DNA from: an uncultured delta proteobacterium
GTDB lineage: Bacteria; Myxococcota_A; Polyangia; Fen-1088
Assembly (NCBI GenBank): GCA_963737265.1
Contig: CAVTRY010000011.1
Coordinates: 32,001-96,000, forward strand
DNA: 64,000 nt
Reading direction: 5' to 3'
Part shown: positions 1-64,000 of the stretch, piece after piece
Position numbering within the stretch: position 1 is the first letter of the stretch
Layout: the number at the start of each line of letters is the position of its first letter
Program-made: the position numbers and the translations under genes
The notes under the pieces: model-generated
Databases searched by the model: none
Told to the model about the DNA's origin: nothing
Seen by the model: the letters and a program-made list of their open reading frames with translations, nothing else

Positions 1-1225
1 AAATAGCAACCGATGGACCAGCGAGGAAGCGGCTCGCCCGGATACCATTTGCCCTGTCCGTGGTGGAGCACGCCGCCAGGCGCAAAACGATGGCGCAGTC
101 GGCGCGCCAGGGCGTCGGCCAGGCGAAACTTCGATTCGCCGAGCGCAGCGGTGTTCCATTCCGGCGCATCCGGATCCTTGGCCGAAACGAAGGTCGGCTC
201 GCCGCCCATCGTGAGACGCACGTCTCGTGCTTCCAGGGCGCAATCGACGGCTGCCCCCATGGACGCAATGGCCGACCACGTTTCGTCGCTGTAGGGCTTG
301 GTGCTGCGCGGGGCCTCGGCCACGCGCTTGACGGACATAGTGAACGAAAACGATTCGTTCGAGCTTGTCGTTCTCTCCGCGCTTGTCCCACGCGAACGAG
401 CCGACGATGGGAGCAGCGGAGCTGGGATTCGGGCGTGCACGCGAGCGGAATATGGCCCTCGCCTGCCAGAAGACCGCTGGTGGCGTCGAGTCCGATCCAC
501 CCCGCGCCGGGCAAGAACACCTCGGTCCACGCGTGTAAATCGACCACGTCTTGGGCGACGCCCGCCGGTCCCTCGACCGGCTTTTCATCGGGCTTGAGCT
601 GGACCGAGTAGCCGGAGGCGAAGCGCGTGGCGAAGCCCAAGTGGCGCAACACCTGGCACGAAAGCCACGCGAAGTCGCGGCAAGATCCGCGGCCAACCGT
701 CAAGGTCTTCTCGGGCGCGAGCACGCCAGGCTCCATGCGGATGTCGTAGCGAAGCAGGCGCTGGATGTGCTGGTTGATGTCCACCAGAACGTCCATGGTG
801 CGACGGCCAGACCGGGCGAAGCGGGAACGGCAGGTTCCGACCAGGCCGGCCAGACGCGTCCCAAGCGGCAGCGTATCGAAATACGGGAGAAGCTCGCGGC
901 GTAGGCCAGCCTCGTAGCGAACCGGCAACTTTTCGGCGTCGCCGTCCAAGAAGAAATCGAAGGGGTTGATGGCGATGAGATCCGCCAACAGGTCCACCTC
1001 GACCTCCAAGGACGACGCGGGTTCGGGAAACACCAAACGCGCCTGAAAATTCCCAAACGGATCTTGCTGCCAATTGAGAAAGTGGCGCTCGGGCGCGATA
1101 CGTAGGGAGTAGCCCTCGATGGCCGTACGGGTGTGGGGCGCTGGCCGCAGTCGCACGACGTGCGGAGAGATTGTGACAAGCCGACTGTAGGCATAACGCG
1201 TGGAATGGTGCAGAGAAACTCGCAT
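1..1225 (-). CDS. Transglutaminase-like protein with DUF2126-type C-terminal region, partial (runs off left edge); two apparent +1 frameshifts
   Basis: Hand translation from ATG at 1225: MRVSLHHSTRYAYSRLVTISPHVVRLRPAPH..., catalytic motifs GSCRDFAW, DLHAWTEV, GLDAT, then EGHIPLACTP; conserved continuation (PSSAAPIVGS; TKPYSDETW...VRLTMGGEPTFVS) requires frame changes near 428 and 358. Absent from ORF track because no stop in window. Confidence 0.85.
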   Translation of the reverse strand, partial: MRVSLHHSTRYAYSRLVTISPHVVRLRPAPHTRTAIEGYSLRIAPERHFLNWQQDPFGNFQARLVFPEPASSLEVEVDLLADLIAINPFDFFLDGDAEKLPVRYEAGLRRELLPYFDTLPLGTRLAGLVGTCRSRFARSGRRTMDVLVDINQHIQRLLRYDIRMEPGVLAPEKTLTVGRGSCRDFAWLSCQVLRHLGFATRFASGYSVQLKPDEKPVEGPAGVAQDVVDLHAWTEVFLPGAGWIGLDATSGLLAGEGHIPLACTPESQLRCSHRRLVRVGQARRERQARTNRFRSLCPSSAWPRPRAAPSPTATKRGRPLRPWGQPSIAPWKHETCVSRWAASRPSFRPRIRMRRNGTPLRSANRSFAWPTPWRADCAIVLRLAACSTTDRANGIRASRFLAGPSVAI

Positions 1226-1236
1226 TGTTGATTCTT

Positions 1237-2172
1237 TCAAACCGTCATCAAGAAGTCTTTGTTGAGCTGATTGGACAGGTCGGCAATCCGGCCTGTGACC
1301 TCGGAAAGGAATTCGTGCAAGCCTGCTTCGAGTATTTTGTCCATGCGGGCAAAACGCAGGCGCGCTCGTAGCTCCCCAGCCAGACGCTGTGCCTCGAGGT
1401 CGCGACCGCCGGCCAATTGATCCAAGTCTTGGCAGACTTCATCCGCGCAATAGCGCAAACTACGCGGAAGCTCTGGCCGGAGCGTCAGCAGCTCCGCCAC
1501 ACGCGCGGGTTCGATGACATCGTGAAAGACTTGGTGGTAGGCGCGAAGTGCGCTCACCTGCCTTAGCACTGCACCCCAGGCGTAGTAGATGCTGGCAGGC
1601 CCGGCGTCCGGCTTGTCCGCCAGCACCTCGTACTTGACGTTGAGCACGCGCGCGGTCCCGGCCGCCCGTTCCAAAAACGTTCCCAAGCGAAGGAAGTAGA
1701 ACGAGTCGTCATGCAGCGTCGTGCTGTACGAAACGCCGCGAAACAGGTGCGAACGGTCGCGCACCCATTCGCAGAATTCACGCGACCGGGACTGATCGAG
1801 ACCGTCTGCCTCAAGGCCGCGCATGCCCAGCCACGTCCCGTTGATACTTTCCCACATTTCGGTGGAGATCACCGAGCGCAGGGCACGCGCGTTTTCGCGG
1901 GCGGCCCGCACGCAGAAGAGGATGCTCCCCGGATGGTCCTCAAGGGTGAAGTAGCGTGTGATGGCGTCAGCGTCCGCGTGACCGGCAGCAAGCTCGGGTG
2001 GGCCGCCCAAGACCGCCAGGACGCTTTGCCATTCGTCTTGCCCGCCAGCCAGGGTGGGATCCGTTGCCTGCAGGGAGATACTGCGACTCACCTCCAAGAT
2101 GCGGGCGATATTCTCCGCACGCTCGACGTAGCGTCCGGTCCAATAGAGATTCTCGGCGGTTCGGCTCAGCAT
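1237..2172 (-). CDS. Alpha-E domain protein
   Basis: MLSRTAENLYWTGRYVERAENIAR and second LGTFLERA motif, ARENAR..R..IS.EMW, PRSL; adjacent to CP ATP-grasp. Confidence 0.93.
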   Translation of the reverse strand: MLSRTAENLYWTGRYVERAENIARILEVSRSISLQATDPTLAGGQDEWQSVLAVLGGPPELAAGHADADAITRYFTLEDHPGSILFCVRAARENARALRSVISTEMWESINGTWLGMRGLEADGLDQSRSREFCEWVRDRSHLFRGVSYSTTLHDDSFYFLRLGTFLERAAGTARVLNVKYEVLADKPDAGPASIYYAWGAVLRQVSALRAYHQVFHDVIEPARVAELLTLRPELPRSLRYCADEVCQDLDQLAGGRDLEAQRLAGELRARLRFARMDKILEAGLHEFLSEVTGRIADLSNQLNKDFLMTV

Positions 2173-2206
2173 GGGAGCACCTCGCAAGTATCGGAAGTTC
2201 GGTTGG

Positions 2207-3871
2207 TCACGGCTGCAATACCCAAGTGTCCTTGGTGCCCCCGCCCTGGGACGAATTCACCACGAGAGAGTCCCGCGCAAGCGCCACCCGCGTGAGGCCA
2301 CCCGGAACGACCACGATCCCATCGCGACCCGAAAGCACGAACGGGCGCAGATCGATATGCCTTGGCGCGATCCCTTCCTCGACGAATGTGGGACAGGTCG
2401 AAAGCGCCAGCGTCGGTTGCGCGATGTAACCCTCCGGGTCTCGTTTGATGAGCTCACGGAATTTGGCTTGCTCGTCCTTGGTGCTGTGCGGGCCGATGAG
2501 CATGCCGTAGCCACCCGAGCCCTGCGTTTGCTTGACCACGAGCTCGTCGAGGTGCTCGCACACGTAGGCCCGCTCATCGGCCTTTGAGCAACAGTAGGTG
2601 GGAACATTGGCCAAGATAGGCGTTTCGTCGAGATAGAAGCGGATAAGCTCAGCGACGAAGGGATAGGTCGACTTGTCGTCGGCTACGCCCGTGCCAACCG
2701 CATTGGCCAGTGTGACGCCACCGTTGCGGTAAACGCTGAGCAGGCCAGGGACGCCGAGCACGCTCGATGGTTTGAAGGCGAGCGGATCCAGGCTGTCGTC
2801 ATCGATGCGCCTGTAGATGACATCGACCCGGCGTGGTCCGTGGGTGGTGCGCATCCACACGGCATTGTCGCGCACGAAGAGATCTTGCCCCTCCACAAGG
2901 TCCACCCCCATCTGCTCGGCCAGAAAGGCGTGCTCGAAGTACGCGCTATTGTAGGGCCCTGGCGTTAGCACCACGACAGTCGGGTCGCCATCGACGCTTG
3001 CCGGTGCGAGCGAGCGAAGACTGCGCAGAAGCTCGTGGCAATAGTGGTCCACGGGCGCCACGCGAACCTGCGAGAAGATGTTGGGGAACAGGCGCATCAT
3101 GGCGGCGCGGTTTTGCAGCATGTAGGAAACGCCCGAGGGCGTGCGCAGATTGTCCTCGAGGACATAGAACTGGTCTTCATTTACCCGAACGAGATCGATG
3201 CCTGCAATATGGACATAGACATCGCCGGGCACATCCACGTCGCGCATTTCGGGACGGAAGAGGGTGTTGCGCAGAAGGTGCGACTTTGGAACGACACCCG
3301 CGCGCACAATGTCCTGATCGTGGTAGATGTCGCGCAGGAACATGTTCAGCGCCTTCACTCGCTGTTTCAGTCCGGCGGCGACCTTGTCCCATTCTTTCGC
3401 CGACAGGACCCGCGGGATGATGTCGAATGGGATGAGGCGTTCGGTGCCGGCGCTGTCACCGTAGACGTTGAAGGTAATACCGATGCGCTGGAACATGAGG
3501 TCGGCATCCCTGCGTTTCTGCGCAAACACGCTCGATTCGGTGGATTTCAGCCAACCCGAAATGTCCCGGTAGGAAGAGCGCACCTCGGAGTCGCTTCGGG
3601 TCTCCCAGTCCGCCGCAAATGTCCCCGGCGAACCCGGACCGCACATTTCGTCAAAGGCCGTTATCGCATGGACCTCGGGTGCGACCGGCTCGCCTTCGAC
3701 TAGGACCGTCTCCACCGGGAAAGGCTTCCTCTCGCACTCGTCAGACGACGCGTCGAGTGCGTCTGCCGTCCTCGCATCGACTACCTTGTCGGGTGGTTCC
3801 GAGCCTTGAAATCTACGCCCTGTCGCTTGGCATTTCTTCCGGTACGTATCTTCTGTCGCCGCTGTCGTCAT
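2207..3871 (-). CDS. Circularly permuted type 2 ATP-grasp protein
   Basis: GITFNVY, IPFDIIPR, VLEDNLRTPSGVSY, SAYFEH, VIYRRIDD, GSGGYG, GGLTRVAL, VVNSSQGGGTKDTWV; GGAGGA RBS before ATG 3871. Confidence 0.95.
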   Translation of the reverse strand: MTTAATEDTYRKKCQATGRRFQGSEPPDKVVDARTADALDASSDECERKPFPVETVLVEGEPVAPEVHAITAFDEMCGPGSPGTFAADWETRSDSEVRSSYRDISGWLKSTESSVFAQKRRDADLMFQRIGITFNVYGDSAGTERLIPFDIIPRVLSAKEWDKVAAGLKQRVKALNMFLRDIYHDQDIVRAGVVPKSHLLRNTLFRPEMRDVDVPGDVYVHIAGIDLVRVNEDQFYVLEDNLRTPSGVSYMLQNRAAMMRLFPNIFSQVRVAPVDHYCHELLRSLRSLAPASVDGDPTVVVLTPGPYNSAYFEHAFLAEQMGVDLVEGQDLFVRDNAVWMRTTHGPRRVDVIYRRIDDDSLDPLAFKPSSVLGVPGLLSVYRNGGVTLANAVGTGVADDKSTYPFVAELIRFYLDETPILANVPTYCCSKADERAYVCEHLDELVVKQTQGSGGYGMLIGPHSTKDEQAKFRELIKRDPEGYIAQPTLALSTCPTFVEEGIAPRHIDLRPFVLSGRDGIVVVPGGLTRVALARDSLVVNSSQGGGTKDTWVLQP

Positions 3872-3940
3872 AGTTCCTCCAATCGATGCGATTTCTCGAT
3901 GCGATTATGAGCTGGCTCGCCAACCGCCAAACACCATGGG

Positions 3941-4933
3941 CTACCGATGGATCGCCCGTTCAGGGACTTCGCGCTGCCTCGCTTCGGCGCGAAACCGTCT
4001 GCGCATCTCGGCGCGGGTAATGCCGTGTTGGCGTTGGTAGATGCGAGCCAGGAGCCTTTCGAGGTCAAGCGGATCGCTCAGCGAATTCATGACCTGCTGG
4101 GGGGTGCGCCAGGCGTTCCACCCCGAGCCGTGCACCGGAATGACTCCCAAGTCCTTTGTCCCGTGCCACAAGGCCCCCTCGTGTATCGTCGCCGGCATGC
4201 GCCCAAAGGCGGCTCCAACTGAATCTGGAGACACCATGTTCCCAGCCCACAAGTCCTCGACGATCGCGGTCCGGATCGGTAGCTTGCGCCGAGCAAGTTT
4301 CCAAAGGTCAGCGGCTCTCGCGGTGAACGCGCAGGTGTCCCAAAGAGCGCCGCAGGACTTCAGCCGCCGGGCTTCCGACGGCGAGGCGCGATCGACCAGC
4401 CTGCGGACAGATAGGAGCCTGCCATCAAGTCCTCCTCCAGGAACGACGATCCGCTCGCCATTTCCCACTCCGGTCATTTCCGCACCGGCGATGATGATTG
4501 GGCTTGCGGCCAAAGCCAGGCCAACTGCGACCAACGAGCCTGCCAGCACGCTGGCCCCAGAAACATAATGGTAGGCTGGCGCCACGACTACGGCGGCCTC
4601 GGGATCGCGCACCACGACACGTCCCAAAGCGAACAGCAAGTCCACCGAGGGGCCACGGTTGAGCGGACGAGACAGGATTGCGATGCCACGCCACCGGCGG
4701 AGCTGGGTGCGAGCAAGCTCCTCATACTTCGTCGAGACGACGACGGCGATGCGCTCCCGCGGCACGAGCTCGGCGTACGACGCTACTGTCTGCTGTAGCA
4801 GCGATCCGTCACCCGCGATGAGCGCGAACTGCTTGGGCACCGCCTGGCCCGATAGTGCGCTCGTGAGCGGGAAGAGCCTTGAGTCTTCCTCTCCAGCTTG
4901 AACGATGACGTGCAGATCTCCCGCGGTGAACAT
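3941..4933 (-). CDS. Mannose-1-phosphate guanylyltransferase-like (NTP transferase fold) protein with degenerate active-site motifs
   Basis: VIVQAGEEDSRLFPLT...PKQF...SLLQQTV, RPLNRGP, GALWDT, GWNAWRTP parallel the GMP family; AAGGAG RBS before ATG 4933. Confidence 0.7.
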   Translation of the reverse strand: MFTAGDLHVIVQAGEEDSRLFPLTSALSGQAVPKQFALIAGDGSLLQQTVASYAELVPRERIAVVVSTKYEELARTQLRRWRGIAILSRPLNRGPSVDLLFALGRVVVRDPEAAVVVAPAYHYVSGASVLAGSLVAVGLALAASPIIIAGAEMTGVGNGERIVVPGGGLDGRLLSVRRLVDRASPSEARRLKSCGALWDTCAFTARAADLWKLARRKLPIRTAIVEDLWAGNMVSPDSVGAAFGRMPATIHEGALWHGTKDLGVIPVHGSGWNAWRTPQQVMNSLSDPLDLERLLARIYQRQHGITRAEMRRRFRAEARQREVPERAIHR

Positions 4934-5001
4934 GAGGACGCTCCTTTTCCTTGGGCCCTGAATCGACGCCATCGCAATGCAAGCCGGGGACCAGCAACCC
5001 A

Positions 5002-5025
5002 AGGCTTCAGGCTCCAGGCTTCAGG
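5002..5025 (+). repeat. Heptamer tandem repeat (AGGCTYC)x3
   Basis: AGGCTTC AGGCTCC AGGCTTC AGG in intergenic DNA. Confidence 0.75.
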
Positions 5026-5137
5026 TTGTCTGGTCGAGAGCGGGGAACTCCATGGCCCGAAGGAGATCGCCCCGTCGTGCAGCAAGGGGGGCGCGGTCTT
5101 CGGCGCCACGCATTGATGGGAACCTTGGAAACAAAAT

Positions 5138-5153
5138 TGGCACGCCGCTGGCA
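5138..5153 (+). promoter_or_regulatory. Putative sigma54 (-24/-12) promoter for transglutaminase gene
   Basis: TGGCACGCCGCTGGCA, correct GG-N10-GC spacing, 31 nt before ATG 5185. Confidence 0.6.
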
Positions 5154-5184
5154 TTGCTCCCATGGCAGCCAAGGGGGATCCAAC

Positions 5185-6099
5185 ATGCGTCTATCGATTA
5201 TTCACGAGACGAAATACCGCTATGCCACGCCAGCCGACTACACCATCCAGTACCTCCGGCTATCGCCGCAAACGACGCCTCAGCAGAAAGTGCTGAGTTG
5301 GAGCTTGGACCTACCAAGGCCGGCATCGCCCTTTTGCGACGGGTTCGGCAACGCCTCCCACGTTCTCGTCATCGACAAGCCTCATCACGAGATCTGCATT
5401 CGCGCGCGCGGCGAGGTCGAGGTCGAAGACTCGCCGCTCAGCCTGCCGGATATCGGACCGCTCGGCCCCGATGTCTACACGCGGTTTACGGCACTCACCG
5501 CTCAGGATGAGGCGCTTAGTCGCTTCGCGGAGACCTTTCGCCGCCAAACCACGAACAATCGCGCGGCTGGGGTCGAGGCGTTGATGTTGGCCGTGCGCGC
5601 GGAAATGGACTACCGGCCTGGCATCACTCAAGTAGGCACGACGGCGGCGCAGGCCTTTACCAAACACGCTGGCGTCTGCCAGGATCACGCGCATGTGTTC
5701 GTATCCTGTTGCCGGAGACTGAACATTCCCGCCCGCTACGTAAGTGGCTACCTCGCGCCCAAAAACAGGCCGGCGGCGAATCTCGGCCATCGGACGACAC
5801 TGGCTAGCCACGCCTGGGCCGAGGCCTGGATTGAAGGCCTGGGTTGGCAGGGGTTCGACGTGGCCAACCACACACGTGCTCACGGTCGCCACGTGCGCGT
5901 GGCCGTCGGACTCGACTATCTAGACGCGTGTCCCGTGCGCGGCTTTCACCGCGGCGGCAAGGGCGAATCTCTGGATGTGGAAGTCCAAGTGAACGAAATC
6001 GCGTGCCAGCAAGAGATCCATGCCGTGAAGCCTGCCCGCAGCCCGGAACGACAACAGCAGTATCAACGGCAGCAGCAGCAGCTTCAGCAGCAAGTGTAG
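5185..6099 (+). CDS. Transglutaminase family protein with Gln-rich C-terminal tail
   Basis: MRLSIIHETKYRY N-terminal domain; GVCQDHAH, ARYVSGY, HAWAE, FDVAN, VGLDYLDACPVRG; tail QQQYQRQQQQLQQQV. Confidence 0.93.
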   Translation: MRLSIIHETKYRYATPADYTIQYLRLSPQTTPQQKVLSWSLDLPRPASPFCDGFGNASHVLVIDKPHHEICIRARGEVEVEDSPLSLPDIGPLGPDVYTRFTALTAQDEALSRFAETFRRQTTNNRAAGVEALMLAVRAEMDYRPGITQVGTTAAQAFTKHAGVCQDHAHVFVSCCRRLNIPARYVSGYLAPKNRPAANLGHRTTLASHAWAEAWIEGLGWQGFDVANHTRAHGRHVRVAVGLDYLDACPVRGFHRGGKGESLDVEVQVNEIACQQEIHAVKPARSPERQQQYQRQQQQLQQQV

Positions 6100-6406
6100 G
6101 TCGACACTTCCCGAGAACAGAAGCAAGGTTTCCACCGCGTAACTTCCCAGATCTAATTTGGACAACATGGCGCCGAGTTCAGCTCGATCCAACAGCAGCT
6201 CGGCGTTACCAAATTGGACGTGCCCCCGTCCAAAAGACACCGAACGGTAGCGCTCAAGCCCGCTCTTGAGTCGGCGGAGCCAGGTAGTTCACGCAGGTTC
6301 GTGTAGCTTAGCTTATTTTAGCATGCCGATCTGTTTGGCTGCGAGGTTGGGGAATCCATAGCTAGAGACACAACTAGGGTATCCAGGTCGTTAACCCCGG
6401 AAATGG

Positions 6407-9400
6407 TTGCGCTGCGCCTGCTGGCCTTGTGTTAAACGTCTCTTGATGGCTCCGAAAGGACACCAGGCTCTTGGAATGGGGCAGCCACCGGTGACCCGCC
6501 CGCGGGGCATGTCGTCCAGCATGGTTCTGGCCCTTGTGGTCTTGGCGCTCGTCCTCACTAGCGGCCTCGCCGTCTTCAACGTGCGCCGCGTGATGACGAC
6601 CGAGGGCCGGGTCGCGCACACGCACGAGGTTCTGGAGAGCCTCGAATCGCTGGTGTCCACGTTGAATGACGCTGAGACCGGTCAGCGCGGCTACCTCATC
6701 ACCGGCGTACCAGCCTACCTCGAGCCCTACAGCACAGCCGTGGCCTCTGTCCACGAGCGCATCAATCATCTGGCAGCGCTCACGCAAGACAACCCCGAGC
6801 AGCGGCAACGAGTCGAGGCCATGCGCCCGCTCGTGGCGGACAAGCTCGCGGTGTTGAAGCGAACGCTTGAGGTTCGCAAGCAGGCGCAGAACCCAGTGCA
6901 GGGCGCCGAGGCTGCCCGCGCGGTCGTGATGACCGGCGAGGGCAAGCGAGTCATGGACGAAATTGGGCGAAGGGTTGCCGGGATGGCGGCGATCGAGCAC
7001 CAGCTCGTCGACAAGCGCAGGCGGGAGTCGACGGCAGCGCTCGGGACGGGGATTGCCAGCAGCCTGCTTGGATTTGCCATCAGCCTGGGCCTGGTATTGG
7101 CGGCCGCCCGCTCGAACCGCCGCCGGCTGAAGGATCAGCAACGCGCGGCCGAGGCGCTGGCAGCCGAGGCCTCTCGCCTGCAAACAACCCTGACCAGCAT
7201 CGGGGACGCGGTCATCGTCACCGATCTTGACGGCCGGATTACGCTGCTCAATGAGGTGGCCAAGAGCCTGGTGGGCTGCGGCCAGGGTGTCGAGGGCCGA
7301 CCGCTGGAAGAGGTGTTCCACGTCGTCAACGAGCAGACACGACGGCCGGTCGAAAGCCCGGTTTCCAAGGTGCTGCGCATGGGCGTAGTCTCGGGGCTTG
7401 CCAACCACACCGTCCTGCTCTCGCGAAACGGAAGCGAGATCGCCATCGACGACAGCGGCGCGCCGATCCGGGATTCGCAGGGGCGCACCATCGGAGTCGT
7501 CCTGGTGTTCCGCGACGTTCGAGAACGCAGAAAGGCCGAAAACGAGCTTCTGACCGCCAAGCAGGGTTTGGAGTCCTTGCTCGACAATTCCCCATTGGGG
7601 GTCATCCAATGGTCCACTACCGATTGCCTGATCGAGCGCTGGTCGGACGAGGCGACGAAGACCTTTGGTTGGACCGCCCATGAGGCAGTCGGCAAACGCA
7701 TCGACGAGTTGAGTTGGATCTACCCGGACGACCGGCCCCGCGTGGATGGCGTGATTGCGGACATGCTCAGCGGCAAGCGCCCGCGCAACGTGACCAAGAA
7801 CCGAAACGTTCGCAAAGACGGCTCGGTCATCGAGTGCGAGTGGTACAACTCGACCCTCCGCGATCCCCCGGGCAAAGGCTCAGTCTTGTCCCTCGTGTTC
7901 GACGTGACGGAGCGCAAGCGGGCCGAGACGGAGTTGCGCGAACAAGCCGCCGCTCTCGAGGCTGCGCTCGGGTCACGAGCGAAGGTTGCCCGCCTGTACG
8001 AGGTCCTAAGTCGGGTCAACGAGGCCATCGTCCGCTGCCGGGCGGAGCAAGAGCTGCACGAACAGGTGTGCAGCATTCTCGTGGAAGTGGGCGGCTATCC
8101 CTTGGCCTGGATTGGCCTGGTTCGGGAAGCGCGGGTCGTGCCAACGGTGGTCCGCGGTCCGGCCGCGGACTACGCGCGCGAAATCATGGTGACCCTGGAT
8201 GGCGAGCTCGGCAAGGGACCCACGGGGACATCGATTCGGGAAGGACGTCCGGTTGTGACTCAGGACTTCCTGACCGACGCGAAGATGAGTCCCTGGCGCG
8301 AACGGGCCGCAAGCCATGGCTTTCGCTCGTCGGCGGCGCTGCCGCTTCGGCGCGGCGGCGTCGTCGTGGGCGCGCTCACCCTGTATGCGCGCGAGCCCGA
8401 CGCCTTCGATGCCGAGCACACCAGCCTTCTCGATGCCCTGGTTGCCGACCTGTCGTATGCCCAGGATGCCATGGAGGACGAACGCCTGCGCGCGCTGGCC
8501 GAGGAATCCCTGGCCAGGAGCGAGGCCCAGTTGCGCGAGGCCGACGAGCGCAAGAGTCAGTTTCTGGCCATGCTCTCGCACGAGCTGCGCAATCCCCTAA
8601 CACCTATCAAGAACAGCTTGCACATCCTAAACCGCGTGGCGCCGAACGGCGAGCAAGCGCTACGAGCCAAGGCCGTCATCGAACGCCAGGTCGACCAGCT
8701 TGCTCGCCTGGTGGACGATCTGCTCGACGTGACCCGCCTTACCCGGGGTAAGTTTCGGCTCGAGCGCGCCCGACTCGATCTCGTGGACGCCGTTCGTCGC
8801 ACTGCCGAGGATCACAGACCCCTGCTCGCCGGCGCAGGAATCGACTTCGAGGTCGTGCTTGCCGCCCATCCACTGTGGATCCATGGCGATGCTGCCAGGC
8901 TGGTCCAAGTGGTGGGCAACCTGCTAAGCAATGCGGCGAAATTCACCCCCAAAGGCGGCAAGGTCACCTTGAGCGTTGGCGAAGCATGCGCAGAATTCGC
9001 CAGGCTCTGCGTGCGCGACACGGGGGTTGGCATTGCCAAGGAATTGCTGCCCCATCTGTTCGAGCCGTTCATGCAGGCCGAGAGCACCCTCGACCGCAGC
9101 AAGGGCGGGCTCGGACTTGGGCTTGCGCTGGTGAAGGGCGTGGTCGAGATGCACGGCGGAACGGTCGAGCCGCACAGCGATGGAGCGGGGTGCGGGGCCG
9201 AGTTCATCGTCAGGCTGCCGACGGAGACGGGGCCGCGACCGTCGTTGGCCGAGGGCAAGACAGTCAAAGCCCCGGAGCAGTCTCGCCGGGTGCTGGTGGT
9301 CGAGGACAACGTCGATGCCGCGACCAGCCTGAGGGACGTTTTGGTGCTGTGCGGGCATGAGGTCGAGCTTGCCTGCGACGGATACGATGGCGTGGAGAAA

Positions 9401-9679
9401 GCCCGGGAGTTTCGGCCCGACGTCGTCATCTGCGACATCGGCCTTCCCAAGATGGATGGCTACGGAGTGGCCAAGGCATTGCGCGCGGACGCGAACCTGC
9501 GCTCGGTACATCTGGTAGCCTTGAGTGGCTATGCTCAGCCCGAGGATCTGCAGCGCTCCTTCGCCGCCGGCTTCGACGCACACCTGGCCAAGCCGGCGAG
9601 CGCCGAGGACATCGAGTCGGTCGTGGCTGGGTCTGCGGAAAATTCCGCAACCAAGCATGCACGCAAACGGCTAATCTAA
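6407..9679 (+). CDS. Hybrid sensor histidine kinase (CHASE3-PAS-PAS-GAF-HisKA-HATPase-REC); true start probably 6476-6521
   Basis: DAETGQRGYLITG (CHASE3) between two TM helices, PAS motifs, GAF, SHELRNPL, GNLLSNAAKF, DTGVGI, GLGLGL, receiver VVEDN...CDIGLPKMDG...AKP. Confidence 0.93.
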   Translation: MRCACWPCVKRLLMAPKGHQALGMGQPPVTRPRGMSSSMVLALVVLALVLTSGLAVFNVRRVMTTEGRVAHTHEVLESLESLVSTLNDAETGQRGYLITGVPAYLEPYSTAVASVHERINHLAALTQDNPEQRQRVEAMRPLVADKLAVLKRTLEVRKQAQNPVQGAEAARAVVMTGEGKRVMDEIGRRVAGMAAIEHQLVDKRRRESTAALGTGIASSLLGFAISLGLVLAAARSNRRRLKDQQRAAEALAAEASRLQTTLTSIGDAVIVTDLDGRITLLNEVAKSLVGCGQGVEGRPLEEVFHVVNEQTRRPVESPVSKVLRMGVVSGLANHTVLLSRNGSEIAIDDSGAPIRDSQGRTIGVVLVFRDVRERRKAENELLTAKQGLESLLDNSPLGVIQWSTTDCLIERWSDEATKTFGWTAHEAVGKRIDELSWIYPDDRPRVDGVIADMLSGKRPRNVTKNRNVRKDGSVIECEWYNSTLRDPPGKGSVLSLVFDVTERKRAETELREQAAALEAALGSRAKVARLYEVLSRVNEAIVRCRAEQELHEQVCSILVEVGGYPLAWIGLVREARVVPTVVRGPAADYAREIMVTLDGELGKGPTGTSIREGRPVVTQDFLTDAKMSPWRERAASHGFRSSAALPLRRGGVVVGALTLYAREPDAFDAEHTSLLDALVADLSYAQDAMEDERLRALAEESLARSEAQLREADERKSQFLAMLSHELRNPLTPIKNSLHILNRVAPNGEQALRAKAVIERQVDQLARLVDDLLDVTRLTRGKFRLERARLDLVDAVRRTAEDHRPLLAGAGIDFEVVLAAHPLWIHGDAARLVQVVGNLLSNAAKFTPKGGKVTLSVGEACAEFARLCVRDTGVGIAKELLPHLFEPFMQAESTLDRSKGGLGLGLALVKGVVEMHGGTVEPHSDGAGCGAEFIVRLPTETGPRPSLAEGKTVKAPEQSRRVLVVEDNVDAATSLRDVLVLCGHEVELACDGYDGVEKAREFRPDVVICDIGLPKMDGYGVAKALRADANLRSVHLVALSGYAQPEDLQRSFAAGFDAHLAKPASAEDIESVVAGSAENSATKHARKRLI

Positions 9680-9686
9680 ATCCAGC

Positions 9687-10367
9687 ATGGCCGACGCTGC
9701 GCAGCCGCCAAGAGAGCTGATTCGCCTCATTTCGCACGACCTGCGCAGCCCGCTCACGGCCATGCAGCTCAACGCCCAGCTCATCGAACAGTCGGCGCTG
9801 CGGGACGGACGGGAGAAAGAGCAGCGCTGGGCCTCGCTCATCGTCGCGGCGACGCGCCGTCTGGATGGAATGCTTCGGCAACTAGGCGAGGCCGAGCGTG
9901 TTCGCTCCGGCCAGATCCCGCTGGCCATCGAACCACTAGTCTTCGACCAATTCTTGCGCCAACTCTTGGACAGCAGTGGGGACCTCGCCGGCGAGAGGGT
10001 TCATCTAATACCAGCGAAAGAATCGCTTGTCTTGTCGGCCGATCGCACGCGCCTCGGGCAAGCCATGCTCAATGTGCTGCACCTGGCTTTGCAACAGGTG
10101 GCCCCCCTCGCGCGTGTCACCGTGGACGCGCGAGATCGGGACGGGGAGCTTTGCTGCACGATCATCGCTCCCGTTCCGCCCGAGCTGACCGCACAAACCA
10201 GGGCAGGGAGCGCCGCCACGCCGGCAGCTCGCGCCGGAGGTTGCGGGGGGATCGCCCTCCACGTCGCGCGAACACTGATCGAGTGTCATGGTGGAAAACT
10301 GCGCGTTGCCGAGGACGCGGAGCGCGCCCTCGTATTCGAGATCGCTCTTCCCGCTGTTCGCAAGTAA
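9687..10367 (+). CDS. HisKA protein with degenerate ATPase domain (possible phosphotransferase/pseudokinase)
   Basis: ISHDLRSPL H-box intact; N-box NVLHLALQQ lacks conserved Asn, no DxGxG, G2 reduced to GGIAL. Confidence 0.7.
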   Translation: MADAAQPPRELIRLISHDLRSPLTAMQLNAQLIEQSALRDGREKEQRWASLIVAATRRLDGMLRQLGEAERVRSGQIPLAIEPLVFDQFLRQLLDSSGDLAGERVHLIPAKESLVLSADRTRLGQAMLNVLHLALQQVAPLARVTVDARDRDGELCCTIIAPVPPELTAQTRAGSAATPAARAGGCGGIALHVARTLIECHGGKLRVAEDAERALVFEIALPAVRK

Positions 10368-10376
10368 AATACCGAG

Positions 10377-11723
10377 CTATGGCAGCCCGTATTTCACCAT
10401 CTTCTCCCACAGATTCTTGCGCGTGATACCCAGCGTCTCGGCCGCGCGCTTTCGCTCCCCGCCCGCGTTTTGCAGCGTGCGTTCGATGTAGTCCTTTTCG
10501 AACCGCGCCATGACCATGGAAAGGGGCTCGTTGCGATCGCTCGCCACCGCCGGGGTCGAGCCGCGAAATTCGGCCGGCAGGTGATGGGTCTGGATGTCTT
10601 GTCCGTGAGCCAGAATAGCGGCGTGCTGGATGGCGTGCTTGAGCTCGCGGACATTGCCGGGGTAGCCATAGGATTTGAGCGCGGCCCACGCCGCGGGCGC
10701 GATGGCTGGGGTTGTCTGGCCGACCGGCGTGAACTCACGTAGGAATCCCTCGACCAACATGGGCAGATCCACCAGGCGCTCGCGCAGTGGCGGCAAGCGC
10801 AGATCGAAGACCTTGATGCGGTAATAGAGATCCTGGCGGAACTTGCTCTCCGCCCCCATCGTCTTGAGGTCGCGGTTACTGGCCGAGATCAGGCGCACGT
10901 CGACCTTCACCGAGGTATTGGTGCCAATCGGCTCGAAAGCACCGTCTTGCAGAACACGCAGAAGCTTGGCCTGCACCTCCATCGGCATTTCGCCGATCTC
11001 GTCGAGAAAAAGCGTGCCGCCATCCGCGGCCTTGAATCGCCCGTCGCGCCGTTTGACCGCGCCGGTGAAAGCGCCGCGCTCGTGGCCAAATAGCTCGGCC
11101 TCGATGAGCGTCGCTGGCACGGCCGCGCAGTTGACCGCCACGAACGGCGCGTCTCGGCGCTCGCTGGTGGTGTGAATCATGCGCGCGGCGAGCTCCTTTC
11201 CAGTACCGCTCTCTCCGCTGAGCAAGACCGCGGCAGAGCTCGACGCGATGGCGTTGATTTGATTGCGCACCTGTGCAATGGCAGGCGAGCGGCCTTCGAT
11301 GGCCTGGCCCACCTTGCGCATGGCCAGCTCGGCACGAACCTCGGCAAGTTCGCGCAACAGGCGCCAGCGCTCGTCGATGCGCTCGACCATGGCCAGCACC
11401 TCGGGCAACTCGAAGGGCTTGGTCACGTACTCGATAGCAGCCTCTTTGACTGCCGCAACGGCCTCCTGGATGCTACCGAAAGCGGTCATCAGAACCACGT
11501 GGGTATCCGGCTGTTCGTTGCGCACGCGGCGCAGGATGGTGAAACCATCCACCTTGGGCAGGCGGATGTCGCTCAGCACCAGGTTGAACGTCTGGTGATC
11601 GAGGAAACACATGGCCTCGCCCCCGTCAGAGGCAAGCGACACACGATGGCCTAGCTCGCGCAGGGCCTCGCCGAGAGGCAGTCGGATGTCCGCCTCATCG
11701 TCAACTAGTAGGATATCGAGCAT
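10377..11723 (-). CDS. Sigma54-dependent response regulator (NtrC family)
   Basis: LLVDDE receiver, GESGTGKE, ELFGHERGAFTGA, FLDEIGE, YPGNVREL, Fis-type HTH; start MLDILLVDD at 11723. Confidence 0.95.
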   Translation of the reverse strand: MLDILLVDDEADIRLPLGEALRELGHRVSLASDGGEAMCFLDHQTFNLVLSDIRLPKVDGFTILRRVRNEQPDTHVVLMTAFGSIQEAVAAVKEAAIEYVTKPFELPEVLAMVERIDERWRLLRELAEVRAELAMRKVGQAIEGRSPAIAQVRNQINAIASSSAAVLLSGESGTGKELAARMIHTTSERRDAPFVAVNCAAVPATLIEAELFGHERGAFTGAVKRRDGRFKAADGGTLFLDEIGEMPMEVQAKLLRVLQDGAFEPIGTNTSVKVDVRLISASNRDLKTMGAESKFRQDLYYRIKVFDLRLPPLRERLVDLPMLVEGFLREFTPVGQTTPAIAPAAWAALKSYGYPGNVRELKHAIQHAAILAHGQDIQTHHLPAEFRGSTPAVASDRNEPLSMVMARFEKDYIERTLQNAGGERKRAAETLGITRKNLWEKMVKYGLP

Positions 11724-12039
11724 CTCAGGTCCACGTTGCCGGAAACCGGCGACGAACGGATAGTGGGGCTCGGGCACCGCGAAGGCAAGCCACTTTTCCA
11801 TGACGGACGCATCCAGCCACGAACTTGGTCCATGGCTTGCAGCGCTGTAGCTCGGAAAGATGATGTTGCGAGGGACCGAGGGGGAGCGAGCGCGAAAGCG
11901 ATGAAATTTATGCAGGCATTGGAGCCAATACACCAGCCACTGACCTTGGACCTTGGTCTGGCCCTCGGCGGAGCCGAGCGCGACTCGTTCGGAACTGGTG
12001 ACGTCGCCAGAGGCGTCTGTCACCGGTCGGTGACACGCG

Positions 12040-12079
12040 CTCCAGCCTCCAGCCTCCAGCCTCCAGCCTCCAGCCTCCA
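12040..12079. repeat. Heptamer tandem repeat (CTCCAGC)x5.7
   Basis: Five perfect copies plus partial; reverse strand reads AGGCTGG repeats. Confidence 0.9.
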
Positions 12080-12104
12080 CCGTAATCCCGCTATAGTCGC
12101 GGAA

Positions 12105-12184
12105 GGTCGTGGCCGTGGCCGGAGTGATCTTCGTCGGCCACGGCCAGGGCCACGACCACGGCGACGACGACGTTTACGACCACC
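12105..12184. repeat. Hexamer-based palindromic repeat
   Basis: TGGCCGTGGCCG (12110-12121) pairs with CGGCCACGGCCA (12135-12146), followed by GGCCAC/GACCAC/GACGAC units. Confidence 0.65.
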
Positions 12185-12291
12185 ATTCATCGCTCCAACT
12201 AGGTGGCGCGTCCATCCTGGAAAGGAGCCTCTTTCTGCCGCCTTCCGCGACGTTGCTGCGCTTGTCGCGGATTACGGCTCCGGAGGCGGCA

Positions 12292-13005
12292 ATGACCAGG
12301 GTTAACTGCGAGCTGTGCCGCCATGGAGCCTTGGCAGCGCTGTCGCACGAGTTGCGCAACCCGCTAGCGGCCCTGAGCAACAGTCTCTATGTGCTGCAAC
12401 GAAGTCAGTGGCGCGAGCCACAAGCAGAGCGGGCCATGGCGGTGATGGATCGCCAGATACGCCATCTTGTTGCTCTCCTCGATGGTCTGGCAGATGCGGC
12501 TCGCCTCGAACAGGGGAGGGTAGAGCTACGCCTGGCGTCGGTCGACCTCGGTGCGATTCTGCGCAAGGCTCTCGACGACCATGAAGCCCTCTTCAGGCGT
12601 GGCGAGATCCAGAGCTTCTTGCAGATTCCCTCCGAGCCTGTCCACCTGCCTGCCGATGCCTTGCGCATTGAGCAGGTCATAAGCCATTTGCTTGAGAACG
12701 CGGCGCGGTTCACCCTCCCCGGCGGATCGGTGATGCTGTCTCTCGAAGCAGACAAGGCGGCAAGGGTCGCTCGCATCCGAGTGCGGGATTCAGGCATCGG
12801 GCTCGACCCCAATGTGCGCCATCAGTTGTTTCAGCCCTTCGTCCAGGCCGACACCTCCCTCGCGCGAACCCGAGGTGGGCTCGGCCTTGGCCTCGGGGTC
12901 GTCAAAGGCCTCGTCGAGCTACACGCTGGATTGGTAAGGGCCGAAAGCGAAGGCCCTGGTAGGGGCTCGACCTTTGTCGTCGAGCTACCGATGGAGAAGA
13001 GCTAG
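12292..13005 (+). CDS. Sensor-less histidine kinase (HisKA-HATPase)
   Basis: GGAGG RBS, MTRVNCELCRHGALAALSHELRNPL, HLLENAARF, DSGIG, GLGLGL. Confidence 0.88.
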   Translation: MTRVNCELCRHGALAALSHELRNPLAALSNSLYVLQRSQWREPQAERAMAVMDRQIRHLVALLDGLADAARLEQGRVELRLASVDLGAILRKALDDHEALFRRGEIQSFLQIPSEPVHLPADALRIEQVISHLLENAARFTLPGGSVMLSLEADKAARVARIRVRDSGIGLDPNVRHQLFQPFVQADTSLARTRGGLGLGLGVVKGLVELHAGLVRAESEGPGRGSTFVVELPMEKS

Positions 13006-13032
13006 CGGGCGCTGCGCCTGCGCGCCCGCTAG
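13002..13032. terminator. GC-rich hairpin between convergent genes
   Basis: CTAGCGGGCGC / GCGCCCGCTAG perfect 11-bp inverted repeat, 9-nt loop; no strong U tract. Confidence 0.45.
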
Positions 13033-13051
13033 ACAGATTTTCGAGCCGCCG

Positions 13052-13735
13052 TCAGATGGCCAGATAGTCACCGATATTCTCGCGGAGAACGGCACGCGCC
13101 CGATGAAGCCTTGTCTTGATCGCCTGCTCCGACACTCCGAGCGACTGGGCTGCCTGCGACGTGGAATGACCTTCGATCTCCCGCGCTAGGAAAACCTGCC
13201 GTAGCGAGTCGGGCAACTTCTCGACCGCGTTCTGAATCTCTCTTCGCAATTCCCCAAAGGCCAAGTGCTCGTCAGGGCGAGGCGGCCCGCTGAAACGTGA
13301 TTCATGGTTCGAATTCGCGGCCCCAGCAGCGCTCTCATCCGGAAGAATCTTGGAAAATGTGAACGTCGGTCTTCGGCTGCGCACGCGCAGGAACATCAGC
13401 GAAGCGTTGGCGGTGACGCGATAAAGCCAGCTACCTATCTGAGAGCGGCCCTCGAATCCAGGTAGCTTCCGCCAAACCGTGATGAAGACATCCTGTAGGA
13501 TCTCTCGTGCATCGTTCTCGTCATGCACGATACGCACCGCCAAACGAAACAGCCGCGCCTCGTGCCGATCGAGCAACGTCTTGAGGGCCATCAAGTCGCT
13601 CTTTTGTGCTCGCGCGACCAAATCTTCGTCGGTCAGCCATTCGCGCGCGCCGAGTGCCTCGGCAGCTGGCGCTTCATGCGACGACAGATCGGTCGAATAT
13701 GAAGGTGGAGTAGGGTCCGTGGCACAGATGTTCAT
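13052..13735 (-). CDS. ECF-family RNA polymerase sigma factor
   Basis: DEDLVARAQ, DAREILQDVF, FEGRSQIGSWLYRV (region 2); LPDSLRQVFLARE...IKTRLHRAR (region 4); start set at ATG 13735. Confidence 0.92.
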   Translation of the reverse strand: MNICATDPTPPSYSTDLSSHEAPAAEALGAREWLTDEDLVARAQKSDLMALKTLLDRHEARLFRLAVRIVHDENDAREILQDVFITVWRKLPGFEGRSQIGSWLYRVTANASLMFLRVRSRRPTFTFSKILPDESAAGAANSNHESRFSGPPRPDEHLAFGELRREIQNAVEKLPDSLRQVFLAREIEGHSTSQAAQSLGVSEQAIKTRLHRARAVLRENIGDYLAI

Positions 13736-13820
13736 GCTTTTTCTCGCGATGTGGGTGAGGTGGCCCGTCTCGAAAAGGCCTTTCCAGCCGAGACTGCCAA
13801 TGCCGTTCCACCGTGAGCTC

Positions 13821-13836
13821 AGCAATACCCATGCCG
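13821..13836 (-). promoter_or_regulatory. Putative sigma54 promoter for ECF sigma gene
   Basis: Minus strand CGGCATGGGTATTGCT, GG-N10-GC with TTGCT. Confidence 0.6.
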
Positions 13837-14209
13837 CCGACGCAAATCACTTCTCGCCATTGGGTACGTTGCATGAACCCGGGTTTTGGAGTGAAGCGAC
13901 CGGAAACCCAAGGGCGCATCCTCAAGAGCAGATCGCGAGACCTGCCACGTATGGGTGTGTCAGCCGAGAGAATGGATGGAAAACCCTGGGCCTGTGCAAC
14001 GCACCCCCTCGCTCATTGGTTCTTCTTGGCGGGTTCGCGGAATCGCGAGCAGCTCACTGCGGGGTCGTCTGGATTTGAGATCCGATCGAGGGCAAGCCAC
14101 CTGGGAAGGAAGCCGGGGTTCTTCGCGCTCCATTCTATTTCGGTAGTGAGACGCCAGGTTTCGGTCACCAGACGGTAACGCTTCCTGTGGCACGACCACC
14201 CCGCTGACC

Positions 14210-14272
14210 AGGCACCAGGCTTCAGGCTTCAGGCTTCATCGCCGCTCTCTGACAAGCCAGACCCTGGAGCCT
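14210..14272. repeat. Heptamer tandem repeat (AGGCTTC)x3-4 with downstream inverted copy
   Basis: AGGCACC AGGCTTC AGGCTTC AGGCTTC then CCTGGAGCCT at 14263-14272. Confidence 0.75.
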
Positions 14273-14311
14273 TGCGTTGTGGACGAAGCCCGCGCTTTTG
14301 CCCCTCGACCG

Positions 14312-15010
14312 TTAGAATGTCTCGCCTAGCCACTTGAACTGCGCGTAGGAGCAATGTAGCCACACCTTGATTCGCTGACGGTCCAGGCGGGTAAAGGAAC
14401 CGCTGGCGAAATCCGGGTTGTTGGCGGCGGCCCAGAAGCTGGCGTCCTGTCGATCCATCTTTTGCATCGCCGCTGGCTGCAGCTCCGGCAACTCGATAAC
14501 CACTGCCCCAAGCTTGCTTGCCTTGGCGCAAGTCTCGGAACCATCGAAGAACGAAAAATCTTTCCCGCGTCCAAAGTTCTTCACGATGCAAATTCGAGCC
14601 GTGGCGCCATAGCGATCGAGCAGTCGATCAAGCATCAGCACCGAATCCTTGCCGTCGTCCATGACATGCCAAAATACGACGCCCACGTTACACTCGCGAG
14701 CCAGATCGAGCACGCCAGCCTCGGCAATCCATTTTGACAGCGGCCGGTCGCTTTGCGAGGGGAGATCGACCAGCACGCGACGATCAGACTCGGTCGCGAG
14801 GGTCAAAATCTCGTCTACGCTTTCCGAACGTTCGAGGTCGACCGGCCGGGTGTAGTCTGCATAGTGTCGCAGGAGCGCTCCGTGCGAACCATCCGCATCA
14901 AGGGCAAGGAACGGCAGCGCACGATCGATGAGATACTGCGCACACAAGCGCGCCACGACCGATTTGCCGACCCCACCCTTTTCGCCACCAATGAAATGAA
15001 TTGTGCTCAT
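14312..15010 (-). CDS. ParA/MinD-superfamily P-loop NTPase (MobD-like)
   Basis: MSTIHFIGGEKGGVGKS deviant Walker A, ALDAD, VLVDLP. Confidence 0.85.
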   Translation of the reverse strand: MSTIHFIGGEKGGVGKSVVARLCAQYLIDRALPFLALDADGSHGALLRHYADYTRPVDLERSESVDEILTLATESDRRVLVDLPSQSDRPLSKWIAEAGVLDLARECNVGVVFWHVMDDGKDSVLMLDRLLDRYGATARICIVKNFGRGKDFSFFDGSETCAKASKLGAVVIELPELQPAAMQKMDRQDASFWAAANNPDFASGSFTRLDRQRIKVWLHCSYAQFKWLGETF

Positions 15011-15092
15011 GCGCCTAAGATGACAAAAACGTCGCTTGGTTCCACCCGTTGTGCAGGGACGACTGCGAACCCTTGCAACATGCTGGCGGGGT

Positions 15093-15467
15093 TCATGGCG
15101 TGTGTTTCCGCGTGAAGCGGGCGCCATGTACCGAAACCGGGCCGAGGTCGTGCCGCATCGGCGCTTCGAAGAACTGCGGAACGAGACGCCACTCTTCGAC
15201 CAGCCCACCTGCATTCGGGGACGAGCTCAAGCGCTCGAGATCCGAAGGGTCGAGCGGTTTCCGCTTGAAGGCGTCTTGGATTCGGCTGAACACGCCGTTG
15301 CGCCACTGGAACACTTCGTCCAGCTTCTCGACATAGGTAAACGCGTGGTTGTTTTCGCCGTAGTAGTCGTCGAATAGGTCACGACCGAGATAGATCGCGT
15401 TGGAGCCAGAGACTTCAGGTATTCCGCCATCCCCATTTTGATCGCCGGCAGATGGTGCCGTGGACAC
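15093..15467 (-). pseudogene. Possible gene fragment / hypothetical protein
   Basis: Protein-like composition (aromatic and acidic), contains DQNGDG resembling a calcium-blade motif; no convincing start. Confidence 0.3.
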
Positions 15468-15779
15468 GCAAACTTCACGCCTTCATCGGTGCGGCCCAGG
15501 ACGTCCGCCGCGGCGGCGTCCCAGGTAATCGGCGTCGTAGCCAGGAAGACGCTGGTCAACCACATCCCCCCGTGCCAGGCGCGTGCGGCGTTTGTCCCGC
15601 TTGGACACACAGCCCACCCAAGAAGCTTCTGCGGCCGACGGCTTCGTCTCACTTGAAGGTATTGCATATGCGTAGGATGAAGAAGCCGGCGCCGAGTGAC
15701 GGTTGCATGCGCTCGACGCAGGCCTATCTTCCAGAGCCTCATTGCTACCGCCGTCTGAAATGTGACAACATCTTCCTGC

Positions 15780-16970
15780 ATGAGGAAGAAATACGTGGTT
15801 CACCGACCACTCGCAATTGAGCGGCCCGATCTTGTGGCCGAGTGGCACCCGTCGAAGAATCTTCCGCTGACTCCATATGAGGTGACGGCGGGTATGGAGA
15901 CCCGCGTGTGGTGGAAATGCCCCAAGGGCCCGGACCACGTGTGGGAGGCGACGATCCTCGGGAGAGCCGTCCGCGGCAAGGGTTGTCCAGTTTGTGCGAA
16001 TCGCCTGGTAACCCCGAAGAACTCGCTTGCGGTTCGGGCGCCCAAACTCGCGCAAGAATGGCACCCGACGAAGAACGGCTCCGTCAGGCCGACGGACGTG
16101 GTGCCCGGTTCGGGCAAGAGGGTGTGGTGGCAGTGTCGCTTCGGCCACGAGTGGCAGGCCAGCCTCGTCCAGCGGACCAAGGTGGCCACCCGCTGTCCAT
16201 ATTGCGTGGGGTATCGGGTCACCCCCGAGCGCACGCTCGCCGCCCAGGAGCCGGCCCTGGCCAGGACCTGGCACCCGACGAAGAACAGGGAATTGAAACC
16301 GATCGACGTGGGACCGGGCACTGCCAAGAAGGTCTGGTGGCTGTGCAAACGCGGTCACGAATGGCGGGCGGCCGTTAACTCACGGGCTCGCAGGGGCACC
16401 GGCTGTCCGATGTGTGCGGGCAACAAGGTCAGCCCCGAGCGGTCGCTCGCGACCGTGGCGCCCGACGTGGCCGCCACCTGGCACCCCACCCGCAATGGAC
16501 GGTTGCGACCCAAGGATGTCATGCCGGGCACCGACCGAAAGGTTTGGTGGAAATGCCCGGTGGGTCCGGACCACGAGTGGAAGATGTCGATCGTTGCGAG
16601 GCGTATCTATTTCAGCTGTCCGTTCTGCACCAACCATCGGGTGTCTTGCACGAACTCGCTCGCCACGGTGGCAAAGAAGATCGCCCGGGACTGGCACCCG
16701 ACGAAGAACGGCAAGCTGCGACCGACCGACGTCGTGTATGGTAGCGGCAAGCTCGTCTGGTGGCGGTGCCAGTTTGGCCACGAGTGGTCTGCGACTGTCA
16801 TCTGCCGCACTCGCGGAAGCGGTGGTTGCCCGGGCTGCCGCTTCGATTCGCAACTCCAGCGCCGCCGCGAAACGCACAAGTTGCTCCCGGTCGATCGCGC
16901 GTTGTTGGCGATCGAGGAGGAAGCGCGCCGGGCGGCTTCCCGAAAACCGAACGTGAAATCGCGACGCTGA
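15780..16970 (+). CDS. Tandem zinc-ribbon (DUF4379-like treble-clef) repeat protein, 5 repeats
   Basis: Five copies of WHP[TS][KR]N...VWWxC..(G)HxW...CPxC. Confidence 0.9.
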   Translation: MRKKYVVHRPLAIERPDLVAEWHPSKNLPLTPYEVTAGMETRVWWKCPKGPDHVWEATILGRAVRGKGCPVCANRLVTPKNSLAVRAPKLAQEWHPTKNGSVRPTDVVPGSGKRVWWQCRFGHEWQASLVQRTKVATRCPYCVGYRVTPERTLAAQEPALARTWHPTKNRELKPIDVGPGTAKKVWWLCKRGHEWRAAVNSRARRGTGCPMCAGNKVSPERSLATVAPDVAATWHPTRNGRLRPKDVMPGTDRKVWWKCPVGPDHEWKMSIVARRIYFSCPFCTNHRVSCTNSLATVAKKIARDWHPTKNGKLRPTDVVYGSGKLVWWRCQFGHEWSATVICRTRGSGGCPGCRFDSQLQRRRETHKLLPVDRALLAIEEEARRAASRKPNVKSRR

Positions 16971-17064
16971 AGTGCTGGACCGCGGCGAGGCTGTCGCGTG
17001 TTGCGCCTGGGAGGTACTTGCGAGAAGGTCGAGGCCGCGATCGTGGGCAGGCGATGCGCGGAGG

Positions 17065-17701
17065 TCGCCCGACATCTTTCCGGAAATCAACATCCCTGTC
17101 ATCAGCCTAATCTGGAATTACAACGGGCTCGAGCCCCAGGAAATGGAGCGAAGGATAACGTCCAACTCCGAGCGCTCAAAACGTGTCCATAAATGGACCC
17201 GTCTTGAAGATTTTTGAAGGGAGGGCCGCTGCCCTCCCCTCGTCCGCGAAGTAAATTCGCGGACTTCACCCCACCTGCGGCCGAGCCCTTGGCTTGGCTC
17301 GGCTGCTGAAGAACTGTCCAATTTTTGGACAGTTCTTCAGTGACCACGCTGGTCAACGACGTCGAACACATCGAGTCCCAGTCCATGAACGGGATCTCGG
17401 TGGTCAAGATTTTCTTCCAACCCTCCGCCAACGTCCAAGTCGCACTCGCGCAAACCACGGCCATCGCTCAAACCATACTGCGCGGCCTCCCGCCCGGCAC
17501 GACGCCGCCGCTTGTGGCCATCTTCTCCGCCTCCACTGTGCCGGTGCTCCAAATCGGGCTGACCAGCGACAGCATGAGCGAACAGGCCCTGTTTGACTTC
17601 GGCAACAATTTCATCCGCACCCAGCTTGCCACGGTCCAGGGGGCGTCCATTCCCTTTCCCTACGGGGGCAAGCAACGCTTGATTTCCGTCGACCTCAACC
17701 C
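17065..17701 (+). pseudogene. RND efflux permease (AcrB/CzcA family) N-terminal fragment interrupted by MITE
   Basis: DIFPEINIPVISLIWNYNGLEPQEMERRITSNSERS | VTTLVNDVEHIESQS...LPPGTTPP...PFPYGGKQRLISVDLNP; then homology stops. Confidence 0.88.
17179..17336. mobile_element. 158-bp MITE-like element with 3-bp TCA target duplication
   Basis: TCA at 17176-17178 and 17337-17339; ends AAACGTGTCCATAAAT vs reverse-complement AGAACTGTCCAAAAAT; removal plus one TCA restores the RND frame (ERS-VTTL). Confidence 0.82.
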
Positions 17702-17715
17702 AGCGACGCCAGGTC

Positions 17716-18045
17716 GTGTTGAGTGCTTTTCAGGAAGTCCAGGACGAGGTCACGGGAATCGAAGTCCTTCGTCAGGCCATGCAAGCGCAACAATTGGCCT
17801 TGGACGCGGCCAAGAGGACGCTAGAGATCTCCACCAACCGTTACACCGGCGGACTCGTGAGCTATCTCGACGTCGTCACGGCCCAACAGAATCTGCTTAC
17901 CAACGAGCGGCAGATGGCCGTCATCGGGGCGCAGCAACTCGTGGTCAGCGTGCTCCTGGTCAAGGCTTTGGGCGGCGGCTGGGACGCGGCCAGCTTGGCC
18001 GCGGTCCAGGTAAAGCCAAGAGCGAAGGACCTGGTCTCTCGCTAG
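17716..18045 (+). pseudogene. Outer-membrane efflux factor (NodT/OprM family) C-terminal fragment
   Basis: VLSAFQEVQD...RYTGGLVSYLDVVTAQ...LVKALGGGW; N-terminal ~3/4 missing. Confidence 0.88.
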
Positions 18046-18062
18046 GAGCTGGATCGGAAAAC

Positions 18063-18090
18063 TTGACGGCGCTAGGACCGGAGCTACGGT
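18063..18090 (+). promoter_or_regulatory. Possible sigma70 promoter of ftsK
   Basis: TTGACG-N16-TACGGT upstream of ATG 18149. Confidence 0.35.
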
Positions 18091-18148
18091 GGTGATGTAG
18101 GTATAGGTAGTAAGATAGTTACATACCCCGACACACACCAGGGACAAC

Positions 18149-20947
<2,799 letters not shown>

Positions 20948-21013
20948 TCGCTCGCTGCGAATGTCTGCCGTCGCGCACGCTTGGCGCTCTGGCTTTGTTG
21001 TAAGCTCGCTCGC

Positions 21014-21691
21014 ATGACGACGTTCTTTCTTGCCTTTGTCGTTGCCTCGGGAGTCCCGGCCGAACCTGCCGCCGCAGCTGCCAGCGAAAGGCTCGACCTG
21101 CGCACCGTGGTCGAGCGGATGCAGAAGCGCTACGACCAGGCCAAGGATTTTCACGCCCGCTTCTCGCAGACCTATGGCCGTGCCGTCGTGGGAAGGACGA
21201 CGCTGTCGACGGGGACGATCACCTTCAAGAAGCCCGGTCGGATGCGTTGGGACTATGACAAGCCTGAGCCGCGCATGTTTCTGTCGAACGGCCAGGTGCT
21301 GTGGCTTTACGAGCCGACGGAGAAACAGGCTTTCAAGCAGGATTTGAAGAACTCGCAGTTGCCGGCAGCGCTGGCCTTCCTGATGGGCAAGGGCAAGATC
21401 GCCGACGAGTTTGACGTGTCGCTTGCGAGCGACGCGCACCCGGGGCGTCCCGGCGACTACCGACTGGCGCTCAGTCCCAAGCAGCCGCAGTCGGCCTACA
21501 AGTCCATACTCTTCGTGGTCGATGCCAAGGAATTCTTGGTGCGCGAGAGCGTGCTGGTGGACGCGCAAGGCAATACCAACCACTTCGTTTTCGAGGATCT
21601 CGAGGTCAACGGCAAGGTGGCCGACGCAGTGTTTAAGTGGGCCCCGCCCACGGGTGTCCGCGTGGTGGATACGGGAAAAATTGGGAAATAG
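21014..21691 (+). CDS. lolA: Outer membrane lipoprotein carrier LolA
   Basis: FKKPGRMRWDYDKP, SNGQVLWLYEP, FKWAPPTGVRVVD; follows ftsK. Confidence 0.9.
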   Translation: MTTFFLAFVVASGVPAEPAAAAASERLDLRTVVERMQKRYDQAKDFHARFSQTYGRAVVGRTTLSTGTITFKKPGRMRWDYDKPEPRMFLSNGQVLWLYEPTEKQAFKQDLKNSQLPAALAFLMGKGKIADEFDVSLASDAHPGRPGDYRLALSPKQPQSAYKSILFVVDAKEFLVRESVLVDAQGNTNHFVFEDLEVNGKVADAVFKWAPPTGVRVVDTGKIGK

Positions 21692-21699
21692 GTCGGATC

Positions 21700-21779
21700 A
21701 GGCTCAGGCCTGCAGGCTGCAGGCTGCGGGCGGTAGGCTAGCTGCGGGCTATTTTTGCGGAGCCCGAAGTCTGGAGCCT
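21700..21779. repeat. Degenerate heptamer repeats (AGGCTGC) with inverted copy between convergent genes
   Basis: AGGCTGC AGGCTGC GGGCGGT AGGCTA ... AGCCCGA AGTCTGG AGCCT. Confidence 0.6.
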
Positions 21780-21782
21780 CCG

Positions 21783-22754
21783 TCAGCGCTTTCCCTCGCC
21801 TTGCGAAAGGTAGGCGAGGATCACGTCGTCCAGGCTTTGATCGGTAACGAATGCGCCGGGCGAACCTTCTTGCGCAGGCGGCTTGACCGCGGCCGTCCTG
21901 GGCGCATTCGCCGCGTCAGCGGCTGGCGCGATGGGCCGGGGTGGCGGTTCGACGTTCCTGCCCGGGCTTGCGCCCACCAGGCTGGCGTGGCTACCCTCTT
22001 TGACGACATACGGACCGGCGGACATCTGCCGACGACGAATCGGCGTCGGGTTTCGCGTCTGGGGCGCAGACCCGGTGCTGCCGCCGACCACGACTTGCCT
22101 CTGCACCACGACCGGTGTGATGGGACGAACGACGGGCGGATGCGAGCTGGGAGCTGACCGGGCCACGACGGGCGGGGGCGGCGCCGGCTCCGCGTCGGCC
22201 GGCATGCGCTCGCGTGTCGGACGGCGGAAGGTGTAGGTTCCCGGGCCCGGGACGGCCGGCTTGGTGATGTGGATGGGGAGAGGTTCGGGCGTCACCTCTT
22301 TTTCGGCTGGAATCGCCGGCAAGGCGTCCAGGTCGAGTACATCGGCTCCCGTGGCCGCGGGCGACGGGCCGTCGTCGATGGCGGGGGCGGCGGGCGCGGC
22401 GACAGCGACCACAGGCGCCGCGCTGGCATCCGCAAAAAGATCCTCGATGGGGAAGGTTTCCCCGCGCATGGCGAAGAAACGCGAGATTCGCTCGTTGTAG
22501 GCGTTTTGCTTGAGCTCCTTGAGAATGGCCTTGTGCTGGGCCTGCATCATCGCCCGCACTTCGTCTTCGCTGGTGTCGGGGTCGTACTCGCCGCGCTTGC
22601 TGGCGAGAATGCTACCCCCAAAAAATAAGTGCGTGAAAAGATGGGGGTTTCCCGGCCCCGAATCCTCGGTCTGGACGTGGAAGACCTGCCCGCCGAACTT
22701 GACGTTGTGGTTGTACCCAAGCAGCGGGCTACGGAGCGGTTTCGGCATATCCAT
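21783..22754 (-). CDS. Hypothetical protein: globular N-terminal domain, Pro/Ala-rich linker, conserved C-terminal helix
   Basis: LLGYNHNVKFGGQVFHVQTEDSG...QAQHKAILKEL; ends SLDDVILAYLS. Confidence 0.8.
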   Translation of the reverse strand: MDMPKPLRSPLLGYNHNVKFGGQVFHVQTEDSGPGNPHLFTHLFFGGSILASKRGEYDPDTSEDEVRAMMQAQHKAILKELKQNAYNERISRFFAMRGETFPIEDLFADASAAPVVAVAAPAAPAIDDGPSPAATGADVLDLDALPAIPAEKEVTPEPLPIHITKPAVPGPGTYTFRRPTRERMPADAEPAPPPPVVARSAPSSHPPVVRPITPVVVQRQVVVGGSTGSAPQTRNPTPIRRRQMSAGPYVVKEGSHASLVGASPGRNVEPPPRPIAPAADAANAPRTAAVKPPAQEGSPGAFVTDQSLDDVILAYLSQGEGKR

Positions 22755-22807
22755 CCTCAGTATAGCGCTTGCAGAGTTTATGCTAAACTGGGTTTCAGGG
22801 TTTCGGT

Positions 22808-23098
22808 ATGGTCAGCATCACCGCAACAAAGATTCGCGACAACTCGCGCGATCCGTCGTGCGTGGTGGGTCTTGGCCGCCCTTTCCAGGGTTTCCTCATC
22901 AGTTACCCGACCATCGGCCGAGGCATGGTTATTTTTCGCGAGCCCAGCGGACATCGCATGGTGACGACTCCAGTCCGGCGCGTGCTGGGTGAATTCGGCG
23001 AGCCCGATATTTACGTCGAGACGGAAAACTCGGTCTACCGGCTGCGCGTCCGCGCGGGTGCGGTGTCGGCCGAGAGCGCGCAAGCCGCGAGCCGATAG
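22808..23098 (+). CDS. Small hypothetical protein
   Basis: Beta-rich pattern GRGMVIFRE...MVTTPVRRV...IYVETENSVYRL; divergent from previous gene. Confidence 0.65.
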   Translation: MVSITATKIRDNSRDPSCVVGLGRPFQGFLISYPTIGRGMVIFREPSGHRMVTTPVRRVLGEFGEPDIYVETENSVYRLRVRAGAVSAESAQAASR

Positions 23099-23212
23099 TC
23101 GCTGGCGGGAATTCGGCGTTGGGCTGGAATCGCGGCTTTCTATCTGGAAGGGCCGCGACCTAGTTACCGGAAGTGCATCAGGCAGGCGTCATCGTGCTAC
23201 TCTAGGCGCGCT

Positions 23213-25183
23213 TTGGGAACTATTCGTCAGGCCGTGATATTGGCGGCTGGTCGCGGCCGAGCGGTGGCAGAGCCAGGCGTGGCGAACTGCCTGACCTGCG
23301 TGGGGAACAGCGCCCTTATCCTGCGCACCTTGCGCGTCCTGGCTGCCGCTGGCGTCCGCCGCACCGCCATCACGTTGGGGTACGACGGCCGGCGCCTGCG
23401 CCGCGAAGTCGAAGCCATGAAGCGCGCCGAGCCCAATCTGCCCGACCTCGTTTTCTTCGACAATCCGGCGTGGCAGCGGCCCAACGGTCTGTCCGTGCTG
23501 GCCGTGCGCAAGTTCATCACCGAGCGCACGCTCTTGGTCATGTCGGATCAGATTGCGGCGCCGCACCTGGTGCGCGAGATGGCGGGTCTCGGGACCGCGG
23601 GCAACACCATGGTGCTGGCCATCGACCACGATCTTTCGCGCGTGTTCGACTTCGACGATGCCACCAAGGTCAAGCTTCGGGACCACCCGGGCGGAGCGAA
23701 AAGCGTGTCCGCCATTGGCAAGGGGCTGGTCGATCACGACGCTGTAAGCGCCGGCATTTTCGTGATGTCGCCCACCTTGGTCGAGTGTCTTGCCGACCTC
23801 GCGCGGACCAAGGATCCCTCGCTCACCGAGGGCGTGGCCGAGGCCGCGCGGCGTGGCTTGGTGGTCGGGCACGATGTCGCCGGTGCTATCTGGCAGGACG
23901 TCGATTCGGCCGAAATGCGTTTGCACGCGGAATGGCTATTGCGGGTCTACGGCGACGAGCTTCTCTATCCCGGGGTCCGCTCGTCCACGCGCTCGACGGG
24001 CGCGGACACGCTCGCGCTCATCGAGAGCTTGCTCGCGGAAAAGAATCTTCCTCGCTACACGCTCTTTAACCCCGGTCCAGTGGTGACCTCGGCGGGGGTG
24101 AAGGCGGCCCTGGTTCACTACGACGTGTGCCATCGCGACGAAGACTATTCGGGCGTCGTGCGCCGGTTGCAGCAGAAGCTGCGACCCGTGTTCGGCGCTT
24201 CCGCGGAGCACGATATGCTGCTTCTCACCGGGTCGGGGACCGCCGCCATGGAGATGGCGGTTACCTCGGTGGTGCCCGAGGGCAAGAAGATTCTGACCAT
24301 CGAAAATGGTGCTTTCGGCGAACGGCTAGGCGAGATCGCACGCTTACACAGGCTGCCGCACGTGTCGCTTTCCTACCCGTGGGGCACCCTGCCCGATCCG
24401 GCGGCACTGGAAGCCATGTTGGCGCGCGATCCCGCCATCGCGGTGGTGGCCATGATTCATCACGAGACATCGATCGGCGTCGTGAATCCGGTGGGCGCCA
24501 TGGGCCGTATCTGTCGCGCGCGGGGCGTGACCCTGGTCGTGGATGCCGTATCATCGGTCGGCGCGGAGGATCTCGATGTGGTTCGCGACAACATCGATGT
24601 CTGCTTTTCTTCGGCCAACAAGTGCCTGCATTCCGTGTCCGGCGTGTCGTTCGTGTGTGTCGCGCCGACGGTGTGGCCGCGCATTGCGGACATTCCACCG
24701 CGCGTCTACTACCTCGACCTGAAACGCTACCGACGCTACCTGACCGAGGTCGCGCAGACGCCCTTCACGCCCGCCGTGTCGTCGTTCTTCGCTCTCGAAA
24801 AAGCCCTCGACGAGCTGTACGAGCAGGGGGGAGTGCAGGGACGGCGCGAAACCTACCGCAGACGCAATCTGCTCATCCGTCGCGTCCTGACCGACCTCGG
24901 TTTCCAGTCCTTCACCAACACCGGGCGCGAATCACACACCATTTTCACCGCGCGCGTGCCGTCCTTTGTCCACATCGACGCGCTCTATTCCCGCATGAAG
25001 GATCGCGGATTCATCATCTATCGCTGCAAGGGCGCTCTCGGCGCGCATCACATCCAGATCGCCAACATGGGCGAGCTGCCGGACGCCACCATCGATGCGT
25101 TTCTTGGCGCCATGGCGGAAGAAGTCGCGCTTGCGCGCGAGGCAGCGCCCGCCAAGGATCGGGAGCGGCTTCGTTCGCTGTAG
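23213..25183 (+). CDS. NTP-transferase (PntC/LicC-like) fused to 2-aminoethylphosphonate transaminase-like class V aminotransferase
   Basis: QAVILAAGRG, NGLSVL, MSDQ, WQDVDS; then LFNPGPV, DVCHRD, LTGSGTAAME, NGAFGERL, HHETSIG, VDAVSS, SSANKCLH (PLP Lys). Confidence 0.88.
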   Translation: MGTIRQAVILAAGRGRAVAEPGVANCLTCVGNSALILRTLRVLAAAGVRRTAITLGYDGRRLRREVEAMKRAEPNLPDLVFFDNPAWQRPNGLSVLAVRKFITERTLLVMSDQIAAPHLVREMAGLGTAGNTMVLAIDHDLSRVFDFDDATKVKLRDHPGGAKSVSAIGKGLVDHDAVSAGIFVMSPTLVECLADLARTKDPSLTEGVAEAARRGLVVGHDVAGAIWQDVDSAEMRLHAEWLLRVYGDELLYPGVRSSTRSTGADTLALIESLLAEKNLPRYTLFNPGPVVTSAGVKAALVHYDVCHRDEDYSGVVRRLQQKLRPVFGASAEHDMLLLTGSGTAAMEMAVTSVVPEGKKILTIENGAFGERLGEIARLHRLPHVSLSYPWGTLPDPAALEAMLARDPAIAVVAMIHHETSIGVVNPVGAMGRICRARGVTLVVDAVSSVGAEDLDVVRDNIDVCFSSANKCLHSVSGVSFVCVAPTVWPRIADIPPRVYYLDLKRYRRYLTEVAQTPFTPAVSSFFALEKALDELYEQGGVQGRRETYRRRNLLIRRVLTDLGFQSFTNTGRESHTIFTARVPSFVHIDALYSRMKDRGFIIYRCKGALGAHHIQIANMGELPDATIDAFLGAMAEEVALAREAAPAKDRERLRSL

Positions 25184-25298
25184 CAGGGTGTCAGCCGCCG
25201 GCGGCCAGCGCTTGCGCCGTGTCAGCTGGCTGGTTACACCTTATCCGTGCCTTGAGCGCCGCGGGCTGCTAACGTGAGCCGAGAGGCAGAAAAGACGA

Positions 25299-25724
25299 AT
25301 GCCTATCCCGACGATCATGGGACTATTTACACCAGGTTCATCACAGCAGGACGAAGGGGACGGAATCGTGGTCCGCGCGGAGGCCACGTACCGACCTGAA
25401 GAGTCCGATTTAGACGACGGCAAGTACGTCTTCTCGTACCACATCGAGATCGAGAACCAGGGCGCTCGCACCGTGCAGCTCATCTCGCGGCACTGGTGGA
25501 TCACGGACGCACATCAGGTCGTGCGCGAAGTGGAAGGCGAGGGGGTGGTCGGGCAGCAGCCGGTCATCGCGCCGGGGCAGGTCTTCAGTTATTCAAGCTG
25601 GTGCATGTTGCCCACGTCGACCGGCTGGATGCGCGGCATCTATCACGTGGTGGCCGCCGGTGGCGAGCGCTTGGAGATTCCCATTCCGCCCTTCGGCCTG
25701 GCTGTTCCGCATTCGATCAACTAG
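25299..25724 (+). CDS. apaG: ApaG
   Basis: YVFSYHIEIEN, QLISRHWWITD, VEGEGVVGQQPVI, FSYSS. Confidence 0.93.
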   Translation: MPIPTIMGLFTPGSSQQDEGDGIVVRAEATYRPEESDLDDGKYVFSYHIEIENQGARTVQLISRHWWITDAHQVVREVEGEGVVGQQPVIAPGQVFSYSSWCMLPTSTGWMRGIYHVVAAGGERLEIPIPPFGLAVPHSIN

Positions 25725-26890
25725 TCGGGGGCGACGGTGTCCCTTGCCGCGGCAGCTCGAACCAGAAGGTGCTGCCTTGGCCGACCTGGCTGTCCACGCC
25801 GATGCGGCCGCCGTGGGCCTCGATGGCCAGTTTGCAGAAGTAAAGGCCAAGCCCGGAGGAGGCGATGCTTTGTCGAACGTTGGTGTCGAGCTGGCCAAAC
25901 TTCTCGAAGATCTTGGGGTGATGTTCGGCGGCGATGCCGGGGCCGTGATCGGTGACTTCCAAGCGAAGCGCGTCGTCTTTGCCGTGTAGCGATACTCGGA
26001 CTTCACCCCCGGGCGGGGTCAGTTTGAGTGCGTTGCTAACGAGATTCTGGATCACGCGCGCGATGGCATCGCGGTCGACCACACCGCGCACCGATGCGCG
26101 GCGAAAGGTCACGTTCTTCTCGTCGGCGAGCGAGCGGATGGCATCGATGGCATCGGCCGCCACGTCGCCCACGTCGCACGCGACGAGGCGCAGGTTCATC
26201 TGCCCTGCTTCGATTTTGCTGGCGTCGAGCAGCACCGTGACCATCTGGACCATCCAGCGCGTGGCCTTCATGGCCAGGTCGAGGTTCTGCATGGAGTCGG
26301 GCGAAATGAACCCGGCTTCCTGTTCGCGAACCAAATCGAGGTAGTTGAACACGGCGGTGAGTGGAGCGCGTAGGTCGTGCACTGATCATGTGCACCATGC
26401 TGTCGCGCATGCCCTCAAGCTCGCGCTGCTTGGCCAACGTGACCTCGAGCTCGCGCTGTTGGCGGCGAAGCTGGAGGTGGACGGCCACGCGCGCCTCGAC
26501 CTCTTCGACCTGAAATGGCTTGGTGATGTAGTCGACGCCACCCGCGGCAAACGCGCGGACTTTGTCCACGGTTTCGCCGTAGGCGCTGATGAAGAGCACG
26601 GGAATCGCGCGCAGCGAGGCGTCCTTCTTGAGCTCGCTGCAAACTGCGTAGCCGTCCATCACCGGCATATTGACATCAAGCAAAATGAGGTCGGGCGTGT
26701 CGGCTTTTGCGGCTTGCAAGGCCAGCTTGCCACTCGGCACGGGGCGGGCACGGTAGCCCCGCTGCTTGAGCATTTCGGCCAGCATGTGCAAGTTGGCCGG
26801 CGTGTCGTCGACCACGAGGATGCTCGGGCTCGTCGGCGGGCTCGTCGGCGAGCTCGTCAAATCGACGGAGGGTGACAATCGTTCTGGCAT
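25717..26890 (-). CDS. Response regulator-histidine kinase hybrid (REC-HisKA-HATPase), frameshift at ~26383
   Basis: ILVVDDTPAN...LLDVNMP...DYITKPF in one frame; MI|VHDLRAPL...NLVSNALK...DHGPGI...GLGL in next; one extra base separates them. Confidence 0.88.
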
Positions 26891-26897
26891 GGCCGAG

Positions 26898-29225
26898 CTA
26901 GCTTCCCAGCCTGTCCATCACACCCTGGTAGTCGAATCCGCGCACGAGGCGGCGCAGCTCCTCGGCCGCCGCAGGCGCGGTGACGGCCAAGTCCCGCACG
27001 ATTTCCAGAGCCTTGTCGTACTCCGCGGCAACCGTGGCAGTACGAAGCTGGTCCAGCAACTGGACGGGCGCGCTGGAGAGGGCGCCGGGCGTCCAGTCGG
27101 CCATTCCGATGGGCAAAGGAATGGGAACCGGGGTTTCAAGATCGTCGACGGACAGGTACTCGAGGTGAAGTTGAGCCCCGAGTTTCTCCAAAATCTCCAC
27201 ATCATGGAACGGCTTGCCCACGAAATCGTCCATGCCGCCGTCGAGTGCGCGTCTGCGATCCTCCTCGAAGGTACTGGCCGTCACGGCGATGATGGGCGTG
27301 TTTCGGCCATGTTCGCTCTGCTTGATCCTGCGCGTGGTCTCGAATCCGTCCATGCGGGGCATGCGCAGATCCATGAGGACCGCTGCGGGGCGCGTTCGCT
27401 CGACCGCCGTGATGGCCTCTTCCCCATTCGCGGCCTCGTAGGTTTCGAATCCGACCGAGGAGAGAATCTTGACCAGCAGGGCGCGGCTATCCAGTTGGTC
27501 GTCGACCACTAAAATGCGCCAAGGACCGGTTCCAGGTTTGATCGCGGCGATGTGGCGCAGGCCTGCACCGTTTTGCAGATTGGCGCCGTTGCCCTCGACC
27601 AGGGGCAGCTCGAAGCGGAAGCAGCTTCCGCGCCCAGCCAGGCTTTTTACCGTCACGTCGCCGCCGAGCAGACGCGCGAATTCGCGGCTTATTGCCAGCC
27701 CAAGCCCGGTGCCACCCGCCCGGATGCCCTGCGAGGTCTGCGCGAATTTGTCGAAAAGACGACCAATATCATCCTGTTCTATGCCAGGCCCGGTGTCCTC
27801 GATGTCGGTAACCAGGCGCGTGCCGGCAGGGCCTTGGGCGATGGAGATGTTCCATGTGATGTGGCCCCGCTCGGTGAACTTCACTGCGTTGCCAAGGAGG
27901 TTGATGAACACCTGACGTACCTTGCTTTCGTCGGAGACCACGGCGGCGGGTAACTCGTCGCACAGTTTGACCGTGAGCGACAGCCCTTTGCTTTCCGCGC
28001 GCAGCTTGAACATGGTGGCGATGTCCTTGGCCAGCGCGGTGAGGTCGAAGGTCGTCAGCCGAACGTGAGCCCGGCCGGCCTCGATTTTCGACATCTCCAA
28101 GATGTCGTTGATGAGCGCCAGCAAGTGTTCGCCGGAACGATTGATGGTCACGAGAGGCTCACGGTGCTCCGGCGAGACGTCGGTGTCGCGCAGCAAGAGC
28201 TGCGAAAACCCAAGGATGGCATTGAGGGGCGTGCGGATCTCATGCGACATGCTGGCCAAGAACAGACTCTTGGCGCGGTTGGCGCGATCCGCTTCCGCCT
28301 TGGCCTCGGCGAGCGCGGCGTTGGATCGTTCAAGTTCCGCGGTTCGGGCGGCCACACGCTGTTCGAGCTCCGCCGTCAGCAGGCGCAGCTCATCGGCGAT
28401 GTGTTGGCGCTCGCTGATGTCGCGCGCGACCGCGATGATGGCGGGAACGCCGCCGTACTCAATGACACGCATGCTGGTGTCGAAGACAAGTCGGGTGTGG
28501 TCGGGGCGAAGGTAGGTCAGCTCATGGGTGGCCCGGCCGGATTTGCAGATAGCATCGATGCGCGCGGCATGGACTGCCGTTGGCAGGCTCGGCGTGTCGA
28601 GGTCCCACAGGTGCTTGCCGAGAAGCTCGTCACGGCCGAGTCCCAGTTGTTCGAGGGCAGTCTCGTTGGCATCGACGATGCGTCCGTCTAGCTTGATGAC
28701 CAGGACGGTGTCGGTGAAGCTATCGAACAGCATGCGATAGCGGCGCTCGGACTGGCGCAGCTCCGTTGCAAGCCGCATTCGCTCCTCGTGCGCGCGTACG
28801 CGTTCGTGGCGCGCCTGTGCCTCGACAAGCTCGCGCTGGATGGTGGCTCCCAGTCGGTCGAGGTTGTTCTTGTTCACGTAGTCGTTGGCGCCCGCGCGCA
28901 TGACGACAACGGCGTTTTCGCCGGGAATGGTTCCGGACACGAGAATGAAGGGGATGCCGAGCGGCGTCGCCTTCAGGATCGCGAGGGCCTCCTCCGCGCT
29001 GAATCCAGGCAAGGAGTAGTCACACAGGACCACATCCCACGGCCGCAGGGATAGCGCCTGGGCGAAATCGTCGGCTTGCTCGACACGTTTGGCGTCGACG
29101 GCGAACCCAGCGCGCGCCAGGTGGCGAAGCACGAGGTCGGCGTCGCAGGGCGAGTCCTCGACGATGAGGACGCGCAGTCCTTCACCCGACGCTGTCACGA
29201 GTTTGTCGTTGTCGATAGTGTTCAT
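26898..29225 (-). CDS. Hybrid histidine kinase (REC-PAS-HisKA-HATPase-REC); alternative start 29285
   Basis: VLIVEDS, PAS, SHEIRTPLN, NLLGNAVKFT, DTGPGI, GTGLGL, ILVVDD...MDLRMP. Confidence 0.92.
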   Translation of the reverse strand: MNTIDNDKLVTASGEGLRVLIVEDSPCDADLVLRHLARAGFAVDAKRVEQADDFAQALSLRPWDVVLCDYSLPGFSAEEALAILKATPLGIPFILVSGTIPGENAVVVMRAGANDYVNKNNLDRLGATIQRELVEAQARHERVRAHEERMRLATELRQSERRYRMLFDSFTDTVLVIKLDGRIVDANETALEQLGLGRDELLGKHLWDLDTPSLPTAVHAARIDAICKSGRATHELTYLRPDHTRLVFDTSMRVIEYGGVPAIIAVARDISERQHIADELRLLTAELEQRVAARTAELERSNAALAEAKAEADRANRAKSLFLASMSHEIRTPLNAILGFSQLLLRDTDVSPEHREPLVTINRSGEHLLALINDILEMSKIEAGRAHVRLTTFDLTALAKDIATMFKLRAESKGLSLTVKLCDELPAAVVSDESKVRQVFINLLGNAVKFTERGHITWNISIAQGPAGTRLVTDIEDTGPGIEQDDIGRLFDKFAQTSQGIRAGGTGLGLAISREFARLLGGDVTVKSLAGRGSCFRFELPLVEGNGANLQNGAGLRHIAAIKPGTGPWRILVVDDQLDSRALLVKILSSVGFETYEAANGEEAITAVERTRPAAVLMDLRMPRMDGFETTRRIKQSEHGRNTPIIAVTASTFEEDRRRALDGGMDDFVGKPFHDVEILEKLGAQLHLEYLSVDDLETPVPIPLPIGMADWTPGALSSAPVQLLDQLRTATVAAEYDKALEIVRDLAVTAPAAAEELRRLVRGFDYQGVMDRLGS

Positions 29226-29289
29226 CTGCTGTCCCGACGGGTCCGCGCCGAGGTCGCCGTGCTGTCCGACGGGGCTGGATCCCATGCTG

Positions 29290-29316
29290 GTATCGACAGT
29301 TGCGTCGTGCTCTTAA
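29290..29316 (-). promoter_or_regulatory. Possible sigma28 promoter for hybrid kinase pair
   Basis: TTAAG-N14-GTCGATAC on minus strand (one nt shorter spacer than other copies). Confidence 0.4.
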
Positions 29317-29432
29317 GCACGCGTGGATTGCGCCAGGTTCCGGGCGGCGGGGATGCCATCAACCTGACGCGAGTGGCGCGCATGTGTCATCGCTCTGGCG
29401 CGGGAAATCCACGAGATCCGGGGCTTTTGCAA

Positions 29433-29448
29433 CGGTACGTTCCTTGCT
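29433..29448 (+). promoter_or_regulatory. Putative sigma54 promoter of fliL operon
   Basis: CGGTACGTTCCTTGCT, 27 nt before fliL ATG. Confidence 0.65.
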
Positions 29449-29475
29449 GAGTGAGGGTGATGGAGGATCCCTGTC

Positions 29476-30069
29476 ATGGCGGAGAAGACAAAGGAAGAGG
29501 AACAACCGGCGGCCAAGGCCCCGGAAGGGCCGAGCAAGTTGATGCCGATGATCCTCATCGCGAATACCGTGCTGATGACCGCGGTCTTGGCCGTGGTGCT
29601 ATTGCGCAAGCCCGCTGCGGCGCCGTCCGCCGCTCCGCCGACGCCTCACGCGGCCACCGCGGCTCCCGCGGCGCCCGCGGGCGAGCATGGCAAGGAGGAA
29701 GGGGCCGGCCACGGCGAGGGTGAAGGTCACGGCGATCCGGCCGCCGCGGCGGATCCAGGCGGGGCCCCCGGCCCGATTCTCAAGCTGGAAAATTTCATCA
29801 TTCAGCTTCGTGGAACCGACACCGATCGCTACGTCCGCGTGGCCTTCGATCTGGAGCTCAATGGCGAGGCCGACCGTGCGGTCGTGCAGGCGCGGTTACC
29901 GCACATTCGCGACGCCGTCATTTCCTATTTTTCGGATCGCTCGCTCGATGAGCTTCGCGGCAGCGAAGGCATGGACCGCATCAAGCTCGCCGTTTCGAAG
30001 AAGCTCGACGAGATCCTGTCGGGACATCGCGTGCGTTCGGTCTTCATCACGGAGCTCGTCATTCAGTAG
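29476..30069 (+). CDS. fliL: Flagellar basal body-associated protein FliL
   Basis: Single TM, LENFIIQL, IRDAVI, VRSVFITELVIQ; GGAGG RBS. Confidence 0.92.
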   Translation: MAEKTKEEEQPAAKAPEGPSKLMPMILIANTVLMTAVLAVVLLRKPAAAPSAAPPTPHAATAAPAAPAGEHGKEEGAGHGEGEGHGDPAAAADPGGAPGPILKLENFIIQLRGTDTDRYVRVAFDLELNGEADRAVVQARLPHIRDAVISYFSDRSLDELRGSEGMDRIKLAVSKKLDEILSGHRVRSVFITELVIQ

Positions 30070-30133
30070 TCGCCTTCGAGTAGTCGTTCTCCAGTATTCG
30101 TTTTCTTTTCGATTTCCGCCGGAGCAAACCACC

Positions 30134-31180
30134 ATGGCATCCCCACTCGATCCGCAAGAACTCGAAGCGCTCATGCAGGCCATTCAAGAGGGCCGCGTGG
30201 GACCCGAGACGAGCGCCGGCTCCGCCGAGGGCGACAGTTCGGTGGTGCAGTACGATCTGACGAGCCAAGACCGCATCATTCGCGGACAAATGCCCACGCT
30301 CGACTCCATCAACGAGCGCATCGCCACCACCTTCGGCAAGAGCTTGGGCGGCAGGATGCGCTGCGAGCTGCGCGTGGTTTCGTCGCCCGCGGTCTTGATG
30401 AAGTTCTCCGAAGTCACCGGGACGGTTGCCGACCAAACCATCACCGGCGTCTTGAGCCTGGGAGCAGGACACGGCCTTGCGCTGCTGGTGATTGAAGGGG
30501 CGCTGACGCGCGGCTTGCTCAGCGCCTCGCTTGGCGACCGCAGCGCTGGGACGGCCGCGCAAAATCCCGACGCGCGCAACGAGCTGACCAACGTGGAAAA
30601 ACTGGTTCTCAAGCACTTGCTCGGCATTCTGGCCGACGCCATGGCGGTTGCTTGGGAGGACGTTCTCGCCTTCAAGCCCGAAGTGCTGCGCTTCGAATCC
30701 GATCCGCGCATGGCCATCATCGCCACGCCCTCGGACGTCGCCATCCTGTGCTCGTTCGAGGTGACGGGGGGACTGGACGGCAAGCTCGTGCTCGCCATCC
30801 CCTACGCTGCGGTCGAGCCGGCCAAGAAACTCCTGACCTCGCCGCCGCGCTTGGGCGGACAGCGCGATGCCCGATTCTCGATGGCGCTCGCGCGCGAAAT
30901 CGAAGCCGTCGAAGTCGAGCTGCGGGTCGAGATCGGCCACCGTTCGCTCAATGTGGGTGACCTGATGGATCTCAAGATCGGCGACGTCATCACCCTCAAT
31001 ACCAGCGAGGGATCGCCCCTGCCGGTGTTCGTGCAGGGGCGGTTGAAGATGACCGCCTCGCCGCGCGTCGTCGGCGGCGGCATGGCCGTCGAAATTCTGA
31101 AAGCGATCGCGCAGCCATCCACACCGACGCGCGCCGCGCGGGCGGCTGGACAAGCATTCGCGCCTGCGGCGCAAACCTGA
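30134..31180 (+). CDS. fliM: Flagellar motor switch protein FliM
   Basis: LDPQELEALM, YDLTSQDRIIRGQMPTL, ELTNVE, C-terminal SpoA domain. Confidence 0.92.
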   Translation: MASPLDPQELEALMQAIQEGRVGPETSAGSAEGDSSVVQYDLTSQDRIIRGQMPTLDSINERIATTFGKSLGGRMRCELRVVSSPAVLMKFSEVTGTVADQTITGVLSLGAGHGLALLVIEGALTRGLLSASLGDRSAGTAAQNPDARNELTNVEKLVLKHLLGILADAMAVAWEDVLAFKPEVLRFESDPRMAIIATPSDVAILCSFEVTGGLDGKLVLAIPYAAVEPAKKLLTSPPRLGGQRDARFSMALAREIEAVEVELRVEIGHRSLNVGDLMDLKIGDVITLNTSEGSPLPVFVQGRLKMTASPRVVGGGMAVEILKAIAQPSTPTRAARAAGQAFAPAAQT

Positions 31181-31202
31181 CCCCAGATGACGAGGAGCTC
31201 TC

Positions 31203-31502
31203 ATGCCCGATGAAAGTGTTGGTAACGCCGGCGACGCTCAGCCGAAGAAGCTCAACCTGCTCTTGGATGTTCCTCTCGACCTCTCGGTCGAGCTGGGGCG
31301 AGCGCGCATGTCGATTCAAGATTTGCTCAACATGAGTCCAGGATCCGTCGTCGAGCTGGACAAGATCGCGGGCGAGCCCCTCGACCTCATGGTGAATGGC
31401 CGCCTGGTCGCGCGCGGCGAGGCCGTGGTGGTCAACGACAAATTTGGTGTGCGCATCACCGACATCGTCAGCCCGTCCGAGCGCATCGCGCGTCTGCGTT
31501 AA
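31203..31502 (+). CDS. fliN: Flagellar motor switch protein FliN
   Basis: LLLDVPLDLSVELG...ARGEAVVVNDKFGVRI. Confidence 0.95.
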   Translation: MPDESVGNAGDAQPKKLNLLLDVPLDLSVELGRARMSIQDLLNMSPGSVVELDKIAGEPLDLMVNGRLVARGEAVVVNDKFGVRITDIVSPSERIARLR

Positions 31503-31514
31503 CTGGAGGTCTTC

Positions 31515-32825
31515 ATGCTTCTCCCTGTCGTCTTTCTTCCCCTGGCCGCGGTTCTCATCAACGACGCCAAGACCGACTTTTCCAATCACGCCATCACCGT
31601 CGATATCGCGACATCGGAACCAGTCCTGCGCGAGGATGTGCGTGGCGTCTCGGGTGGTCCACGCCGCTTGTACATCTATCTCAACGACACGGTGGCGAGC
31701 CATCGAGAGTTTGGCGCGGGACCCGACGCCATCGTCGTGCGCCCGCGCGCTCGTTACACCAAATTGGAGGTTCCCACGCCCGCTCGTTGCGCGGAACCGC
31801 TTTCGATCGAGCAGACGCCGGCCGGCATTCGCGTGCGGGCGACTTGCCGAGACGTCGGTCCAAATGGAAGTGTTTTTACCGCGCCTGCAGTCCTGCGAAA
31901 CACCGCGGACGCGGAGCGGCCCGAGCCGGATGCGCCTCGGTCGGCGATGGTGCGAGGTAAGGTGCACGAGGACTTGCTGAGAGCCGCGCTCGCGATTCCC
32001 CCTGGTGCGCTCGCCGCGCAAAACGCAGCGGAGGCGGCCGGAACAGACAACGACGAGCGAGCTGCCGGTAGCGGGCGGGCCAAAGACGATGCCGCCGGCA
32101 ACCCGGCGGCGCCGTCCGCACAGGCCGGGAAGCCGCTGGCGGGAGGAGTTCCTGAAAGGGCGGCGAAGGTTGGCGTCGTTGCGGTGGTGGACGCGGTGGC
32201 GGGCGGCAAGGATCCGGTCGCGACCACGGCGGTCGCGCAGCCGGACGCGCCCACCGTAGCTCTGGCCGGAACCAGCGACTCGGCGTCGGCGCCGTCCGGA
32301 TCGGGATCGGGCAAGGACGCAAATTCCGGCTCGAGTGTCGTGTCCACGGTTTTCGCGGTGGCGTTGCTGGTTGGGCTGGGTGTGGCTGCCGCCGTGCTCG
32401 CCCGTCGTCGCGTCAAGGGGAGCCGAATGATTCGCATCGTGGAGACGGCCTCGATTGGCCCCAAGCGCTCGCTGGTCGTGGCGTGCATTGGCGGACGGAC
32501 CATGGTTCTCGGCGTGAGCGAGGCGGGCGTGTCGCTGCTCGATTCGCAAGACTCGTCGCCCGTGATTTCGGAGGCGCCCGCGCACCTGCCGGCTGTGAAC
32601 GATGTGGATGCGGCGGCCGGACAGCGCGGCCAACCGTTTCGTGAAGTGGAGGGAAGCGAGCAGAAGAATGAGAGCTCGCTACTCAGTCGCCTGTTCCCGC
32701 GGAGCAAAGCCACGGCTGGGGACGACCACCGTTCGCATGATTTCGAAAACCTCCTGTCCGAGAGTCTCGAAGACGAGGAGTTGCGCCGCAAGCTATCGCT
32801 CGGCGAGGCCGGACGGGTGGCGTGA
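31515..32825 (+). CDS. fliO: FliO with long N-terminal periplasmic extension
   Basis: TM then IRIVETASIGPKRSLVVACIGGRTMVLGVSEAGVSLL; between fliN and fliP. Confidence 0.8.
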   Translation: MLLPVVFLPLAAVLINDAKTDFSNHAITVDIATSEPVLREDVRGVSGGPRRLYIYLNDTVASHREFGAGPDAIVVRPRARYTKLEVPTPARCAEPLSIEQTPAGIRVRATCRDVGPNGSVFTAPAVLRNTADAERPEPDAPRSAMVRGKVHEDLLRAALAIPPGALAAQNAAEAAGTDNDERAAGSGRAKDDAAGNPAAPSAQAGKPLAGGVPERAAKVGVVAVVDAVAGGKDPVATTAVAQPDAPTVALAGTSDSASAPSGSGSGKDANSGSSVVSTVFAVALLVGLGVAAAVLARRRVKGSRMIRIVETASIGPKRSLVVACIGGRTMVLGVSEAGVSLLDSQDSSPVISEAPAHLPAVNDVDAAAGQRGQPFREVEGSEQKNESSLLSRLFPRSKATAGDDHRSHDFENLLSESLEDEELRRKLSLGEAGRVA

Positions 32826-33517
32826 ACGTGCCGACCGCCGCCGCGCCATCACTCGCCGATTTCGCCAGTGCGGGTTTGCAAACCGCCGCAGGCCAGGGGT
32901 CGACCGCGGTCAAGCTGTTCTTGGTTCTGACTGCGTTGTCGTTCGGAACCGCGATCGTTCTCTCGGTCACGTCCTTCACTCGCATCATCATCGTCTTTTC
33001 CTTTTTGCGCCAGGCGATGGGCACGCCGCAATTGCCGCCCAATCAGGTGCTGGTTGGGCTTTCGCTCTTTCTGACCCTGTTCATCATGGCTCCCACGGTA
33101 CGCAAGATTCACGAACAGGCCTTGACGCCGCTGATGGATGACAAGATTTCCATCGGCGAGGCGCTTGGTCGCGCCCAGGCGCCGCTGTCCGAGTGGATGC
33201 TCAAGCAAACCCGCGACGATGACCTGCGCCTATTTTTCGAAGTGTCGGGCACGCCTCGCCCGGCGCGCGGGGACGTGGTGCCGTTCACCGTGCTCGTGCC
33301 GTCGTTCATGATCTCGGAGCTTGGCACCGCCTTTCGCATGGGACTTTTTCTCTTCATTCCCATGCTGCTTATCGATCTGCTGGTGTCCATCATCATGATG
33401 TCACTCGGCATGATGATGGTGCCGCCGACCCTGGTCGCCATGCCGCTCAAACTCGGCGTGTTCCTGCTGGCCGGCGGCTGGCACTTGGTCGTCTCCTCGA
33501 TTATTCGGAGCTTTTGA
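32822..33517 (+). CDS. fliP: Flagellar export protein FliP
   Basis: TSFTRIIIV, PPNQVL, PSFMISEL, LGMMMVPP. Confidence 0.95.
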   Translation: MNVPTAAAPSLADFASAGLQTAAGQGSTAVKLFLVLTALSFGTAIVLSVTSFTRIIIVFSFLRQAMGTPQLPPNQVLVGLSLFLTLFIMAPTVRKIHEQALTPLMDDKISIGEALGRAQAPLSEWMLKQTRDDDLRLFFEVSGTPRPARGDVVPFTVLVPSFMISELGTAFRMGLFLFIPMLLIDLLVSIIMMSLGMMMVPPTLVAMPLKLGVFLLAGGWHLVVSSIIRSF

Positions 33518-33783
33518 TGTCGACCGATCTGCCGTCCAGTCTGATGCGTGAAGGCTTCGCCGTGATCGCCACCGTGGGCGGGCCGTTTGTGATCGGGCTG
33601 CTGGTGATCGGTCTTCTCGTTGGCCTTCTGCAGGCCGCGACCCAAATCAACGATCCGGCGGTCGGGTTTCTTCCCCGGCTCGTGACCGGGCTGCTGGTCG
33701 CCTATTTCACCGGTCCGTGGGCGGTCGAGCGCCTGGCGCGCTACGTGGCCGCGGCGTTCCGGGGTATGTCCGGTCAGATGTGA
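33517..33783 (+). CDS. fliQ: Flagellar export protein FliQ
   Basis: GLLVGLLQAATQINDPAVGFLPR. Confidence 0.92.
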   Translation: MSTDLPSSLMREGFAVIATVGGPFVIGLLVIGLLVGLLQAATQINDPAVGFLPRLVTGLLVAYFTGPWAVERLARYVAAAFRGMSGQM

Positions 33784-33787
33784 GACC

Positions 33788-34543
33788 ATGCTGGCGACGT
33801 CGTTCTTGCCATTGACGATCGGCTTCTTCCTCGTGTTGGTCCGCTGCACGAGCCTCTTCATGATGGCACCGATCTTCAGCGCCAAGACGATCCCAGCCCT
33901 GGTGCGCATGGGCTTCGCCGTACCGGTCGCGGCTGCGGTTTTCGTGGGGGCCGGGTCGCCGACCTTTGCCAGCTTCGATCGTCTGCCGCACCTGATCCCG
34001 GCGGTGGTCATGGAAGTCGTCATCGGGCTTGGCGCTGGGCTCTCCGCACGCTTCGCCATCGAGGCGGCCGCGGCAGCCGGCAGCGCCATGGCCGTGGGAA
34101 TGGGCATCAGCTTTGGTTCTGTCATCGATCCGCTGCACGGGGCGGAATCCACCGCCATCGGCGACCTGCTTTCGTTTCTGGCCATGGCCGTGGCGCTGGT
34201 CACCGGCCTTCATCGCGAGGCCGTGGTTTGGCTGTGCCGTTCGGTGCGAGAAAATCCGCCGGGCTCCGACTTCTCCGTCGCCACCATCGCCACGCGGGTA
34301 ATCTCCGACGGAACGGCGTCGTTCGCCCTGGCTGTCCGCCTGGCCTATCCGGTCTTGGCAGCGGTGACGCTCGGCCATCTCGGACTTGGGCTGCTCAATC
34401 GCGCCGCGCCCCAGATGAATTTGTCCAACATCGGCTTTACGGTCGCGCTCCTGGCCGGCGGTGGGGCGTTTTACCTGGTTGCCCCGGGCGCCGCAGTGCT
34501 GGCCGCGCAGGCCGCGCGCACGGCGTTTGCAGGTCATTACTGA
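33788..34543 (+). CDS. fliR: Flagellar export protein FliR
   Basis: Multi-TM, MAPIFS, EVVIG, LLNRAAPQMN. Confidence 0.92.
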   Translation: MLATSFLPLTIGFFLVLVRCTSLFMMAPIFSAKTIPALVRMGFAVPVAAAVFVGAGSPTFASFDRLPHLIPAVVMEVVIGLGAGLSARFAIEAAAAAGSAMAVGMGISFGSVIDPLHGAESTAIGDLLSFLAMAVALVTGLHREAVVWLCRSVRENPPGSDFSVATIATRVISDGTASFALAVRLAYPVLAAVTLGHLGLGLLNRAAPQMNLSNIGFTVALLAGGGAFYLVAPGAAVLAAQAARTAFAGHY

Positions 34544-34558
34544 GATGGTCCGAGCGCC

Positions 34559-35635
34559 ATGTCCGACGACGCACGCGATGACGAGAAGACAGAACAAGCG
34601 AGCCAGCGCCGAATGCAGTCGGCGCGGGAGAACGGTGACATTGCCGTCGCTCGTGACGTGGGGATGTTGGCGGCGCTCGCCGCGGGTGGAGGGGTACTCG
34701 CCGCGGTTGGGTCCAGCCTGCGCGACTCGCTGGTCAACATGGTCTTCGCCGCGGCGGATGGTTTGGGGAATCCATCTGCGGATCGCCTGGTTCCCTACCT
34801 GTCGCGGCCAGCCTTCGCCACGGTAATGGTTCCAGCCGCGGTGGCGCTGGCGGTCGCCATCGTCTACGCCATGCAGACCCGTCTTGGCCTGTGGCCGGAA
34901 TTGACCTTTCCCGATTTCACGCGTGTGTTTTCGGCCGGCCGAATCAAACGCCTGTTGCAGAAGGATACGTTCATCGATCTCGGGATGTCGGCGGTCAAGG
35001 TGCTGACGCTGGGATGGGCGCTGGTCAGCACCTTTCGCGCCACGTTTCTGTCGTTGCCGCGCATGCTTTCCATGTCCACCGCCGCGCAAGTGGAAGCGAC
35101 CTATCATCCGCTGGCGACCGGGCTGGCCAGGATTCTGTCAGTCGTCGCCTTGCTGGCGGGCGCGGACTTTGCACTGACGCGCTTCCGGTACAAGCGGCGC
35201 ATGAAGATGACCAAGGACGATGCCAAGCGCGACCGTCGGGAAGAAGAGGGCGATCCTCTGATTCGCTCCCGCCGCCGGCGCAGACACCGCGAGCTGGCCA
35301 AGGGCTTGGTGAAGGTCGAAGTTCCGCGCGCCGACGCATTGATTGTCAATCCAACCCACATCGCCATCGCCATCCGCTATCAGCCCGGCGAGGACTCGGC
35401 ACCGCGCGTGACCGCCAAGGGCAAGGGACAGCTTGCCGAAATCATGCGCGACCTTGCGCGCATGCACGGCATTCCCATCGTAGAGGACATCGCGTTGGCG
35501 CGCCTGCTTTACCGGCGCGTGAAGGTCGGGCGTTGCGTTCCCATGGAAACCTTCAAGGCCGTCGCCGCCATCCTGGCCTATGTCTACCGCGTGCTCGGGC
35601 GTGGTCCCGTGCGGGCCGCAGGAGGTTCGCGATGA
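34559..35635 (+). CDS. flhB: Flagellar export protein FlhB
   Basis: EKTEQAS, EEEGDP, NPTH autocleavage motif, AKGKG. Confidence 0.95.
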   Translation: MSDDARDDEKTEQASQRRMQSARENGDIAVARDVGMLAALAAGGGVLAAVGSSLRDSLVNMVFAAADGLGNPSADRLVPYLSRPAFATVMVPAAVALAVAIVYAMQTRLGLWPELTFPDFTRVFSAGRIKRLLQKDTFIDLGMSAVKVLTLGWALVSTFRATFLSLPRMLSMSTAAQVEATYHPLATGLARILSVVALLAGADFALTRFRYKRRMKMTKDDAKRDRREEEGDPLIRSRRRRRHRELAKGLVKVEVPRADALIVNPTHIAIAIRYQPGEDSAPRVTAKGKGQLAEIMRDLARMHGIPIVEDIALARLLYRRVKVGRCVPMETFKAVAAILAYVYRVLGRGPVRAAGGSR

Positions 35636-37737
35636 GCGAAGTCCCAGGCGCGGCGGCGAAAGAGACGCCAGCGTCCGCGCGCAGTGAAGCCGCGCTGGCG
35701 GGCGCGGTGTTGGGCGTGGTCGCCATCCTCGTCATGCCCTTGCCGGCGATGGCTCTCGATGCGCTGTTAGCGATCAGCATCGGAATCTCGCTGCTGGTTC
35801 TGCTGGTTTCGTTGGGCGTCGCGCGCGCTCTCGATTTCTCCGTTTTCCCCTCACTGCTGCTCATCGTCACCCTATTTCGGCTGGGGCTCAACGTCGCCAC
35901 CACCCGGCTCATCCTGCTCGAAGGCGCGGCTGGAACGGGCGCCGCCGGACACATCATTCAGGCCTTCGGTCAGTTCGCGGTCGGCGGGAGTTTGATCGTC
36001 GGCTCGGTGGTCTTCCTCATTCTCTTGGTGGTGAACTTCGCGGTCATCACGCGCGGGTCGGGCCGCGTGGCCGAGGTCGCGGCGCGCTTCACCTTGGACG
36101 CGTTGCCGGGCAAGCAGATGTCCATCGACGCCGACCTCGCCGCCGGCATCATCGACGATCGCGAGGCGCGACGTCGCCGCAAGGCCTTGGAACAGGAGAT
36201 TGAATTCTTCGGTGCCATGGACGGTGCCAGCAAGTTCGTGCGCGGCGACGCCGTCGCGGGCTTGGTCATCACCTGCATCAACATCGTGGGCGGCCTCATC
36301 GCAGGCATGGGCCGCGATCACATGTCGCTGTCGAGCGCGATCGAGACCTTCACCATTCTCACCATCGGCGATGGGTTGGTCAGCCAGATTCCCGCGCTGC
36401 TTGTCTCCACCGCTGCCGGTATCATCGTCACGCGCGCCAGCTCGGGTGCCCGTCTGGGCGCGGAAGTCGGTGCGCAGGTGTTCGGCCAGCGCCGCGTCCT
36501 CAAGCACGCGTCAGGGGTCATGCTGGCCATTGGACTTCTGCCTGGTATGCCGCTTCTCGTGTTTGCGGGGCTGGCGGGGCTGTCCTTCTGGTTGTCCCGC
36601 CGCAAGCCAAGCAAGGCAACGCCAACGCCCGCGGCACAGACCGCCGCGGCCGGGCCGCAGCAGGAAACCCTGGGATCCATGGTGGATCTGGATACGCTGG
36701 AATTGGAAGTGGGACACGGCCTGCTGTCGATCATCGACCTCGATCGTGGCGGCGAGTTGCCCGGGCGCGTGTCGGCCTTGCGCAAGCAGATCGCCAGCGA
36801 GCTTGGCATCGTGATTCCGGCGGTGCACCTGCGCGACAACCTACGCTTGGATGCCAACGAGTATCGCATCAGGTTGCGCGGCCTGGACGTCGCCACGGGA
36901 ATCGCCTATGTCGATCGCCTGATGGCGCTCGACCCCTCGGGCTCCACGCCGCGCCTCAATGGCGTCGACGGACTGCACGCCAAGGAGCCCGCGTTTGGCT
37001 TGCCCGCGATCTGGATCTTTCCCGGCGATCGATCGCGCGCCGAGAGCGCCGGCCTGACGGTTGTCGATCCCGCCTCGGTCATGACGACGCACCTGTGCGA
37101 GGTCCTGCGCCGAAACGCGCACGAGCTGGTCGGGCGCCAAGAGGTCCAGGAGTTGCTCGCTCACGCCGGCAAGGAAGCACCCAAGTTGGTCGAGGATGTG
37201 GTGCCAGGTACGATTTCTCTCGGCGAGGTCGTGCGCGTGGTGCGCGGCGTGCTCAGGGAAGGACTTTCCATCCGCGACTTCCGCAGCATCCTCGAAGCCG
37301 TGGGCGACGCCGCCCCACGCAGCAAGGACACGACCTTCCTGGTCGAGCAAGTTCGCCGCCGCTTGGCTCGCCAGATCACGTCGCGCGTGGCCGACGCCAA
37401 GGGCGTGGTCCATGCGCTGACGCTCGACCGCAACACCGAAGATCTTCTGCGCAAGTCGCTCGGGCAAAGCGAGGGCGAGGCAACCCTGGCGCCTGACGTG
37501 GCGACGGCCAAGCGTTTCATTTCGAACCTGGAAGCGCACGCGGCCAATTTCGCCGCCTCCGGCCGTCCGACCACGCTCGTCACGCCACCCGACCTGCGCC
37601 GTCCGATTTACGACTTCGCCTCGCGCTTCGTTCCCGATCTTTGGGTGGTGACCGCGCGCGAGCTGGTGTCCGGCACGCAAGTGGAACCTGCCGGAACAAT
37701 CGATTTGAATCCCGCGTCCTGGACCAAGGCTGCCTGA
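35632..37737 (+). CDS. flhA: Flagellar export protein FlhA
   Basis: FSVFPSLLL, RVAEVAARFTLDALPGKQMSIDADL, FFGAMDGASKFVRGDA; start overlaps flhB stop. Confidence 0.96.
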   Translation: MSEVPGAAAKETPASARSEAALAGAVLGVVAILVMPLPAMALDALLAISIGISLLVLLVSLGVARALDFSVFPSLLLIVTLFRLGLNVATTRLILLEGAAGTGAAGHIIQAFGQFAVGGSLIVGSVVFLILLVVNFAVITRGSGRVAEVAARFTLDALPGKQMSIDADLAAGIIDDREARRRRKALEQEIEFFGAMDGASKFVRGDAVAGLVITCINIVGGLIAGMGRDHMSLSSAIETFTILTIGDGLVSQIPALLVSTAAGIIVTRASSGARLGAEVGAQVFGQRRVLKHASGVMLAIGLLPGMPLLVFAGLAGLSFWLSRRKPSKATPTPAAQTAAAGPQQETLGSMVDLDTLELEVGHGLLSIIDLDRGGELPGRVSALRKQIASELGIVIPAVHLRDNLRLDANEYRIRLRGLDVATGIAYVDRLMALDPSGSTPRLNGVDGLHAKEPAFGLPAIWIFPGDRSRAESAGLTVVDPASVMTTHLCEVLRRNAHELVGRQEVQELLAHAGKEAPKLVEDVVPGTISLGEVVRVVRGVLREGLSIRDFRSILEAVGDAAPRSKDTTFLVEQVRRRLARQITSRVADAKGVVHALTLDRNTEDLLRKSLGQSEGEATLAPDVATAKRFISNLEAHAANFAASGRPTTLVTPPDLRRPIYDFASRFVPDLWVVTARELVSGTQVEPAGTIDLNPASWTKAA

Positions 37738-37768
37738 CGACGCTTCGACGTTTGGACTGGAGACAACC

Positions 37769-38869
37769 ATGAACGCAACGGTAAAGACATTTCGCGGACG
37801 AGATCCCAAGTCAGCCCTCGATGCCGTCAAGGCTTCGCTCGGCGACCAGGCGATCATTCTCAACACCCGCGAGGTCGGTGGGCTGTGGGGCAAACGCGAG
37901 ATCGAAATCACCGCCGTGCAATCGGGCGGCGAGGTTCCCACCAAGAGCAGCCGGCGACCGCACGACGTGGAATCCGAGGTCTCGGCGTTGCGCCGAATCG
38001 TGGAAGACCTGCGCGCCGAGGTGCGCGGCAACCGCGCCGAACCCAAGTCGATGTCAATGACGGCGCGTCCAGAAGCCGCTCGCCCAGAAAAGGAGGGGCC
38101 GACTCCCACGGGACGTCTGCAGCAACGCCTCATCGAACGCGGCGTCGAGGCGACCCTGGCGACTGAGATCGCCCGCGAGGCGTTGCGAACCGCGGAGGGA
38201 CCGAGCGAAAAGGACACCACCGCTGCGCTTCGCCAGACGCTGCGAACGCGGCTGGCCTCGGCTCGCCCGCCGTGGGAAGGCGAGGGGCGCCGACTGGTTG
38301 CGCTGGTCGGCCCCACCGGAGTGGGGAAGACCACCACCATCGCGAAGATCGCAGCGCACGCTCTGCTCGACTCGCGGCTCAAGGTATCGCTCGTGACCGT
38401 CGACACTTATCGCATAGGTGCCAGTGAGCACATTCAGCGCTACGGCGAAATTATGAACATACCCACCCATGTTGCGCGCGACGAGGCAGGCTTGCGTGAG
38501 GCTATTTTTCGCTCGGGCGACGCGCATTTGGTGCTCGTCGATACCGCCGGCCGTTCCGATCCAGCCGCGCTGGCGGCCCAGGCGCAGCTTCTGCGCAAGG
38601 TGGAAGGCATCGAGTGCCACCTGGTGGTTTCCGCGGCGACGGGCGCGCGCGAGATCCGTGCCGCAGCCAAGCGCTTTCACGGCTATCAGCCGCAGCGGCT
38701 TATTTTCTCCAAGCTCGACGAGTCCGACGGCCCGGGTTCGATTCTCTCCGCCGCGACGGAAACCCGGGTGGCGATTTCTTGTGTCACCGACGGGCAGCGC
38801 GTTCCGGAAGACATCCATCCCGCCAGCGGTCAGAGCTTGGTCGACAGGTTGCTAGGAATCGGAGGGTGA
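37769..38869 (+). CDS. flhF: SRP-family GTPase FlhF
   Basis: GPTGVGKTTT, DTYRIGA, DTAG, SKLDE, GQRVPED. Confidence 0.95.
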   Translation: MNATVKTFRGRDPKSALDAVKASLGDQAIILNTREVGGLWGKREIEITAVQSGGEVPTKSSRRPHDVESEVSALRRIVEDLRAEVRGNRAEPKSMSMTARPEAARPEKEGPTPTGRLQQRLIERGVEATLATEIAREALRTAEGPSEKDTTAALRQTLRTRLASARPPWEGEGRRLVALVGPTGVGKTTTIAKIAAHALLDSRLKVSLVTVDTYRIGASEHIQRYGEIMNIPTHVARDEAGLREAIFRSGDAHLVLVDTAGRSDPAALAAQAQLLRKVEGIECHLVVSAATGAREIRAAAKRFHGYQPQRLIFSKLDESDGPGSILSAATETRVAISCVTDGQRVPEDIHPASGQSLVDRLLGIGG

Positions 38870-39753
38870 GTTTGGACCAAGCGGAAAACCTCAGATTGCG
38901 CGTGGCAGGCGGCAAACCAGTCGGCGTCGCGGCGGTCGAGCCCCTGCGCGTGATGGCCGTGACCAGTGGCAAAGGCGGCGTGGGCAAGACCATGCTCACC
39001 GCCAACTTGGCCGTCCTCGCCGCCAAGCGCGGCAAGCGCGTGCTCATCATCGACGCCGACCTCGGGCTCGCCAACGTCGAGATCGTCTTCGGCGTGAAAC
39101 CCAAGCGCCACATGGGCGACCTCTTGCACCCCGAGGTTTCGGTCGATGACGTCTTGATTGAAGTGCGCCCCGGCATCCACATTCTTCCCGCAGCCTCGGG
39201 CATCCAGCATCTCACCCAGCTCGGCGAGGAAGACAAGCTTCACCTCATCGCCACGCTCGACGGACTCGCCGATCGATTCGATCTGGTGCTCATCGACTCG
39301 GGCGCTGGCATTGGCGACAACGTGCTCTTCTTCGTGGGGATCGCGCAGGAAATCGTTCTCGTGGTGACGCCGGAACCCACTTCTCTCGTGGACGCCTACG
39401 CCGCAGTGAAGGTGCTGTCGCAACAGATGGGTCTGAAGGATTTCGGCGTGGTCGTCAACGCCGTTGTCGACGAGATGGCCGCGCGCGACGTCTTCCAGAA
39501 ACTGGTCACCTTGGCCGATAGGTTTCTGAGCGTCCGCATTCGCCACCTGGGCTACATCACCCGCGACGAGAACGTGCACCGGGCCATCATGGCGCAGAAG
39601 CCAATCACGGATCTGTTTGCTCAGGCTCCGGCAAGTCGCGCGCTGAGCTTGGTCGCGGATCGCCTGTTCAACTCTGCACCGCCTCCGGCTGTGGACGGTG
39701 GCATGAAGCTGATGTGGCACCGCCTTTTCCGGGAGGCCGGCGTGCCGAGGTAA
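38866..39753 (+). CDS. flhG: MinD-like ATPase FlhG/FleN
   Basis: DQAENLR, TSGKGGVGKT, DADLGLAN, TPEPTSLVDAYA. Confidence 0.93.
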   Translation: MSLDQAENLRLRVAGGKPVGVAAVEPLRVMAVTSGKGGVGKTMLTANLAVLAAKRGKRVLIIDADLGLANVEIVFGVKPKRHMGDLLHPEVSVDDVLIEVRPGIHILPAASGIQHLTQLGEEDKLHLIATLDGLADRFDLVLIDSGAGIGDNVLFFVGIAQEIVLVVTPEPTSLVDAYAAVKVLSQQMGLKDFGVVVNAVVDEMAARDVFQKLVTLADRFLSVRIRHLGYITRDENVHRAIMAQKPITDLFAQAPASRALSLVADRLFNSAPPPAVDGGMKLMWHRLFREAGVPR

Positions 39754-39764
39754 CCGGAGTGACG

Positions 39765-40469
39765 ATGCACAGGGCCATTGCGACCTACGCCACCAGCGCT
39801 CCGGTTCTGTCCGACGAAGCCGCGCTGCTCGAAAAGTACCAGAGCCTGATCGAACGAATCGCGCGGCGGCTGGTGTGGCGAACCGGCATGCACAGCGCCT
39901 ACGATGATCTTTGGTCGGCCGGCGGGTTGGCCCTCATCGAGGCCGGGCGGCGCTACGATCCAGCGAAAGGCGCGACCTTTGCGACCTTCGCCGAGCACCG
40001 GGTGCGCGGCGCCATGATCGATGAATTGCGCAGCATGGACCACCTTCCGCGGCGTTTGCGCAATCGCACCGACGACATGGCCAAGGCCAAGCGCAAGCTG
40101 GAAGAGGAATTGGGGCGGGAAGCGACGACGGACGAGATCGCCAAAGAATTGGATCTGGACATCGACGAGGTGGCGGGCATCGCTGCGCTGATGGAACCGC
40201 ACCTGCCGTTAGACTCGGTCCTTCATCGCGTCTCCAGCACGGATGATTCGGATGCGGCTCTGGAGCGGGCGGAGACCGTCCGACGGCTCAGCCGCGCGCT
40301 CGAAGCACTGCCCGAGCGCCTGCGCATGGTGCTCGGCTTGCACTACGACGAAGACCTTACCTATCGCGAGATCGCCAAGCTCATGCAGATCAGCGAGCCA
40401 CGCGTGTGCCAATTGCATGGCGATGCGCTGAAGAAGATGCGCGAGGCGATGAAGGACGAAGAAGAGTAG
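39765..40469 (+). CDS. fliA: Flagellar sigma factor FliA (sigma28)
   Basis: RVRGAMIDELRSMD, ISEPRVCQLH; follows flhF-flhG. Confidence 0.93.
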   Translation: MHRAIATYATSAPVLSDEAALLEKYQSLIERIARRLVWRTGMHSAYDDLWSAGGLALIEAGRRYDPAKGATFATFAEHRVRGAMIDELRSMDHLPRRLRNRTDDMAKAKRKLEEELGREATTDEIAKELDLDIDEVAGIAALMEPHLPLDSVLHRVSSTDDSDAALERAETVRRLSRALEALPERLRMVLGLHYDEDLTYREIAKLMQISEPRVCQLHGDALKKMREAMKDEEE

Positions 40470-40494
40470 CGAGGCAGAGGGCCGCCTGGCGCGG

Positions 40495-41388
40495 CTACTT
40501 GAAGACCCTGACCGACGGTAGCAGCTTCTCGAACTGGGTCAGGGTGGACATGACTTGGTCACCTTTGAGCCCGAGATCCGTGAATACGGTCTCGGCCGGA
40601 TCGAGCAATCGTTTCGATGCTCGTCCGATTCCCATGGCGTCGGCGAAGGCGTCGGCGCCGGCGATGAGGTTGGCGGAGAAGTGGTGCCCGCCGAGCTTGT
40701 AGTTGTGGTGGTGGGCGGCGGCCTCGACGGTGCTGCTGGGAAGCTTCCACACCATGCACGCAGCGGCGCCGACCTTGCTGTGGTACGCCTGCAACGCATC
40801 CATGATGATGCCGAGAAACACCGGTTCCTTGGCCATTTCCCAGGTGACCTTGCCACTCTTCACGCAGCGATCGAGCAAGATGAGGTCGCCGATGTCGTGC
40901 AGCAGACCGGCGGTGAAGGCCGCCTCCATGGGCAGACGCAGTGTGGACGCGATCAGACGCGCGGCCAGCGCCGTTGCCGGAAAGCGCGAGGTGACTTGCT
41001 GAACGTGGTCGTCGAAGCCGCGAATGCGAAACATGGTGGAGCTGGTCACGACCATCATGACGATGTCGCTCACATTAGACAGGCCGATGCGCACGATGGC
41101 GTCGCGCACGCTGACGATCGGCATGCGCGGAGCGAACAGGGGCGAGTTGGCGACCGAGACCATTTGTGCGCTTATGAATGGATCGCGCGACACGGATTTT
41201 TCGATGCGGAGCGCGTCGCTAGAAGCGTGCTGGCACAGCTCCATCACCTCGGCCGCTACATCGGGCAGGCTGCGCTTAATGGCATGCGTGTCCTGGATGA
41301 CCTCGCGGGCGCAGTCGGCGATGATCTGTGTCAGCTCTGCGGGATCGGGTACAACCGTCGCGCGGTCCGCTTTGCGAAAGCCAAGCAT
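40495..41388 (-). CDS. Stand-alone HDOD domain protein
   Basis: SLPDVA, RDPFISAQMVSVANS, AIVRIG, GLLHDIG, WKLP...HH. Confidence 0.9.
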   Translation of the reverse strand: MLGFRKADRATVVPDPAELTQIIADCAREVIQDTHAIKRSLPDVAAEVMELCQHASSDALRIEKSVSRDPFISAQMVSVANSPLFAPRMPIVSVRDAIVRIGLSNVSDIVMMVVTSSTMFRIRGFDDHVQQVTSRFPATALAARLIASTLRLPMEAAFTAGLLHDIGDLILLDRCVKSGKVTWEMAKEPVFLGIIMDALQAYHSKVGAAACMVWKLPSSTVEAAAHHHNYKLGGHHFSANLIAGADAFADAMGIGRASKRLLDPAETVFTDLGLKGDQVMSTLTQFEKLLPSVRVFK

Positions 41389-41400
41389 CGTGTGTTAGTC

Positions 41401-41428
41401 GGGTCGGCAGAATAGTCCGGCTGGTTGA
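41401..41428 (-). promoter_or_regulatory. Putative sigma28 promoter for HDOD gene
   Basis: TCAAC-N15-GCCGACCC; an overlapping TTAAG-N15-GCCGGACT lies at 41414-41441. Confidence 0.45.
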
Positions 41429-41546
41429 GGACAATTCTTAATGGCGCGCGTGTGTGCCGAAAGGCAGAGCAGAGGCATGATGGTTCGCGCAGGCATCAAG
41501 CCGAATCGCCAACCAGTCGATGGGCCGGATATAGGTTTTGCGGACC

Positions 41547-42449
41547 ATGGTCGTAGCGCAGATCAAGACCAAACAAGTTAGCATCTCCTCGGATGAGCTG
41601 GCGGCGCTCATCGAGAAAGCGGTGCTCGAACAGGTGGCCGCGGACCGCATCGCTCTGCCAGCCATGCCAAGGGTCGCGACACGCGCGTTTACCCTGCTCC
41701 GCAAGCGCGATTTCAGTCTGGCCGAGGTGGCCGGGGTGATCGAAACCGATCCGGTCGTGGCGGCACGGCTGGTGCATTTGGCGAACAGCGTGGCCTTCGC
41801 CACGGCCACGAAACTGGAATCGGTGCTTGCTTGCGTGACCCGGCTGGGTGCCCGCGAGCTGTCGTTTTTTCTCATGGAGACCGCTGCGCGCCAGTTGGTC
41901 GAATGTCACGATCCGCGTATCGTCCAAATCTGCGATGGGTTGTGGGAGCATTCGCTTTCCGTCGCAATTCTGGCACATGGTTTGGGTGCGGCCCTGCCGG
42001 GGCTTGACGTGGAGGCCGCGTATCTGGCGGGGCTCCTGCATGATATCGGTCGGCCGGTCGTGGCCGAGATGCTGCTGGACGCGGAACGCAGGTTGCTTGG
42101 CAAGCGCGTGGATCACTGGATCATGCCTTCGAAATGGTTGGGCGTCATCGTCCGATGCGAACGCACGGTCGGGCTGGCCGTGACACGCGCGTGGACATTG
42201 CCGGACACCGTGGTCGACGCGGTTGGGCTGTGCGAGCAATTCGACACCGACCGGCCCTTCCGTTTGGCCAATGTTGTTCGCTTGGCCAATGCGCTGTCCG
42301 CCACAAGCGGTCACGATCTCACTGCCAGGCCGAATGAGGAGGTCGCCGCGATCGTGAAGGAGGGAACGACCTTGCTTGGCCTCGACACGGACACGGTTTC
42401 AGGCGTTCTTACCGCGTTGCCTGCGCGCCTGGCGGGTCGGATGGCGTAA
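41547..42449 (+). CDS. Stand-alone HDOD domain protein
   Basis: LPAMPRVA, DPVVAARLVHLANS, LWEHS, GLLHDIG, WTLP. Confidence 0.9.
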   Translation: MVVAQIKTKQVSISSDELAALIEKAVLEQVAADRIALPAMPRVATRAFTLLRKRDFSLAEVAGVIETDPVVAARLVHLANSVAFATATKLESVLACVTRLGARELSFFLMETAARQLVECHDPRIVQICDGLWEHSLSVAILAHGLGAALPGLDVEAAYLAGLLHDIGRPVVAEMLLDAERRLLGKRVDHWIMPSKWLGVIVRCERTVGLAVTRAWTLPDTVVDAVGLCEQFDTDRPFRLANVVRLANALSATSGHDLTARPNEEVAAIVKEGTTLLGLDTDTVSGVLTALPARLAGRMA

Positions 42450-42479
42450 CGGGTAGTCGACCCTTCGGGGAACACTCTA

Positions 42480-42899
42480 CTAGGCGCTGGCACGGAAGAG
42501 AATCGTTGCGACATCGTCCATGGTCTTGCGCTCGGCCTGCGCTTCTTCTCGCGCCACTACCGCCCGACGCGATTCGATCACTCGGCGCAGGGCCTCGGTC
42601 TTGGTGCGCGCGCCCAGGTAGCGCGTGCGCGTTTGCGACAGCCCATCCGACGCTGCTTGCACCGCGTGTTCGGCTTGCCGGGCTTCCTGCAGGGCGCGGG
42701 TGTGTGCGGATTCGATGAGCGTCCAATGTGCGGCACTGGCGCCGCGACGGTCATCGACCGATGCTCGCGCCTTCGCCGCCGACAACGCGCTGGTGGCAGC
42801 CGCGACATGGCGTTGGGCATCGGCCAATTCGAGGCGAACCCGATCCTCTTCCGTCTCGCGAAGTCGAAAGACCGTCTCAAGTCGAGTTGTCTTAGCCAC
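42480..42899 (-). CDS. fliJ: FliJ-like flagellar export protein
   Basis: RLETVFRLRETEE...coiled coil...ERKTMDD; GAGGAG RBS before GTG 42899. Confidence 0.72.
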   Translation of the reverse strand: MAKTTRLETVFRLRETEEDRVRLELADAQRHVAAATSALSAAKARASVDDRRGASAAHWTLIESAHTRALQEARQAEHAVQAASDGLSQTRTRYLGARTKTEALRRVIESRRAVVAREEAQAERKTMDDVATILFRASA

Positions 42900-42951
42900 G
42901 ATCTTCTCCTCGGTACGAACGAAAAAGATCTGAAGATCAATTCGCGAGGGC

Positions 42952-42967
42952 AGCAGGAACCATGCCG
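42952..42967 (-). promoter_or_regulatory. Putative sigma54 promoter of fliJ-like gene
   Basis: Minus strand CGGCATGGTTCCTGCT. Confidence 0.55.
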
Positions 42968-43129
42968 TCGCTTTTCTCTCACACCGCGGAACGTTCACGG
43001 TCATGTCCGGCAAGTTCTGCCGGGCAACGACGACCGAGCAGGGATGACTAGACGGCATGGTGCGGGTTGCTACCGAGGTTTCCTCGACGGGCCGCCCCTC
43101 TGCCGCGCCATAGATCTGACTTTCGTTGG

Positions 43130-43145
43130 TGGCACTCGGCTTGCT
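43130..43145 (+). promoter_or_regulatory. Sigma54 promoter of flgF operon
   Basis: TGGCACTCGGCTTGCT, near-consensus, 26 nt before flgF. Confidence 0.78.
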
Positions 43146-43171
43146 TCGGACAGGCTTTGAGGTGAACCAAC

Positions 43172-43882
43172 GTGGCTGACGGAATCTATGTAGGCATGTC
43201 GGCGGCGATTGCGCGCTCGGCCCAGCTCGATGCGATCGCGGACAATCTAGCCAACATCGACTCGCCCGGTTTCAAGGGCGAGCGGCCCGCATTTAGCTCG
43301 TTCCTTCCCCCTGGCGGTCCCACCGACAAGGTTCTGGCGGGCGCGGTCGCGACCACCCTCGACATGCGACCAGGCGCGACGCAGACAACGGATGCTCCCA
43401 CCGATGTGATTCCCGACGGCGGCTTGTTTCTCGGGGTGCAGATGCCGGGTGGGAAAGTCGGTTATACGCGCAACGGGCACATCGAGATCACAGCCGACGG
43501 TGCCTTACAGATTGCCGGATTGCCCGTGCTCGGAACCGATGGCGAACCGATTGTCGTTCCGCCCGACACCGAGGTGTCGATCGAGAAGACCGGGGAAGTC
43601 TCGGCGGGAAAGCAGGTGGTGGGCAACCTATCGCTGTGGAGCAGCCAAGGTCCGATGGATCGCGTGGCCACCGCCCTGATGATGCCATCGGCGGGCACCC
43701 AAATGACCGCAGCGCCCGATGGCGGCGTGCGCGTGGGCGAGCTGGAGCTCGGCAACGTCAGCGCGCTTGAATCCACGGTGCAGATGATTGGTGCCCAACG
43801 CAACTACGAGCAAGCCATGCAAGCCATTCAGGCCTATCGCCAACTCGACCAAAAAGTGGTCCAGGTCGGCCTCGTTCGCTGA
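43172..43882 (+). CDS. flgF: Basal-body rod protein FlgF
   Basis: IADNLANIDSPGFK, YTRNG, LELGNV; precedes flgG. Confidence 0.88.
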   Translation: MADGIYVGMSAAIARSAQLDAIADNLANIDSPGFKGERPAFSSFLPPGGPTDKVLAGAVATTLDMRPGATQTTDAPTDVIPDGGLFLGVQMPGGKVGYTRNGHIEITADGALQIAGLPVLGTDGEPIVVPPDTEVSIEKTGEVSAGKQVVGNLSLWSSQGPMDRVATALMMPSAGTQMTAAPDGGVRVGELELGNVSALESTVQMIGAQRNYEQAMQAIQAYRQLDQKVVQVGLVR

Positions 43883-43894
43883 CGGAGAGAAATC

Positions 43895-44680
43895 ATGCTT
43901 CGATCTCTTTACACCGCCGCAACCGGAATGGATGCCCAGCAAACCAGGCTGGACGTCATCGCCAACAACCTTGCCAACGCCAGCACTACTGGGTTCAAGA
44001 GCTCACGGGCGGATTTCGAGGACTTGCTGTCGGAAACCATTCGCTCGTCCACTGCCCCGACCGCGCAAGGCGGTGGTCGGCCCGAGGCATTACAGGTCGG
44101 CCTCGGCGTGCAAACCGCGACCACCACGCGCTCGTTTGCCCAGGGCGACTTGACCCAGACGCAGAATCCTCTGGATCTGGCAATCCAGGGCACCGGCTTT
44201 TTTCGCATCCAGCGCAGCAACGGCGACTTCGCCTACACGCGCGCGGGAAATTTTCGCACCGACGCCACCGGGCGCATCGTAACCCAGACCGGCGAGATCG
44301 TGGAGCCGGGCCTAACCATTCCACCTGATGCCACCAGTGTTACGGTACGCGCCGACGGCACGGTCCTGGTGTCCGAACCCAGTCGCACCACCCCGACGGA
44401 GCTCGGCAACCTTCAGCTTGCGCTTTTCACCAATCCAGGCGGACTCGACGCTTTGGGAAACAATCTCTTCGGTGCGTCGGCGGCCTCGGGTGAACCTGTG
44501 CTGGTCAAGCCGGGCGACCAGGGCTCGGGCTCGATAAGCCAAGGCTACCTTGAGAACGCCAACGTGCAGGCTGTGCAGGAGATGGTCAACATGATCACCA
44601 CCCAGCGCGCGTACGAAATGAACTCCAAGGTCATCGAGGCTGCCGATCAGATGCTTCAAAAACTGAGCCAGCTTCGCTAG
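43895..44680 (+). CDS. flgG: Basal-body rod protein FlgG
   Basis: MLRSLYTAATGM, ANNLAN, QRAYEMNSKVI. Confidence 0.96.
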   Translation: MLRSLYTAATGMDAQQTRLDVIANNLANASTTGFKSSRADFEDLLSETIRSSTAPTAQGGGRPEALQVGLGVQTATTTRSFAQGDLTQTQNPLDLAIQGTGFFRIQRSNGDFAYTRAGNFRTDATGRIVTQTGEIVEPGLTIPPDATSVTVRADGTVLVSEPSRTTPTELGNLQLALFTNPGGLDALGNNLFGASAASGEPVLVKPGDQGSGSISQGYLENANVQAVQEMVNMITTQRAYEMNSKVIEAADQMLQKLSQLR

Positions 44681-44690
44681 GCAGGAATCG

Positions 44691-45323
44691 ATGCCGACCA
44701 TTGCTCTTCTATTTGCGCTCTTCGCCGCTCCCGAGCTGGCGCCGGCCTTGCGGGATGTTCTGCCCAGCGAGGTGAGCACAGCCCTTACGGGCGCGCTCGC
44801 CATTCCTGGAGCCCGCATCGTGCCGCTTGCCTGGTCGGCGCCGCGGCACTGCCGCATTCGCAGCGCCAGTGTGCCTCATCCTATCGACGGTTCGGGCCGC
44901 GTGGCGGTGAGACTAGTTGGTGAGGGCTGTTCGGGATGGGGATGGGTGCATCTCGAAGTTCGGGCCGAGACCGCGGTCACCACCCGCGCAGTTCGCGCCG
45001 GAGAGATCCTGGCACCTGCCTTGGCAGTCGGCGAGAAGGAGATCAAACCCGGCCGGGCGCCGTTTGTCCCGGCACGTGGCGCAGTAGCGGTTCACGCCAT
45101 GTCCGCCGGAACCATAGTGGAACCAAGCGATGTCAGCGGCAGCACCGTAGTCGCTGGCGATCCGGTCAAGATCGTCGTCGTCGCTGGCGCACTGGCGGTC
45201 GAAACCCAGGGACGTCGAATCACCTGTGGCCGCGGGCGCGCCTGCGCGGTTCTGCCCTCGGGGAAGCATGTGGAAGGCGAGATGGATGAGAGTGGTCACC
45301 TGATCGTGGAGGTTCCCCGGTGA
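44691..45323 (+). CDS. flgA: P-ring assembly chaperone FlgA-like
   Basis: Signal peptide, SAF-like region, GDPVKIV...SGKHVEG; between flgG and flgH. Confidence 0.75.
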   Translation: MPTIALLFALFAAPELAPALRDVLPSEVSTALTGALAIPGARIVPLAWSAPRHCRIRSASVPHPIDGSGRVAVRLVGEGCSGWGWVHLEVRAETAVTTRAVRAGEILAPALAVGEKEIKPGRAPFVPARGAVAVHAMSAGTIVEPSDVSGSTVVAGDPVKIVVVAGALAVETQGRRITCGRGRACAVLPSGKHVEGEMDESGHLIVEVPR

Positions 45324-46027
45324 GTGCCTGGCGCATCCGTCTCGCGACGGTGGCGGGCATTGCGCTCGCGGCGGCCTGCGGCCCGGCCCACCTTGGCGAG
45401 TACACGCCCAAGCATCGCGAGTACAAGCTCCCGTCCGAAAACAAGGGAGACGACGAACCGTCGTCGCCAGGCAGTCTGTGGCGCGATGGACGTCCGGCCT
45501 CGATGCTGTTCACCGATGCGCGCGCCTTGCACGCCAACGATCTGGTCGTCATCAACATCGAAGAAGTCGCCAATGCCAGCCGCTCCGCCGACACCAATTT
45601 GGCCCGCACGTCGTCGAGCTCGGCCCAGATCAGCGCTTTCCTGGGCCTGCTCAAGAAACTGAAACTGGGTTCGACCGACGGGCAGTCTGGCGTCAACATC
45701 GGCGGCAGCTCAACCGGGAGTTTCACGGGCCAAGGTTCCTCGGATCGCAGTGAGTCCTTTACCGCAACCGTGCCCGCGGTCGTCATCAAGGTGCTACCTA
45801 ACGGAAACCTCTTCGTGGAAGGGCACCGAGCCATCCTGGTGAATTCTGAAGAGCACCATTTCTACATCTCCGGCGTCGTGCGTCCCATCGACATCGATCA
45901 GCAAAACAGCATCAAGAGCTCGGTGGTCGCCGATGCCCAGATCGAGTTCGTCGGGCGCGGAGATCTGACCGACAACCAAAAGCAGGGATGGCTTTCGCGC
46001 TATCTCGGCTGGATTTGGCCTTTCTAA
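45320..46027 (+). CDS. flgH: L-ring protein FlgH
   Basis: Lipobox LAAAC, GSLW, LFTDARA, VLPNGNL, SGVVRPIDI, WPF end. Confidence 0.95.
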   Translation: MSAWRIRLATVAGIALAAACGPAHLGEYTPKHREYKLPSENKGDDEPSSPGSLWRDGRPASMLFTDARALHANDLVVINIEEVANASRSADTNLARTSSSSAQISAFLGLLKKLKLGSTDGQSGVNIGGSSTGSFTGQGSSDRSESFTATVPAVVIKVLPNGNLFVEGHRAILVNSEEHHFYISGVVRPIDIDQQNSIKSSVVADAQIEFVGRGDLTDNQKQGWLSRYLGWIWPF

Positions 46028-46030
46028 TCC

Positions 46031-47134
46031 ATGCGCAAGGTAAACCTCACCATGCTGGCGCTGCTGGGTGGCCTCGGCCTCGCGGCACCAGCCTCAGCCG
46101 CGCCGGTTCGCGTGAAAGAGTTGGTGGATGTCCAAGGCGTGCGCGACAACTCGATCTTTGGCTACGGATTGGTCGTCGGGCTCGCCGGCACGGGCGATAC
46201 GCAGATGGTGCTTTTCACTTCGCAGTCCATCTCGGGCATGCTGGGCCGGCTCGGTATTCGCATCGATCCCAAAGACGTCATCGTGCGAAACGTGGCCGCG
46301 GTGATGGTGACGGCGCGTCTGCCTTCCTACGCGCGCCCGGGCACCCATCTCGATGTGAACGTCGGGTCGATGGGGGACGCGCGCTCGCTGGCTGGCGGCG
46401 TGCTGCTGGTGACGCCGCTGACAGGGCCCGACGGGCAGGTCTACGCCATCGCCCAGGGACCCGTGCAAGCGGGTGGATTCGACATGAGCTCGACCGGGTC
46501 GCGCATGCAGAAGAACCAACCAACGTCCGGCACCGTGCCAAACGGCGCGTCCATCGAACGCGCCGTGGTCGCCAACCTGTCCAAGGGTTCGGTGGTGCTG
46601 GGCTTGCGTCGTCCCGACTTCACCACGGCGTTGCGCATAGCCGATGCCATCAACAAGTCCCTCGGCGGCGACACGGCTCACGCGACGGATCCTGCGTCCA
46701 TCGAGGTGAAGCCCTCCGCCGAGTGGCAAGACAAGGTCGTGGGGCTGTTGGCGAGGATTGAAGGGCTAGAAGTCGATCCCGATCAGCGTGCCCGCATCGT
46801 GGTCAGCGAGCGCACCGGTACGATTGTTGCGGGCGAAGGCGTGCGCATCCGTCCCGTTGCCGTCGCCCATGGTGGGCTTTCCATTTCAGTCACCCAGACG
46901 CCGTTCGCGTCCCAGCCCAATCCAGCATCACGTGGCCAGACGGTGACGGGCCGGACGGCGAACATCGAGGCACGGGAAGCCCCTGGACGGGCCGTGGCGT
47001 TGCCGGCGACCACTTCGGTGGAGGACTTGGTCAAGGCGCTCAACATGATAGGCGTGGGTCCCCGCGATCTCGTGGCCGTCCTGCAGGCGATGAAAGCGGC
47101 CGGCGCCATCGACGCCGACCTGGAGGTGATGTGA
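46031..47134 (+). CDS. flgI: P-ring protein FlgI
   Basis: GYGLVVGLAGTGD, NVAAVMVTA, ERTGTIV, LQAMKAAGA. Confidence 0.96.
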   Translation: MRKVNLTMLALLGGLGLAAPASAAPVRVKELVDVQGVRDNSIFGYGLVVGLAGTGDTQMVLFTSQSISGMLGRLGIRIDPKDVIVRNVAAVMVTARLPSYARPGTHLDVNVGSMGDARSLAGGVLLVTPLTGPDGQVYAIAQGPVQAGGFDMSSTGSRMQKNQPTSGTVPNGASIERAVVANLSKGSVVLGLRRPDFTTALRIADAINKSLGGDTAHATDPASIEVKPSAEWQDKVVGLLARIEGLEVDPDQRARIVVSERTGTIVAGEGVRIRPVAVAHGGLSISVTQTPFASQPNPASRGQTVTGRTANIEAREAPGRAVALPATTSVEDLVKALNMIGVGPRDLVAVLQAMKAAGAIDADLEVM

Positions 47135-47857
47135 TGCAGCCGATTCGCACCGCCGCCGACGGGGCTCGCACGCTTGAATCCATTCTGGTCAAGCAGCTCA
47201 TTCAGGATAGCGGCGCCTTTCGCGGCATGAGCCAGGCAGGCGGAAAGATCTACGGCGAAATGTTTTGTGAAGCGCTGGCGAATGCTGTCTCGCAAAGCGG
47301 CGGGGTTGGCATCGCCAAGCTGGTCGAGGGCTCGTTCGAAAAGGGCGCGACAGCGGCGCAAAGTGGGCCTAGCGAGGCCAGCGTCACGGGTGACTTTCTC
47401 TTCCATCCTGCGACCCAACCGGCGGCCAGCGCCGCCAACGCCACGGACGTGACGCCAGAGGTGTTCGAGCGGTTTCGGCGCACGAAAGGACCCCATCGAC
47501 GGTTCCCATCGTTTTCATACTGGCATCGACGTCGCCGCGCAGGAAGGAAGTCCGATTCTGGCCGCTGCGCCCGGCGTCGTGCTCCGAGCTGGGCGGCGCG
47601 GTGGGTACGGTAACGCGGTCGAAATCGACAATGGCAACGGAATTTCGACCCTTTATGGGCACGCATCGGCGCTTTCGGTGAAAGAGGGCGACCGCGTCAA
47701 GGCGGGCCAGCCCATTGCCGCGGTCGGACATAGCGGGCGCGCCACAGGACCGCACTTGCACTTTGAAGTTCGAAAAGACGGAAATCCGACAGATCCGCAA
47801 TCGACCCTTAATAGGTGGGAAGAACGTGCCGACGTACTGATTGGTAGGAAACCCTAA
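47134..47857 (+). CDS. flgJ: FlgJ rod-binding domain fused to M23 peptidase, frameshift at ~47464
   Basis: LESILVKQL...GGVGIAKL; after +1 shift SSGFGARKDPIDG...HTGID...YGH...TGPHLHFEV (M23 HxxxD, HxH). Confidence 0.82.
47808..47835 (+). promoter_or_regulatory. Putative sigma28 promoter of flgM
   Basis: TTAAT-N15-GCCGACGT. Confidence 0.6.
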
Positions 47858-47878
47858 CGAAGGCATTGGAGACAAGCC

Positions 47879-48178
47879 ATGAGGGTCGACAACAAACAAT
47901 CAGTAACGAGTACGGATACGGGGCAGGCTAGGTCAACCACCGGGCGGACGCCGATTCGACCGCAGACCGACACGGTCAGTGTCGACGGGGCCAAACAGGT
48001 TGCAGCTGTGGTGCAAGCCGTGCAGGCCAACGCCGGGGTTGACCGCAACAGTCGCCTGGAGGAATTGGAAACCGCGATCCGCCAAGGTGGATACCAGCCT
48101 GACGCGGGGCAGTTGGCGGACAAGATCATGCAAGCCGCGGAGCTGGACGCGCACCTGCGTGCCATTTTTGGAGGATAG
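47879..48178 (+). CDS. flgM: Anti-sigma28 factor FlgM
   Basis: DTVSV, RLEELETAIRQGGYQPDAGQLADKI. Confidence 0.88.
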   Translation: MRVDNKQSVTSTDTGQARSTTGRTPIRPQTDTVSVDGAKQVAAVVQAVQANAGVDRNSRLEELETAIRQGGYQPDAGQLADKIMQAAELDAHLRAIFGG

Positions 48179-48181
48179 TCG

Positions 48182-48658
48182 ATGGACCCACTCGAACAGA
48201 CCCTGGACGTTGCTACCTGGATGCGCGATGCGATCCAGGCCGAGCTGGAGGCGGCGCGCGAGCAGCGCGTGCTGGTTCGCAAGCTCGACGTGCAGGGGTT
48301 GTTCGAGCGCGCCCGTCGGCGAGGCGAATTCAATGTGAAACTGGCCGAATTGCAAGACGCATTGGGGGCGGCATTGTCCGCGGTGGCCGCAGATCTTGGC
48401 GTGGCCAAAGTGTCGATGGATATTCTGCATGAGTCGGACACCAAGCTGGCCGGACGAGTCGCGCAGGCGTTGTCCGAATTGCGCGCGTCGGCTCAGGCGC
48501 TGCAAGAGATCGATTCGCTCAACCAAGTTCTGTCCCGGCGGGCGCTGGCATGCGTGCGTGGCTACCTGGCTGCCCTATCGCCACGGGCGGATGTCTACGA
48601 CCGGTACGGGGTCATCCACAGTGGCGGCGCGGCGTCGCTTGCTCGTCGGGTGGCCTGA
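48182..48658 (+). CDS. flgN: Flagellar chaperone FlgN
   Basis: Helical, C-terminal YDRYG; between flgM and flgK. Confidence 0.8.
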   Translation: MDPLEQTLDVATWMRDAIQAELEAAREQRVLVRKLDVQGLFERARRRGEFNVKLAELQDALGAALSAVAADLGVAKVSMDILHESDTKLAGRVAQALSELRASAQALQEIDSLNQVLSRRALACVRGYLAALSPRADVYDRYGVIHSGGAASLARRVA

Positions 48659-48661
48659 GCC

Positions 48662-50068
48662 ATGGATCTCATCAATATCATCATGAACGCGGGCGCCGGC
48701 CTGGGAGTTTATCGAGCCCAGGTCGCGACGGTGAGTAACAACATCGCGAATGCAAACACGCCAGGCTACTCACTCGAGGAAGCCGTGCCCACCGAAACCA
48801 ACCCGGCCGAGGAAGTTGGCACCAATGGCTACCTTGGGCGCGGCGTTTCTCTGCAAGGGGTTGTCCAGTTTCGCGACCAATTTGTCGAGTCTCAGCTCGG
48901 TACGGCCTTCTCGAACAGTTCCAGTACGTCGGCCCAGGCCAATGCCCTGTCCACGGTGACGGCGCTCAACCCTCAAGGGCAGGGCAACGTCACGGATGCG
49001 CTCGGGCAGTTCTATTCGGCTCTGCGCGATCTCAATCAGAACGCCGGCGACCAGGGGCTGCGGAGCGCGCTCGTCAATGCCGCGCAGGGCGTCTGCACCG
49101 CATTTCACACCGCAGCAAGCGCGCTGACAACTGCGCGGAATGGAATCGACCAGAGTGTCAGCGCACTTACGGTCCAGGTCAACGGTTTGCTATCCGGCGT
49201 GGCGACGCTGAACAGCCAAATCGCCTTGTCGGTCAACTCGGGACGAACGCCAAACGACCTGCTCGACGCCCGTCAAAACGATCTGGACCAGCTGGCGCAA
49301 TTGGTTGGGGCGACCGCGGTGCCGGACAATCATTCCGGCGTCAACGTGGTTCTTCCAGGAGGCACCTGCCTCGTCAGCGGAACCATCGCTTCGAGTGTGA
49401 GCGTCCAAAGCGACACAACCAACGGCGGCCACTACGACATCGTCCTGTCTCCGGCGGACGGCAGTGCTTCGACGGCACTACCGTCCGGCCAAATCGGAGG
49501 ACAGATTGGCGGACTGCTCAGCGCTCGCGATACTACCTTGGGCAACGCGCAATCCGGCCTGGATACCCTGGCCTATGATTTTTCGTCCGCAGTCAACCAA
49601 CAGAGCGAGCTTGGCTATGCCCTCGACGGCACGACCGGACACGACCTATTTACCGCGCTGCCCAATTCCACCGGGGCTGCTGCAAATCTAACCGTGGATG
49701 CGAGCGCCAGCGCCAATCCTTCTCTCGTTGCCGCGGCTGGCAGCGCGGCAGCGGGACCCGGCGATGCAACCAATCTGCAGGCCATGATCGCCACCGAGAC
49801 AACGCCCCTCTCCACAGGGCTCAACGTGCAGGACGGCATGGCCAAGCTGACATCGGATTTCGGCAATGCTGTCTCGACCGCCCAGGATTCCTCCACCTTC
49901 GACCAAAATATTCTAACGTCGCTCACCAACGCTCGCGCCTCTGCTTCTGGCGTGTCGGTCGACGACGAATTGACGAAACTCATTCAAGCTCAGAATGCCT
50001 ACAATGCGCTCACGAAGGTAGTGACCACCGGCGACTCGATGCTGACCACGTTGATGAATATGTTCTAG
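48662..50068 (+). CDS. flgK: Hook-associated protein FlgK
   Basis: SNNIANANTPGYS, NDLLDAR, SGVSVDDE...QNAYNA. Confidence 0.95.
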   Translation: MDLINIIMNAGAGLGVYRAQVATVSNNIANANTPGYSLEEAVPTETNPAEEVGTNGYLGRGVSLQGVVQFRDQFVESQLGTAFSNSSSTSAQANALSTVTALNPQGQGNVTDALGQFYSALRDLNQNAGDQGLRSALVNAAQGVCTAFHTAASALTTARNGIDQSVSALTVQVNGLLSGVATLNSQIALSVNSGRTPNDLLDARQNDLDQLAQLVGATAVPDNHSGVNVVLPGGTCLVSGTIASSVSVQSDTTNGGHYDIVLSPADGSASTALPSGQIGGQIGGLLSARDTTLGNAQSGLDTLAYDFSSAVNQQSELGYALDGTTGHDLFTALPNSTGAAANLTVDASASANPSLVAAAGSAAAGPGDATNLQAMIATETTPLSTGLNVQDGMAKLTSDFGNAVSTAQDSSTFDQNILTSLTNARASASGVSVDDELTKLIQAQNAYNALTKVVTTGDSMLTTLMNMF

Positions 50069-50078
50069 AGGCATTTCC

Positions 50079-50963
50079 ATGCGTGTTACTGAAAGCATGA
50101 TCTTCGCAACCGCGATCGCGCAAACCGAGACCTCGCGCGAAAACCTGCAGCAGGCGCAAAACCAAGTGTCGAGCGGCTTGCGAGTTGTGCAGCCAGGCGA
50201 CGACCCCGCCGCGGCTAGCATCGCCGTCACCGACGATATCGATCAAGCGCGTTTCACGTCCATTGGAAAGAATGCCCAGTTGGCCGCGAGTGAGCTGGAC
50301 GCCGCCGACACCGCCCTGGACGGAATTACCACGAACACCAATCGGGCTCTGCAACTCGCGACCCAGTTCGGCAACGATACGTACAATGCCTCGGACCGCG
50401 CGACGGCCGCCGTCGAAGTCCAGGGCCTGTCCCAGACCATCATCGGTCTTCTGAACACGACGTTCAGTGAGCGGTATGTCTTTGGCGGCGACAAAGACAA
50501 TGCGCCGCCATTTGATAGCAATGGTAATTATGTGGGGGATCCTGGGGTGCGAACCGTCGAGGTAGCGCCAGGGCAGTTCCAAGCGGCGTCCCTTAATGCC
50601 AATGCCATCGTAAAGGGTGGCAGCAACGGCGTCGACCTGCTCCAGTCTCTTTCCGATCTGCAGACCGCTCTGCAGAACAATGACGGCGCGGGCATTCGCG
50701 CCGAAGTTGGCAACCTTACCACCGGCATCAAGCAGCTCGCCGCTGGCCGCGCCCAAGCCGGAATAGAGCAGGACGCGTTTCAGAACGCGGTGTCGACGGC
50801 GCAAGCGGCGGCGTCGGGAGAAACCGTTCAAGTTGGCAAGTTGTTGGATGCCGATATCATTGGCGCCTCAACGCAATTGGCTTCGGCTCAATACGCGCTC
50901 AATGCCACGCTGACCGCTGCCGCCAAGACATTCAGTATGTCATTGGCCGATAAGCTGCCGTAG
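50079..50963 (+). CDS. flgL: Hook-associated protein FlgL
   Basis: MRVT, SSGLRVVQPGDDP, RYVFGG. Confidence 0.92.
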   Translation: MRVTESMIFATAIAQTETSRENLQQAQNQVSSGLRVVQPGDDPAAASIAVTDDIDQARFTSIGKNAQLAASELDAADTALDGITTNTNRALQLATQFGNDTYNASDRATAAVEVQGLSQTIIGLLNTTFSERYVFGGDKDNAPPFDSNGNYVGDPGVRTVEVAPGQFQAASLNANAIVKGGSNGVDLLQSLSDLQTALQNNDGAGIRAEVGNLTTGIKQLAAGRAQAGIEQDAFQNAVSTAQAAASGETVQVGKLLDADIIGASTQLASAQYALNATLTAAAKTFSMSLADKLP

Positions 50964-51163
50964 CTTGAGTGCATCGCGGCCCCTCCGGCGGCAAGCTCGC
51001 CGTCGGTCGGGACGGCCGCGCCACGCCTTGGCGGTGCAACTGGAAGGGCGTCCAGGGGCAAATGAAGATACTTCAAAGGCTTATCGAAAAGCAGGCCCCG
51101 TGCCGTAGCTGTATTTGAAGCCGGGCTAGGCGCCCACAGACGAAAGAAAAAAGGAGTTGGGTC

Positions 51164-52405
51164 ATGCTTTCATTGCAAACAAACGTAAGTGCGATTATTT
51201 CTCAGAACAACCTGAACACCACCAGCAATTCCCTCGGCACGGCCATGGAAAGGCTGTCGTCCGGTTACCGCATCAACCGTGCGGCCGACGATGCCGCGGG
51301 CCTCGCCGAAAGTGAACAGATGCAAGCCCAGATCGGCGGTCTGACGCAGGCGGCGCAGAACTCGCAGGACGGCATCTCTATGATTCAGACGGGTGAAGGC
51401 GCGCTGGACCAGATCCAGACCATGATGCAACGCATGCGTTCGCTGGCCGTGCAAGCGGCCTCGGACACCAACGGGCAAGCCGATCGCGATAACATCAATT
51501 TGGAGCTTCAACAGCTGGGCACGGAAATCGATAGCATCTCCCAGCTGAGCCAGTTCAACGGGCAGTCGCTGCTCAATGGTTCGTTGGTTACGTCGCAAAT
51601 TGCTGGAACCCAGGGCTGGGATGGTGCCTCGACCGAGCTGGCGGCTTCCACCACGGCACTAGGCGGCGGCGAAACGATCAACAGCGTCGACGTTGGCGGC
51701 TCGCAGCAGAATATGGGTTACAAGGTTAGTACCCAGAGCACTGCGGGAAACACCATTACTTTGACACAGGTGAATTCGAGCGGCGTGACCACCGGTCTAT
51801 CGCAGACGCTCAATCTGACGGATATCGCGGCTGGCCAGGCCGAGGCGCTAAATTTCTCGGATTTTGGCGTGAAGTTCACCGTGGGCAACGCTGCCAACGC
51901 CGCCGCGCCTGTGGCGGCCTCGACCTTGGTGACCGACCTCGGAGCCACGCTTTCGATTGACGCCGGCACTGGCGCTTCATTTGCGACTCTGCAAACTGGC
52001 TCAAATCAGGGCGATGTAACGACGGTTCAGTTCATGAGCACACGCTTGACTGGTGCGACCGGAAATGCGCCGATGGATGGCTTGGCGCAGGCGTTGAATG
52101 CCTTCAACACGACGGCTTCGGCCGACAATGCGTCGAGTCTCATCACAGCTGTCGACAACGCGCTTGGCTCCATCTCGAGCAACCGAGCCACCCTCGGCGC
52201 CGCCCAGAACCGCCTCAACTATACCATCTCCAACCTGGGGACGGCATCGGAGAACCTTCAGCAAGCCAACAGCCGCATCATGGATGTCGATGTGGCGACG
52301 GAATCGTCGGACATGGCCAAAGAACAGGTCCTGGAACAAGCCGGTGTCTCGGTCTTGGCGCAGGCGAACCAACTGCCGCAGTTGGCGCTCAAGCTCTTGG
52401 CGTAA
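51164..52405 (+). CDS. fliC: Flagellin
   Basis: RLSSGYRINRAADDAAGL, RATLGAAQNRL, SRIMDVDVA, VLAQANQ; AAGGAG RBS. Confidence 0.97.
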   Translation: MLSLQTNVSAIISQNNLNTTSNSLGTAMERLSSGYRINRAADDAAGLAESEQMQAQIGGLTQAAQNSQDGISMIQTGEGALDQIQTMMQRMRSLAVQAASDTNGQADRDNINLELQQLGTEIDSISQLSQFNGQSLLNGSLVTSQIAGTQGWDGASTELAASTTALGGGETINSVDVGGSQQNMGYKVSTQSTAGNTITLTQVNSSGVTTGLSQTLNLTDIAAGQAEALNFSDFGVKFTVGNAANAAAPVAASTLVTDLGATLSIDAGTGASFATLQTGSNQGDVTTVQFMSTRLTGATGNAPMDGLAQALNAFNTTASADNASSLITAVDNALGSISSNRATLGAAQNRLNYTISNLGTASENLQQANSRIMDVDVATESSDMAKEQVLEQAGVSVLAQANQLPQLALKLLA

Positions 52406-52453
52406 TAGTCGGATGTAGTAGTCAGGCGGCCCTTCAACCCAACTCAAGAGAAA

Positions 52454-52484
52454 GCCGCTCCGGGGAGAAAATCCTCGGAGCGGC
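52454..52484 (+). terminator. Stem-loop downstream of flagellin
   Basis: GCCGCTCCGGGGA-GAAAA-TCCTCGGAGCGGC; no U tract on plus strand, so possibly attenuator or mRNA stabiliser. Confidence 0.55.
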
Positions 52485-52535
52485 CGAGCCCGAAGAGAAT
52501 TGACAGCAATCTCGGTGAGAAGTGAGGACGTTACC

Positions 52536-52922
52536 ATGAGCGCATTTTCCCGATACACGAAGGTGAACGTGGAGACATCGTCGGCGCCACAGATCATGAT
52601 CTCACTTTTCCAGGCCGCGTTGCGCAATATGCGAGCATCCGCTGGTGCCTTCGAGCGGGGAGACAAGCGCACGGGCAGTATGTTGGCCGAAAAGGCCGCA
52701 AATATCGTTCTAGGCCTGCGGGGCACTTTGAAACCGGAAGTCGCGCCTGAGCTGTGCGGGCGGTTGACGGAGCTTTACACATTCGTTGCCTGCCATTTGG
52801 GTATAGCTGGAACGAAGTTCTCCATCAAGGATGTGCGTGACGCGGAGCGGGTCTTTACCCCAATCGCGGAGGCGTTTATAGAGGCCGTGGCAAAGTCGTC
52901 AGGCCGCGCGGTGGCCGCTTAA
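52536..52922 (+). CDS. fliS: Flagellin chaperone FliS
   Basis: YTKVNVETSSAPQIMISLF, LTELYTF. Confidence 0.88.
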   Translation: MSAFSRYTKVNVETSSAPQIMISLFQAALRNMRASAGAFERGDKRTGSMLAEKAANIVLGLRGTLKPEVAPELCGRLTELYTFVACHLGIAGTKFSIKDVRDAERVFTPIAEAFIEAVAKSSGRAVAA

Positions 52923-52931
52923 GGGCTAACC

Positions 52932-53219
52932 ATGGCTGCATCGCCCACCGAGCAGTTTCGTGAGCGTCTGCAGAGGGCCGCGGGTTTACTCGAAGTTGGC
53001 GACGTGGCGGGTGCCGCCCGCGTGGCTGCCGAACTGGATGATCTCCAAGGAAGTCTGCCACCCGCGTTGGCGCCGCGCGACCTCGCGGAGGCGCGAAGCC
53101 TTCTAGACCGGTGCGCGGAGCTTGAAAGGGAGCTACGCCAACGTGTGCTAGCGGCAATGAGGCGCCTGGGTGCGGCGCGACGGTCGACAGTCTATTGGAA
53201 CCACGGACGTAGACCTTAA
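52932..53219 (+). CDS. Small helical protein, FliT-like by position
   Basis: 95-aa helical ORF between fliS and fliD. Confidence 0.6.
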   Translation: MAASPTEQFRERLQRAAGLLEVGDVAGAARVAAELDDLQGSLPPALAPRDLAEARSLLDRCAELERELRQRVLAAMRRLGAARRSTVYWNHGRRP

Positions 53220-53243
53220 CGTTGTCGCGAGATATACCGATAA
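53216..53243 (+). promoter_or_regulatory. Putative sigma28 promoter of fliD
   Basis: TTAAC-N15-ACCGATAA. Confidence 0.72.
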
Positions 53244-53261
53244 CCCATTCGGAGGGCAGCC

Positions 53262-54659
53262 ATGACCAGCATTCTATCGACGACTCCATCGACGGCGGCG
53301 CAACTGGCGTCGCTGACGAGCTCGCTTCTGCAGAGCAGTGGCGGCGTCACGTCCAGCATGAATACGACCGAGATTGTTGCGGCGTTGGTGCAGGCGGATT
53401 CGGTGCCCCTACAAAATCTTCAGCAGAAGCAGAGCGACTACCAGGTGCAGATATCGACGTTGGGGAGCTTGGTTTCGCAGTTGCAGGCGTTAGGCACGGC
53501 CGCCTCCGCATTGTCCACTGGCGGCGTGGTGCCCATGCAGGCAAGCTCGACCTACAGTGATTTCAACGTAACCGGTTCCGCACAGGCCGCGGGCAGCTAC
53601 GATATCAGTGTGACCATGCTAGCCCAAGAGGCGAAGATGCGGTCAACGAGCTATACTTCGGCGCAAGACGCATCACTGGTCCCGTCTGGGAACCTGCAAT
53701 TCAACATCGATGGCACGAATACCGCGGTCATCGACACGACAGGGAAGTCGCTGGCAGATGTCGCAGACGCAATCAACCAGGACGTACCACAGCTAACAGC
53801 GTCTGTTGTCGCTGACGGAGCGGGCAATTACTACTTGAACGTTGCCAGAAACACCACGGGCTACGCCACGACATCAAATGCGGCGCTGACCGTCGTCAGC
53901 GATCCGGGGCTGGGACTGACGGTTACGCAGAATGCTCAGAATGCGCAACTCACTGTGGATAAGCTGCCGATTCAGCGAACCACCAACACCATATCCGACA
54001 TCATACCAGGCGTTACTCTAAATCTAACCGGGCAGTCTGGGGCGGATAACAACGTGGTATTTGCCGCGAACAGCAGCGGGTCGACGGCAGCGCTTAGCAA
54101 CTTCGTCAGTGCCTACAATACCCTGGCAACGACTCTGTCCAGTCAGCTCGACGCCGACCCAACGCAGGCGTATGGAAATACCCTCATTGACTACTCGGCT
54201 GCAGCAAGTATCGAAAACTCCATGCAGCAGCTCCTTTCGCAAGTGGTCGTGCCAAGCGGAGCGGTGTGTTCGTTGGCCGACTTGGGGTTGGAATTGCAAC
54301 AGAACGGAACCCTCAATCTAAATACGACGACTCTGAACAATGCAATCGCAACGAACCCGGGTGCGGTCAATGCAATATTTTCGACCGCGACAACCGGGAT
54401 AGCCGCGTCGGTTCAGGCGCTCGTCGACAGCCAGACTAACCCAACGACGGGAGCATTGGTGAATGAGGAGAGCTCATTAAACTCGAGCATTTCCGACATG
54501 AGCACTGAAGAGACGGACATGCAAAACAACCTCAATCTGGAGCAGGCGACGCTGACCGCGCAGTTCACGGCCATGCAGCAGCTCGTGAGCAGCTTTACCC
54601 GGGCGAATAGCTACCTTACGGCGGTCCAGAGTCTCCAGAATAGCAACGCGTCGGGATAG
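53262..54659 (+). CDS. fliD: Filament cap protein FliD
   Basis: YDISVTMLAQ, AQNAQLTVD, IPGVTLNL, FVSAYN, AQFTAM. Confidence 0.93.
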   Translation: MTSILSTTPSTAAQLASLTSSLLQSSGGVTSSMNTTEIVAALVQADSVPLQNLQQKQSDYQVQISTLGSLVSQLQALGTAASALSTGGVVPMQASSTYSDFNVTGSAQAAGSYDISVTMLAQEAKMRSTSYTSAQDASLVPSGNLQFNIDGTNTAVIDTTGKSLADVADAINQDVPQLTASVVADGAGNYYLNVARNTTGYATTSNAALTVVSDPGLGLTVTQNAQNAQLTVDKLPIQRTTNTISDIIPGVTLNLTGQSGADNNVVFAANSSGSTAALSNFVSAYNTLATTLSSQLDADPTQAYGNTLIDYSAAASIENSMQQLLSQVVVPSGAVCSLADLGLELQQNGTLNLNTTTLNNAIATNPGAVNAIFSTATTGIAASVQALVDSQTNPTTGALVNEESSLNSSISDMSTEETDMQNNLNLEQATLTAQFTAMQQLVSSFTRANSYLTAVQSLQNSNASG

Positions 54660-54728
54660 TCAGACGGTCCCGAAGACGCCCGAACGGCGACGCGGAGAAT
54701 TTCGCCACGGGCTACCGGTGCTCTCGAC

Positions 54729-54756
54729 TCAAGAAAGGCGTGCGAGCCGCCGACGG
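54729..54756 (+). promoter_or_regulatory. Putative sigma28 promoter of GT41 gene
   Basis: TCAAG-N15-GCCGACGG, 15 nt before ATG 54772. Confidence 0.6.
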
Positions 54757-54771
54757 TAGTCCCTAATCGCG

Positions 54772-56907
54772 ATGAGTACAAATGCCAAGCTGCGTGGCCG
54801 TCAGGCCGAGGTGAAGGGGCATGCCGAAAGAAGGGCGGCAAAATTCTGCGCTCAAGCCAAGGTCGCGTTGGCTCGAGGAGACTTGAACGCGGCAGAGAAA
54901 GCGTATGTCGCGGCGATAGGGCTCGGGTCTCAGGACCTTGACGCGCACAACAATCTCGCGGCGATCTATGACAAGAAGGGATCGAAGGCAGAGGAGGAGC
55001 TGGCCTTGCTGGGCAAGGCGGCTTCTCTGGCCCCTCAAAACGCACTCGTTCGGCAAAATCTTGTGAAGGTCCTGCGGAGAGAGGCGTGCTCGCTCGATCA
55101 AGCTGGTCGATTGCAGGAGGCGCTAGGGCTGTTCTTGCGTTGGGCGGAGGTCGACCCCGATTCGGCGGCAGCGCAGCGCGCGGTTGGTTACTGCTATAGC
55201 AAGCTGAGACAGTGGAGGACTGCCATCCAATACTTTACGGTTGCGATCAATCGCGAGCCAGAAAATGCGACCTACTACTGCGATCTTGGCCTGGCGTGCT
55301 TCGAGCTGGGGCTACTGGCCGAGGCGAAGGGAGCGTTTCAGCGAGTCCTAGAACTGGATCCGAAGTCGGTCTATGCGTTTACGCATTTGGGTCTTATTGC
55401 GAATCTCACGGGTATGATGTGGGTCGCCGTCAATATGACGAGGCGGGCGTTGGAAATCGATCCGAATTGCGGCCAGGCGCACAACAATTTAGCGCTATTC
55501 ATGCGGGACCAGGGCGCACTTGCCGAGTGCCGGCGCCACTACCAGGAGGCCGTTCGGCTAAGGCCCGACGACGCGAAGATATATTCCGGGTACCTCTTGT
55601 CTCTCAATGACGATCCGGACGCCGATCAGAACTGGGTAGCAGCAGAACACCGGCGATTTGAGCGAATTGTCAAGCGGAGCGGCCGTATGTTGGGCGCCCG
55701 GTCGCTGGACCCAGAAAGACGTCTGCGGATAGCGTATTTGTCTCCGGATTTTCGGACGCATTCGGTAGCCTTCTTTATCGCGGCCGTTCTTGAAGAGCAC
55801 GACCGAAGTGCCGTTGAAATTACGTGCTATGCGACTGGCAACAAGGACGACGAGATGACCGCGCGGATACGCGCCGCGGCTGAGCGTTGGCGCGAGGCGT
55901 ACAGGATGAGTGATAGCGAGCTTGCCGCTCTGATCCAAGAGGATGCTATCGATGTCATCGTCGAGCTGTCGGGTCATACGGGGAATAGCCGACTGGCAAT
56001 GCTCTCGGAACGGACCGCTCCGGTCCAGATTACCTATCTCGGGTATCCGAATACGACGGGACTGGAGAGCATGGACTACCGCATCACAGACGCCGTTGCA
56101 GACCCTGAGGGCGATGGCGACGTCTGGTGTACAGAGAAATTGGTGAGACTGGAAGGGGGATTTCTCGCGTATTCACCGCCCTCCTACGCCAGAGACCTTG
56201 AAGTCGGCGAATTGCCCTTCCGAAAAACGGGCCGAATAACTTTCGGCAGCTTCAACAATCTTGCCAAGATCAACGACAAGGTGCTTGAATGTTGGGCGGC
56301 GATTCTTGCCCGGGTGCAAGGCAGCAGAATTCTCCTTAAGGCACGCGGTTTGCGCGACGAGAGAATCAAGGAGCGGATGTTGACGGCGCTCGCCAACGGC
56401 GGCGCGATTGTGGGTGAACGAGTGTGCCTGATGGGACACGAACGGTCGATTGAGAAGCATTTGCGAATGTATAACGAGGTGGATTTGGCGCTAGACACGT
56501 TCCCATACAACGGCACAACCACGACTTGCGAAGCGATGTGGATGGGCGTACCTGTCGTGACCTTGGCGGGCCGTTGTCACGCTGGAAGGGTGGGGGCGAG
56601 CCTGCTAACAAGAGTAGGGTTGGAGGGATGGGTAGCCAGTGACCGAGCGGACTATATAGAGAAGGCTGCGTCTTGGGCAGGGAACCCCGCCGGCCTGGCC
56701 GAATTGCGCATGGGATTGCGTGAGAGACTTCGAGCCTCGCCATTGATGGATGCCAAGCGTGTTGCGCGGAGGTTGGAGGCAGTTTACCGCGAGGCCTGGC
56801 GGACCTACTGTGGAAAACCCCAAAGTGGAGGCATCCGAGCGGGGGCAAGAGGCCGCAGTGGGAACGCCGCACGTGCGGGAAATTGGGACCTTCCGGACAT
56901 CGATTAG
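54772..56907 (+). CDS. TPR-containing GT41 protein O-glycosyltransferase (SPINDLY/OGT family)
   Basis: N-terminal TPRs; RIAYLSPDFRTHSVAFF, ELSGHT, APVQITYLGYPNTTG, TFGSFNNLAK, LDTFPYNGTTTTCEAMWMGVP. Confidence 0.93.
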   Translation: MSTNAKLRGRQAEVKGHAERRAAKFCAQAKVALARGDLNAAEKAYVAAIGLGSQDLDAHNNLAAIYDKKGSKAEEELALLGKAASLAPQNALVRQNLVKVLRREACSLDQAGRLQEALGLFLRWAEVDPDSAAAQRAVGYCYSKLRQWRTAIQYFTVAINREPENATYYCDLGLACFELGLLAEAKGAFQRVLELDPKSVYAFTHLGLIANLTGMMWVAVNMTRRALEIDPNCGQAHNNLALFMRDQGALAECRRHYQEAVRLRPDDAKIYSGYLLSLNDDPDADQNWVAAEHRRFERIVKRSGRMLGARSLDPERRLRIAYLSPDFRTHSVAFFIAAVLEEHDRSAVEITCYATGNKDDEMTARIRAAAERWREAYRMSDSELAALIQEDAIDVIVELSGHTGNSRLAMLSERTAPVQITYLGYPNTTGLESMDYRITDAVADPEGDGDVWCTEKLVRLEGGFLAYSPPSYARDLEVGELPFRKTGRITFGSFNNLAKINDKVLECWAAILARVQGSRILLKARGLRDERIKERMLTALANGGAIVGERVCLMGHERSIEKHLRMYNEVDLALDTFPYNGTTTTCEAMWMGVPVVTLAGRCHAGRVGASLLTRVGLEGWVASDRADYIEKAASWAGNPAGLAELRMGLRERLRASPLMDAKRVARRLEAVYREAWRTYCGKPQSGGIRAGARGRSGNAARAGNWDLPDID

Positions 56908-58871
56908 GAAGCAGCTCGCAGCGCCTCTGGGTGGTGCTGTGGAAGAAATGAGGCGATCGGCAGCGAGCGATTAAGGAATCCAATCTGGCGGGCGAGAATT
57001 CCCTTGCGCTCGTCCGAAGACACCACGACATCCAGATAGGTGGTGGCTGTAACACCGATCGAGCGCAAATGTCGGGATTTGCCGAGATACTTCTCGCGTG
57101 GGCCGTCGGCGCCTAGGAGGGTGAGTCGCGCGGCCATCTGTTCGAATAGAGTCGGGTTGTAGGGATCCGCCACGATTAGGTGTTCGAGCAGACGGGCGGC
57201 GGCCACGGGATTGCTGCAGAAATCTGCGAGGCGAATGAGCAGATTCCAGGCGTAGGTGTTGGTTGGGTCTAGCAACAGGATCTTTTGGCTGGCGGCCTCA
57301 AGCTCCCGCACCAAAACACCGGATGCTTCCAGACGCCCCGCTGAAGCTACGGCGACCAGTGCCTCAGGTGGGGGACATAGCCGTACAACAAGGGGTACTC
57401 GGTATGCGCGGTTGCAGTCCGGACAGCTGATGCTTGCTAGCATTCCAGGCGTACCCGTGAGGGTATAATTGCGACCTTGCGCTCCGCAATAGGGACAAGC
57501 GCAGGTCGCCGTTACGACTTTGGGGTCGGAGGAATTGAGGTCAAGAAGCTTTCCGGCGAAGCCGAATGAAACGATTGCACGGCTCGTGAGCAACCGGGAG
57601 GCAAGGAAAGCCTCGTCGGACATGGAGGTCGCATTGATTTCTGAATTTCCGGAGAGAAGGTAGGCGACGGGGTCGGCGATGAGGCCGCGGGCGAGTGCGT
57701 CGTCATAGATGCGCGAACCCGGGTGATAGCCGATATTCGCGAAGCGAAAATTGTATTGCGGATGGTTGCTGAACCATTCGAGCGACTCGGTCACGGTCTC
57801 GAGCGTTTCGGCCGGATCGCCAAAGATAAGGTTAGACCAAATGCCAATCTTGGCGTCGTAGATTTGCGGCAGCAGCAGCTCCAGTTGCTGCTTCGTCGTT
57901 CGCTTCTGCATGCTCTTCAAGACCGTAGGGCTCATGCTTTCAACGCCCACGCTAATGCAGCAGCAGCCGCTATCCTTCATCAGCTTCAGAACGTCAGGAT
58001 TGAGTTGTCCAGCGGTCATCGAGCATTCCCAGCGCAGTCCGAGTTTGGCGATTCGCCGACAAAAGTCCTCCAGGCGAGAACGCTGCAAACAGAACAGGTC
58101 GTCGTAGACGAAGACAGCGTTAATCCCGTAGCGGACTACTGCCGCCTGAACTTCTGCAAACACGTCGTCAAGGGACCGCAGGCGATAGCGCCGTCCAGCT
58201 GCCTCGTGACAACAAAAGGTGCAGGAGTACGGGCATCCTCTGCTGGTCAGGATCGGCATGACCCGCGTGTTCTTGTCGACGACCAGACCTGGGGCGCATT
58301 CACCCGGACGATGCAGTCCAGCGTAGACGTCGAGGCCCAGTCCCTCGTAGTCGACCCACGGCAGCGTGTCAAGATTCTCTTCGATGAGGCGCGGCTCGGT
58401 GAGCTTGAGGACGTCGGGATTTCCGGGCTCGCGATAGATCAGGCCGTTGACGTTGAACGGTTCTTGTCCGATGGCGAGAGCGGCTGCCAGTTCCACGCTG
58501 GTATGCTCGCCTTCTCCGATGACGCCATAGTCGGCTTCGGGAACGGCATTCATGACGACCTGGGGCTGGTTGGAAACGAGTGGACCGCCGACGACGATCT
58601 TGGCGGCGGGAAGCTTCTGACGCGCTAGCGCAGCCGCGTGCTTGATTTCAGCCAGGTGGAAGGCCATACCTCCCAGCGCGACGATGTTGGGTTGGCGGCG
58701 ATCGAGCTCCTCCGACACCAAATCATCCAATGACTCGCGGGAGTGGTTGGGATTCAGGAGGACGACATCGTGGCCGGCGTGCTTGAGGCTGGCCGAAACG
58801 TAGCCAATCCCGAGGGGAAGATGGTAGGTGCCCAAATGCGTCTGTCGGCAAACGATGATTAGAATTCTCAT
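56904..58871 (-). CDS. Cobalamin-dependent radical SAM protein with C-terminal zinc ribbon and TPR-like helices
   Basis: PLGIGYVSASL and VVGGP (B12 domain), SRGCPYSCTFC, YDDLF, GVES, then CPYC...CPDC and LDPTN/ADPYNP. Confidence 0.92.
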   Translation of the reverse strand: MRILIIVCRQTHLGTYHLPLGIGYVSASLKHAGHDVVLLNPNHSRESLDDLVSEELDRRQPNIVALGGMAFHLAEIKHAAALARQKLPAAKIVVGGPLVSNQPQVVMNAVPEADYGVIGEGEHTSVELAAALAIGQEPFNVNGLIYREPGNPDVLKLTEPRLIEENLDTLPWVDYEGLGLDVYAGLHRPGECAPGLVVDKNTRVMPILTSRGCPYSCTFCCHEAAGRRYRLRSLDDVFAEVQAAVVRYGINAVFVYDDLFCLQRSRLEDFCRRIAKLGLRWECSMTAGQLNPDVLKLMKDSGCCCISVGVESMSPTVLKSMQKRTTKQQLELLLPQIYDAKIGIWSNLIFGDPAETLETVTESLEWFSNHPQYNFRFANIGYHPGSRIYDDALARGLIADPVAYLLSGNSEINATSMSDEAFLASRLLTSRAIVSFGFAGKLLDLNSSDPKVVTATCACPYCGAQGRNYTLTGTPGMLASISCPDCNRAYRVPLVVRLCPPPEALVAVASAGRLEASGVLVRELEAASQKILLLDPTNTYAWNLLIRLADFCSNPVAAARLLEHLIVADPYNPTLFEQMAARLTLLGADGPREKYLGKSRHLRSIGVTATTYLDVVVSSDERKGILARQIGFLNRSLPIASFLPQHHPEALRAAS

Positions 58872-58884
58872 TGAGGGTCACTCG

Positions 58885-59424
58885 TCAGGTCGATTGTTTG
58901 CCGGGCTTGGTTGCGATGACATTCAAACTGATGGGAATCCCTTTGAATCGCATCGCGCTCGTATCGTTGAATAGGTCGAAGCCAGAAACCCTGCGCGGAT
59001 GGGCGAATCCTGCGCGGGATAGAAAACAGGCAAGAAACTCCTCGTTGAAACCCACCAAATGGTAGTCGTGTTGGTCGATGTGGCCGCCGAACAGCATACG
59101 CATGACAAAGAACCGCTCTTCCAGCGTCAGGTCCTCCTTGACCAGAAGCAACTTGGCCAGAACTTCGAGATCGGGAACGCTGACGTAGAGGGTTCCGCGC
59201 GGCGCCAGTACGCGCGCCCACTCCTTGAGCGCGTGGTCAAGCTCGCCAGCGTAGTCAAAATGCTCAAGGGTGTGCGAGGCGTAGATCTCGGCAAAAGCGT
59301 CATCCGCAAATCTGGAGAGGTCGTTCGCATTGCCGACATGGTCTACGTGGGGGCCGGCAGTGATATTGAAGATTTCCCAGCCTGTGGCGGGAGCCGTGCC
59401 GCCGATATGAAGCTTCTTCAGCAT
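58885..59424 (-). CDS. Class I SAM-dependent methyltransferase-like protein
   Basis: KLHIGG, IYASHTLEH, EWARVLAPRGTLYVSVPDL. Confidence 0.88.
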   Translation of the reverse strand: MLKKLHIGGTAPATGWEIFNITAGPHVDHVGNANDLSRFADDAFAEIYASHTLEHFDYAGELDHALKEWARVLAPRGTLYVSVPDLEVLAKLLLVKEDLTLEERFFVMRMLFGGHIDQHDYHLVGFNEEFLACFLSRAGFAHPRRVSGFDLFNDTSAMRFKGIPISLNVIATKPGKQST

Positions 59425-59493
59425 TGTGAGACTACCTTTCGGGTATTTGCCGCACTCCTGGTCCAATCGTGAAAATATTTGAGAGGCTAGCCG

Positions 59494-60270
59494 TCACTTC
59501 GCAATCGCATCCAAATTGTCCGTTGCGCGAACCTCGACCACGAGATCGATGCGGCGGTTGAGCTCGCGCCCGCCCGGTGTGTCGTTGGTGGCTATGGGGC
59601 GACTGTCGGCGTATCCGGCGGCGCTTAGAAGGTTGCTTGGGATGCGGTGAGCACGTTCGAGGTAGCTGGTTACCGACGCCGCGCGCGAGGACGAAAGGTC
59701 CCAATTGTCGCGAAAACGCGCGCCGATTACCAGTGTGTCGTCGGTGTGACCCTCGATGCGGATGGGGCGGCGCAGCCGCGCGAGCTCGTCGGCAACGACA
59801 TCGAGCACTGGGATGACCTCCGGTCGAAGAGCGGCTTGCATGGGATCGAAAAAGTGAGCCACGGACAACCGCACCATCAGCTTGCGTCCGTCAATGTGCA
59901 GGGTGACCGCCGTGGTCATGCCCGGCTTCTCCACCAGGAAGCCTTTGAACTTCTTTTCCATCCGGCGACGCATGGCCTCGATGGCCTCCACTTGCTTTTG
60001 CGAGGGCTTCTCGGAGTCGGAGAGATTGGCCATGCAGCCACCTTCACTGGCTGGGCCATCGAAGATGGGCATGGTGTCCACGCCGCCCTCGCCCTTGAAG
60101 TGCATAGCGAACTTGATCGACTTCATAACGTCGATCATGCGCTTGTTGTCAATTCTGCTGGTCGAATAGAGAACGACAAAAAAGGCGAAAAGAAGGGTGA
60201 TGAAGTCGGCATAGGAAACCAGCCAGCGTTCGTGATTTTCATGGTCTTCGTGTGTTTCGCGCTTGGCCAA
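59494..60270 (-). CDS. motB: Stator protein MotB
   Basis: WLVSYADFITLL, IEGHTD, NWDLSSSRA, NRRIDL. Confidence 0.96.
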   Translation of the reverse strand: MAKRETHEDHENHERWLVSYADFITLLFAFFVVLYSTSRIDNKRMIDVMKSIKFAMHFKGEGGVDTMPIFDGPASEGGCMANLSDSEKPSQKQVEAIEAMRRRMEKKFKGFLVEKPGMTTAVTLHIDGRKLMVRLSVAHFFDPMQAALRPEVIPVLDVVADELARLRRPIRIEGHTDDTLVIGARFRDNWDLSSSRAASVTSYLERAHRIPSNLLSAAGYADSRPIATNDTPGGRELNRRIDLVVEVRATDNLDAIAK

Positions 60271-60273
60271 GGG

Positions 60274-61044
60274 TTACTCTTTCGCGGGTTGAGGGGCGCC
60301 GTGAAGACCCGCGTAAGCAAGAAGCTTTTCGCGAAGCACGCGTGGGTTTAGGCCGGCCTGGATCGACAGCGCGCCCTCGGCGATGAGCACGCGGCGCTCC
60401 TTTTCGATCGCTAGCTTGCGCTTGATCTTGTTGGCAAGCGGCAGGAAGAGGAGGTTGGCACTGCCGACGCCATAGACGGTGGCAACGAATGCGGTTGCGA
60501 TGCCACTGCCGAGCTTCGACGGGTCGTTGAGGTTCTCCATGACGTGAATGAGGCCGAGCACGGCGCCCAGAATGCCCACGGTGGGGGCATAGCCGCCCAT
60601 CGCCTCGAATACCTTGGCGCCGACGGTTCCTTCCTCGAATTCGCGCACGATCTCGGTTTCCAAGGAATCGCGGGCCACTGTCGCGTCGACACCGTCGACG
60701 ATGAAGCCGACAGCTCGTTTCAGAAACGGATCTTTCAATTCAGGCAAGCGCTGCTCGAGAGCGAGCACGCCATCGCGGCGAGCCACGCCCGCCAAGTCGA
60801 CGATTTGGTCGAGTATTTGTTGCAGGTCGCTCTTCCGTTGCGTAAGAGTCCCGGCGCCCATCTTGATACCTCGGATGAATTCCTTGATGGGGAAGGACAC
60901 CATGACCGCGCCGATGGTGCCGCCAAATACAATCATGGCGGCGGTCAGTTGCAGGATCGAGCTGACGTGGCCGCCCTCGATTGCCTGGCCGACCAGGATC
61001 ATTCCTATGGCAAAGACAAGCCCGCCGATGGTACCGAAATCCAT
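60274..61044 (-). CDS. motA: Stator protein MotA
   Basis: ARRDGVLALE, GGYAPTVGILGAVLGLI, AFVATVYG, GLNPR. Confidence 0.96.
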   Translation of the reverse strand: MDFGTIGGLVFAIGMILVGQAIEGGHVSSILQLTAAMIVFGGTIGAVMVSFPIKEFIRGIKMGAGTLTQRKSDLQQILDQIVDLAGVARRDGVLALEQRLPELKDPFLKRAVGFIVDGVDATVARDSLETEIVREFEEGTVGAKVFEAMGGYAPTVGILGAVLGLIHVMENLNDPSKLGSGIATAFVATVYGVGSANLLFLPLANKIKRKLAIEKERRVLIAEGALSIQAGLNPRVLREKLLAYAGLHGAPQPAKE

Positions 61045-61047
61045 CAG

Positions 61048-61257
61048 CTATTCCTTTCCTGGAACGACCACGGGCCCTTGGCAGATCTTGCGGCGGTATT
61101 CGACCACGTGGGCGACGACGTCCTCGACGCTGTCCTTGACCAAAATATGGTGTCCTGTCGTGAGAGTCAGCATTGTGTCGGGCGTCTTCTCCACCGTCGC
61201 AATCAACTCGGCGTTGACGACAACCTCGCTTCCGTCCAGGCGAATCAGTGGAATCAT
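61048..61257 (-). CDS. flbD: FlbD/SwrD family flagellar protein
   Basis: MIPLIRLDG...VNAELI...TPDT...VKDS. Confidence 0.9.
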   Translation of the reverse strand: MIPLIRLDGSEVVVNAELIATVEKTPDTMLTLTTGHHILVKDSVEDVVAHVVEYRRKICQGPVVVPGKE

Positions 61258-61274
61258 TCGGAATCTCCTCATCA

Positions 61275-61302
61275 GTCTCGGCGTACCGCGGTTTCCCCTT
61301 GA
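61275..61302 (-). promoter_or_regulatory. Putative sigma28 promoter of flbD-motA-motB
   Basis: TCAAG-N15-GCCGAGAC on minus strand. Confidence 0.55.
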
Positions 61303-61366
61303 GGCCCGGTCTGTGCTCTTTGGCGAGTGAACTCAATCCAGGAAGACCGCGGGGCTTAGCGATGGA

Positions 61367-62701
61367 CTAGCGCTTGAGTTGCATGAGCTCGGAGAGAAGC
61401 GTATCCGCGGTTTGAAGCGTCTTTGCATTCGCCTCAAAGTTGCGTTGCGCGGCAATCATGTTGACGAATTCGTTGGCAATGTCGACGTTCGACTGCTCGA
61501 GGGTGCCGGCAGAAATACTACCCCGGTCCGCGGTGGCAGGGGCGCCCAACGTGGGGGCACCGGACGCAGGCTGCTCCGAATAGAGGGTAGAGCCGTCTCG
61601 CTTGAGCTGATCGGGAGCCTGGAAGTTGGCAAGGATAACTTGTCCAAGGGTCCTGGTTTGTCCGTTGGTGAAACTGCCGGTGATAGTGCCATCTTGTCCA
61701 ACCGAGATCCCGCTTAAGCTGCCCGAGCTAGATCCCTCCTGGGTTACGAAGCTGACTGCGGAGTTCGCCGCATATTGGGTCAACCCGTCGAGTCCGCTTC
61801 CCCCGGCAAGGGTCCCTGTGCCAAAATCGAATGTGAGAGGTTGTGGGTCTGTCGCACCGAGCGGGTTGAATCCGTTCACGGTCGTCGTGTTCGAGATAAG
61901 TTTGCCTGCGGCGTCGAACTGAAGGGTGCCTGTGGCGACCTCGGTTGCTTTGCCGGGTGTGGCAACAGTGGCGCCATCGGATTCGGTAGCCAGATTGGCG
62001 CCGTCGGTGACCACGTGATACGTCCAATCGCCCGAATCGCCCGCTTGGGTGTCGGCGGCGTCGTTTTTCGAAAAGAAGATGTTTAGTTGGATGGCCTTGC
62101 CCAAAGAGTCGTAAACCGTCATGCTGGTATTGAAGTTCGATGTTGTCTCCGGATTGGCCGGGTCAAACGCTGGTGGAGCCGCGGCGGTCTGGTCGAGATT
62201 GCCGCGAATCGTGATGCTGCTGGTTGCAGCGGCTGGGGCGGAGGCGTTGCCGATTTCCAGGCCACCCAGAAGCCCGGATGTCACGGTTCCGGTGGCGTCG
62301 GCTTGGAGACCTTGAACCTGCAAACCGTCAAGGGTCGTCAAGTAACCATTCTTGTCGATAGTGAACTGACCATTGCGCGTGTAGTACGTGCCATCTTCGC
62401 CAGCGTAGTTGCCTTTGACGACAAATAGGCCATTGCCCTGAATCGCCAGGTTGGTCGAAACTCCCGTCGTCGTAAAACCGCCCTGAGAGAAGTTCTTTTG
62501 GATCGCTTGGACCGAGACGCCTAGGCCTTCTTGTCCATTCTCGCCGACCAGTTGTTGGGCCATCGCGTCGGCGAAGACGGTGCTGGCGGATTTGAAGCCG
62601 ACAGTGCTGCTATTCGCGATATTGTCGCCGACGACGCCGAGCTCGGTCGTCGTTGCATCGAGACCGCTTGCTCCCACGTACAGTGATGAAAATAGACTCA
62701 T
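61367..62701 (-). CDS. flgE: Hook protein FlgE
   Basis: GDNIANSSTVGFK, YTRNGQF, VYDSLG, LEQSNVD, QRNFEANAK. Confidence 0.96.
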   Translation of the reverse strand: MSLFSSLYVGASGLDATTTELGVVGDNIANSSTVGFKSASTVFADAMAQQLVGENGQEGLGVSVQAIQKNFSQGGFTTTGVSTNLAIQGNGLFVVKGNYAGEDGTYYTRNGQFTIDKNGYLTTLDGLQVQGLQADATGTVTSGLLGGLEIGNASAPAAATSSITIRGNLDQTAAAPPAFDPANPETTSNFNTSMTVYDSLGKAIQLNIFFSKNDAADTQAGDSGDWTYHVVTDGANLATESDGATVATPGKATEVATGTLQFDAAGKLISNTTTVNGFNPLGATDPQPLTFDFGTGTLAGGSGLDGLTQYAANSAVSFVTQEGSSSGSLSGISVGQDGTITGSFTNGQTRTLGQVILANFQAPDQLKRDGSTLYSEQPASGAPTLGAPATADRGSISAGTLEQSNVDIANEFVNMIAAQRNFEANAKTLQTADTLLSELMQLKR

Positions 62702-62722
62702 GTTCGCATCCTTTCCTTTTTG

Positions 62723-63397
62723 TTACTGATCCACTTCTGAAATGTCTGAAAGCTGGAGGGTAGAACCGCCTGCGATGAACTGGGGCGTTCCGTTGTTGGT
62801 CGTGAATCCGGTAATGACAGCGGATTGAATGAACGGAACAGTCTGACCCGTCGAATTCGTTGCGGTAAGCTGAGCCGCGTAGGTTCCGGTCGCGACGGGC
62901 GAGCCGTTGTCATCAAGGCCGTCCCACTGGAACGAATTGGCCCCAGACAGTCCACTGCCCAGGGCGGCTGTGCGAACGGTCGCACCGCTGCTATCTTCAA
63001 CGACCATGGTGACGTTGGCGGCGGCCGCCGTGAGACTGGCCGAAATGGTAACGGGGGTTCCTTGGGTTACGGCGATCTGACCGGTCGCTTGGTTCGCACT
63101 GAATTGAGCGGTCTTGCCGACCAAACTTGCCGCGTTTGAAGTGCTTTGCGCGGTCAGCATCTGGGTTAAGGTGTCGTTGACATTGGTCATCTGCTCAAGT
63201 GACGAGAACTGGGCCAGCTGGGCCACGAACGCAGAGCTGTCCATGGGTTGCGTCGGATCCTGATATTGAAGTTGCGTAGTGAGGAGCGTTAGGAATTGTT
63301 GTTTTCCAAGGGCCGTAGGATCGTTTTGCTGCGCAGTCTGCTGCGCGGCTGCCGTTGCTGCACCCTGGATTTGCGAAACAGTGGATTGTATTGCCAT
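62723..63397 (-). CDS. flgD: Hook capping protein FlgD
   Basis: FLTLLTTQLQYQDP, QLAQFSSLEQ, FQWDG. Confidence 0.95.
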   Translation of the reverse strand: MAIQSTVSQIQGAATAAAQQTAQQNDPTALGKQQFLTLLTTQLQYQDPTQPMDSSAFVAQLAQFSSLEQMTNVNDTLTQMLTAQSTSNAASLVGKTAQFSANQATGQIAVTQGTPVTISASLTAAAANVTMVVEDSSGATVRTAALGSGLSGANSFQWDGLDDNGSPVATGTYAAQLTATNSTGQTVPFIQSAVITGFTTNNGTPQFIAGGSTLQLSDISEVDQ

Positions 63398-63407
63398 GGT
63401 TAACTCC

Positions 63408-64000
63408 TCATGCGGTGACGTGAATGTGTCGGTCGGCCGCGGCGTGATTCTTGGGCGAGGAAGCTGCGGAACGAAGGGTGGCGACGGGCGAATGCGTGTC
63501 CCGCTCCGTGATGCTGGGGTTGCTCTGGCCCTGCTGGCTTTGTTGCCCGGGCTGGCCGTTGTGTTGGTCCGTGGCGAAACTGCCCAGGGTTAGTCCCTCG
63601 CCGGCCAACACGGTGCGGACCTCGGGCGCCTTTGCCTCGAAAAGGGGTGACATCGTTCCGGTTACGTTGACGTCGGTGTTTCCGTCGCGCACGCGAACGT
63701 GGAGCGCGAGATCGCCGCTATTTGAGGCGATGGCAAGGTGGGCGGCATGCGGTAACACGGTGACGGAGAGACCTGGATCGTTGGCCACCCTGTCGACTAA
63801 TCCGGCTGCGTCTGGGGTAAGGACAGGCGGTGTCCAGGCGTCAGTCGAGGGCCTGGCGCTTGCAGGTATTGCCAGCGCCGGTTGTGTCGGGAAGAGCGCG
63901 GGGCGGTCTGCAGGGTTGGGCAGAGAGGGCGGCGTGTTGGTCGCCTGGGTGGTAGATGCTGGCTGGGTTTCGTGTCTCGCCGGAGAATCCTCTTCGCTGG
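63408..64000 (-). CDS. fliK: Hook-length control protein FliK-like, C-terminal part (runs off right edge)
   Basis: Pro/Ala/Thr-rich region then GDLALHVRV...LAGEGLTLG...IHVTA; directly upstream of flgD. Confidence 0.7.
   Translation of the reverse strand, partial: SEEDSPARHETQPASTTQATNTPPSLPNPADRPALFPTQPALAIPASARPSTDAWTPPVLTPDAAGLVDRVANDPGLSVTVLPHAAHLAIASNSGDLALHVRVRDGNTDVNVTGTMSPLFEAKAPEVRTVLAGEGLTLGSFATDQHNGQPGQQSQQGQSNPSITERDTHSPVATLRSAASSPKNHAAADRHIHVTA

Follow-up and report, generated by a model that had tools for sequence, protein, structure and literature searches.

We find that the slot between fliD and motB in the 64,000-nucleotide stretch of DNA analysed here (the window) is a compact, predicted flagellin glycosylation island with no fixed cassette, in which a SPINDLY-type GT41 glycosyltransferase is the stable core and a small methyltransferase (MT) and a B12-binding radical SAM enzyme (rSAM) are variable cargo. 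Like other such islands, the slot is an insert at the flagellin locus that combines a glycosyltransferase with modification enzymes, and its architecture is ordinary; the new element is the rSAM, which belongs to an uncharacterised B12 radical-SAM clade carrying a zinc-ribbon and a TPR-like tail. On the basis of gene identities, intact active-site motifs, synteny, promoter conservation and gene fusions, we propose, with slightly less than even confidence, that this is a minimal island in which the GT41 would work with an interchangeable MT/rSAM tailoring module. The features concerned are the following.

51164-52405, + strand: fliC, 413 aa, likely acceptor, with a 183-aa variable region containing 46 Ser/Thr
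53216-53241: fliD's own site TTAAC-N15-ACCGAT, upstream of fliD
53262-54659, + strand: fliD, 465 aa, left boundary of the slot and possible second acceptor
54729-54754, + strand: sigma28-type motif TCAAG-N15-GCCGAC, 43 nt upstream of the GT41 ATG
54772-56907, + strand: GT41, 711 aa, intact ORF, predicted TPR and GT41 SPINDLY-type protein O-glycosyltransferase
56904-58871, − strand: rSAM, B12-binding radical SAM enzyme, 655 aa, PF02310 and PF04055 over cut-off
58885-59424, − strand: MT, small class I SAM-type methyltransferase, 179 aa from ATG, PF08241/Methyltransf_11, LHIGG motif I
59494-60270, − strand: motB, right boundary of the slot
61277-61302, − strand: sigma28-type motif TCAAG-N15-GCCGAG, upstream of flbD

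The slot lies between fliC-fliS-(95-aa ORF)-fliD on the + strand and flgE-flbD-motA-motB on the − strand. The original prediction had placed three enzyme genes between these converging flagellar arms, with gaps of about 70 and 13 nt behind motB; all three proved to be intact ORFs, with 69 nt between motB and the MT and 13 nt between the MT and the rSAM, and the convergent GT41 and rSAM genes overlap by 4 nt. Contigs from the public run X1, which may derive from the same strain or be the source itself, span the GT41/rSAM and MT/motB junctions with zero differences, so these junctions do not look misassembled, and runs X2 and X3 yielded unrelated conserved pieces only. GC3 at the slot (0.66-0.70) is below the genome median of 0.78 and equal to that of the flanking fliD and flgE. 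Pfam profiles revealed no sugar-biosynthesis genes inside the fliD-motB slot of the window genome.

The catalytic lobes of the GT41 score 168.6 bits against PF13844 (cut-off 25), with TPR families also over cut-off, and among solved structures Arabidopsis SPY is the nearest (E 3.6e-124), human OGT matching at 6e-77. All ten named active-site residues are identical in the two enzymes (D326, H330, S331, N495, K499, H563, Y579 and T582-T584, equivalent to SPY D491, H495, S496, N661, K665, H728, Y744 and T747-T749), which bears out the earlier SPINDLY-type assignment. The kept residues include the gatekeeper Tyr (SPY Y744), which disfavours GlcNAc and is common also to XcOGT and TtOGT. The GT41 is present as a single copy in the genome, in which we found no Maf-type match and no strong match to NeuB (one weak hit, E 8e-8). 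A gmd gene scoring over cut-off lies approximately 390 kb from the island, as does an fcl-like gene that falls below its NCBIfam cut-off and has GDP-L-fucose synthases as its best PDB matches; gmd is present in 12 of the 13 genus genomes, flagellated or not, and was not found in flagellated G010 (genome 86% complete). Given the retained SPY gatekeeper Tyr, the lack of sugar-pathway genes in the island and the presence of fcl-gmd elsewhere in the genome, the donor may be a small nucleotide sugar from housekeeping metabolism, more like GDP-fucose than UDP-GlcNAc, a tentative assignment that we place a shade short of an even call.

The GT41 lies directly after fliD in all 8 flagellated genomes of the genus, and the GT41 and flagellin are both absent from the other 5 of 13; across the family, 16 of 44 flagellin-positive genomes have a GT41 no more than 15 kb from fliC. 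The three enzyme genes had been predicted to form a flagellar cassette, a claim that a survey of relatives' neighbourhoods did not sustain: the trio occurs together in 1 of 89 family genomes and the slot cargo is swapped, varying among the eight genus loci (G008 being the same as G010). The cargo of relatives comprises GT4-like, FkbM, DegT, IspD-SDR and pseudaminic-acid-type genes, and some slots hold other transferases, chemotaxis genes or nothing. Sugar-synthesis genes lie inside the islands of G012, G005, G020, G035 and G021, and in the last of these another branch of the same rSAM subfamily occupies the same flagellar slot, ending a 35-kb Maf/nonulosonate island. Of 9 sister-genus genomes that share the long FliC, 5 lack a GT41 match; in that genus the fliD-motB junction is empty in four genomes and holds chemotaxis-type genes in four, so this junction takes unrelated inserts too. 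The rule that a long FliC needs a GT41, which had looked promising in a 61-genome sample, failed in this genus.

Upstream of the GT41, the predicted motif TCAAG-N15-GCCGAC stands, but the flgM and fliD motifs to which it had been likened read differently (TTAAT-N15-GCCGAC and TTAAC-N15-ACCGAT). The GT41 site scores 11.2 bits on a matrix of relatives' flgM/fliD sites, as high as or lower than 101 of 5249 called genes; this matrix was regex-seeded from observed motifs and built on 12 of the 23 regions examined, which makes absolute scores partly circular, and in a control 10.5% of 582 genes reached 10 bits. A literal search for TCAAG-N14-16-GCCGAH was discarded as promoter support in favour of footprinting, as it did not rise above chance (2 matches in the window versus 0.57 expected, with 13 of 100 shuffles reaching 2). 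Since the literal pattern alone is at chance level, the support for the GT41 site is its conservation in relatives, where a sigma28-type site of at least 12 bits precedes 10 of 12 fliC-linked GT41s versus 0 of 5 unlinked ones, suggesting that the GT41 is probably sigma28-class and tied to fliC/fliD. For the MT and rSAM, no sigma28-type site of their own was found in the window genome. The nearest, upstream of flbD (11.2 bits), recurs at an unchanged offset in all five genus relatives tested and is absent in G021; it could drive flbD-motA-motB-MT-rSAM, with no terminator-like site listed between motB and MT. The results of the sigma70 and terminator scans did not exceed chance. The MT orthologues of G008 and G010 carry their own sigma28-type site. 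The expectation that all three genes are late and sigma28-class is supported as probable for the GT41 by its conserved site; for the MT and rSAM it would depend on the flbD site. In the first step of our proposal, which we consider quite probable, sigma28 would turn on the GT41 late in flagellar assembly, its TPRs would bind unexported FliC and perhaps FliD, and the enzyme would attach a single O-linked sugar to Ser/Thr in the cytoplasm.

The MT scores 30.6 bits against PF08241 (cut-off 21.2), its top Atlas clusters are 96-100% PF08241, and its PDB matches are weak (best E 0.0064). The motif I of class I SAM methyltransferases is canonically D/E-x-G-x-G-x-G; here it reads LHIGG, without the usual acidic residue, and is 98-99% conserved family-wide (121 sequences). 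Among the 120 longer homologues listed, 39 have the MT domain fused to a GT41, and two proteins, P0010 (74%) and P0046 (53%), join it to the rSAM clade. Six of 89 family genomes encode an MT orthologue, every one alongside a fliC-linked GT41, and the orthologues of G008, G010 and G033 (60-73%) sit at flagellar loci. A 214-aa Methyltransf_11 protein of G002 was rejected as an MT orthologue (E 0.029). In distant lineages, 4 of 5 rSAM-clade members adjoin a GT41 or MT, these being all four in Magnetococcia, and the G816 copy has neither alongside. Records of the rSAM clade and of GT41 share identically sized longest contigs in three pairs (6430, 10285 and 29190, versus 0.29 expected), an indirect indication of co-location; the context of the closest rSAM orthologues (P0002-P0010, P0371) is known solely through such size-matched contigs. 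Judged from the fusions and clade neighbourhoods, the association of the three genes is not accidental, and the MT and rSAM have a genuine link to GT41 biology.

This link bears on an alternative in which the GT41 alone modifies flagellin, whereas the MT and rSAM form a mobile module, inserted here at a hotspot, whose substrate is some other cytoplasmic glycoprotein, a nucleotide sugar or a surface glycan. The chemotaxis genes at the sister-genus junction fit such a hotspot, the MT copies of G018 and G033 also adjoin a sigma54 regulator away from fliC, and flagellar genes are absent from the flanks (4.5-20 kb) of all five rSAM-clade members of other lineages. A pattern search from the rSAM alignment was generic, returned only 25-34% relatives and was kept as a baseline; the B12 radical SAMs that it gave often neighbour sugar genes (in 41 of the 103 loci of at least 10 kb, versus 20 of 314 tiles of the own genome) and in no case flagellar ones (0 of 159). 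Against this stand the fusions of the MT to both GT41 and the rSAM clade, the presence of one GT41 only in the genome, the sigma28-type sites at the MT orthologues of G008 and G010 and the recruitment of a second rSAM branch to the same slot in G021, and we regard the mobile-module explanation as unlikely.

Behind an N-terminal B12-binding domain and a CX3CX2C motif, the rSAM carries at its C-terminal end a zinc-ribbon-like CxxC...CxxC segment and a tail of TPR-like helices. Among 56 clade members, C213/C217/C220, the GG at 95-96, G119, E122 and C459/C462/C483/C486 are invariant and E120 and G121 nearly so; the hallmarks of cobalamin-dependent (class B) enzymes, namely the B12 domain, CX3CX2C and base-off GG and GE motifs, are thus present. 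No CobS was found in the genome, so cobalamin would need to be imported. A single-sequence fold gave a pLDDT of 42.6, and the alignment-based AF2 model (mean pLDDT 92.1) was used for fold comparison. It folds like MgmA (9ccb), AprD4 (6fd2), TsrM (6wte), CysS (9n1b), OxsB (5ul2) and TokK (7kdx), with Z of 21.6-27.6 and identities of 14-20%, and shares with them the B12-binding Rossmann domain and CX3CX2C barrel, but differs from all six in its clade-specific four-Cys segment and TPR-like tail. The named methylase models (PhpK, HpnR, KedN5, MgmA, TsrM) leave the rSAM below every curated cut-off, and the best NCBIfam, TIGR04072, reaches 137 versus 360 bits.

Radical methylation is a candidate chemistry, because MgmA shares its place as top fold match with the sugar dehydratase AprD4 (both Z 27.6; MgmA rmsd 2.8, AprD4 rmsd 3.0 over 405 aligned residues) and the fold does not decide the chemistry. 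The rSAM might instead deoxygenate or rearrange the sugar, through an AprD4-like 1,2-diol dehydration or an OxsB/HpnJ-like ring contraction, with the small MT alone methylating, a reading that draws on the OxsB match that follows (Z 24.5) and on the non-methylases HpnJ and BchE among the top NCBIfam matches, all far under cut-off. MgmA, TsrM, CysS and TokK nevertheless score about equally, the clade retains the GG and GE cobalamin motifs, and the slot has no gene for a reductase like AprD3. Several B12 radical SAM enzymes do not methylate, but characterised members mostly do, according to the available text of PMC9204698, and we consider a non-methylase rSAM rather unlikely. It is improbable that the rSAM, perhaps with the MT, modifies the flagellin polypeptide in parallel to glycosylation by MgmA-like residue C-methylation: MgmA is a protein glutamine C-methylase, and FliB-type flagellin methylation islands exist (available text of PMC4875605), but clade and subfamily neighbours are glycosyltransferases and sugar enzymes. 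The TPR-like helices that might serve such a role (residues 505-605) match a chain of a TFIIIC subcomplex with Z 11.2, within the background that the tool states for helical repeats at Z 11; TPR Pfams occur on 19-59% of members in 8 of the 10 Atlas clusters listed for the rSAM, and TPRs are also found on GT4, GT-like and sulfotransferase cargo whose presumed substrates are glycans.

We retain glycan tailoring by the island enzymes as the likely reading of these sequences. In the third step of our proposal, the MT and rSAM, presumably co-transcribed behind motB, would form one interchangeable tailoring module for the sugar of the GT41, the MT adding an O- or N-methyl group and the rSAM abstracting a hydrogen from a sugar carbon, most likely for C-methylation from methylcobalamin, and possibly acting on the glycoprotein through its TPR-like tail; given the first step, we hold this to be a little better than an even chance. 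Exchange of the module among relatives would vary the filament surface. Doubtful, in our estimate, is a fully self-contained pathway in which the GT41 would O-fucosylate flagellin from housekeeping GDP-fucose, the MT would O-methylate the sugar and a TPR-docked rSAM would C-methylate it while bound to protein, the whole being carried by a mobile GT41/MT/rSAM module found also in Magnetococcales and Burkholderiales. If true, a carbon-branched O-glycan would be produced by radical chemistry on a protein.

FliC and FliD are as Ser/Thr-rich as had been predicted, with 21.3% (top 1.9%) and 25.8% (top 0.6%) among 3559 called proteins of at least 200 aa, but ten short flagellins of relatives without an adjacent GT41 contain 15.8-24.1%; this richness does not set the window proteins apart and was rejected as evidence of glycosylation. 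A GT41 conserved between flagellar genes most likely decorates flagellin, its activity being predicted, and it is quite improbable that it is instead a regulatory SPY/OGT-like transferase of the nucleocytoplasmic type acting on cytoplasmic flagellar regulators or chaperones: SPY targets are intracellular proteins (available text of PMC9715652), family members without flagella also have unlinked GT41 paralogues and the literature searched gave no GT41-dependent flagellin glycosylation, but the gene adjoins or diverges from fliC/fliD in several genera, GT2- or Maf-type genes replace it there in genomes without GT41, and in G020 and G035 it co-occurs with full sugar pathways.

The GT41 had been thought unusual for flagellin and the gene combination undescribed. 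The first does not hold, as De Maayer and Cowan (2016; PMC4875605), in the text available, report that 198 enterobacterial strains have a SPINDLY-family GT41 in their flagellin island, AdoMet-fused in 194; the second holds, in the literature searched, for the B12 radical-SAM clade, but not for a GT41 with a methyltransferase at fliC, and the supplement includes the radical SAM genes Sam1 and Sam2 besides a fusion of GT2 with radical SAM, among which the terms searched found no B12 domain. As far as that text goes, those islands resemble ours as variable inserts by fliC/fliD with a COG3914 GT41 and SAM methyltransferases, and are likewise predicted; ours differs in its separate MT gene, the lack of sugar-synthesis genes and its Polyangia-type host. 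We found no biochemical test of GT41-based flagellin glycosylation, predicted since 2016, in the literature searched. Arabidopsis SPINDLY, a GT41 protein O-fucosyltransferase (PDB 7y4i, 8dtf; available text of PMC9715652), has active-site residues in common with the window enzyme, including K665 and Y744, whereas the latter has fewer TPRs, is bacterial and flagellum-linked, and has a donor and acceptor that are predicted only. In Caulobacter, the TPRs of FlmG bind flagellins, to which pseudaminic acid is transferred (PMC7591256), and in Synechococcus elongatus the GT41 Ogt, encoded near pilA, is needed for pilin glycosylation and uses GlcNAc (10.1101/2021.07.06.449578); like both, the window GT41 is a TPR and GT-B enzyme for an appendage subunit, as predicted here, and the available parts of these two reports mention no radical SAM partner.

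With three genes, one flagellin and no sugar pathway in the island, the locus offers a small reconstitutable system, whereas most islands with such enzymes are many-gene, and it addresses both what bacterial SPY-type enzymes transfer and the role of B12 radical SAMs in glycan loci. GenK and GenD1 C-methylate aminoglycoside sugars. In the literature searched, we found no cobalamin radical SAM enzyme acting on a protein-linked sugar and none linked to a flagellin glycan; if the rSAM acts on a protein-bound sugar, glycans would be tailored in a novel way, and the enzyme might serve as a tool for sugar C-methylation.

In a sample of the phylum, 2 of 401 genomes carry an rSAM match at E<=1e-58 (three candidates scored per genome), the second of which (G046, 33%) lies away from flagellar or sugar loci. 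Matches on Azospirillum plasmids (35-39%), with no flagellar genes annotated in their flanks, fall outside the tight clade and were set aside. Two distant rSAM-clade members lie between gspF and a pyruvate phosphate dikinase gene.

The three enzyme genes are intact ORFs with Pfam-supported domains, positioned as originally predicted, and occupy the junction between a fliC-fliS-orf-fliD arm and a flgE-flbD-motA-motB arm, with intergenic gaps of 69 and 13 nt at the fliD-motB junction:

54729-54754, TCAAG-N15-GCCGAC motif before GT41
54772-56907, + strand, GT41 (TPR and Glyco_transf_41)
56904-58871, − strand, B12 radical SAM enzyme (B12-binding and Radical_SAM)
58885-59424, − strand, small methyltransferase, MT (Methyltransf_11)

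On sequence grounds, the locus is a real, compact, putative flagellin glycosylation island combining a conserved SPINDLY (SPY)-type GT41 with an interchangeable MT/B12 radical SAM module; its interest lies mainly in how easily a system of three genes and one flagellin can be tested. The source assembly measures 6.55 Mb (99.5% complete, 7.6% contamination), and contigs from a public sequencing run span the GT41/radical SAM and MT/motB junctions with zero differences, which serves as an assembly check only, as this run is possibly the source of the assembly. Between fliS and fliD lies a Pfam-negative 95-aa ORF (window 52932-53219) with 37–50% identity to ORFs at the FliT position in relatives, probably a divergent FliT. 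GT41 ends in about 30 low-complexity residues (window 56815-56907) that run past the SPY-aligned region into the radical SAM stop codon; close homologues are 659–689 aa long, and the tail may be read-through acquired upon cargo insertion.

GT41 is the conserved core of the island. It is single-copy in the source genome, where no Maf-type match was found. Flagellin occurs in 8 of 13 genus genomes, and the identical eight carry GT41, always downstream of fliD (three intervening genes in G011, one each in G008 and G010). Of 89 family genomes, 44 encode flagellin, and at least 16 (a minimum, given fragmented assemblies) have GT41 no more than 15 kb from fliC; genus and family genomes are kin, not independent, so the counts are descriptive. 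The equivalent place in short-flagellin relatives holds GT2 or Maf genes, and a 55%-identity GT41 homologue comes from a record labelled Polyangia bacterium. Among solved structures, Arabidopsis SPY is the best match (E 3.6e-124, against 6e-77 for OGT), and GT41 retains 10 of 10 SPY active-site residues named in PMC9715652, including K499 (= K665) and Y579 (= Y744), the latter proposed there to exclude GlcNAc. An fcl-gmd pair is present elsewhere on the contig, and gmd occurs in 12 of 13 genus genomes, flagellated or not; a fucose-sized donor is plausible. We consider it probable that GT41 acts on flagellin. Comparable known systems are FlmG, whose own TPR directs flagellin glycosylation (PMC7591256), and S. 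elongatus Ogt, a GT41 whose target is an appendage subunit (10.1101/2021.07.06.449578).

Other GT41s were also observed. The copy in G082 (L222) is 65–70% identical to that of the window, above same-genus orthologues (53–62%), and accompanies a GT-like-TPR gene outside the fliC region, and the G080 copy (L219) is split, patterns that suggest transfer and decay. Second, divergent GT41s (L005:11878-14142 and L008:4833-7532), one with C-terminal TPRs and one FkbM-fused, keep the catalytic Lys while most other SPY active-site positions are changed. A separate TPR-GT41-FkbM fusion family (L015, L018, L019, L026) occurs in short-flagellin genomes away from flagellar genes, adjoining a transglycosylase gene in three of four loci.

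The cargo around GT41 varies among genus relatives:

G002: GT4-like enzyme and another methyltransferase
G005: GT4-TPR, IspD-SDR and second GT41
G006: FkbM
G008, G010: MT orthologue alone
G011: GT-like-TPR and a methyltransferase
G012: DegT

In nine sister-genus genomes, the junction is empty in four, holds chemotaxis-type genes in four (Pfam-confirmed for G080) and GT41 with DegT in one; a GT41 match is missing in five of the nine. MT is present in 6 of 89 family genomes and the radical SAM enzyme in 2 of 89 (E ≤ 1e-55; at most 13 candidates were scored in each genome). Co-occurrence with flagellar loci in relatives thus held for GT41 (8/8 flagellated genus genomes) but not for the originally proposed trio, found together in 1 of 89 family genomes. 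In two genomes (G035, L011; G020, L014), a complete pseudaminic-acid-type pathway, including two formyltransferases and one deacetylase, lies between fliC and a SPY-type GT41, alongside genes for one additional GT-like protein and for a 549–554-aa protein that has no annotation.

Despite this variable slot, MT and the radical SAM enzyme appear linked to GT41. Among 120 listed longer MT homologues (of 157 found), a GT41 catalytic domain is present in 39, with MT mostly C-terminal, and others bear GT2, GT4 or FkbM domains. The window radical SAM enzyme falls in a tight clade (45–90% identity for 60 of the 120 matches listed), two members of which are MT-radical SAM fusions in the gene order of the window. 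Of 56 genomes from the class to which a Magnetococcales genome belongs, four encode a clade member, two of them next to a GT41 (one convergent, as in the window) and two next to MT. Among 401 genomes from the order that includes a Paramagnetospirillum genome, a single one added a further member, with neither GT41 nor MT beside it, and no flagellar genes were found within the 4.5–20 kb fetched around these five distant members. Among 159 generic B12 radical SAM loci taken as baseline, GT41 occurs in one, MT in two and flagellar genes in none; sugar or transferase genes occur in 41 of the 103 loci of at least 10 kb. Three radical SAM/GT41 record pairs have longest contigs of exactly equal size (0.29 expected; P ~0.003 by jitter), which points indirectly to the same pairing in unsampled relatives. 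The G021 enzyme, which branches separately within the subfamily (32%), occupies the motB-proximal end of a 35-kb Maf/nonulosonate island that lacks GT41 and is a second arrival in the same flagellar slot. That island (L021-L023, fliS to motB) holds Maf, GT2, NeuA/NeuB/NeuC, HisF/HisH-like, heptose and transketolase genes and two radical SAM genes. The Magnetococcales genome G113 (L202-L208) has 19 B12 radical SAM matches, several adjoining GT41 arrays, TPR-sulfotransferase, GT2s or sugar genes. In two Magnetococcia genomes (L210, L212), a radical SAM-MT pair is flanked on one side by gspF/gspG pseudopilin genes and on the other by a gene for pyruvate phosphate dikinase; a pseudopilin is a possible substrate.

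Conserved features of the radical SAM enzyme are CX3CX2C, the base-off motifs GG and GE, and four cysteines in its C-terminal part; its alignment-based model has a pLDDT of 92.1. The enzyme reaches none of the named-family cut-offs; a fold search gave MgmA and AprD4 (Z 27.6 each), then TsrM, CysS, OxsB and TokK, at 14–20% identity. Because these span protein C-methylation, sugar dehydration, ring contraction and small-molecule methylation, fold does not settle the chemistry; methylation is the prior favourite, since the majority of B12 radical SAM enzymes characterised so far methylate (PMC9204698). A TPR-like helical tail, with TPR-like parts also in other cargo enzymes of these loci, suggests action on a glycoprotein. 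Ten B12-binding matches in the source genome suggest that the organism uses cobalamin; no CobS was found there. That all three enzymes act on the filament glycan, the radical enzyme most likely as a methylase, is a tentative reading that we place slightly short of even, and its boldest form, C-methylation of protein-bound fucose, seems unlikely. Flagellin islands of 198 strains contain SPINDLY-family GT41s, 194 with AdoMet domains (De Maayer & Cowan 2016, PMC4875605); the supplement includes two SPASM-type radical SAM genes and one GT2-radical SAM fusion, and no B12-binding entry was found in it under the terms searched. A literature search, with most subscription papers outside its coverage, found nothing relevant on flagellin together with cobalamin or radical SAM enzymes.

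The GT41 motif had been likened to those of flgM and fliD; TCAAG-N15-GCCGAC is present, but flgM and fliD have TTAAT/TTAAC at −35, and a literal TCAAG pattern search of the window gave 2 matches vs 0.57 expected, not above chance. On a sigma28-type matrix built from 12 regex-picked flgM/fliD sites of relatives (23 regions examined), the GT41 site scores 11.2 bits, as high as 101 of 5249 called genes; 10 bits are attained by 10.5% of 582 control genes. Sites of at least 12 bits precede 10 of 12 fliC-linked GT41s vs none of 5 unlinked GT41s, and conservation among relatives is stronger support for the candidate promoter than the literal motif or the score. Here, as in all five genus relatives tested, flbD has a second sigma28-type site upstream. 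No own site was found upstream of MT or the radical SAM gene in this genome, so their putative late expression would depend on read-through from motB. A variant late promoter of fliC (window 51080-51107, CTTATC-N14/15-GTGCCGTA) scores low on the flgM/fliD matrix yet has counterparts in 18 of the 20 fliC upstream regions tested, and some lineages have TTAAC...GTCGAA in its register. Elsewhere in the window, an ORF at 15762-16970 encodes five DUF4379 treble-clef zinc-finger repeats, and 1237-6099 holds a cluster of Alpha-E, circularly permuted ATP-grasp and transglutaminase genes.
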